NCBI RefSeq assembly: GCF_053078305.1
Contig: NZ_CP166879.1
Reading direction: 5' to 3' (one strand)
Length of the DNA: 64,000 nt
How positions within the stretch are numbered: the stretch's first letter is position 1; every line of letters starts with the position of its first letter. The position numbers and the translations under genes were made by a program. Under the pieces are notes generated by a model. That model saw only the letters and a program-made list of their open reading frames with translations. It made no database searches and was not told the origin of the DNA. Shown here piece by piece: positions 1 to 64,000 of this stretch.

Positions 1-8201: not shown

Positions 8202-8875
8202 TGGTTGCCTCCTTTGCGAAGCTGGGCAGCAAAGTCAACTAACCACTCAGTCATTTCAACCTTCCCTATCAGGTCTGAACCAGGGTGCATACAGCAATCA
8301 CTCTGCGCCGCTTTGAAATCCTTATACTCATATTCTTGGGCCACCAGATTTTTTGCAGCTTCTATAGCAGCATCCACCCCCAGCGCCCGCACTTCAGACA
8401 GGAAAGCATCGGTGGCTGGCATATTTCCTGTTGCCTTCATGGCCTCCAAAATAACCAGAACGCCATCTCTCCCAACCTCCTCGCAGATAACCTCGGTGTT
8501 GTCGCCAACAACATCGCAGAATGCCTGAACTGCTTTACGAGCAAGTGCATTCTCCGCCGCCAGCGCCACAAGATTAGCTTCCAGCTCGGCAATACGTTTG
8601 CTTTGGGCTTCCCGTTCATCCAGCAGTGCCTGTACTACTTCAGGGTTGAAAGCTGCAATAAATTCTGCGTTGTTCTCTGCATTTTTCTGGTCATCAAAGC
8701 CAGGCCATTTGATAATGTCTCCGCAACGTTCATCCCCCGGCGTATGCACCGCATATGTATCAGTGCCCGGCGAAATGAATGCGACCCATTCGCCCTGGGT
8801 TGCCAGTTTTGCTATCTCACGTAGCGTCTGATAATTAATTTTTCTCACTGGTTGCCTCCTGGAAAATAACCGCAT
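8198..8875 (-). CDS. Ead/Ea22-like protein
   Basis: 225-aa ORF with central coiled-coil-like segment. Confidence 0.5.
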   Translation of the reverse strand: MRLFSRRQPVRKINYQTLREIAKLATQGEWVAFISPGTDTYAVHTPGDERCGDIIKWPGFDDQKNAENNAEFIAAFNPEVVQALLDEREAQSKRIAELEANLVALAAENALARKAVQAFCDVVGDNTEVICEEVGRDGVLVILEAMKATGNMPATDAFLSEVRALGVDAAIEAAKNLVAQEYEYKDFKAAQSDCCMHPGSDLIGKVEMTEWLVDFAAQLRKGGNQ

Positions 8876-9140
8876 GTCCCAGTTTCTCCGCCAGTGCCAG
8901 TTCTGCCTTAGCGCCTGCCGACCGCTGCCAGCCTTTCAGCATATAAACCGCATCCACACAACGAATCATTGCCATGCAAATATCCATGTACTGCGGCTGA
9001 GTCAGCCCGTCCGGAAGTACTGCCGGGTTTAAAACGGTATGCCCTTCCCGTTTCAGTGCTTCTTCCGCCCTGTGAAATGCCTCGCGGTTGAAATTTTCAT
9101 ATCCCGTCATTGGACCGGCGATATAAATGCTCACCCTCAC
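8835..9140 (-). CDS. DUF4406-like (nucleoside 2-deoxyribosyltransferase-like fold) protein
   Basis: 101-aa [16 protein letters not shown]...; small Rossmann-like protein common in phages. Confidence 0.45.
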   Translation of the reverse strand: MRVSIYIAGPMTGYENFNREAFHRAEEALKREGHTVLNPAVLPDGLTQPQYMDICMAMIRCVDAVYMLKGWQRSAGAKAELALAEKLGHAVIFQEATSEKN

Positions 9141-9541
9141 GCCTGAACCCTCCTGTCGAAATAAACGTAGTTATTCACTATGCGCAGCGGCATGCCTAAT
9201 TTTCTGGCAATTTCCCTTCTTTGCATGCCTCTCTGATGCAGTTGCCGCGCCAGCTCAATATCACGCTGAGAATATTTTGCTGACTGGTGATAATCACCCC
9301 GTAACATCATGCTGATACCCAGTTCCCGCGCTTTCGTCCTGACGGCTGACTCACTACGGCCAATCAGATAACCGATGCTTTCGACTCTCATCGTTCCCGC
9401 ACACTGCCGGAGTATCAGGATTTCAGCCCAGCTCCACTTCTTCCAGCCACTCACCGCTGCTGCCCTCTGGTGGCCGTAATATCCCGGAGAATATCCCTGT
9501 GTTTGTTCAGTTCCCGCAGCGCAGCACAGACTCGCTCCCAC
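9137..9541 (-). CDS. Hypothetical HTH-containing protein
   Basis: 134-aa ORF with sigma-70 region-4-like segment ([21 protein letters not shown]); start uncertain because of 91-nt overlap with upstream ORF. Confidence 0.4.
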
Positions 9542-10212
9542 TTCTGAACATCACTTTTCGCCCTGCGCAGCGCCAGGTTTGCCCTGCACAGGGACAGAAA
9601 AATCAGCTCATCTGCTTGCGTTTCGGTAAACGATGGCAACGACTGCACAATGTCCGCCACTGTTTCTGTTTTAATATCTTCCTGTGTTGCAGATTCCTGT
9701 ACTGGTAACGCAACACCTGCTGGCTGAGGAAAGGCCTTACCATCATTTTCCGTTACCGGCACGGCTTTCGGCTCTGCTGGTAAATTATCGCCCGGCATGC
9801 AGTAACGAAATTTACCGTTCTGATTTACGCGTGCCAGGCGTCCCGTTGCGGTTACCACCGCCAACGTGGAAGCAACCTTGCGAATGCTAACACCGAACTT
9901 ATCCGCCAGTTCCTCACACGTTTTAGCCCCCTCCTGACCGATAAACTCAATCATCATGTCTGCGGTAACTTTTTGTTCGACCTCCCCGGTCAGCACATCC
10001 GGTACTTCAGACTGTGCTGGCTGCTCTTCGGTTACCCCGGATTCACCTTCGCCAGCCAGAAACCAGATGTGACCCGCTTTATCAACAACGCCATTTCTTT
10101 TGAGTTCCCACAGTTCGTTGAGAACCTCTTCACGACTGATATCAAGCCGCTCAGCCAGTCCAACAGAGCTGGCTTTTCCCATTGCTTTCAGTGCGTCAAA
10201 AACGGTTTCCAT
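9451..10212 (-). CDS. Hypothetical early protein with N-terminal winged-helix-like domain
   Basis: 253-aa ORF downstream of the P-like gene. Confidence 0.4.
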
Positions 10213-10245
10213 TAAAATTTCCTCCTACAAAATCGCTTCTCAGAT

Positions 10246-10908
10246 TCAAATAAAACCAGCTGCCTTCCGGCGTTCGTATTCCTGTTTCAGCCGTTCAATT
10301 GGCGTTGGCCCTTGCGGGTGTTTCGCCCCTTCCAGTTGTCGTCGCACTGGCGGAACACTCATCCCGTTACCAACATGCTTTGCCCATTTCGTCAGTTGCC
10401 GTTCCGCAAGTCGTTTTAACTCACCCTGCGTCATCTGGCGCTCAATCCCTCTGGTACGCATTTCGAGGCAGATGTGGTACAGCACAGGCTGTGGCCACGG
10501 GTATTTATCACTCCCGTCGTATCGCCAGGATTCATTGCGCCAGCGCCGGTACTCTTCCATCACGGCATCCACCGTAAGACCAAATGGATTTGCCCCACTC
10601 TCCGAAATCAGCGCAACAAACTCAGCCAGGTCCGGGGGCCACGTTTCACCCGCCCGACAGCGGTCCATGCACTGACGGCAGACCTGCCGGATTTGCTGTT
10701 CAGTCATCGCACCAATCTGGGCAATCCAGAGCTTCGAAGGTGCGGCCCCGTTCTTCTGAGTCCAGCGGTTCGAATACACCTCCCCCATAAGCTCCCACAG
10801 CTTCCAGGCCGTTTCCGTTGCTGATAAATCCGTTGTCACGTTCCCACTGTTCGCGTGCTGCCCGGATTTCCTGAACTGCCCGTGATGCCGTGCCACCTGA
10901 TGCTGCAT
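10246..10908 (-). CDS. Replication protein P-like (helicase loader); start uncertain
   Basis: 220-aa ORF resembling lambda P in the segments I recall; no Walker motifs; 209-nt overlap with the O-like gene suggests a later start (ATG at 10788 or 10707). Confidence 0.5.
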   Translation of the reverse strand: MQHQVARHHGQFRKSGQHANSGNVTTDLSATETAWKLWELMGEVYSNRWTQKNGAAPSKLWIAQIGAMTEQQIRQVCRQCMDRCRAGETWPPDLAEFVALISESGANPFGLTVDAVMEEYRRWRNESWRYDGSDKYPWPQPVLYHICLEMRTRGIERQMTQGELKRLAERQLTKWAKHVGNGMSVPPVRRQLEGAKHPQGPTPIERLKQEYERRKAAGFI

Positions 10909-11710
10909 GGCTTACCCCCTTGCTGACTGGTTTTACCTGTGCCCTGACGTGCTGCACGTGGCGGGCAAATTTCTGCTCCCACTGAACCTGCGTGAAAACC
11001 TTCCCCTCCGCCATCCAGTAATCCCGGAATGCGACAAGCTCAGCAGGTGTAAATTCCGGCTCAGGCAGAGCCATACCCCACACTGCTGCCCGTTGTCGAA
11101 AATCCGGCGACGGCTGCCAGACAGTGGTCATCGAAAATTTCCCGATCGGTTCGCTCAGGCCGTCCAGGTATTCAGGTTCGGCTGTCTGCAACGGCGCACC
11201 ATGCAACTCACTGGTCGGAATACTCTCGCGTTCACGCACGTTATGTGTGGGGTTTAATTCTTTTAGATCTGTATCTTTATTAGTTGCTTTTGTGTTTGCG
11301 TCATGTTCAAACACAACACCAACATTTGTTTGAACACCTGTTAAATCTCTCTCTTGTTTTGTTTGAACATATACTTCCTTTCTGCTTCTTCTGGCCTGAA
11401 CAGATGCTTTTCCGGCGGCTGATTTTTTGGTCAATTTTTCCCTGACTGATGCCAGATCTTCCTCAATCCGAAGATGCACCCATTCATCGCCGTTATCGCA
11501 AAAAAACTCACGCAAGGATGGTTCCACATCAGCCCATCGCTCGTTAGTCAGACGGGAAATTTTTGCCAGCCTGTTTTTAGGTATTGGTTTCCCTGTTTGC
11601 CAGTAATTGAACATCAGCAACAAATACGCACCGTGCTCCTCTGCGGACAAATGCATGGTGTCAGCCAGGTAATCAGCTATGTACAGTTGCATGTATGGTA
11701 ATGCGGCCAT
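10700..11710 (-). CDS. Replication initiator O-like / YdaU-like (DUF1376) protein
   Basis: ATG at 11710 gives MAALPYMQLYIADYL... N-terminus; iteron-like repeats lie inside the coding sequence. Confidence 0.6.
   Translation of the reverse strand: MAALPYMQLYIADYLADTMHLSAEEHGAYLLLMFNYWQTGKPIPKNRLAKISRLTNERWADVEPSLREFFCDNGDEWVHLRIEEDLASVREKLTKKSAAGKASVQARRSRKEVYVQTKQERDLTGVQTNVGVVFEHDANTKATNKDTDLKELNPTHNVRERESIPTSELHGAPLQTAEPEYLDGLSEPIGKFSMTTVWQPSPDFRQRAAVWGMALPEPEFTPAELVAFRDYWMAEGKVFTQVQWEQKFARHVQHVRAQVKPVSKGVSHAASGGTASRAVQEIRAAREQWERDNGFISNGNGLEAVGAYGGGVFEPLDSEERGRTFEALDCPDWCDD
11300..11372. repeat. Putative replication origin iterons
   Basis: Three copies of TGTTYRAACA (11304-11313, 11327-11336, 11361-11370) followed by AT-rich DNA, inside the O-like gene. 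Confidence 0.4.
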
Positions 11711-11796
11711 AATTGCCTCATCTTGTGACGAACCATCCTCTGGTGATATTCTGTGATTCCCCAATCAACAGAATCAGCAGGGGGCTGGCATAAATA

Positions 11797-12234
11797 TCAA
11801 TGCACCACAACAGACTCGCCGGATGACCCGCCGTCGCTGAAATACGCTTTCCGGTAAACGGCCTGGACAGCATCATCATGTGCATCAATTGCCGTGCTCA
11901 ACGCTTCCTGCGCCGCCAGTAATGCACGGCGCTCAACAGTGTCAAAAATACTGAGGTGATAACGCAGTTCACGCGGAAGAACAGTCAGGATAGCCGGAAT
12001 TAGTGCCTGAATTTTTTCAACAGCATCAGGCGTATCCTTTTCAAGCCAGCGAAAAATATTTTGTATATTCAATCCAATACCCTCTGTCGTAGAGGTGTCA
12101 TGCATTGGTGGATAAGTCATTTCAAGCTCAAAATATGCTGTCGCTATATCATCAGCGATTTTTTTGCGCCCTACCCTCGGATAAAGCAGCCACGCATTCA
12201 TCGCCATGCGGATGTGCTCATGCTTGATTTTCAT
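11797..12234 (-). CDS. YdaT-like protein (cII-position gene)
   Basis: 145-aa ORF directly downstream of the cro-like gene, as ydaT is in Rac. Confidence 0.45.
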   Translation of the reverse strand: MKIKHEHIRMAMNAWLLYPRVGRKKIADDIATAYFELEMTYPPMHDTSTTEGIGLNIQNIFRWLEKDTPDAVEKIQALIPAILTVLPRELRYHLSIFDTVERRALLAAQEALSTAIDAHDDAVQAVYRKAYFSDGGSSGESVVVH

Positions 12235-12491
12235 GAATCAACTCCCGCCGCTGCTTGTGCGTTAGCCTGATACTCAACAGGTAAACCATCGGTTGGATTA
12301 GGGTATTTATCAGGGCGCAATTCATGCGGAGTTACTCCCCAGTCAAGCGCCTCACATGCTGGTATAACCTCCTCCGCTGGCACTCGTTTTTTAAACCACC
12401 CACTTATGGTTTGCGGTGTTTTACCAAGACGACGCCCTAATTCTGATTGGCTCATTATTGACAGGATTTTCACTTGAGTACTTTTTTGCAT
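12231..12491 (-). CDS. Cro-like HTH regulator (YdaS-like)
   Basis: 86-aa ORF with XRE-type HTH (SQSELGRRLGKTPQTISGW); divergent from the cI-like gene. Confidence 0.6.
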   Translation of the reverse strand: MQKSTQVKILSIMSQSELGRRLGKTPQTISGWFKKRVPAEEVIPACEALDWGVTPHELRPDKYPNPTDGLPVEYQANAQAAAGVDS

Positions 12492-12519
12492 GTTTCCCTC
12501 CGAACTTTACGATGACACC

Positions 12520-12566
12520 GATGATTACAAATTTAAATTTAAATTTCAACTTCTATTTGTAATGCC
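12520..12566. promoter_or_regulatory. Putative oR operator/promoter region
   Basis: Inverted TTACAAAT...ATTTGTAA arms (12525-12562) in the 126-bp divergent intergenic region; related motif recurs at 13765-13819. Confidence 0.4.
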
Positions 12567-12617
12567 ACTTATCAATTTTTTCTGTAGGATCGCGGAACTA
12601 GTTTACGAGGGGTGGTG

Positions 12618-13010
12618 ATGATCTTTGTAAAACGCCTTCAGCAGGTGTTGCAGGAATTGAATATAAACCAGTCAGAGCTGGGAAGACGTCTTGGTGTAAA
12701 ACCCCAATCCGTGCAAGGTTGGTTGAAAGGCGTGATGCCAAGAATGGATAAACTGGAAAAATTAGCAGAGCTCTCACAACATCCCGTCCATTGGTTCTTT
12801 ATGGAAGAAGAAACTCTCGGCGATAAAATGGCTGTATCCAGTAATGACAACCAACCGCAACTTACAGAACAACAACGAAAAATCATATCGCTTTTAGATG
12901 AGTTACCTCAAAGCGACGCAGAGCAGATCATTCGTGATATGGAGCAAAAACGCGATTTCTATAAACGGAAACTTGAAGAGTTACTGCGGCAGAAAAACAA
13001 AACTGCCTGA
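12618..13010 (+). CDS. cI-like repressor (RacR-like, HTH only, no peptidase domain)
   Basis: 130-aa product from ATG 12618 (track ORF begins at GTG 12612); XRE HTH NQSELGRRLGVKPQSVQGW; RBS GAGGGG upstream. Confidence 0.6.
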   Translation: MIFVKRLQQVLQELNINQSELGRRLGVKPQSVQGWLKGVMPRMDKLEKLAELSQHPVHWFFMEEETLGDKMAVSSNDNQPQLTEQQRKIISLLDELPQSDAEQIIRDMEQKRDFYKRKLEELLRQKNKTA

Positions 13011-13056
13011 TGCATTCCTTTTCTGGAACGAGCATCAGGCAAATGACTAGCAGATT

Positions 13057-13416
13057 TTATAATCCAACCAGGCTTTCCAGGGGGATACCAAATTGATTAT
13101 GAAGACGGCGAATCATTGGTAACGTAAGGCTTCTGGTACCATTCAACACCTCATAAACCCGATTTTTTTTCCCAATTGCGGGTTCCAAATCTTTCACAGT
13201 CAGCCCCTGCTGTTCCATGCGAAATCTTATAGCTTCAATTGGGGATGGTGGCTCAATGGGATAATGTTTTTTTTCATATTCCTCTATTAGCAAACACATC
13301 ACCTCAAAAAAATCCCCCTCAGGCGTGTCAATTTCGGGCTCATTGTCGAACATGGGTTCAACAGCACGCAACGCGGCTTCATAATCTTGCTCTGTACGAA
13401 TAGGTTTGATGTTCAT
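13057..13416 (-). CDS. higA: HigA-family antitoxin (C-terminal HTH)
   Basis: 119-aa ORF; C-terminal HTH LTLPMIRRLHNQFGIPLESLV resembles K-12 HigA; directly follows the toxin gene (toxin-first order typical of hig loci). Confidence 0.8.
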   Translation of the reverse strand: MNIKPIRTEQDYEAALRAVEPMFDNEPEIDTPEGDFFEVMCLLIEEYEKKHYPIEPPSPIEAIRFRMEQQGLTVKDLEPAIGKKNRVYEVLNGTRSLTLPMIRRLHNQFGIPLESLVGL

Positions 13417-13418
13417 GC

Positions 13419-13721
13419 TTACTCCAGTTCGATGGTATCAGCATCAATAGCATCGTATTCCTTGTGGTTTCCGATGAATTTAACAAATACCCATCCTCGC
13501 TGATACGCAATTGCAACAATTAAACGGTAATGATTACCTTTTATGTTGAATACCACGCGCCGGTTTTTCAATATACTGGCCGTTCGGTATTGTGCCTTAA
13601 TGTCTGCTGGGCTTTTCCAGTCAGCTTTTGCCGCCTCATCCACCCATGCCCTTAGCGGTTGTTCTGCATCAGGATTCTCCGCCCAAAAATCCCTGAGTGT
13701 TTTAACTGAGATAATCTTCAT
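13419..13721 (-). CDS. higB: HigB-family toxin (RelE/ParE superfamily mRNA interferase)
   Basis: 100 aa from ATG 13721 (track ORF extends to TTG 13766); C-terminal FIGNHKEYD motif as in K-12 HigB; 2-nt gap to higA. Confidence 0.75.
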   Translation of the reverse strand: MKIISVKTLRDFWAENPDAEQPLRAWVDEAAKADWKSPADIKAQYRTASILKNRRVVFNIKGNHYRLIVAIAYQRGWVFVKFIGNHKEYDAIDADTIELE

Positions 13722-13764
13722 AACTGTATAGTAGTCCCATTTTGGGACTGATGCAACAGCTCGC

Positions 13765-13819
13765 AATTACAAATTTAATAATAAACATGTTGACCAGTTA
13801 AATTTTAATTTGTAAATTG
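13765..13819. promoter_or_regulatory. Putative oL operator region, overlapping the presumed higBA promoter
   Basis: AATTACAAATTTAA ... TTAATTTGTAAATT inverted arms, same core as the oR motif. Confidence 0.35.
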
Positions 13820-13995
13820 TATCCATAAACCCACCCCGCCCCACAGAACGCAGGGCAATACTTCGAGTTACCCGGCAGTGGTCAGGGGTTAAGTAGCCAG
13901 CCTGAGGCGTATGAACATGACGGCGGGGATTACGTTTAACTATGCAGCAGGTTTTTTGTTCCGCTACCCCGGCGTTAAGGGGAAATGAGGTCAAC

Positions 13996-14148
13996 ATGGA
14001 TACGCTCAATCTTGGCAACAACGAATCTCTGGTATGCGGTGTGTTCCCTAACCAGGACGGCACGTTTACCGCGATGACGTATACCAAAAGTAAAAAGTTT
14101 AAAACCGAAGCTGGCGCGCGTCGCTGGTTAGCCAGAAACACTAACTGA
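13996..14148 (+). CDS. YdaF-like small protein (DUF1391)
   Basis: 50-aa product MDTLNLGNNESLVCGVFPNQDGTFTAMTYTKSKKFKTE... closely matches Rac YdaF; RBS GAGG 6 nt upstream. Confidence 0.6.
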   Translation: MDTLNLGNNESLVCGVFPNQDGTFTAMTYTKSKKFKTEAGARRWLARNTN

Positions 14149-14960
14149 TTAGCACCAGTAAAAACAGGTTGCCACTGGTTAATTTACCCTGAAAAGTCAG
14201 GGCACAACAGAAAGCACACGGCGAAGGCGTCTTTTCCTTAGAAGGCTTGTCGTTAGATTTCTTCGACCGTGTGCTTCCGGTTGTGGCAATCCGCGAAATG
14301 GCGCGGCGGTAAATATGGCTGGGGGTTTTTATTTCTTTTCCCCTCATTGAGGACACCGGGTTGTCAGGTTGACCATATGCCTGAGTGACAACCCCGCCAC
14401 AACATCTCCATGTTTCAATGGCAGTGGTACCTTTGGCGGCATCAGTTTATTAGCTTTCTGATGTCCGCCCTTTTTAAAGTGAATTTTGTGATGCGGTGAA
14501 TGCGGCTAAGCGCACGCGGAACAGTTAAAACCGTAAAGTGGTCTTTTACGGGGCGTAACGGGCATACTTCTGTATTCCGGCGTTAATTGTTAACTGGTTA
14601 ACGTCACCTGGAGGCACCAGGCACTGCATCGACAAAGTTCACTTCGGTGATGAAAGGTAAGAGAAAATGTTGAATGTAGCTATTGAAAACCAGAACGGGT
14701 GGAATTATAGTGCACCTGCACCTCATAAAGCGGGTGCCGGGATTGCTACCCCGATGTTCATCATGGCGCATAACCGCGCTCAGGCGTTTTTTTTATGCGT
14801 AATGCACAGCCACATTCAGATTATGGTGGGGCGTGCAGGGCAGCCGCAAGGCTGGCCGGGTTCCATGATGACCGGTTGTAGCAACCCTGTGCGTCTCACC
14901 ACCCATGAGATTGCTACCTCCGGTGGTGAGTTAATGAAATTCATCATGGAGGCTGCCATC

Positions 14961-15518
14961 ATGGCTACTATCCCTGCCCTTTCTCACCCTGAAATTACTA
15001 TCGCCAATGGGCGTGCTGTTACATCCTCTTTAGCTGTTGCCGAGTATTTCCGGAAACCACACAAAGATGTACTGGCAAAAATTTCACGTCTAGACTGTTC
15101 AGCAGAATTCACTGAGCGAAATTTTTCGCCCAGTGAATATACCGACTCAACCGGGCGCAAACTCCCTATGTACCAAATCACCAAAAACGGCTTCGTTTTC
15201 CTGGTGATGGGCTTCACCGGCAAAAAAGCCGCTGCATTTAAAGAAGCCTACATCGCTGAGTTCGATCGCATGGAGAAAGAACTGCGCCAGAATAACGCCC
15301 CGTCTCCCGACAAAATGATTCACGGGGACGGACGTACCCTGGTTATCCGTCTCGACGAACACGGCAATATCAAATTCACTGAAACCGTTCCTGATGGTGC
15401 AATGGTCTGCACCCTGGATACCTTCCAGTTTTATCTGGAGAAACAAGGCTGGACTCTTGTAAACCGGAGCGCAATTAAAAATATGACTGTGGAGCAATTA
15501 CTAAAAATTCATTGTTGA
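14961..15518 (+). CDS. Rha-family phage regulatory protein
   Basis: Rha N-terminal signature ITIANGRAVTSSLAVAEYFRKPHKDVL; GGAGG RBS before ATG 14961; track ORF begins at 14667 but the 5' extension looks non-coding. Confidence 0.65.
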   Translation: MATIPALSHPEITIANGRAVTSSLAVAEYFRKPHKDVLAKISRLDCSAEFTERNFSPSEYTDSTGRKLPMYQITKNGFVFLVMGFTGKKAAAFKEAYIAEFDRMEKELRQNNAPSPDKMIHGDGRTLVIRLDEHGNIKFTETVPDGAMVCTLDTFQFYLEKQGWTLVNRSAIKNMTVEQLLKIHC

Positions 15519-15528
15519 GGACGCGATA

Positions 15529-15717
15529 ATGGAAACGTTATTACCAAACGTTAATACGTCTGAAGGGTGTTTTGATATTGGTATTCTGCTCAGTAACCGG
15601 GAGTTTACTGAAGATGCCATTAAGATGAGAAAATATGAGCCTTATCTTCTCAATGATAATTCCATACTCTCCAGAATTGCCCTTCTTAAACTTGGTATTT
15701 TCGGAGGGCAGCAGTGA
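15529..15717 (+). CDS. Hypothetical small protein (62 aa, cytosolic)
   Basis: RBS GAGGA upstream; start abuts Rha stop; stop overlaps next start (GTGA). Confidence 0.35.
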   Translation: METLLPNVNTSEGCFDIGILLSNREFTEDAIKMRKYEPYLLNDNSILSRIALLKLGIFGGQQ

Positions 15718-15902
15718 CTTCTGCATTTGCACTGGTGATGACGGTTTTTCTTATAACGGGTGAGCCACAGAATGTGATTACCGGAATTTATGCCAGTAAA
15801 GAATCATGCCTCCGTGCAAGAGACGAGCAAAAAATTTCTGGCGAATGCCTCCCGTTAAAAAAAGTATCGCTGTACCTGAATAACGAAATACCGGCTGGAT
15901 AA
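15714..15902 (+). CDS. Hypothetical small membrane/exported protein (62 aa)
   Basis: GTG start with GGAGGG RBS; hydrophobic N-terminal segment SAFALVMTVFLITG; two Cys. Confidence 0.35.
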   Translation: MTSAFALVMTVFLITGEPQNVITGIYASKESCLRARDEQKISGECLPLKKVSLYLNNEIPAG

Positions 15903-15994
15903 TCCACCAGCCATATTAACGCCATACCCGTTGATTAAGCATGCCAGCAATGGCAGGGGTTCGTACAACCTTAAAATAGTTATGAGGTTTATCC

Positions 15995-18433
15995 ATGAGC
16001 ACTGATAAAGAAGAATTTTCGCTATATTGCGAAGCAAAAAATGACAAGGTCAGAAAACGCCTTGGGATTAAAGGAGGTTTTTACTGGACTACAGCAAAAA
16101 AATTATCTGTTGCCATCTCACGGTGCGTTGTTGCAATGGACGAGGCAGGCTACGACGCTGATGATTTCAAAAAACCTGTCCGCGTCCATTTCCCCGTTGT
16201 GAATGACCTTCCACCGGAAGGCGTGTTTGATACCGAATTCTGCAACCGCTATGAAAAAGGCGGGGAAGATGGCATCACAATGATATTTATAGCGCCTTCC
16301 CCCTCAGTTCAGGACAAACCAGCCAGCACTGACAATACCAACGTCAATGGCGAAGACATGGCTGAGATTGAGGATAATATGCTCCTGCCGATTTCCGGTC
16401 AGGAACTGCCCATTCGCTGGCTTGCGCAACATGGCAGCGAAAAACCGGTAACGCACGTTTCACGGGAAGAACTTCAGGCATTACATATCGCACGAGCTGA
16501 AGAACTGCCGGCTGTTACTGCCCTGGCTATTTCCCACAACACAAAGCTGCTCGACCCGCTGGAGATTCGCGACCTTCATAAACTGGTACGCGACACAGAC
16601 AAAGTTTTCCCTAATCCCGTTAATTCCAGTCTGGGGTTAATGACTGCTTTTTTCGAAGCATACCTGGACGCTGACTATACCGATCGAGGTCTGCTGACAA
16701 AAGAGTGGATGAAAGGAAATCGTGTTTCTCGCATCACCCGCACGGCTTCCGGTGCAAATGCCGGTGGCGGAAATAAAACCGATCGTAATCCTGACTTAGT
16801 ACACACCCTCGATACTCTGGATGTGGAGGCTGCAGCAGCCACACTTCCGATGGATTTTAATATTTATGAAATACCCGTGAGCGTTTATCGTCGCGCAAAA
16901 GAAATCGTCCTGAAAAAAGAAAGTCCGTTCAGGGAATGGTCCGCAGCACTTCGCGCAACCCCTGGTATCCTGGACTATTCCCGCGCAGCTATTTTTGCAC
17001 TTATCCGGAGCGCCCACCCTGAGTTTTATCACTACCCGGGACGCCTTCAGGGGTATATCAATGCCAACCTGACAGAAACTGATCACGAGAATCCCACAGC
17101 TGAAACGCTCATGGCTGCCCGGCATACACCGGAAAAAGATATCCTGGAAGAAATTAACGGCGGACTGGCTGCTGAGTGCAAAACAGAAGAAGAAAAAAAT
17201 GATGAAGAAAACCCGCAACCATCTGGCGCAATGGCAGATGAACAGGCAACGGCTGAAACAATGGCAGCGGATACAGTTGAACATCATCAGGACCCGCAGC
17301 CGCTGGATGACAAGTCACAGGTAAAAGTTACTGCTGAAGAAGTAAATAAAATTATGGAGGCAGCAGACATCAGTCGACCAGATGCCGACAAATTGCTTGC
17401 CGCTTCTCGTGGTGAGTTTGTTGAAGGGATTAGCGACCCGAATGATTCGAAATGGGTTAAGGGGATTGAAACCTGCGATTCTGTGAACCAGAACCAGCAA
17501 GAAACGGAACAGAACGGTCAGAAAGCGGAACAAAACAGCCCAAATGCGTTACAAAACGAGCCAGAAACGAAACAACCTGAACCAGTAGTGCAACAGGAAG
17601 AGGAAAAAGTTTGTACCGCATGCAATCAGACTGGTGGTGGTAACTGCCCTGATTGTGGCGCAGTGATGGGGGACGCAACCTACCAGGAGACATTCAACGA
17701 AGAAAGCCAGGATGAAGCCCGGGAAAAAGATCCGGAGGAAATGGAAAGTGCCGGACTCCCGAACAAGGAGTGCACCGAAGGCGATCAACATGCCAATGGC
17801 AATAATGAAACAGGCGAGACAGCAAATCCCTTAATTAAGGTGAACGGTCATCGTGAAATCACATCCACCAGCAGGTTATGGCACCATCTGATGATTGACC
17901 TTGAAACAATGGGCAAAAATCCTGACGCACCAATAGCCTCAATAGGCGCTGTATTTTTCGATCCACAAACCGGAGAGCAGGGGCCTGAATTCAGCAAAAT
18001 AATTGATATGGGTACATGTGGCGGCACTGTAGACATAAGCACCATCGAATGGTGGCTTCAACGCTCTGGCGAAGCCCGTGCCGCCATTTTAGCTGATCGA
18101 ATACCGCTTGATGATGCGCTTTTACAATTACGGGAATTTATAGACGAAAACTCCGGTGAGTTTTTTGTTCAGGTCTGGGGAAATGGAGCCAACTTCGACA
18201 ACGTGATTTTACGCCGTTCATATGAACGGCAGGAGATCCCCTGCCCGTGGCGTTACACCAATGATCGTGATGTAAGAACGATTGTTGCCCTGGGGCTGGT
18301 GATGGATTTCGATGCTCGAAGTGTCATCACATTTGAGGGTGAACGCCATAATGCCCTGCACGATGCGCGTTACCAGGCAAAATACGTTTCAGCTATCTGG
18401 CAAAAACTGTTCCCGAATCAGGCTGATTTTTAA
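15995..18433 (+). CDS. Large protein with C-terminal DEDDh-type 3'-5' exonuclease domain, central acidic low-complexity region and zinc-ribbon-like Cys cluster
   Basis: 812-aa ORF with RBS; Exo I MIDLETMG, Exo [14 protein letters not shown], Exo [16 protein letters not shown]; [16 protein letters not shown]; sits between Rha module and xis/int. Confidence 0.6.
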
Positions 18434-18499
18434 TGTTCAACCCATATCGCCGCCCACAAGCTATAGTGGCGGCGGTCATGCTGTAAGGCACGTGACCAC

Positions 18500-18751
18500 A
18501 TGTACGAATTAACTCTATCGCCAGCAGAAATTCAAGAGATCACGAGATACGAACGGTATACAAAACAGCAACAACAGTTAAGGTTGCACGGTATCCCATT
18601 TGTACCCGGTCCTAAAAACGAACCAATAGTTCTTCGCAGTGATGTCCCGCGCGGACTGACTGCGATACCGAAAGTATCTGAACTGGTTTCTGCTGACCCC
18701 GATTTTGAGGCGCTGAACAATGGGAAGACCAAGAAAAAACAAAAAAGATAA
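18500..18751 (+). CDS. Putative excisionase (Xis-position small basic protein)
   Basis: 83-aa ORF immediately upstream of and overlapping int, as lambda xis does. Confidence 0.4.
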   Translation: MYELTLSPAEIQEITRYERYTKQQQQLRLHGIPFVPGPKNEPIVLRSDVPRGLTAIPKVSELVSADPDFEALNNGKTKKKQKR

Positions 18752-19739
18752 TGCACTACCGCCACGTGTTAGATCGAATGGTTACAGTTACGTATGGAAA
18801 CCCGAAGGAAGCACAAAAACTATAGGGCTAGGAAGAGTGCGGGAAACCAGCATAGCTAAAGTCTGGCAGAATTATGAACTGGAAAAAGCAAAACGCCACA
18901 ACATAATGACCGTCGCTAAATTATGGCACATGTTTATGGATTCCCCCGCATTTACAGAACTGGCCCCCAGAACCCAAAAAGATTATCGGCAACATCAGAG
19001 GGCGTTACTGGCAGTCTTCGGAAAAGTACTGGCTGATAATGTAAAAATTGAGCAGGTAAGAATTTTCATGGATAAACGGGGGATTGAGAGCAAGACCCAG
19101 GCAAACCATGAACTGGCAAGTCTCAGTCGTGTATACGGGTGGGGATATGAGCGTGGATATGTGAAGAATAACCCATGCAAAGGAGTCAGGAAATTTACGC
19201 TTAAAGCCCGCACTGTTTACATCACAGATGAACAGTATGCGGCGATATATGCGGAAGCAATACCACAGTTACGCATTGCAATGGAGATATCCTATCTTTG
19301 TGCGGCAAGACTCGGTGATGTGCTCGAGCTGAAATGGCAGGATATTATGGATAAAGGAATCTACATTGAGCAAAACAAGACCGGCACCAAACAAATCAAG
19401 GAATGGTCTCCACGATTACGAACCGCGATCCAGTTAGCCAGAAATGTATCTTCAGGCACATGTGAATATGTGATCAACACAACCAAGGGCGGGAAGGTCA
19501 TAGCTAAAACGCTAAACAACTGGTGGAACCAGGCTAAACACGCAGCCGAGAAAAAATCCGGCGTCCCGTTTGGGTGCAATTTCCATGACATAAAAGCCAA
19601 AGGAATATCAGATTACGAAGGAAGCAGTCGCGACAAACAGATTTTCAGTGGACATAAAACAGAAAATCAGGTGTTGATTTATGATCGTAAAACAAAAATC
19701 ACGCCGACACTGGATTTGCCACTTGTGGTCAGCAAGTAG
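18720..19739 (+). CDS. int: Lambda-family tyrosine integrase
   Basis: 339-aa ORF; N-terminus MGRPRKNKKDNALPPRVRSNGYSYVWKP...GLGR parallels lambda Int; 3' end faces the att site. Confidence 0.9.
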   Translation: MGRPRKNKKDNALPPRVRSNGYSYVWKPEGSTKTIGLGRVRETSIAKVWQNYELEKAKRHNIMTVAKLWHMFMDSPAFTELAPRTQKDYRQHQRALLAVFGKVLADNVKIEQVRIFMDKRGIESKTQANHELASLSRVYGWGYERGYVKNNPCKGVRKFTLKARTVYITDEQYAAIYAEAIPQLRIAMEISYLCAARLGDVLELKWQDIMDKGIYIEQNKTGTKQIKEWSPRLRTAIQLARNVSSGTCEYVINTTKGGKVIAKTLNNWWNQAKHAAEKKSGVPFGCNFHDIKAKGISDYEGSSRDKQIFSGHKTENQVLIYDRKTKITPTLDLPLVVSK

Positions 19740-19880
19740 GCAACTCAGGAAATTTTCTGGCAAAAAAGACTTGGTATACTAACTCTGAAAGCTCCCTAAC
19801 AGCCTGATTTTTCTAGGTGTTAAGTTTGGTTAATTTTTCAGCTATTTTTCGTATTGCATTGATTTTTATTTATTTTTCAT

Positions 19881-19940
19881 CGGTCTTGAAAACCGGCGAC
19901 CCGAAAGGGTTCCAGAGTTCGAATCTCTGCGCTTCCGCCA
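19881..19940 (+). other. 3' 60 nt of tRNA-Ser (serT) without the 5' part: prophage attachment-site core at the right junction
   Basis: CGGTCTTGAAAACCGGCGACCCGAAAGGGTTCCAGAGTTCGAATCTCTGCGCTTCCGCCA matches serT positions 29-88 as I recall the K-12 gene; preceding DNA is AT-rich phage arm. Confidence 0.85.
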
Positions 19941-19948
19941 GATAAGAT

Positions 19949-19979
19949 AAGGGGTTAGCTAAATGCTAACCCCTTTTTC
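19949..19979 (+). terminator. serT intrinsic terminator
   Basis: GGGGTTAGCT-AAAT-GCTAACCCC hairpin followed by TTTTTC. Confidence 0.6.
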
Positions 19980-20146
19980 TTTTGCCTGTCGAAATTCTCA
20001 GGGCGTTATATTTGCTTAATGACCTGATAATCCGCTGTTAAACCTGTTCCAGATCAAATGCGTAAAGATGGGTAAAACTTCTGGGTGCCCTTACGCATTA
20101 TCATTATGCTGCTTAATTAATTACATCTGTCATAGAGAGTGACTCA

Positions 20147-20806
20147 ATGGATCGTATTGTTAGTTCTTCACATGACCGTACATCACTGCTTAGCACCCAT
20201 AAGGTGCTGCGTAATACCTATTTTCTGCTGAGCCTGACGCTGGCCTTTTCGGCGATTACCGCAACTGCCAGTACGGTGCTGATGCTGCCATCTCCGGGTC
20301 TGATTCTGACGCTGGTGGGTATGTATGGTTTGATGTTCCTGACCTATAAAACGGCGAATAAGCCGACCGGGATTATCTCCGCATTCGCCTTTACCGGTTT
20401 TCTGGGTTATATCCTCGGACCAATTCTGAACACCTATCTGTCTGCCGGAATGGGTGACGTAATCGCTATGGCACTGGGCGGAACGGCGTTAGTGTTCTTC
20501 TGCTGCTCTGCATATGTGCTGACCACCCGCAAAGATATGTCGTTCCTCGGCGGTATGCTGATGGCGGGTATTGTGGTGGTGCTGATTGGTATGGTTGCTA
20601 ATATCTTCCTGCAACTGCCTGCTCTGCATCTGGCGATCAGCGCGGTCTTCATTTTGATCTCCTCTGGCGCTATTTTGTTTGAAACCAGCAACATCATTCA
20701 TGGCGGTGAAACGAACTATATTCGTGCCACGGTTAGCCTGTATGTTTCGCTGTACAACATCTTCGTCAGCCTGCTGAGCATTCTGGGCTTCGCCAGCCGC
20801 GATTAA
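20147..20806 (+). CDS. yccA: Inner membrane protein YccA (BI-1 family, FtsH modulator)
   Basis: 219-aa product [28 protein letters not shown]... matches E. coli YccA full length. Confidence 0.95.
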
Positions 20807-20896
20807 TCTCACCCGCTAACACTTTCATAGCCTCGCTTTATGCGGGGCTTTGTTTTTTGTTACACTGCCGGCAGTCTGATTAAGGTAGTAATAATT

Positions 20897-21226
20897 ATGC
20901 TGATCTTCGAAGGTAAAGAGATAGAAACGGATACCGAAGGCTATCTCAAAGAAAGCAGCCAGTGGAGTGAGCCGCTGGCAGTGGTGATTGCAGAGAACGA
21001 AGGGATTTCGCTGTCGCCAGAACACTGGGAAGTGGTGCGTTTTGTGCGTGATTTCTATCTGGAATTTAATACGTCTCCGGCGATTCGTATGCTGGTAAAA
21101 GCGATGGCGAATAAATTTGGCGAAGAAAAAGGTAACAGCCGCTATTTATACCGACTGTTTCCGAAAGGTCCGGCTAAGCAAGCCACCAAAATTGCTGGCC
21201 TGCCAAAACCGGTAAAATGTATTTAA
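20897..21226 (+). CDS. tusE: Sulfurtransferase TusE (DsrC-like)
   Basis: 109-aa product [19 protein letters not shown]...; ATG at 20897. Confidence 0.93.
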
Positions 21227-21501
21227 CGGATACGAAAATCGGTTAATTCACCCGAGGGATGATGCGGCTCGCTGAGCACCCGTTCTACACGCGCAGAACG
21301 CGGGCCGCCACTCTTTAACCACTGCATTAATTTTTCTACCTGCCCTTCTTCACCGCAAGCAACCACTTCCACGCTGCCATCGTCAAGATTTTTGGCGTAC
21401 CCGCTTAACCCGAGTTTTTTCGCTTCGTACTGCGTGGTATAGCGAAATCCTACGCCCTGAACTCGCCCGTAAACCCAGGCAATTATGCAGACTTTCGACA
21501 T
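21223..21501 (-). CDS. yccX: Acylphosphatase
   Basis: 92-aa product [23 protein letters not shown]...; ATG confirmed at 21501. Confidence 0.93.
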
Positions 21502-21595
21502 TGCTGCTCTCCTTATCCTTAATGGACGCGTTGCAAATCCATGGAAAACTCCGGACAATGACGCCCATTTCTTTGCATCGACAGAAAAGTAAATT

Positions 21596-22786
21596 ATGAG
21601 TGTACGTTTAGTGTTAGCCAAAGGGCGCGAAAAATCATTACTTCGTCGCCATCCGTGGGTCTTTTCCGGGGCCGTTGCCCGCATGGAAGGTAAAGCCAGC
21701 CTCGGTGAAACCATCGATATTGTTGATCATCAGGGAAAATGGTTAGCACGCGGCGCTTATTCGCCAGCTTCGCAAATCCGGGCGCGCGTCTGGACGTTTG
21801 ACCCGTCTGAGTCTATCGACATTGCTTTTTTTTCCCGCCGTTTGCAACAAGCACAAAAATGGCGTGACTGGCTGGCGCAAAAAGATGGCCTCGACAGCTA
21901 TCGTTTAATCGCCGGTGAATCTGATGGCCTGCCGGGTATTACTATCGATCGTTTCGGTAATTTTCTGGTGCTGCAACTGCTGAGTGCTGGGGCAGAGTAT
22001 CAGCGCGCGGCATTAATTAGTGCCCTGCAAACGCTGTACCCGGAATGTGCGATTTACGATCGCAGCGATGTTGCGGTACGTAAAAAAGAAGGGATGGAGC
22101 TGACCCAGGGCCCCGTCACCGGCGAGTTGCCGCCTGCCCTGCTGCCGATTGAAGAACACGGCATGAAGCTGCTGGTGGATATTCAGCACGGACACAAAAC
22201 GGGCTACTACCTGGACCAGCGTGATAGTCGCCTGGCTACCCGCCGCTACGTTGAAAATAAACGCGTACTGAACTGTTTCTCCTATACCGGTGGTTTCGCC
22301 GTATCGGCACTGATGGGCGGTTGCAGCCAGGTTGTCAGCGTTGATACCTCCCAGGAAGCGCTGGATATTGCACGGCAGAACGTTGAGCTGAACAAACTGG
22401 ATCTGAGCAAGGCGGAGTTTGTCCGTGATGATGTCTTTAAATTGCTGCGTACTTATCGCGATCGCGGTGAAAAATTTGACGTTATCGTGATGGACCCGCC
22501 GAAGTTTGTTGAGAATAAAAGCCAGTTGATGGGCGCGTGTCGTGGCTATAAAGACATCAACATGCTGGCGATTCAGTTGCTGAATGAAGGCGGTATTCTC
22601 CTGACTTTCTCCTGTTCCGGTCTGATGACCAGCGATTTATTTCAGAAAATCATCGCGGATGCCGCAATTGATGCCGGCCGTGATGTACAATTTATAGAGC
22701 AGTTCCGTCAGGCAGCCGATCATCCGGTGATCGCTACCTACCCGGAAGGGCTATATCTGAAAGGGTTTGCCTGTCGCGTCATGTAA
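21596..22786 (+). CDS. rlmI: 23S rRNA m5C1962 methyltransferase RlmI
   Basis: 396-aa product [27 protein letters not shown]... Confidence 0.95.
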
Positions 22787-23161
<375 letters not shown>

Positions 23162-23205
23162 TCCCTGAACAAATCCCCGGAAGGTTTTTGCCTTCCGGGG
23201 ATTTT

Positions 23206-23619
23206 TTATTTGGCCAGGCCCAGGCGAGGGATCTCAATAGCCGGGCAGCGATCCATCACCACATTCAACCCGGCATCCCGTGCCAGTACTGCCGCTTGCT
23301 CATTAATCACCCCCAGTTGCATCCAGAGGGTTTTCGCGCCAATGGCAATAGCTTCCTGTGCCACGCCCCACGCCGCTTCTGAATTACGGAAAACATCGAC
23401 CATATCGACCTTTTCCGGAACGTCTGCCAGCGTGCCGTACCCCTGCTGGCCCAGCAGCGTTTTGCCGGCAACTTTTGGCGAAACCGGAATGACGTGATAC
23501 CCCTGGTCGAGTAGATATTTCATCACGCGATAGCTGGGACGATCGGGTTTGTCGCTTGCCCCCACCAGCGCAATGGTGTGAGTGGACGTTAAAATGCCTG
23601 CAATATCGGTTTCTTTCAT
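23206..23619 (-). CDS. yccU: CoA-binding protein YccU
   Basis: 137-aa ORF; K-12 synteny. Confidence 0.92.
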
Positions 23620-23791
23620 TATTTCCTCCAGACTGTTTCACAAAGTGTACGACAAAGCCGACATGCCAACCATGCAGCTAATACGAATGAATGAGAGCAA
23701 AAGCGGGAAATATGTCTATATGTTAGTAAGTATGATTAAAGAAAAATTTTGACACATTATTATTCGGGCGGTCTTTTGACAGGAGCTACCT

Positions 23792-24454
23792 ATGAAAACC
23801 GGCATCGTGACCACCTTGATTGCATTATGTTTGCCGGTATCCGTTTTTGCCACCACGCTGCGGCTTTCAACCGATGTCGATCTTCTGGTACTCGACGGCA
23901 AGAAGGTCTCCAGCTCTCTGCTGCGCGGTGCGGACAGCATTGAACTGGATAATGGACCGCATCAGTTAGTGTTTCGCGTTGAGAAGACGATTCATCTTTC
24001 CAATAGTGAAGAACGGCTGTATATCTCCCCACCGCTGGTGGTCAGTTTTAATACCCAGCTCATCAACCAGGTCAATTTTCGCCTGCCTCGCCTGGAGAAT
24101 GAGCGGGAAGCTAACCATTTTGATGCCGCGCCGCGCCTTGAATTGTTGGATGGCGATGCGACGCCGATTCCGGTAAAGCTGGATATTCTCGCCATTACCT
24201 CAACGGCAAAAACGATTGATTATGAGGTCGAGGTTGAACGCTATAACAAATCCGCGAAACGCGCTTCACTACCGCAATTTGCCACGATGATGGCAGATGA
24301 CAGTACGCTGCTTTCGGGTGTTTCCGAGCTGGATGCTATTCCACCGCAGTCTCAGGTGCTCACAGAACAACGGCTGAAGTATTGGTTTAAACTGGCTGAC
24401 CCACAAACGCGAAATACTTTCCTGCAGTGGGCGGAAAAACAACCATCTTCCTGA
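23792..24454 (+). CDS. yccT: Periplasmic protein YccT (UPF0319)
   Basis: 220-aa ORF with signal peptide; K-12 synteny. Confidence 0.92.
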
Positions 24455-24549
24455 GATTTTTGTGCCTGTGCGCAGGCTTTTTCGGTCTTTAACTTGCAGC
24501 GATAAGTGCTTACAGTAATCTGTAGGAAAGTTAACTACGGATGTACATT

Positions 24550-25008
24550 ATGGAACTGACGACTCGCACTTTACCTGCGCGGAAACATATTGCGCTGGTG
24601 GCACACGATCACTGCAAACAAATGCTGATGAGCTGGGTGGAACGACATCAACCGTTACTGGAACAACACGTACTGTATGCAACAGGCACTACCGGTAACT
24701 TAATTTCTCGCGCGACCGGCATGAACGTCAACGCGATGTTGAGTGGCCCAATGGGGGGTGACCAGCAGGTTGGCGCATTGATCTCAGAAGGGAAAATTGA
24801 TGTATTGATTTTCTTCTGGGATCCACTAAATGCCGTGCCGCACGATCCTGACGTGAAAGCCTTGCTGCGTCTGGCGACGGTATGGAACATTCCGGTCGCC
24901 ACCAACGTGGCAACGGCAGACTTCATTATCCAGTCGCCGCATTTCAACGACGCGGTCGATATTCTGATCCCCGATTATCAGCGTTATCTCGCGGACCGTC
25001 TGAAGTAA
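24550..25008 (+). CDS. mgsA: Methylglyoxal synthase
   Basis: 152-aa product [24 protein letters not shown]... Confidence 0.95.
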
Positions 25009-25039
25009 TATTGCACAGGTGGCAAACGCCACCTGTTTC

Positions 25040-27094
25040 TTACGGTTTTCTCGCCACCGGCACATCCAGATTTTTCAGTATTTCCACAAAGGGAGAGGGA
25101 TTCTCTTTGTTAAACAGTGCCCATACCCGATGGCGTGCCCGGGTCAGCGCCACGTACATTAACCGCCGTTCTTCAGCGTCCGGGAAATCCTCAACCGGTG
25201 GCAGTAGCGCCTCTTCCATAATCGACTCCCGCGCCGCAGCCGGAAAACCATCACTTCCCTCCTGCAAGCCAACGATGATGACGTAATCCGCCTGTTGCCC
25301 TTTGCTGGCATGAATGGTCATAAAGTCGATTTGCAACTTCGGCCAGCGTGTTGCCGCTTTTTCCAGGCTGGCAGGCCTCATGTGATGGTAACGCGCCAGG
25401 ATCAGAATGCGCTCTTCCGGTTTGGCATAACCAGAGAGCTTATCCAGCAAAGCGTCAAGATGGCTCTCATCCAATAACGTGACGGCTTTTTTGTCTCCAT
25501 TGGTTAAGCTGTTTAGCGGCTTTTTCAGCTGGCCTGGGTTCTGCTGAATAAACCGGTTTGCCACCTCACCGATACGACTGTTAAAACGGTAAGTCGTGTC
25601 TAAATCGCAGCGATCGCCTTCACCAAAGTTTTCATGGAAAGCGGTGGTGAGCGACATTTGCGCACCGCTGAATCGGTAAATCGCCTGCCAGTCATCACCA
25701 ACGGCGAACAACGTCGTCTGACTGTTTTGCTTGCGTAATGCCGCTAACAACGCTGCCCGCTGCGGCGAGATATCCTGAAATTCATCAACCAGAATATGCT
25801 TCCACGGGCTGATAAAGCGACCTTTCTCCAGAATCACAATCGCCTGGTGAATAAGGCCCGAAAAATCGACAGCGTTTTCTGCCTTCAGCGCACCTTTCCA
25901 GGCTTTTAATAACGGAGCCATCAACTTGATACGTTTACTGAACAGATCGCGAATCTCTTCGGGTGCACTGGCAATCATTTCTGCCTGTGCACCACCGTGC
26001 ATCCGCATCAGACTTACCCAACGATCGAGGCGTGAGGCAAGACGACGCTGTAATTTTTCATCATCCCAGAAGTTACCTTCTGGCACTGACCACTGCATTT
26101 CTTCCGTCAGCCATTGCCGCCAGCCCTTCGCCTGCGCTTTCTTTTCGCTGCATTGCTTGCGCCACTCAGCAATAAAGAGTTCATGACGGGCAGCGGTATC
26201 ATTTTCCAGTTTGCTGACTATCGGAACTTTTTTGCTGCCCTGCTGAATAATATGCAGCGCCAGCGCATGAAACGTGCGTGCGGTAATGTCTTCGGTATGT
26301 AGCCGTTCGCGAATACGCTCGTCCATCTCTTCAGCGGCTTTGCGACCAAACGCCAGCAATAAAATTTGCTCAGGGGACGCTTCACCACGCGCCAGCAACC
26401 AGCCTGCACGGGCCACCAGCACCGACGTTTTTCCGCTTCCTGCACCTGCCAGCACTAACAGAGAATGCTCGCCATTAACGACTGCCCGGGCCTGCGCCGG
26501 ATTCAGCGGTGAAGACTCGACCTGGCGGAAAAAATCCGCATACTCGGTAAGCATGGCTTCGGTATACGCCTGGTTATGCTGCAACCGAGCGCTTTCAATA
26601 TCTTTCAACCAGGCCTGACATTTACGCCACGCCTCACGGCAGTTATCGAATTCTTCCAGTCGGTTAACCGGCAACGGCAACGCCGACAAAGCCTGGCGGA
26701 TTTGTTGCTGAACGCCAGAGGTTTGCTCACGCGTCAGCCATTTATTTTCTCCAGTGCGCGTGGCAATCAAATCCAGTTGCTGGCGTAAAACACCAGACGC
26801 AATTTCGCTCATCTCGCCACTCCACCGCCGCCAGTGAGCATCAAGATGATGGTAAAAACGCTGCGTCTCGCCCCATTCGGTGCCGTGCAAACGCACCACT
26901 TTTTCGTCCGGCAGTACAAATTCCAGCTCGCCCCATACCAGACCGCGCTTACAGTGAATCGCCAGTAATTGATTGAAAGGAATAAGGTATTCGTGGCGAT
27001 CGCCGGAGACTTTAATACCGGCATTGAGGATCACCGCCCGATCGTAAGGGTGCTGTGCCAGACGTTTTCCAAGCGTTGTCGCTTTCAGTTCCAT
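25040..27094 (-). CDS. helD: DNA helicase IV
   Basis: 684-aa product MELKATTLGKRLAQHPYDRAVILNAG...; UvrD-like Walker motifs. Confidence 0.95.
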   Translation of the reverse strand: MELKATTLGKRLAQHPYDRAVILNAGIKVSGDRHEYLIPFNQLLAIHCKRGLVWGELEFVLPDEKVVRLHGTEWGETQRFYHHLDAHWRRWSGEMSEIASGVLRQQLDLIATRTGENKWLTREQTSGVQQQIRQALSALPLPVNRLEEFDNCREAWRKCQAWLKDIESARLQHNQAYTEAMLTEYADFFRQVESSPLNPAQARAVVNGEHSLLVLAGAGSGKTSVLVARAGWLLARGEASPEQILLLAFGRKAAEEMDERIRERLHTEDITARTFHALALHIIQQGSKKVPIVSKLENDTAARHELFIAEWRKQCSEKKAQAKGWRQWLTEEMQWSVPEGNFWDDEKLQRRLASRLDRWVSLMRMHGGAQAEMIASAPEEIRDLFSKRIKLMAPLLKAWKGALKAENAVDFSGLIHQAIVILEKGRFISPWKHILVDEFQDISPQRAALLAALRKQNSQTTLFAVGDDWQAIYRFSGAQMSLTTAFHENFGEGDRCDLDTTYRFNSRIGEVANRFIQQNPGQLKKPLNSLTNGDKKAVTLLDESHLDALLDKLSGYAKPEERILILARYHHMRPASLEKAATRWPKLQIDFMTIHASKGQQADYVIIVGLQEGSDGFPAAARESIMEEALLPPVEDFPDAEERRLMYVALTRARHRVWALFNKENPSPFVEILKNLDVPVARKP

Positions 27095-27216
27095 GACTCT
27101 GTAGATCCACACGAAATTATTTCTTATCAGTGTAACCGTCAGAGAAAACGTGCTCCAGCCCAAAAAAACGTTACAATTGCCGCCCATTACTGAAAACCAC
27201 AGTAAAGCGAGGTTTT

Positions 27217-27663
27217 ATGCGTACCGTTTTGAACATTCTGAACTTTGTGCTTGGCGGATTTGCCACCACTCTGGGCTGGCTGTTGGCGACTCTGGTCAGT
27301 ATTGTGCTGATTTTTACCTTACCGCTGACACGATCCTGCTGGGAGATCACTAAACTGTCTCTGGTGCCTTATGGCAATGAAGCTATTCATGTCGATGAAC
27401 TGAACCCGGCTGGCAAAAATGTGCTGCTGAATACTGGCGGTACGGTATTGAATATTTTCTGGCTGATTTTCTTTGGCTGGTGGTTATGCCTGATGCACAT
27501 TGCAACGGGCATCGCACAATGTATTTCCATCATTGGCATTCCTGTCGGTATTGCGAACTTTAAAATTGCCGCTATTGCACTATGGCCGGTTGGTCGTCGC
27601 GTGGTATCGGTAGAAACAGCGCAAGCTGCGCGTGAAGCCAATGCACGTCGTCGTTTTGAATAA
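27217..27663 (+). CDS. yccF: Inner membrane protein YccF
   Basis: 148-aa ORF; K-12 synteny. Confidence 0.92.
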   Translation: MRTVLNILNFVLGGFATTLGWLLATLVSIVLIFTLPLTRSCWEITKLSLVPYGNEAIHVDELNPAGKNVLLNTGGTVLNIFWLIFFGWWLCLMHIATGIAQCISIIGIPVGIANFKIAAIALWPVGRRVVSVETAQAAREANARRRFE

Positions 27664-27681
27664 TCCACTAATATGGCCTTT

Positions 27682-29835
27682 ATGCTAAGTCCTTTGCTCA
27701 AACGCTATACCTGGAACAGCGCCTGGCTGTATTACGCGCGTATTTTTATTGCGCTTTGTGGAACCACAGCGTTTCCGTGGTGGCTGGGTGATGTAAAACT
27801 GACGATTCCGCTAACGCTGGGGATGGTGGCAGCGGCGCTGACCGATCTCGATGACCGACTGGCGGGACGTTTGCGTAACCTCATCATTACGCTGTTCTGC
27901 TTTTTTATCGCCTCGGCCTCAGTAGAATTGCTGTTTCCCTGGCCCTGGCTATTTGCGATTGGCTTAACGCTCTCTACCAGCGGCTTCATTTTGCTCGGCG
28001 GTCTGGGTCAACGCTATGCAACAATTGCCTTCGGTGCATTGCTGATCGCTATTTACACTATGTTGGGAACATCACTGTATGAGCACTGGTATCAGCAGCC
28101 GATGTATCTGCTGGCCGGTGCCGTCTGGTACAACGTCCTGACACTTATTGGTCATCTGCTGTTCCCGGTCCGCCCGCTGCAGGACAACCTGGCGCGTTGC
28201 TATGAACAACTGGCGCGTTATCTTGAGCTCAAGTCGCGCATGTTTGATCCTGATATTGAAGATGAAAGCCAGGCACCGCTGTACGATTTGGCTCTCGCCA
28301 ACGGTCAGCTGATGGCGACATTGAATCAGACGAAACTCTCGCTGCTGACCCGCTTACGTGGCGATCGTGGTCAACGGGGAACGCGTCGCACGCTGCATTA
28401 TTACTTTGTCGCACAGGATATTCACGAGCGTGCCAGCTCTTCTCATATTCAGTATCAAACATTGCGTGAACATTTTCGCCACAGCGACGTGCTGTTCCGT
28501 TTTCAGCGGCTGATGTCGATGCAGGGCCAGGCGTGCCAGCAACTGTCACGCTGTATTTTGCTGCGTCAGCCTTATCAACATGATCCGCATTTTGAACGCG
28601 CTTTTACGCATATTGATGCTGCGCTGGAGCGGATGCGCGATAACGGCGCGCCTGCCGATTTACTCAAAACACTGGGATTTTTGCTGAACAATTTACGCGC
28701 CATTGATGCCCAACTGGCAACAATTGAATCAGAACAGGCCCAGGCACTGCCCCATAATAATGACGAAAATGAGCTCGCTGATGACAGCCCGCACGGATTG
28801 AGTGATATCTGGCTGCGTCTTAGCCGTCACTTCACGCCGGAATCCGCCCTCTTCCGTCATGCGGTAAGAATGTCGCTGGTGTTGTGCTTCGGCTACGCCA
28901 TCATTCAAATAACCGGAATGCATCACGGGTATTGGATCTTGCTGACAAGTTTGTTTGTCTGCCAGCCAAACTATAACGCCACGCGCCACCGCCTGAAGCT
29001 AAGGATTATTGGTACGCTGGTAGGTATCGCCATTGGCATTCCTGTGCTGTGGTTTGTGCCATCACTGGAAGGGCAGCTGGTGCTGCTGGTTATTACCGGC
29101 GTGCTCTTTTTTGCCTTCCGTAACGTGCAATACGCTCATGCAACGATGTTCATCACACTTTTGGTGCTACTGTGTTTTAACTTACTGGGTGAAGGTTTTG
29201 AAGTAGCGTTACCTCGCGTAATCGATACGCTGATTGGTTGTGCCATTGCGTGGGCGGCAGTGAGCTACATCTGGCCTGACTGGCAGTTTCGCAATCTGCC
29301 GCGCATGCTCGAACGCGCCACAGAGGCCAACTGTCGCTATCTCGATGCCATACTGGAGCAATACCATCAGGGGCGTGATAACCGTCTGGCGTATCGTATT
29401 GCCCGCCGCGATGCACACAACCGTGATGCTGAACTGGCGTCGGTGGTATCAAATATGTCCAGCGAACCGAACGTTACCCCGCAAATTCGCGAAGCCGCGT
29501 TTCGGTTGCTGTGCCTTAACCATACGTTTACCAGCTATATCTCAGCCCTCGGTGCTCACCGGGAGCAGTTAACTAATCCTGAAATTCTGGCATTTCTTGA
29601 TGACGCAGTTTGCTATGTTGATGACGCGTTACATCATCAACCTGCTGATGAAGAACGCGTCAATCAGGCATTAGCTGGCCTGAAACAACGGATGCAGCAA
29701 CTTGAACCACGGGCAGACAGCAAAGAACCTCTGGTCGTACAACAAGTTGGGTTATTGATTGCATTACTGCCTGAGATTGGTCGTCTGCAACGCCAGATTA
29801 CTCAAGTTCCGCAGGAAACTCCTGTTTCGGCGTAA
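27682..29835 (+). CDS. yccS: Inner membrane protein YccS
   Basis: 717-aa product MLSPLLKRYTWNSAWLYYARIF... Confidence 0.93.
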   Translation: MLSPLLKRYTWNSAWLYYARIFIALCGTTAFPWWLGDVKLTIPLTLGMVAAALTDLDDRLAGRLRNLIITLFCFFIASASVELLFPWPWLFAIGLTLSTSGFILLGGLGQRYATIAFGALLIAIYTMLGTSLYEHWYQQPMYLLAGAVWYNVLTLIGHLLFPVRPLQDNLARCYEQLARYLELKSRMFDPDIEDESQAPLYDLALANGQLMATLNQTKLSLLTRLRGDRGQRGTRRTLHYYFVAQDIHERASSSHIQYQTLREHFRHSDVLFRFQRLMSMQGQACQQLSRCILLRQPYQHDPHFERAFTHIDAALERMRDNGAPADLLKTLGFLLNNLRAIDAQLATIESEQAQALPHNNDENELADDSPHGLSDIWLRLSRHFTPESALFRHAVRMSLVLCFGYAIIQITGMHHGYWILLTSLFVCQPNYNATRHRLKLRIIGTLVGIAIGIPVLWFVPSLEGQLVLLVITGVLFFAFRNVQYAHATMFITLLVLLCFNLLGEGFEVALPRVIDTLIGCAIAWAAVSYIWPDWQFRNLPRMLERATEANCRYLDAILEQYHQGRDNRLAYRIARRDAHNRDAELASVVSNMSSEPNVTPQIREAAFRLLCLNHTFTSYISALGAHREQLTNPEILAFLDDAVCYVDDALHHQPADEERVNQALAGLKQRMQQLEPRADSKEPLVVQQVGLLIALLPEIGRLQRQITQVPQETPVSA

Positions 29836-30427
29836 GAGAGTCAGCCCATTCTGCAAGCTCCTGGCGGCGTGCCACCGGGAGCGCAGCTTCATGAATGCCG
29901 ATAATGGCACCTTCAAGCATAAACAGAATCTTTTCTGTCACCAGACTGTTTTGCTGCCGCAGTCGCAACCAACACATTTTTGCCCCAAGTATACGTAACG
30001 CCCGTACATCCTTAATCCCCACCTCCCCGAGAATCGCTTCCAGATGAAAAGACATATTGGGCAAATCTTTCAGTCTTTCCCGGGTATTGCGCGTGCTTTT
30101 CTCTTTCAGCGCTGCATCGAGAGAATATTTCGACAGACGCACCAGCTTCAGTTGATTTCGCCATAGACTTTCATCAACCCGATAGTAATTGAGGGTAACG
30201 GATCGGCCACACTTTTTATATGTCAGCCAGACAGGCGGATGTTTTACACAGTACTGTGCACTTTGCTCACAAGCCCGAAGATATAACTCACCATCAGAAA
30301 CCATCGCAAACACCGTGTCGTCAACGGTCAGGCTGTAACTACCAAACAATGATCGGTATTCAATTGTGCCCAACGTTGCCAGGTATTCTTGTGATTTATA
30401 GATCCGCTTATAGGAGAGGCTTTTCAT
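29798..30427 (-). CDS. sxy: Competence regulator Sxy/TfoX
   Basis: 209-aa product MKSLSYKRIYKSQEYLATLGTIEYRSLF... Confidence 0.95.
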   Translation of the reverse strand: MKSLSYKRIYKSQEYLATLGTIEYRSLFGSYSLTVDDTVFAMVSDGELYLRACEQSAQYCVKHPPVWLTYKKCGRSVTLNYYRVDESLWRNQLKLVRLSKYSLDAALKEKSTRNTRERLKDLPNMSFHLEAILGEVGIKDVRALRILGAKMCWLRLRQQNSLVTEKILFMLEGAIIGIHEAALPVARRQELAEWADSLTPKQEFPAELE

Positions 30428-30603
30428 AAAATTCCTTTTAAAATCATAACATAAAAGAATGATTCACATTAACGGATCCGTTAAATACGAAAATAGGCAA
30501 CTTATTCTTTAGGGGCAAGATTAATTTATGTTTTCCCGTCACCAACGACAAAATTTGCGAGGCTCTTTCCGAAAATAGGGTTGATCTTTGTCGTCACTGG
30601 ATG

Positions 30604-30623
30604 TACTGTACATCCATACAGTA
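30604..30623 (+). promoter_or_regulatory. LexA box of sulA promoter
   Basis: TACTGTACATCCATACAGTA about 20 nt upstream of sulA start. Confidence 0.85.
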
Positions 30624-30645
30624 ACTCACAGGGGCTGGATTGATT

Positions 30646-31155
30646 ATGTACACTTCAGGCTATGCACATCGTTCTTCGTCGTTCTCATCCGCAGCAAGTA
30701 AAATTGCGCGTGTCTCTACGGAAAACACTACAGCCGGGCTTATCAGTGAAGTTGTCTATCGCGAAGATCAGCCCATGATGACGCAACTTCTACTGTTGCC
30801 ATTGTTACAGCAACTCGGTCAGCAATCGCGCTGGCAACTCTGGTTAACACCGCAACAAAAACTGAGTCGGGAATGGGTTCAGGCATCTGGGCTACCCTTA
30901 ACGAAAGTAATGCAGATTAGCCAGCTCCCCCCTTGCCACACTGTGGAGTCAATGGTTCGCGCTTTACGCACGGGCAATTACAGTGTGGTGATCGGTTGGT
31001 TGGCAGATGATTTGACTGAAGAAGAGCATGCTGAACTTGTTGATGCGGCAAATGAAGGTAACGCTATGGGGTTTATTATGCGTCCGGTAAGCGCATCCTC
31101 TCACGCAACGAGACAACTTTCCGGGCTAAAAATTCACTCTAATTTGTATCATTAA
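30646..31155 (+). CDS. sulA: SOS cell division inhibitor SulA
   Basis: 169-aa product [24 protein letters not shown]... Confidence 0.96.
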
Positions 31156-31511
31156 GTAAATTTAGGATTAATCCTGGAACTTTTTTTGTCGTCCAGCCAA
31201 TGCTTTCAGTCGTGATTAATTTTCCTTGCGGAGGCTTGTCTGAAGCGGTTTCCGCGATTTTCTTCTGTAAATTGTCGCTGACAAAAAAGATTAAACATAC
31301 CTTATACAAGACTTTTTTTTCATATGCCTGACGGAGTTCACACTTGTAAGTTTTCAACTACGTTGTAGACTTTACATCGCCAGGGGTGCTCGGCATAAGC
31401 CGAAGATATCGGTAGAGTTAATATTGAGCAGATCCCCCGGTGAAGGATTTAACCGTGTTATCTCGTTGGAGATATTCATGGCGTATTTTGGATGATAACG
31501 AGGCGCAAAAA

Positions 31512-32564
31512 ATGAAAAAGACAGCTATCGCGATTGCAGTGGCACTGGCTGGTTTCGCTACCGTAGCGCAGGCCGCTCCGAAAGATAACACCTGGTACAC
31601 TGGTGCTAAACTGGGCTGGTCCCAGTACCATGACACTGGTTTTATTCCTAACAATGGTCCGACCCACGAAAACCAACTGGGTGCAGGTGCTTTTGGTGGT
31701 TACCAGGTTAACCCGTATGTTGGCTTTGAAATGGGTTACGACTGGTTAGGTCGTATGCCGTACAAAGGCGACAACATCAATGGCGCATACAAAGCTCAGG
31801 GCGTTCAGCTGACCGCTAAACTGGGTTACCCAATCACTGACGATCTGGACATCTACACTCGTCTGGGTGGTATGGTATGGCGTGCAGACACCAAGGCTAA
31901 CGTACCTGGTGGCGCATCCTTTAAAGACCACGACACCGGCGTTTCTCCGGTTTTCGCAGGTGGTGTTGAGTACGCGATCACTCCTGAAATCGCTACCCGT
32001 CTGGAATACCAGTGGACCAACAACATCGGTGACGCAAACACCATTGGTACTCGTCCGGACAACGGTCTGCTGAGCCTGGGTGTTTCCTACCGTTTCGGTC
32101 AGGGCGAAGCAGCTCCGGTAGTTGCTCCGGCTCCAGCTCCGGCACCGGAAGTACAGACCAAGCACTTCACTCTGAAGTCTGACGTTCTGTTCAACTTCAA
32201 CAAAGCAACCCTGAAACCGGAAGGTCAGGCTGCTCTGGATCAGCTGTACAGCCAGCTGAGCAACCTGGATCCGAAAGACGGTTCCGTAGTTGTTCTGGGT
32301 TACACCGACCGCATCGGTTCTGACGCTTACAACCAGGGTCTGTCCGAGCGCCGTGCTCAGTCTGTTGTTGATTACCTGATCTCCAAAGGTATCCCGGCAG
32401 ACAAGATCTCCGCACGTGGTATGGGCGAATCCAACCCGGTTACTGGCAACACCTGTGACAACGTGAAACAGCGTGCTGCACTGATCGACTGCCTGGCTCC
32501 GGATCGTCGCGTTGAGATCGAAGTTAAAGGTATCAAAGACGTTGTAACTCAGCCGCAGGCTTAA
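31512..32564 (+). CDS. ompA: Outer membrane protein A
   Basis: 346-aa product [36 protein letters not shown]...; long 5' UTR upstream. Confidence 0.98.
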
Positions 32565-32578
32565 GTTCTCGTCTGGTA

Positions 32579-32607
32579 AAAAACCCCGCAGCTGCGGGGT
32601 TTTTTTT
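32579..32607 (+). terminator. ompA intrinsic terminator
   Basis: CCCCGCAGC-TGCGGGG hairpin followed by T8. Confidence 0.85.
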
Positions 32608-32639
32608 CGCCTTTAGTAAATTGAACTGAGTTTCATCAG

Positions 32640-33092
32640 TTATTCCTTACCCAGCAATGCCTGCAGATCCTGCTTCAAAGAAGACATTTTATTCGCGTAT
32701 TTCTCTTTGTTTTCCGCATCTTCAATCAGCTGAACAATCGTTTCAGAAAGTGTTTTACCGCGACGCTGCGCAAGACCAGCCAGACGTTGCCAGACAATAA
32801 ATTCCAGATCGATCGATTTTTTGCGCGTATGCTGGTGTTCCGCATTAAAATGGCGCTTCCGTCTGGCCCGAATGGTTTGCTTCATGCGATTGACCAGTTC
32901 CGGATTCATATGCTTGTCAATCCAGCCATTTACCAGCACGGGTTCATTTTCCAGCGAGAGCAACACATCGACGGCTTCCTGGGCGGCACTGGCTTCTATG
33001 TAACGGGTGATTAACTCCCCTTCGCGATGCTTCTTCACCAGATACTTCCATTTCCAACCGCTTTCAAGATTTTCAAGTTGTTGATATTTCAT
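32640..33092 (-). CDS. matP: Macrodomain Ter protein MatP
   Basis: 150-aa product [26 protein letters not shown]... Confidence 0.95.
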
Positions 33093-33277
33093 AGCGATCT
33101 CAATGTTACCGTGTAACTCTTTACAGAATATCAGCTTTTTAGGCCAGTGAAGAAAAGAATCTCCATCCTGTGAGCTTTAACGCCCATGCCAGGAGTATTG
33201 TCGGTGCTTTCTACGTGTGCTGTAGTGCCGGTTACGGTATAATCGCGGCTTTGACAACAGACTAAAAAACATCAACT

Positions 33278-35038
33278 TTGACCATTACGAAACTTGCATG
33301 GCGTGACCTGGTTCCTGATACCGATAGCTATCAGGAAATATTTGCTCAGCCACATTTGATTGACGAAAACGATCCTTTATTCAGTGATACTCAACCGCGA
33401 CTGCAATTTGCGCTGGAGCAGATGCTGCATACGCGAGCATCCTCCTCTTTTATGCTGGCGAAGGCCCCGGAAGAGTCTGAGTATCTGAATCTTATTGCCG
33501 ATGCGGCACGTGCGCTACAAAGTGATGCAGGCCAACTGGTGGGCGGTCACTATGAGGTTTCCGGCCACACCATCCGCTTACGTAACGCAGTGAGTGCAGA
33601 TGATAATTTTGCGACTTTAACGCAAGTTGTCGCTGCCGACTGGGTAGAAGCGGAGCAACTCTTTGGCTGCCTGCGCCAGTTTAATGGCGACATTACCCTG
33701 CAGCCTGGTCTGGTGCATCAGGCAAATGGCGGTATTCTCATCATCTCTTTGCGTACACTGCTGGCGCAACCTCTGCTGTGGATGCGGCTGAAAAATATCG
33801 TTAACCGCGAACGTTTTGACTGGGTTGCGTTTGATGAGTCGCGCCCTCTCCCCGTCTCTGTGCCTTCGATGCCATTGAAGCTGAAAGTCATTCTGGTAGG
33901 CGAACGCGAATCATTGGCTGATTTCCAGGAGATGGAGCCAGAGCTTTCAGAGCAGGCTATTTATAGCGAATTTGAAGATACTCTCCAGATTGTCGATGCG
34001 GAGTCAGTAAGCCAGTGGTGTCGCTGGGTGACATTTACCGCCAGACATAATCACTTACCTGCACCGGGAGCGGATGCCTGGCCGATACTTATCCGCGAAG
34101 CAGCACGCTACACCGGTGAACAAGAAACACTTCCGCTTAGCCCGCAGTGGATCCTCCGCCAGTGTAAAGAAGTCGCCTCCCTGTGTGATGGCGACACCTT
34201 CTCCGGCGAGCAGCTAAACTTAATGCTACAGCAGCGTGAATGGCGCGAAGGTTTCCTCGCTGAACGCATGCAGGATGAGATCCTTCAGGAGCAAATCCTG
34301 ATTGAAACCGAAGGCGAACGCATCGGGCAAATTAACGCCCTTTCGGTCATTGAATTTCCGGGTCATCCACGCGCTTTTGGCGAACCTTCTCGCATTAGCT
34401 GCGTTGTGCATATTGGCGATGGTGAATTCACCGACATCGAACGCAAAGCGGAGCTTGGCGGCAATATCCATGCGAAAGGGATGATGATCATGCAGGCGTT
34501 CCTGATGTCGGAACTACAGCTTGAGCAACAGATCCCCTTCTCAGCATCGCTGACATTTGAGCAGTCATACAGTGAAGTGGATGGCGATAGTGCCTCGATG
34601 GCTGAGCTCTGCGCCCTGATAAGCGCCCTCGCCGATGTGCCGGTGAATCAGAGTATCGCTATCACAGGTTCAGTCGATCAGTTCGGCCGCGTCCAGCCGG
34701 TCGGTGGTTTAAATGAGAAAATCGAAGGCTTCTTTGCTATTTGCCAGCAACGTGAGTTAACGGGTAAACAAGGTGTCATTATCCCCACTGCTAACGTTCG
34801 CCATTTAAGTCTTCACAGTGAACTGATGAAAGCGGTAGAAGAAGGCAAATTCACCATCTGGGCAGTAGACGATGTGACTGACGCACTGCCGTTATTATTA
34901 AATCTGGTGTGGGATGGCGAAGGCCAAACGACGCTGATGCAAACCATCCAGGAACGTATCGCGCAAGCATCGCAACAGGAAGGACGTCACCGTTTTCCAT
35001 GGCCATTACGTTGGCTGAACTGGTTTATTCCGAACTGA
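33278..35038 (+). CDS. ycbZ: Lon-like protease YcbZ (LonH)
   Basis: 586-aa ORF; K-12 synteny between matP and fabA. Confidence 0.92.
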
Positions 35039-35106
35039 TCGGACTTGTTCAGCGTACACGTGTTAGCTATCCTGCGTGCTTCAATAAAATAAGGCTTACA
35101 GAGAAC

Positions 35107-35625
35107 ATGGTAGATAAACGCGAATCCTATACAAAAGAAGACCTTCTTGCCTCTGGTCGCGGTGAACTGTTTGGCGCTAAAGGCCCGCAATTGCCAGCAC
35201 CGAACATGCTGATGATGGACCGTGTGGTCAAAATGACCGAAACGGGTGGTAACTTCGACAAAGGGTATGTTGAAGCAGAACTGGATATCAATCCGGATCT
35301 GTGGTTCTTCGGATGCCACTTTATTGGCGATCCGGTTATGCCGGGATGCCTGGGCCTGGACGCAATGTGGCAGCTGGTAGGGTTCTACCTCGGCTGGCTG
35401 GGCGGCGAAGGTAAAGGCCGCGCGCTGGGCGTTGGCGAAGTGAAATTCACTGGTCAGGTACTGCCGACAGCGAAAAAAGTGACCTACCGTATTCACTTTA
35501 AACGCATTGTTAATCGTCGTCTGATTATGGGTCTGGCAGATGGCGAAGTGCTGGTTGATGGTCGTCTGATCTATACCGCCAGCGACCTGAAAGTCGGTCT
35601 GTTCCAGGATACGTCTGCCTTCTGA
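35107..35625 (+). CDS. fabA: 3-hydroxydecanoyl-ACP dehydratase/isomerase FabA
   Basis: 172-aa product [41 protein letters not shown]... Confidence 0.97.
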
Positions 35626-35651
35626 TTATAATCAGACAGAGTATCAAAAGG

Positions 35652-35683
35652 CGAAACCTCCGCAATGCGGAGGTTTCTTTTTA
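35652..35683. terminator. Bidirectional intrinsic terminator between fabA and rmf
   Basis: GAAACCTCCGCA-ATGCGGAGGTTTC hairpin flanked by A-run and T-run. Confidence 0.75.
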
Positions 35684-35694
35684 AAGAGACAGAA

Positions 35695-35862
35695 TCAGGC
35701 CATTACTACCCTGTCCGCCATGGCTTCTCGCCAGCCTCCCAGCCATTGTGACCTTTGATTCAGCGTCTGATAGGGACACATTTCTTTTGAGCGTCCGGCG
35801 ATGCCGGCCTGATAACCACGTTGATGTGCCCGTTCCAGGCGATCTCGTTTTTGTCTCTTCAT
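35695..35862 (-). CDS. rmf: Ribosome modulation factor
   Basis: 55-aa product MKRQKRDRLERAHQRGYQAGIAGRSKEMCPYQTLNQRSQWLGGWREAMADRVVMA read from minus strand; below the 60-aa threshold of the ORF track. Confidence 0.93.
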   Translation of the reverse strand: MKRQKRDRLERAHQRGYQAGIAGRSKEMCPYQTLNQRSQWLGGWREAMADRVVMA

Positions 35863-36117
35863 GCCTCGTTTCCCTCATACTGGTTTCTGGTGGAAAAGAA
35901 AACAGTGATTACTAAATGTGCAATCACAGTTAAGCAATACCGCGAATCATAACTGCCGTCAATGCGCAAAATTCACGCCACTGTCATATTTGTGAGCTAC
36001 ACGGGCATGTCGGTTGTACAAAAAATGTGAAGAGGAACAAATTTTTCCGCACGTTAGAAACAAAAAAACCGCCTCAGGCAACATACCGGAGACGGTTATA
36101 TTTACAAATCTTTATAA

Positions 36118-36681
36118 TTAAGGTAGACGCTTTATCTCTTGTGCAATAGAAGCGGCTTCCTGACTCCAGACACCGGCCAGCACTTTAACCATCTCATCGT
36201 AACCATCCTGAGTTTGCACTCCTTCCAGACGGAACGGACGTTTGATCAGTTGTCCCTGGTGGTTCAACAGCCACTCACCACTGACAATGACCTTGCCATC
36301 ATAGCGACCGTTAAACTCCGTTACGGTAACATTGAGCGTGTCCTGGGCGCTTCCCAGAGGCTGGGAGGCAACCACCCAGCCGGGCAGTTGCGTGCTCAGG
36401 TTGGCTACCAGGGTATTGCGCAACTGTTGATCCAACGGGCTGGCCCACAAGTTGTTGTTGGCAATCACATACTTCACATCACTGGTTTGATAAACCACAC
36501 CATTCCCCGCCAGATAGTCAGGTACAGCGACCTGCTCTACCCATAACAGGCGATTGCCCTGGCTGGCGGTACTTTGTGTACCGCTCTGCACCACAGGTAA
36601 CTGGTAATAGTTTTTATTAATTTCGCCGGAGCTGCATCCGGCCAGCCACAGTGCTGCAATCGTCACTAGCCACTTTTTCAT
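36118..36681 (-). CDS. pqiC: Intermembrane transport lipoprotein PqiC (YmbA)
   Basis: 187-aa ORF with lipobox LAGCSS. Confidence 0.93.
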   Translation of the reverse strand: MKKWLVTIAALWLAGCSSGEINKNYYQLPVVQSGTQSTASQGNRLLWVEQVAVPDYLAGNGVVYQTSDVKYVIANNNLWASPLDQQLRNTLVANLSTQLPGWVVASQPLGSAQDTLNVTVTEFNGRYDGKVIVSGEWLLNHQGQLIKRPFRLEGVQTQDGYDEMVKVLAGVWSQEAASIAQEIKRLP

Positions 36682-38318
36682 TGTTTCGCCCTCTTCGGCT
36701 CTGGATCTTTTTTGTCCTTCGCTTCAAATACCAGCGCGTTACTCTTCTCATTGAGCGTTTTCAGCACCGGTTGCAGTTCTCGCAACACCTGATCAAGGCG
36801 CTGCATATCCGCCACCATCTTGTTGTAGGCTGCGGAGCCAGGCTGGAAGCCCTGCATACTGCGATTCAATTCACGCAACGTTGACTGCATATCCGTCGGC
36901 AACTGCTGCATCGACTGGCTGGCGAGGATCTTGTTCATGCTATCCAGCGTCGTTTGCAGGTTTTTCATTGTGCGCTGACTTTCAGAAAGCGTACTGGTTG
37001 CCTGTTCAATCATCGGATTCAATGGCAGTTTGTTGATCTTATCCAACGCTTCCATCAGTCGTTGCTGGATTTGCGCCAGGCCGCCGCTAACGGTCGGGAT
37101 AATCTGATAACCATTAAATTCACGAATACCGGTTATTGCAGGCGTATTTGGATAGAAATCGAGATCAACATACAGTGCGCCAGTGACCAGGTTTCCGGTT
37201 TTCAGCGATCCGCGTAAACCACGTTTCAACAATTCGCCAAGGTGCTCAACAACATCCGCATTTTCGCCAAGCTGCATTTTCAGCCGCTCTGGCTCGATAC
37301 GAATCAGCACCGGAATACGGTAATCATCGTTAAATGTCTGACGCATATTCGGCGCAAAGAATGGCACTTTGCTTACGGTACCCAGGCGAATACCCCGGAA
37401 TTCTACCGGAGCTCCCGGTTGCAGACCGCGTACCGAATCTTTAAAGAACATCAGATAATCAATGTGATCGGTGTACAACGAATCCTGAATGCTCTTCTGA
37501 TCATCATACAAAACGAAAGCTGTTTTCGGTGCCACTGGCTGTCCTAAATCCAGACCTTCCGGCACATCAAAGCTGACACCGCCACTCAGCAGCGTTGTCA
37601 ATGAGCCCATCTCCACACGCATTCCCGCTGACGTCAGATCAACCGCAATGCCACTATCTTTCCAGAAGCGAACATTGCTGGTCACCAGTCGGTCATAAGG
37701 TGCATTGATGAACAGTTGATAACTGATATTGCGTTTTTGCGTATCGAAGGTGCTGGTTTCAACCGAACCTACCCGATAGCCACGGAACAGCACCGGATCT
37801 CCTGGCGAGAGCTGCCCGGCTTTTTTGCTATCGAGAATCACACGGATACCTTTCGCATCAGGCGGGGCCAACGGTGGCGAGTCCAGCAAATCGTATTTAT
37901 CCATTTTGCTGCCTTTCGCGCCTGGCTGCAGTTCGATATAAACCCCAGACAGCAGGGTTCCCAGACCGCTAATCCCTTCTCGACCAATCTGCGGTTTCAC
38001 CACCCAAAAGACGGTATCTTTATGCAGCAATTTTTCCATACCGGAATTCAGCCGCGCTTTGATTTCAACGTGTGTCAAATCATCAGCGAGTGTGGCGCTT
38101 TCAACAACGCCGACGTCAACGCTACGGCTTTTAATGGTGGTTTTGCCACCTTCAATTCCTTCCGCATTCGCGGTGATCAGGGTCACTTCCGGTCCCTGAT
38201 GGCTGTAATGATAAAAAAGAACCCAGGCCCCAATGAGCGCCGTGACGATAGGAAATATCCACACGGGAGACCAGTTCTTCACTTTCTGGATTTTGGCTTC
38301 CCCATTATTAGATTCCAT
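36678..38318 (-). CDS. pqiB: Intermembrane transport protein PqiB (MCE domains)
   Basis: 546-aa product MESNNGEAKIQKVKNWSPVWIFPIV... Confidence 0.95.
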   Translation of the reverse strand: MESNNGEAKIQKVKNWSPVWIFPIVTALIGAWVLFYHYSHQGPEVTLITANAEGIEGGKTTIKSRSVDVGVVESATLADDLTHVEIKARLNSGMEKLLHKDTVFWVVKPQIGREGISGLGTLLSGVYIELQPGAKGSKMDKYDLLDSPPLAPPDAKGIRVILDSKKAGQLSPGDPVLFRGYRVGSVETSTFDTQKRNISYQLFINAPYDRLVTSNVRFWKDSGIAVDLTSAGMRVEMGSLTTLLSGGVSFDVPEGLDLGQPVAPKTAFVLYDDQKSIQDSLYTDHIDYLMFFKDSVRGLQPGAPVEFRGIRLGTVSKVPFFAPNMRQTFNDDYRIPVLIRIEPERLKMQLGENADVVEHLGELLKRGLRGSLKTGNLVTGALYVDLDFYPNTPAITGIREFNGYQIIPTVSGGLAQIQQRLMEALDKINKLPLNPMIEQATSTLSESQRTMKNLQTTLDSMNKILASQSMQQLPTDMQSTLRELNRSMQGFQPGSAAYNKMVADMQRLDQVLRELQPVLKTLNEKSNALVFEAKDKKDPEPKRAKQ

Positions 38319-38322
38319 ACTG

Positions 38323-39576
38323 TCAGGACTCCTCATGCTCTGATTCAGGTTGACGATCCCACGACAAACGCGGGTCAAACGTCATAGCAGAAAACATTGT
38401 CATTATGACGACTAAAGCAAACATTAATGCACCCATTGCCGGATAAATACTCATTAAACCTCCCATACGCACCAGCGCCGAGAGCACCGCGATAACGAAA
38501 ACGTCAATCATCGACCAGCGGCCTACAAACTCAACAACTTCATAAATCAAATGCATTCTTTCACTGTCGCGCTTGCCATGCCCTTTGGCATCCCAACACA
38601 GCCACGCGATGGCGATCATCTTTAACGTTGGCACCATAATACTGGCAAGGAAGATCACCGCAGCGACGGGATAAGAGCCTTCACTCCATAACAGGATGAC
38701 CCCAGCGAGAATCGTCGATGGCATCTTCGAGCCTAATAAATCCGTCACCATGATGGGCAAAATATTAGCCGGAAGATACAGCATGATGGACGTAACAAGC
38801 AGCGCGAGTGTCCATTGCAGGCTGTTTCTACGTCGAACGTACCCTTTGGTACTACAACGCGGGCACACGGGTTCGTCAGCAGGAAGGATTGCCGTACAAC
38901 AGGAGCACGAACGCAGCCCCTGACGTATCCCCGTGACGCCTGGTTTTAGCGGCTGGCGCAGTTCTGGCATCGGGGCGATATCGTCCCATAACCAGCGACG
39001 ATCAACGCACTGAAAAGCACGCAGTTGCAGGACACAAAATAAACACCAGGGGAGAAAGCTGCTGCCTACGCCAATGCTGCCGTAAGCCATCAGTTTAACG
39101 AAACTGACCAGCACACCCGCGAGGAAAATCTCCGCCATTCCCCAGGTTTTGAGTTGAAAAAGCACCCGTGCCAGTTGCTCTTTTAAACGGACCGGTAATT
39201 CCGCGCGATTCACCAGTAACAGAATGGTTATCAGACAAAACGCGGGAACCAGTTGCACAAACAACAGGAAAAAGGTGCCGAGGCTGGCGTAGTCCTCAGA
39301 AAAAAGCACGCCGGGAATTTCCAGTAATGTAATTTCACTGGTAACTCCTGCAACGTTCATATTCACAAAAGGAAACAAGTTGGACAGCAACAGCATGAAC
39401 AGTGCAGCCAACGCATAGGCGGTAGGACGCTGCCGGGGGGCATCCCACGCCACGGTTAACGTTGTGCCACACCGGGGACATGCCGCTTTCTGACCATGCT
39501 CAAGGCGCGGTAACGCCACCAGCATGTCACACTGCGAGCACAGGATGTGCTTCGCGGCATGATGATGTTCGCACAT
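38323..39576 (-). CDS. pqiA: Intermembrane transport protein PqiA
   Basis: 417-aa polytopic membrane ORF; K-12 synteny. Confidence 0.95.
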   Translation of the reverse strand: MCEHHHAAKHILCSQCDMLVALPRLEHGQKAACPRCGTTLTVAWDAPRQRPTAYALAALFMLLLSNLFPFVNMNVAGVTSEITLLEIPGVLFSEDYASLGTFFLLFVQLVPAFCLITILLLVNRAELPVRLKEQLARVLFQLKTWGMAEIFLAGVLVSFVKLMAYGSIGVGSSFLPWCLFCVLQLRAFQCVDRRWLWDDIAPMPELRQPLKPGVTGIRQGLRSCSCCTAILPADEPVCPRCSTKGYVRRRNSLQWTLALLVTSIMLYLPANILPIMVTDLLGSKMPSTILAGVILLWSEGSYPVAAVIFLASIMVPTLKMIAIAWLCWDAKGHGKRDSERMHLIYEVVEFVGRWSMIDVFVIAVLSALVRMGGLMSIYPAMGALMFALVVIMTMFSAMTFDPRLSWDRQPESEHEES

Positions 39577-39705
39577 TGGTACTCCTTAATGATGCGCTAT
39601 TTTACAGATGACTAACAAAGTGTTGGTTTTCATGCCTGATAAACCCAGTTCATCAGGCAATTTTACCGTTGTCAGCTGTCTCTGTTTAAATCGACTATTT
39701 TGCGA

Positions 39706-41613
39706 TCAGCCACCATTTTTTAACGCTTCAAGATACTCCCAGCGTTCAAAGGCTTGCTCCAGCTCCTGCTCTGCAGCAGCCATATCAGCGAGCACTTTTT
39801 GTGTCTGCTCATGCGGCTGACTGAAGAAGGAAGCATCCGCCACCTGCGTCTGTAGGGCTTCCAGCTTCGCCTCCAGATCTTCGAGCAATTGCGGTAGCTG
39901 CTCCAGTTCGCGCTGCAATTTATAGCTTAGTTTGCTACTGCTGCGTTTTACAGTTTCTGCTTTTGGCGCGGCGGCTTCTTCGTTTTTTTTCACCGCAGGC
40001 TGTTTGAGCGCCACATACTGCTCTTGCTGACCACGGGCGTCATGATAACCGCCGACATAACGACCAATTTTACCGCCGCCTTCGAAGATCCAGCATTCTG
40101 TAACGGTGTTATCAACAAACTGACGATCGTGGCTTACCAGCAATACCGTGCCCTGGTAGCTGTCGATCAGTTCTTCCAGCAGCTCCAGCGTTTCGACATC
40201 AAGATCGTTGGTCGGTTCGTCAAGAATCAATAAGTTGCTTGGTTTGAGGAACAAACGCGCCAGCAGCAAGCGGTTCCGCTCACCGCCAGAAAGCGCACGT
40301 ACTGGCGTCATCGCCCGTTTCGGATGGAACAGGAAGTCCTGCAAATAGCCCAAAACGTGGCGTGGCTTGCCGTTAACCATCACCTCTTGCTTACCTTCGG
40401 CAAGGTTATCCATCACCGTTTTATCGGGATCAAGTTCCGCGCGGTGCTGATCGAAATAAGCCACTTCCAGTTTGGTGCCAACGTGAATACGCCCGCTGTC
40501 CGCTTGAAGCTGACCGAGCATCAGTTTCAGCAGCGTGGTTTTGCCGCAGCCATTCGACCCAATCAGGGCAATTTTGTCGCCACGTAGAACCTGGGCAGAA
40601 AAATCTTTCACCAGTTGCTTTCCGTCAACCTGGTAGCAAACGTCTTCCATTTCGAAAACGATCTTACCGGAGCGGCTGGCCTCTTCCACCTGCATCTTTG
40701 CGGTACCCATCACTTCGCGACGTTCGCCACGCTCGCGACGCATCGCTTTCAGGGCGCGTACGCGGCCTTCATTACGGGTACGGCGTGCTTTGATCCCCTG
40801 GCGAATCCACACTTCTTCCTGCGCCAGTTTGCGATCGAACTCGGCATTTTGTAGTTCTTCCACGCGCAGGGCTTCTTCTTTTTCCAGCAGGTACTGATCG
40901 TAATTGCCCGGATAGGTCACCAGCTTGCCGCGATCGAGATCAACAATGCGCGTCGCCATATTGCGGATAAACGAACGGTCGTGGGAGATGAAAATAATCG
41001 TCCCATTGAAGGTTTTAAGGAACCCCTCCAGCCAGTCGATGGTTTCGATATCCAGATGGTTAGTCGGTTCGTCCAGCAGCAATACGCGCGGATTGCTCAC
41101 CAGCGCGCGTCCTAATGCCGCTTTACGCAACCAGCCGCCGGAAAGCGACGACAGCGCAACGTTAGGATCTAACCCCAGTTGCGCCAGCACTTCGTTGATG
41201 CGGTTTTCCAGCTGCCACAGGTTGTGGTGATCCAGCTGTTCCTGAACCTTTGCCAGTTCGTTGAGATTTTTCTCGCTCGGGTCGTTCATCACCAGGCGCG
41301 AAATATCGTGATAGCGTTTCAGGTATTCCGCTTGTTCTTCAATGCCTTCGGCAACGAAATCATAAACACTACCCTCAACGTTACGCGGCGGATCCTGTTG
41401 CAGACGCGCTACAATCAAATCCTGCTCGTAAATAATGCGACCGTCATCCAGCCCTTGTTCACGGTTGAGGATTTTCATTAACGTCGATTTGCCTGCGCCG
41501 TTGCGGCCCACCAGACAAACACGTTCGTTATCTTCGATATGCAGTTCTGCGTTATCGAGAAGCGGCGCGTCGCTGAACGACAGCCATGCGCCATGCATAC
41601 TGATTAATGACAT
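39706..41613 (-). CDS. uup: ABC-F ATPase Uup
   Basis: 635-aa ORF with two ABC cassettes and C-terminal coiled coil. Confidence 0.95.
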   Translation of the reverse strand: MSLISMHGAWLSFSDAPLLDNAELHIEDNERVCLVGRNGAGKSTLMKILNREQGLDDGRIIYEQDLIVARLQQDPPRNVEGSVYDFVAEGIEEQAEYLKRYHDISRLVMNDPSEKNLNELAKVQEQLDHHNLWQLENRINEVLAQLGLDPNVALSSLSGGWLRKAALGRALVSNPRVLLLDEPTNHLDIETIDWLEGFLKTFNGTIIFISHDRSFIRNMATRIVDLDRGKLVTYPGNYDQYLLEKEEALRVEELQNAEFDRKLAQEEVWIRQGIKARRTRNEGRVRALKAMRRERGERREVMGTAKMQVEEASRSGKIVFEMEDVCYQVDGKQLVKDFSAQVLRGDKIALIGSNGCGKTTLLKLMLGQLQADSGRIHVGTKLEVAYFDQHRAELDPDKTVMDNLAEGKQEVMVNGKPRHVLGYLQDFLFHPKRAMTPVRALSGGERNRLLLARLFLKPSNLLILDEPTNDLDVETLELLEELIDSYQGTVLLVSHDRQFVDNTVTECWIFEGGGKIGRYVGGYHDARGQQEQYVALKQPAVKKNEEAAAPKAETVKRSSSKLSYKLQRELEQLPQLLEDLEAKLEALQTQVADASFFSQPHEQTQKVLADMAAAEQELEQAFERWEYLEALKNGG

Positions 41614-41624
41614 TACTATTCCTT

Positions 41625-43733
41625 TCAGGCTGCGGTAATCAGCCAGCAGTTGTGGATCTGGCGGTTACGGGCGAAATCCTGGGAGAGCGTTTTTTGCGTA
41701 ATTTCTTGTGCTTTCAGTCCCAGTTTTGCCAGGCCGTCGAGATCCATACGGAAGCCACGTTTGTTGTTCGAGAACATGATCGTCCCACCTGCACGCAGCA
41801 GACGTTTCAAATCTTTCATCAGCGCCAGATGATCGCGCTGAACATCAAACGCATCTTCCATTCGTTTTGAGTTAGAGAAGGTTGGCGGATCGATAAAGAT
41901 CAGATCGAACTGTTCATTTGCCTCACGCAGCCACGCCAGGCAATCGGCCTGAATCAGGCGATGCGCACGCCCGGTCAGGCCATTCAGACGCAGGTTGCGT
42001 TCTGCCCATTCCAGATAAGTACGCGACATATCCACGGTGGTGGTGCTGCGTGCACCGCCTAATCCCGCATGCACGGTGGCGCTGCCGGTATAAGAAAACA
42101 GGTTGAGGAAATCTTTGCCTTTGCTCATCTGACCGAGCATACGGCGGGCGATACGGTGATCGAGGAACAGACCAGTATCGAGATAATCCGTCAGGTTCAC
42201 CCACAAGTGAGCGTTATATTCGGTAACTTCAAGAAACTCGCCCTTCTCGCCCAGTTTCTGGTACTGGTTTTTGCCCTTCTGGCGTTCACGGGTTTTCAGC
42301 ACCAGTTTGTTTGGCGCAATCCCCAGTACCGAAATGGTTGCAGCGATAATATCGAACAGACGCTGACGCGCTTTGTGCGCATCAATAGTTTTTGGCGGTG
42401 CATACTCCTGCACCACCACCCAGTCGGCATAACGGTCAACGGCAACGTTATATTCCGGCAGATCGGCGTCATACAGGCGGTAACATTCAATTCCTTCCTG
42501 GCGAGCCCACTTCTCGAATTTTTTGAGGTTCTTACGCAGGCGGTTGGCGTAATCTTCCGCTACCATCGCCGGTTTGCTGTCTGGAGTGCTTTCGGCAACG
42601 TGGTAATTTTTCTGTACGCAGTCCAGCGGGCCGTTTTTCGCCTTGTACTGTTTGTCTGCACGCAGCTGCAAGCAGCTTAGCAGATCCGGCGAGGCACTAA
42701 ACAAAGAGAGATTCCAGCCACCAAACTGGTTTTTCATGATCCGACCCAGCAGGCTATGCAGCGCAATCAGCGCCGGTTCGCTGTCCAGACGTTCCCCGTA
42801 TGGCGGGTTGCTCAACACTGTGCCGTACGGCCCTTTCGGCAGCGGATTGGTCAGTTGCGCGACATCTTTCACCTCAAAGGTGATCAGTTCACCAATCCCC
42901 GCAAGACGGGCGTTAGTGCGCGCACGTTGAATCACCCGTGCGTCGCTGTCCGAACCGTAAAAATGAGAGCTATACTCAGCCAGGCCTTTACGGGCGCGAG
43001 TTTGCGCTTCTGCTTTCACTTCCTGCCAGATAGCTTCATCATGCTGCGCCCAGCCGCTAAAGCCCCAACGCCCACGGTGCAAGCCTGGTGCGCGATCGGT
43101 CGCCAGCATCGCCGCTTCAATCAGCAACGTACCGGAACCACACATCGGATCGAGCAGCGGTGTTCCTGGCTGCCAGCCGGATCGCATCACAATAGCGGCT
43201 GCCAGGGTTTCTTTGATCGGAGCAATACCAGCACGATCGCGATAGCCACGCAGATGTAAACCATCACCACTCAGATCAAGAGCGATACTGGCGGTTTCTT
43301 TATGCAGCCAGACGTTAACGCGGATATCCGGCGCATCGCGATCAACATTTGGACGCGGCAGATTTTTCCGCGTGAAAGCATTGACGATTGCGTCTTTCAC
43401 TTTCATCGCGCCGTACTGACTGTTGCGGATTGTGTCATTCAAACCACTGAAGTGGACAGCGAAGGTCGCGCCAGGATTAAACATCTCTGTCCAGTTGATC
43501 GCCTGAACACCGAGATAGAGGTCTAAATCGCTGTAAACCTTACACTCGCCCAGCGGCAACATAATACGCGAGGCCAGGCGGCTCCACATCAGGCTCTGGT
43601 AAACAAGCCGTGTGTCGCCCTTGAAATGGACCCCACCCTGAACCACCTGGCATTCAACGGCCCCCAGGTTTTCCAGTTCAGTTTTTAACAGCTCTTCCAG
43701 CCCACGGGCCGTACTGGCAAACAGAGAATTCAT
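41625..43733 (-). CDS. rlmL: 23S rRNA m2G2445/m7G2069 methyltransferase RlmKL
   Basis: 702-aa [28 protein letters not shown]... Confidence 0.95.
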
Positions 43734-43976
43734 ATCGTCACTTTTACTCTAAGAGCCTACCGCAGTAGGCGTAATTGTTGCAGTCAGTCTGGACATGGAC
43801 AGCGCGGAGAAACCGGAGCGTACACAAGTACGTGAGGATTTCGAGCACAACCCAGGGCCAAACTGACAAATAAAATAGCCTAATGGGACAGGCGCTAAGA
43901 AAATTGTTGCGCATTATAGCTAATAAGCGCGTCATGTCATAAAGTTGAGGGCTTATTTTCATTTGAGGACCACACC

Positions 43977-45086
43977 GTGGCGACATTAACCCGGCTTTTT
44001 ATTCATCCTGTTAAATCGATGCGCGGCATTGGTCTTACACATGCTCTGGCTGATGTCAGTGGTCTGGCCTTCGATCGCATCTTTATGATCACGGAACCTG
44101 ACGGTACGTTTATTACCGCTCGCCAGTTTCCCCAGATGGTACGGTTTACTCCTTCACCTGTGCATGATGGCTTGCATCTCACCGCACCAGATGGCAGTAG
44201 CGCATATGTTCGTTTTGCTGATTTCGCCACACAAGACGCACCAACCGAAGTTTGGGGCACACATTTTACCGCGCGAATTGCGCCAGAAGCGATCAACAAA
44301 TGGTTAAGTGGATTTTTCTCCCGCGAAGTGCAATTACGCTGGGTGGGGCCACAAATGACCCGGCGCGTGAAACGCCACAACACTGTACCCCTGTCATTTG
44401 CTGATGGCTATCCTTACCTTCTTGCTAACGAAGCCTCGTTACGTGATCTCCAACAACGTTGTCCGGCCAGTGTAAAAATGGAGCAATTCCGCCCCAATCT
44501 GGTGGTTTCCGGCGCGTCAGCCTGGGAAGAAGATAGTTGGAAAGTGATTCGCATTGGTGATGTGGTGTTTGATGTGGTTAAACCTTGTAGCCGCTGTATT
44601 TTCACCACCGTCAGCCCAGAAAAAGGGCAAAAACATCCGGCAGGCGAACCATTAAAAACATTGCAATCTTTCCGCACTGCCCAGGATAACGGCGATGTCG
44701 ATTTTGGTCAGAATTTAATTGCCCGTAATAGCGGCGTGATTCGCGTTGGCGATGAGGTGGAAATTCTGACAACGGCTCCGGCAAAAATTTACGGCGCAGC
44801 TGCCGCTGATGATACTGCCAACATCACGCAACAACCGGACGCCAATGTAGATATTGACTGGCAGGGACAGGCATTTCGTGGAAATAACCAACAGGTGTTG
44901 CTGGAGCAATTAGAAAATCAGGGAATTCGTATCCCTTATTCTTGCCGCGCGGGCATTTGTGGAAGTTGCCGTGTTCAGCTTTTAGAAGGCGAAGTCACGC
45001 CGCTGAAAAAATCAGCAATGGGCGATGATGGCACCATTCTTTGCTGTAGCTGTGTACCGAAGACTGCACTTAAGTTGGCGCGTTAG
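43977..45086 (+). CDS. ycbX: MOSC-domain 2Fe-2S protein YcbX
   Basis: 369-aa ORF; C-terminal ferredoxin Cys cluster. Confidence 0.93.
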
Positions 45087-45625
45087 GCTGCCTGTTCGAG
45101 GCTGAAGCTGTCAACATTAACCTGCGGTTTCAGCCTGTCGTTCATGATTTTAATGGCGTCGCCCAACTGCATCGCGCGACCCGCAATAACAACGCAGGGT
45201 TGTGCCAGCAGGCATAGCGCGGCATTCTCGCCAGATTCAACGACCAGTAAATTCACTTGCTCGTTAGTGTCGCTCAACCAAACGCAGGCCGCATCCCCCG
45301 GCATGGGCACCCACATTTCACCATGGGAAACAAAATGCCAGCTTTTCGGCATTTGCGGTTTGAGATAGCGAATTGCTACCAGTGCATTCAGCACCAGTTC
45401 GGCTTTTTGTTCTTTAGATAAATTAAAATCGCGGCACTTTTCTTCAAAAGAGAAATAGAGCGCGGCGTCGTCAACGCAAAAGCCTGCGGGAGAAAAGGCA
45501 TCTGGAGTCAACATTTTGCGCGCAAAACGTGAGCGAAATAGCATACCATTGGCTAAATCGAGCATCATTCGATCGTGCTCTTCATCGTAATACCAACGCC
45601 AGTTATCGTCTGGTTTAATTCGCAT
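45083..45625 (-). CDS. zapC: Cell division protein ZapC
   Basis: 180-aa product [27 protein letters not shown]... Confidence 0.93.
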
Positions 45626-45798
45626 CTGCCTCTCCCCAACCTTATAAAACCGCAGCAACACAATCCATTGTCGCTTCGCTTAATAACCTCAACAATAAAA
45701 GTACAAAATGTCTAAATAAGCAACAGTGATGAATATAAAACAACCAGGGCTGAAAATAAAGCCCTGATTATCTTATAAAGAGGAATTCGAAGAAATAA

Positions 45799-46809
45799 TT
45801 AGATATGGGTAACGATTTCTTTAATCAGCGGCGGACCTTTAAAAATAAAACCAGAATAAATTTGCACCAGTGAGGCACCCGCAGCAATCTTTTCACGCGC
45901 AGCGATAACCGAGTCGATGCCGCCAACACCGATGATCGGTAAGCGACCGTTTAATTCCAGTGACAAGCGGCGAATAATTTCGGTGCTTTTTAACTGAAGC
46001 GGACGACCACTTAAGCCACCGGTTTGATCGCAATTTTTCATTCCCTGAACCAGAGAACGATCGAGTGTGGTATTGGTGGCAATCACGCCATCAATATTAT
46101 GGCGAACTAAACTATCGGCAACCTGGATCAATTCTTCTTCAGAAAGATCCGGCGCGATCTTCACTGCGATCGGCACATATTTATGGTGCATCGCTTGCAA
46201 ATCATTTTGTTTATTTTTAATCGCAGTTAAGAGATCATCCAGCGCTTCACCATATTGCAGTGTGCGTAATCCTGGGGTATTTGGCGATGAAATATTGATG
46301 GCGATATATCCCGCATAGGCATAGATTTTTTCCATACAAATCAGATAGTCATCTTTGCCCTGCTCTACTGGCGTATCTTTATTTTTGCCGATGTTAATAC
46401 CCAGGACGCCGTCATAATGGGCTTTTTTTACGTTCTCTACGAGGTTATCAACGCCAAGATTATTAAAGCCCATACGGTTGATCAAACCTTCGGCATCTAC
46501 CAGACGAAAGAGACGCGGCTTGTCATTACCTGGCTGTGGACGTGGCGTGACGGTACCGATCTCGATCGATCCAAATCCCATCGCGCCTAACGCGTCAATG
46601 CACTCCCCGTCTTTATCAAGACCGGCTGCCAGACCAAGCGGATTTTTAAACGTCAGGCCCATGCAGTTAACAGGTTTCGCAGGCACTTTCTGCCGCACCA
46701 GTGCTTCAAACGGTGTTCCGGTAATGCGGCGTAATTGCTGAAAAGTAAACTCATGAGCGCGCTCTGGATCGAGCTGGAAAAGGGCTTTACGAACGAAGGG
46801 GTAGTACAT
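45799..46809 (-). CDS. pyrD: Dihydroorotate dehydrogenase (quinone)
   Basis: 336-aa product [23 protein letters not shown]... Confidence 0.97.
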
Positions 46810-46919
46810 GAACTCTCCTGGATTCCCGGTGTGCAAACCGGGGGCGTATTATGTGCGAGTTCGGACCAAAAGGGAATTGACCTGCGGCAAAAAAAACGCA
46901 AACGTTTTCCGAACCTGTT

Positions 46920-47630
46920 TCAGGGCAGATTTTGCTCGTTCTTTGCACTCAACCCGCCGTAATCATTTATCGCCCGCCAGGCAACATGACACGGTGCTAT
47001 TGCCTGACACCAGCTTGTCTGACGCTGGCTTTTAGGCGGCACAACTCCCACATTACTTAACGCTTTACCATTTACGCTCACCTGAATCAGGTTAATGTAA
47101 TAAGGCGTTGGGTTAGTGAGTTGTACACCCTGCGAATTCCGTATCCAGCGTAATTGTTGATAAGCTTCCAGCGGGTCGCCCGGCAAACCTTCGGGTCGCC
47201 AGAACAGTTTAAATACCGAGCGCATCGCCACTTTTACGCTCTGATTTTCAACTTTGCCGGATGGCACGCTGGCAATGCTTAACTCAAATAGCGTTTCGCG
47301 ATCCACTGGCAAGATGTCGCTTTCCGTTCTCAGCAAGCGCAACGTGCCTGTCGTACCGGGCTTCAGGAGAATAAGTGGCGGAGCGGCCAGTAATGGTGCT
47401 GGCACTGTCGACACTTCACCCCCGGCCCAACGCGTTGGGCGGTTGATTTTACTGTTAATAAGCCAGGATTCCTGACTGGTATTAGTCAGTAAAATAGATA
47501 TCGATTCTCTGTCTGCCGGAAAGATAAATCGCGTTCCGCCGACCACCACTCCTGCCTGCAATTCACCCGCCACCAGCAGCGATAAAACGGCGAAAATCAA
47601 GAGCGCCAATCTGTTCCACGTATTAGTCAT
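46920..47630 (-). CDS. ycbF: Fimbrial chaperone YcbF
   Basis: PapD-like chaperone ORF; start set at MTNTWNRLALL. Confidence 0.88.
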   Translation of the reverse strand: MTNTWNRLALLIFAVLSLLVAGELQAGVVVGGTRFIFPADRESISILLTNTSQESWLINSKINRPTRWAGGEVSTVPAPLLAAPPLILLKPGTTGTLRLLRTESDILPVDRETLFELSIASVPSGKVENQSVKVAMRSVFKLFWRPEGLPGDPLEAYQQLRWIRNSQGVQLTNPTPYYINLIQVSVNGKALSNVGVVPPKSQRQTSWCQAIAPCHVAWRAINDYGGLSAKNEQNLP

Positions 47631-48138
47631 AATGAAGTACAAATGTCGCGCTGGCATTCACTTTACCCGACTGCACATCGCTATTGACAGGTCGCAATTG
47701 CGCATAAAAAGTTAATGGCACCTTACCGCTATGTAGGCTGTAGTCTTTACTCGCCTGGTTAAGCGGAATCAATATCTTCGCATCATCCAGAATCGCAATT
47801 GCCAGCCCGCTGGCTGCATCCGTACCACTTTCAATGGACAACATTTCGCTCTGCACTCCGTCGGGGGTTCCTGAAAAGGTGACGTCAACCGTGCTGACAT
47901 CTGTTCCGCAATCCTGCAAATTAATGATGAAAGATTTCTCCGGGCCATAATTCCCATGAGAAAAACGTGTCAGTGAGACATCGCCTAACTGCACATTGAT
48001 TTGCTTGCTATCCTGTGCCAGCACGCATGTATTACGGCGAAACGATCCGCTAATGTTGACCGTGCCATCATGGGCAAATAGCTCACAGCCCCCCGTTAAT
48101 CCCAGTAAGAACAGAATCCAGATTATCCGTTTCAACAT
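47623..48138 (-). CDS. ycbV: Fimbrial-like protein YcbV
   Basis: 171-aa product MLKRIIWILFLLGLTGG... Confidence 0.88.
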   Translation of the reverse strand: MLKRIIWILFLLGLTGGCELFAHDGTVNISGSFRRNTCVLAQDSKQINVQLGDVSLTRFSHGNYGPEKSFIINLQDCGTDVSTVDVTFSGTPDGVQSEMLSIESGTDAASGLAIAILDDAKILIPLNQASKDYSLHSGKVPLTFYAQLRPVNSDVQSGKVNASATFVLHYD

Positions 48139-48145
48139 CACTCCT

Positions 48146-48688
48146 TCACTGGTAAACCAGATCAAAATAGAGAACCGCCGTCGCATTACCGCCCGTTGCT
48201 CCCGCCTTTGTGGACTTATAACGAAGTTGATATTTGAGTGTGTTATCCCCGGCTTTTAAGGGCGTAAGAGGCTGGACCTGATTGAGCGGGATTTCTTGCT
48301 GACTTTGCGCATCAAGAATTTGCACGGCAATCCCCGTTGCCATACCACCGCTTCCGCCTGTGTCAGTTAGTTTGAGCAGTGTCGGCGCAAGGGTGTCAGC
48401 CTCGCCGCTAAAAAGGACGTCCGCGCCAGTAATACCAGCGGCACAACCGGTGATATCGATATTCAAATCAGCAGCAGTGCTTACGGTATTCGCGGCCTGA
48501 AAATCACTGATATTAAAATCGCCAATATGAATATTTTGTAATGCACTTTTGGTGGCGACATCACAGCCCTGATCGACCACATTCCCATAAATATGCATAC
48601 TAACTTGTTCAGGCCCAGCCATCCCGACATGGATGTTAAGAATGCTAAAGAACAAGATAACGCACTGAAATATCGTTTTTTTCTTCAT
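48146..48688 (-). CDS. ycbU: Fimbrial-like protein YcbU
   Basis: 180-aa ORF with signal peptide. Confidence 0.88.
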   Translation of the reverse strand: MKKKTIFQCVILFFSILNIHVGMAGPEQVSMHIYGNVVDQGCDVATKSALQNIHIGDFNISDFQAANTVSTAADLNIDITGCAAGITGADVLFSGEADTLAPTLLKLTDTGGSGGMATGIAVQILDAQSQQEIPLNQVQPLTPLKAGDNTLKYQLRYKSTKAGATGGNATAVLYFDLVYQ

Positions 48689-48699
48689 ACGTTCACGCG

Positions 48700-52361
<3,662 letters not shown>

Positions 52362-52385
52362 CTCGCTCTCTTAACTGAAGACGAA

Positions 52386-53087
52386 TTACGATTTACAGTT
52401 GAGTTGCGGCGTTTCCGCCCCGTAGTCATTGATGGTTCGATACGTTACGCTGCTATTTTTGGCACCCTTTGGCAGAGAGAATTGGTATTTATCAAAGGGG
52501 GAAATCATTTGATTTTTAACTACCTTTCCACCTATTTTCAGGTCTGTCAGGGTAATGAAATAAGGTGTTGGGTTACTGACCGTAACCATGTCAGCTGACG
52601 AAGTGCAACGCAGTTTCGCCGGTGCCTCGCCTAAGGGATACGCTAAACCTTTTGGTCGCCAGAAAAGTTTGATGACGCTTTGTGTGGCAATCTTCAGGGT
52701 ATTGCCTTCTTCCCGCTTCGTTGTTGAAGGGACTGCCCGTACGCTAGTGAAGAAAAGAGTTTCTCTGTCTTTCGCCAACGGCGCACCAATGTACATAATG
52801 CGTAACAGATTCTCATTAGCCGGATTCAGCACAAATAGCGGTGGTGTAATAATAAAGTCTGCTGATTTTTTATTATCTGGGGTCATCACCCATGACTGAA
52901 TAAGATAAGGAACATCCGGACTGGTGTTACGTACACCCAGTGAAATTTGCTCTTCACCTTCTGAATAAACAAGACGTGTTGCTGCAAGTCCAACCCCGCC
53001 TTTACCTGCCGCCCATGTGGACGAACAGCTGAGTAATATTGCCGTTAAACTTACGGTCACAATTCCCTTTGTTATGCAAGTTTTCAT
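52386..53087 (-). CDS. elfD: Fimbrial chaperone ElfD
   Basis: 233-aa PapD-like chaperone ORF. Confidence 0.92.
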   Translation of the reverse strand: MKTCITKGIVTVSLTAILLSCSSTWAAGKGGVGLAATRLVYSEGEEQISLGVRNTSPDVPYLIQSWVMTPDNKKSADFIITPPLFVLNPANENLLRIMYIGAPLAKDRETLFFTSVRAVPSTTKREEGNTLKIATQSVIKLFWRPKGLAYPLGEAPAKLRCTSSADMVTVSNPTPYFITLTDLKIGGKVVKNQMISPFDKYQFSLPKGAKNSSVTYRTINDYGAETPQLNCKS

Positions 53088-53169
53088 AAATAGTCACTCT
53101 TAAAAAATATGAATATCCCCTCCAGAACACTGGAGGGGTACTAATTAATAAAACAATTAATGAGTTCTA

Positions 53170-53709
53170 TTAATAATAGTTAATATGGAAATTTGTTACC
53201 GCATTCACATTACCAGAAGTCGCTTTCCCCGTAGCGATATAATCAACTTTAAAAGTCAACGTCTGATCTCCATCTTGCAACAAAATGTTCCCGGTTTCTG
53301 TGTCTGGCTTGATGGCCGTTGTACCATCATTCATATACATTTGCAGGGCCACGTTTGTAGCAGCATCAGATGAGGCCTGGTTAGCAAACGCTGTAATCTG
53401 AGTAGTATCCGCAGTGCCATTAAAGGTGAACGTTGCATTTTTTGTTACGGTAGTATCACAATCTTTTAATTCAATTGGCACATCAGTTTGCACGCCAGAA
53501 ACCTGACCATTGGTTTGCAACTTCGTGGCACTAACATCTGGCAAAGTCACCACGGAATCTTTCGTCGCAGCTACCAGGGTACAAGCTGGAGCAATAACTT
53601 TACCATTAAATGTTACCGAGCCATCCGTGATAGCATTATCATCAGCAGCCATAACGCTGGACGTTGCACATACCACAGTTATAAACGCCGTCAATACACT
53701 TTTTTTCAT
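53170..53709 (-). CDS. elfA: Major fimbrial subunit ElfA
   Basis: 179-aa product MKKSVLTAFITVVCATSSVMA... Confidence 0.92.
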   Translation of the reverse strand: MKKSVLTAFITVVCATSSVMAADDNAITDGSVTFNGKVIAPACTLVAATKDSVVTLPDVSATKLQTNGQVSGVQTDVPIELKDCDTTVTKNATFTFNGTADTTQITAFANQASSDAATNVALQMYMNDGTTAIKPDTETGNILLQDGDQTLTFKVDYIATGKATSGNVNAVTNFHINYY

Positions 53710-54064
53710 CGTTATCATCCTGATCTCTTCGTAAATATGATAATGCCTTTAAATGACATCAGACTTAATAATAACAATAATTGTCCGCCATTTAAATCAA
53801 GCATACTAAATCCAATAAGTGACAAATCTTTAATTTATAGATTTCATGAATATTTAAATATTACCTGAACGAGTAATTCATTGATTCAACATCTAATGAC
53901 TATCCAATAAATAAATATGCGTGATATATAAAACCCTTTCTTTAGTTTATTTTCAGAAAAAGATACACAAAATTTATATTTGGCATTTTCTTGTCTCTCC
54001 GACAGACTGAGCGAATTGTTATCAATGTTAACAAAACAAGAACAATTGGTTATAAGGAGAGAGT

Positions 54065-54640
54065 ATGCGTGTCATCACCCTGGCGGGTAGTCCTCGCTTT
54101 CCTTCTCGCTCCAGCTCCTTGCTGGAATATGCGCGGGAAAAACTAAATGGCCTGGATGTTGAGGTTTATCACTGGAATCTGCAAAACTTCGCCGCGGAAG
54201 ATCTGCTTTATGCTCGTTTCGATAGTCCGGCACTCCATACCTTCACCGAACAGTTGCAACAGGCTGACGGGCTGATTGTCGCCACGCCTGTATATAAAGC
54301 CGCCTATTCCGGTGCGCTGAAAACCCTGCTCGACCTGCTGCCAGAACGTGCGTTGCAAGGCAAAGTGGTGCTACCGCTGGCGACGGGCGGTTCGGTGGCC
54401 CATCTGCTGGCGGTCGATTATGCCCTTAAGCCAGTTTTAAGTGCGCTGAAAGCCCAGGAGATCCTGCACGGCGTGTTTGCCGATGACTCGCAGGTGATTG
54501 ATTACCATCACAAACCCCAGTTCACGCCGAATTTACAAACCCGTCTTGATACCGCGCTAGAAACTTTCTGGCAGGCATTGCACCGCCGCGATGTTCAGGT
54601 TCCTGATCTTCATTCTCTGCGAGGTAATGCCCATGCGTAA
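54065..54640 (+). CDS. ssuE: NADPH-dependent FMN reductase SsuE
   Basis: 191-aa [20 protein letters not shown]... Confidence 0.95.
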
Positions 54641-55592
54641 CATCATTAAACTGGCGCTGGTGGGATTGCTTAGCGTCTCTACACACGCGGTTGCTGCAGA
54701 GTCTTCGCCAGAGGCGTTAAGGATTGGCTATCAGAAAAGCAACATCAGTTCGGTGCTGGCGAAAAATTACCAAATGCTGGAAAAACGCTATCCGCAAACA
54801 AAAATCTCGTGGGTGGAGTTCCCCGCTGGCCCGCAAATGCTTGAGGCGTTAAACGTTGGCAGTATTGATCTCGGCAGTACCGGGGATATTCCGCCAATCT
54901 TCGCCCAGGCTGCCGGGGCTGATTTGCTGTACGTGGGCGTCGAGCCGCCGAAGCCAAAAGCCGAGGTGATTCTGGTGGCAGAAAACAGCCCGATCAAAAC
55001 CGCAGCCGATCTTAAAGGCCACAAAGTTGCGTTCCAGAAAGGTTCCAGTTCACACAATCTTTTACTGCGCGCACTACGCCAGGCCGGACTTAAGTTTACT
55101 GACATCCAGCCCACTTATCTGACGCCAGCTGATGCCCGCGCCGCGTTCCAGCAAGGTAACGTTGACGCCTGGGTTATCTGGGATCCCTACTACTCCGCTG
55201 CATTATTACAGGGCGGCGTGCGGGTGTTGAAAGACGGCACCGATCTCAATCAAACCGGATCGTTTTATCTGGCAGCTCGCCCCTATGCAGAAAAAAACGG
55301 CGCTTTTATTCAGGGTGTACTGGCAACCTTTAGTGAGGCCGATGCGTTAACCCGCAGCCAGCGCGAGCAAAGCATCGCTTTACTGGCAAAAACGATGGGC
55401 TTACCGGCACCGGTGATTGCCTCTTACTTAGATCATCGCCCTCCTACCACCATCAAACCGGTTAACGCCGAGGTTGCCGCCTTACAGCAGCAAACGGCAG
55501 ATCTGTTTTATGAAAATCGTCTGGTGCCGAAAAAAGTCGATATTCGCCAACGCATCTGGCAGCCCACTCAACTGGAAGGAAAACAATTATGA
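54633..55592 (+). CDS. ssuA: Aliphatic sulfonate ABC transporter periplasmic binding protein SsuA
   Basis: 319-aa product [21 protein letters not shown]... Confidence 0.95.

Positions 55593-64000: not shown

Follow-up and report, generated by a model that had tools for sequence, protein, structure and literature searches.

The 64,000-nt stretch of contig NZ_CP166879.1 (assembly GCF_053078305.1) analysed here, referred to below as the window, passes from lambdoid phage genes to chromosomal DNA within a tRNA-Ser gene, of which only the 3′ part is present. This raises the question of how the gene came to be broken at this point, and where its intact counterpart should be sought. The original prediction was that the right junction of a prophage lies here inside serT, and that the complete gene is reconstituted at the other prophage end, outside the window. 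The analysis supports, with a probability of about 95%, the site-specific integration of a lambdoid temperate phage into serT, the tRNA-Ser(UGA) gene, with integrase and site as in the Sp4/CP-933M prophage of E. coli O157:H7.

The serT fragment and the prophage boundary

Positions 19881-19940 of the window (+ strand) are identical to nt 29-88 of serT, without a mismatch in 60 positions; they represent the last 60 of the 88 nt of the E. coli gene and end with CCA. The reference gene is annotated as tRNA-Ser with anticodon UGA in K-12 and in strain FHI_NMBU_10. This block, the attachment-site identity block, comprises the anticodon stem-loop, the long variable arm, the T arm, the 3′ strand of the acceptor stem and CCA. 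The base preceding it, T19880, differs from C28 of serT, and the layout of 19860-19990 is ...tttttcaT followed by CGGTCTTGAAAACCGGCGACCCGAAAGGGTTCCAGAGTTCGAATCTCTGCGCTTCCGCCA and then by gataagataaggggttagctaaatgctaaccccttttttctttt. The block occurs once in the window, even if three mismatches are tolerated; none of 100 shuffled windows contained a match, and the chance expectation is 0. The 5′ 28 nt of serT have no copy anywhere in the 64 kb. The tRNA gene therefore begins mid-gene at 19881, as noted before, and a complete serT immediately adjacent to it was looked for and not found. The same 60 nt are present in K-12 serT, in the attP of phage Evi and at both prophage ends in two other genomes.

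ARAGORN identified three tRNAs elsewhere in the window and none at 19881-19940, while in a related genome it called the full 88-nt serT, with the anticodon at nt 35-37, and nothing at the fragment on the int side. Free-RNA folding of the 88-nt serT gave no cloverleaf, and the anticodon position was taken from ARAGORN. A search of 19000-20600 against Rfam at a permissive threshold returned no tRNA-family match, as expected of a truncated gene. Two other Rfam matches were judged to be due to chance, namely RAGATH-19 at 19848-19971, which overlaps the tRNA fragment and the terminator but at 24 bits stays below the gathering score of 85.6, and a sub-threshold match of ctRNA_p42d that sits on the terminator. 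To judge from its sequence, the displaced 60 nt in the window is inert, being without a promoter, the 5′ strand of the acceptor stem and the D arm.

BLAST comparison of the whole window with 47.8 kb of the K-12 chromosome showed that collinearity begins exactly at 19881, which corresponds to serT nt 29, and continues as a single block to position 64000 with 98.4% identity; the alignment contains no break indicating a further large insertion in 19881-64000. In K-12 the site is unoccupied, and hyaA, serT and yccA follow one another without an insert. One prophage boundary is fixed in this way to the base, at 19880/19881, a result chiefly of value for annotation, and the junction brings up no new biological question. 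The description of this point as the right junction is correct in the orientation of the window, but not in the lambda convention or on the K-12 map, where the int-proximal junction is attL.

The fragment is followed by the native intrinsic terminator of serT (19949-19984, +), found by a terminator scan, in which an 11-bp hairpin (19949-19975) precedes TTTCTTTT, the T-run. The hairpin and T-run are identical to the K-12 sequence downstream of serT. The first chromosomal gene past the junction is yccA (20147-20806, +), taken from the list of open reading frames, which matches Pfam Bax1-I, encodes a modulator of the FtsH protease and carries the yccA annotation in K-12 as well as in every matching record. 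Both the terminator and yccA had been noted at this place before.

The chromosomal block 19881-64000 includes serT, yccA, ompA, pqiABC and the elf fimbrial genes and extends to asnS, in the same order as in K-12. The base directly after CCA (19941) is G in the window and in O157:H7 PV15-279, and A in K-12, FHI_NMBU_10 and the phage attP, so that in hosts of the A type the identity between attB and attP reaches about 65 nt.

Integrase and excisionase

The gene bordering the junction on the phage side (18720-19739, +) encodes a tyrosine integrase of 339 amino acids (Pfam Phage_integrase, PF00589) and is transcribed toward the attachment site, with 141 nt between int and the core. Residues 1-318 of the protein align with residues 1-339 of lambda Int (1z1b; phmmer E-value 4e-19), the N-terminal arm-binding region included. 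The start of int is overlapped by an excisionase-like gene of 83 codons (18500-18751, +), the product of which matches Pfam DUF4224 (E-value 2e-10) and excisionase families of PHROG (phrog_1266, E-value 1e-19).

The canonical catalytic residues of tyrosine recombinases are R-K-H-R-H-Y. In the alignment, ARLGD, NKTGTK and GHK of the window integrase stand opposite QRVGD, SKTGVK and GHK of lambda Int, and the alignment ends at query residue 318, before the presumed Y321. The HDIK stretch stands opposite HELR of the lambda protein, so that Lys falls on the second Arg of the catalytic set. R212, K235, H308/R311 and H333 of lambda Int are taken to lie in QRVGD, SKTGVK, HELR and GHK, respectively. 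Though unusual, HDIK (residues 289-292, window 19584-19595) is common to all four integrases of the group targeting serT, including that of the isolated phage Evi.

The attachment site arms

The region between int and the tRNA fragment (19741-19880, +) represents the int-proximal phage arm, or P′ arm in lambda terms. With int ending at 19739 and a GC content of the arm of 30.7% against 50% for the window, AT-rich phage DNA lies downstream of int, as had been noted earlier. Phage Evi attP and the prophages of FHI_NMBU_10 and O157 all keep the arm, which is missing from K-12 attB.

An octanucleotide, TTGGTATA, is found once in the int-side arm (19771-19778, +), at the same position in all four elements, and is repeated directly in the distal arm, with two or three copies. 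All five copies in the Evi locus (7.4 kb) fall inside attP, compared with 0.21 expected, and this was not reproduced in any of 200 shuffles. Such distribution suggests that the TTGGTATA repeats are good candidates for arm-type Int sites. A consensus scan for IHF sites revealed two candidates with one mismatch each to WATCAANNNNTTR, at 19797-19809 (-) and at 19852-19864, and the phage Evi counterpart of the former is an exact match to the consensus. The sites in the window arm, none of them better than one mismatch, may be regarded only as weak candidates for IHF binding.

In the phage attP, a terminator hairpin consisting of AAGGGGTTACCAAATGGTAGCCCCTT and a T-run is located directly after the 60-nt block, and since attP carries this hairpin of its own, a phage-supplied terminator follows the regenerated serT. 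The hairpin (L001 4442-4475 and L002 2350-2394; compare 19941-19984 in the window) is a diverged copy of the native serT terminator, the similarity extending about 36-45 nt beyond CCA. It may be proposed that in the integrases of the serT-targeting group Lys does the work of the second catalytic Arg, and that their attP captured the 3′ part of the tRNA gene together with a diverged serT terminator; we hold the chances for and against this proposal to be even. If it is true, the Lys at the Arg position and the captured terminator would add no more than small variants to an established mechanism.

Both prophage ends in related genomes

Two relatives in which both ends of the element are available were inspected. 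The distance from core to core is 46,423 bp in FHI_NMBU_10 and 46,443 bp in O157:H7 PV15-279. In both, the distal core lies inside an intact, annotated serT of 88 nt, with hyaA adjoining, at the tail-fibre end of the prophage.

A five-way alignment was made of K-12 attB, the window, both ends of the FHI_NMBU_10 prophage and phage Evi attP. The K-12 attB consists of the hyaA side, the full serT, the native terminator and yccA. The window and the int side of the FHI_NMBU_10 prophage have the phage arm, the 60-nt block, the native terminator and yccA. At the distal side of FHI_NMBU_10, the hyaA side is followed by the full serT (28 host nt plus the block), the phage-type hairpin, the TTGGTATA repeats and the tail-fibre genes. 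In phage Evi attP the int-side arm and the 60-nt block are joined to the same hairpin and repeats as at the distal side of FHI_NMBU_10. The alignment thus displays the classic BOP′/POB′/POP′/BOB′ pattern of site-specific integration. The presence of the block in Evi attP, together with the start of K-12 collinearity at 19881, upholds the identification of the fragment as a displaced attachment-site core.

Model of integration

The features described above can be combined in the following scheme. The copy of serT nt 29-88 carried by attP would recombine with chromosomal serT through the lambda-type tyrosine integrase. In the anticodon arm of serT, the stem is formed by CCGGT (nt 28-32) and, on the 3′ side, by ACCGG (nt 40-44), with CTTGAAA (nt 33-39) as the loop. 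The first base of the identity block, nt 29, is the second one in the 5′ strand of this stem, and the block reaches from there as far as CCA; it is this starting point that assigns the junction to the classic anticodon-centred integration into tRNA genes. By its likeness to the anticodon-centred class of tDNA integration (PMC4383910), the crossover probably occurred in the anticodon loop. The exchange is placed here indirectly, since a block shared in full by the two ends leaves no trace of the crossover point. Strand exchange would most likely take place within the 7-nt loop CTTGAAA (19885-19891, +), the putative 7-bp overlap region, with Int cutting at both loop edges, and the halves of the anticodon stem that flank it, (T)CGGT and ACCGG, would serve as inverted core-type Int sites.

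As a result, the 5′ 28 nt of the chromosomal gene and its promoter, located on the hyaA side, would be joined to the 3′ part and the terminator supplied by the phage, and a functional serT would thereby be kept at the tail-fibre end of the prophage. With the host promoter and the 28 nt reading into the phage 3′ part and the phage terminator, expression of the tRNA would be preserved. The original 3′ 60 nt, with its own terminator and yccA, would be left at the int end, and this is the presumed origin of the fragment at 19881-19940. By analogy with the relatives, an intact serT is likely to lie upstream of the window; its expected 3′ neighbours are AATAATCAAGGGGTTACC..., the TTGGTATA repeats and the tail-fibre genes, with hyaA on the 5′ side. 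If the prophage has the size of about 46.4 kb from core to core found in the relatives, its distal end should be located roughly 20-30 kb to the left of the window start. For annotation it follows that hyaA, an intact serT and a phage arm are to be sought at the other end of the prophage.

Occupancy of the site and alternative explanations

Of 5426 complete E. coli genomes, 742 have the int-junction-yccA arrangement, counted when at least 80% of a 2.2-kb query was matched, which puts the occupancy of the serT/yccA hotspot, where Sp4/CP-933M and some of the Stx2-converting phages integrate, at about 14%. Full-length serT was found in 5425 of the 5426, and the total number of places matching serT is 6262. 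Taken together, these numbers mean that the occupied genomes carry one intact gene and at least one fragment. Some genomes hold up to four serT-matching places, which shows that tandem or multiple elements occur at this site.

This last circumstance gives some weight to the possibility that the element in the window is a decayed or rearranged remnant, in which the int-side junction survives but the distal one has been deleted, inverted or split off by further tandem elements; such an element could no longer be excised, and the distance between the cores would not give the prophage length. The window indeed stops short of the distal end, and decay is plain to see in the O157 relative, in which IS elements have inserted and the terminase, portal and J genes are frameshifted. 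However, the window retains an intact int, xis-like gene and 60-nt core, the closest relative, FHI_NMBU_10, has a complete-looking prophage of 46.4 kb between two cores, and even the decayed O157 copy still keeps both of its cores. Decay to this extent is therefore considered unlikely.

Much less probable is that serT was merely truncated by an unrelated insertion or deletion and never regenerated, the fragment being a dead pseudogene of a lost tRNA. The window, taken by itself, shows just the 3′ fragment that this would leave, but full-length serT is kept in practically every complete genome counted above, those bearing the junction included, and the phage attP itself brings the 60 nt needed to rebuild serT together with a terminator. 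To our knowledge, no E. coli tRNA other than that encoded by serT reads UCA, and the gene is considered essential. Finally, although phages do carry tRNA genes, three of them in this window, a chance or paralogous likeness to a phage-borne tRNA-like sequence, unrelated to integration, is refuted by the five-way alignment and by a 60-nt match that is exact, has a chance expectation of zero, coincides exactly with the BLAST boundary of K-12 collinearity and lies where the empty K-12 site has the whole serT.

Comparison with known systems

Site-specific integration into serT, the preferred reading, has close parallels. In O157:H7 PV15-279, a prophage that fits the published descriptions of Sp4 (Sakai) and CP-933M (EDL933) occupies the same site, with the 60-nt core at both ends, an integrase 95% identical to that of the window and likewise the order yccA, core, int, the DUF4224 gene and exonuclease. 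Relative to the O157 element the window prophage is a mosaic, differing in the immunity and replication region, where it has a HigB-type toxin-antitoxin pair versus RelE/RelB of O157, and the DUF1376/DnaT genes. The O157 copy, decayed by IS elements, carries tccP2/espV at its distal end.

Phage Evi (LR597642), a temperate coliphage, shares the same int, the serT block, the TTGGTATA motifs and the terminator-like hairpin after the block; its int-attP stretch is 91.5% identical at the DNA level. It differs in being a free genome of 40 kb with contiguous arms (POP′) and in the arm sequences, which diverge by about 10-15%. Evi was isolated from infant faeces (PMC10910852), and the attP with the 60-nt block therefore belongs to a real free phage.

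Phage lambda has a homologous Int, from the N-terminal to the catalytic region, and the same arrangement, with int reading toward att and its start overlapped by a small xis-like gene. The AT-rich arms with repeated candidate arm-type sites and IHF-like sites are also lambda-like. However, lambda integrates at a 15-bp core between gal and bio, whereas the target in the window is a tRNA gene with a 60-nt block; the DUF4224-family excisionase and the Lys aligned at the second catalytic Arg are further differences.

The anticodon-centred class of integration into tRNA genes was reportedly catalogued by Williams in 2002. The window matches this ‘A’ class in the tyrosine integrase gene by the site, in the displaced 3′ fragment and in the block extending 3′ from the anticodon stem as far as the end of the gene, and differs from it in nothing material. 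The length of the block, 60 nt, is due solely to the long variable arm of tRNA-Ser. In this class the regenerated gene marks the other end of the element, which for the group of the window was seen in the two relatives. Among the islands in the Islander database, 2083 of 3919 are anticodon-centred and 3760 leave a 3′ fragment (PMC4383910), and a regenerated tDNA with a displaced 3′ fragment is described there as a general principle (PMC4383910).

The serT/yccA integration site is already known, common and ordinary. CP-933M of strain EDL933 was mapped between yccK (tusE) and serT (PMC5552260), and yccA has been reported as the place where Sp4 is inserted in O157:H7, and likewise prophages converting to Stx2e, Stx2k and Stx2a (PMC9431244; PMC8065619).

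Prophage content of the window

The prophage DNA present in the window (1-19880), about 18 kb of it beyond the excisionase-like gene, represents the early and regulatory half of a lambdoid element and continues past the left edge; homology to K-12 is found only from 19881. The late genes would be located beyond this edge. From the junction outward, the gene order is int, the DUF4224 gene, an exonuclease VIII-like gene (15995-18433, +), an ORF of the Rha family, the HigB/HTH pair, divergently oriented cI-like and cro-like HTH genes, DUF1376/DnaT, DUF968, RusA, Q, and two DNA methyltransferases with a trio of tRNA genes. Pfam searches of the prophage part identified the exonuclease, the Q antiterminator (3721-4416, -), RusA, DUF968, the DUF1376/DnaT replication protein, the cro-like and cI-like HTH proteins and the HigB toxin, while the Rha-family ORF was named after the annotation of the related FHI_NMBU_10 prophage.

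Among complete E. coli genomes the best match to the prophage part is the serT prophage of FHI_NMBU_10, covering 81% of it with 97% identity, and no complete E. coli genome in the collection searched holds the whole prophage segment.

The site is used by some Stx2-converting phages, and genes stxA/stxB were sought between the tRNA trio and the downstream esterase and lysis genes; in the part of the window downstream of the trio no Stx-sized gene pair is present. The slot after the trio is taken by an ORF resembling N6-methyltransferases (790-1725), and the nearest relative of the tRNA-trio segment has the esterase gene directly behind that of the methyltransferase. Within the part covered by the window, nothing marks the prophage as Stx-converting.

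Beside the immunity region, an ORF for a HigB-family toxin (13419-13766, -) is followed by that for an HTH protein (13057-13416, -). The two genes (13057-13766) likely constitute a toxin-antitoxin pair and are annotated likewise in FHI_NMBU_10.

The phage-borne tRNA genes identified by ARAGORN (1811-2062, -), located downstream of Q, comprise Arg-TCT, Arg-TCG and a tRNA with the anticodon CAT. The same arrangement of a tRNA trio downstream of Q is annotated in the related lambdoid prophages examined. The CAT-anticodon tRNA was assigned to Met by ARAGORN and is annotated as tRNA-Ile in the relatives.
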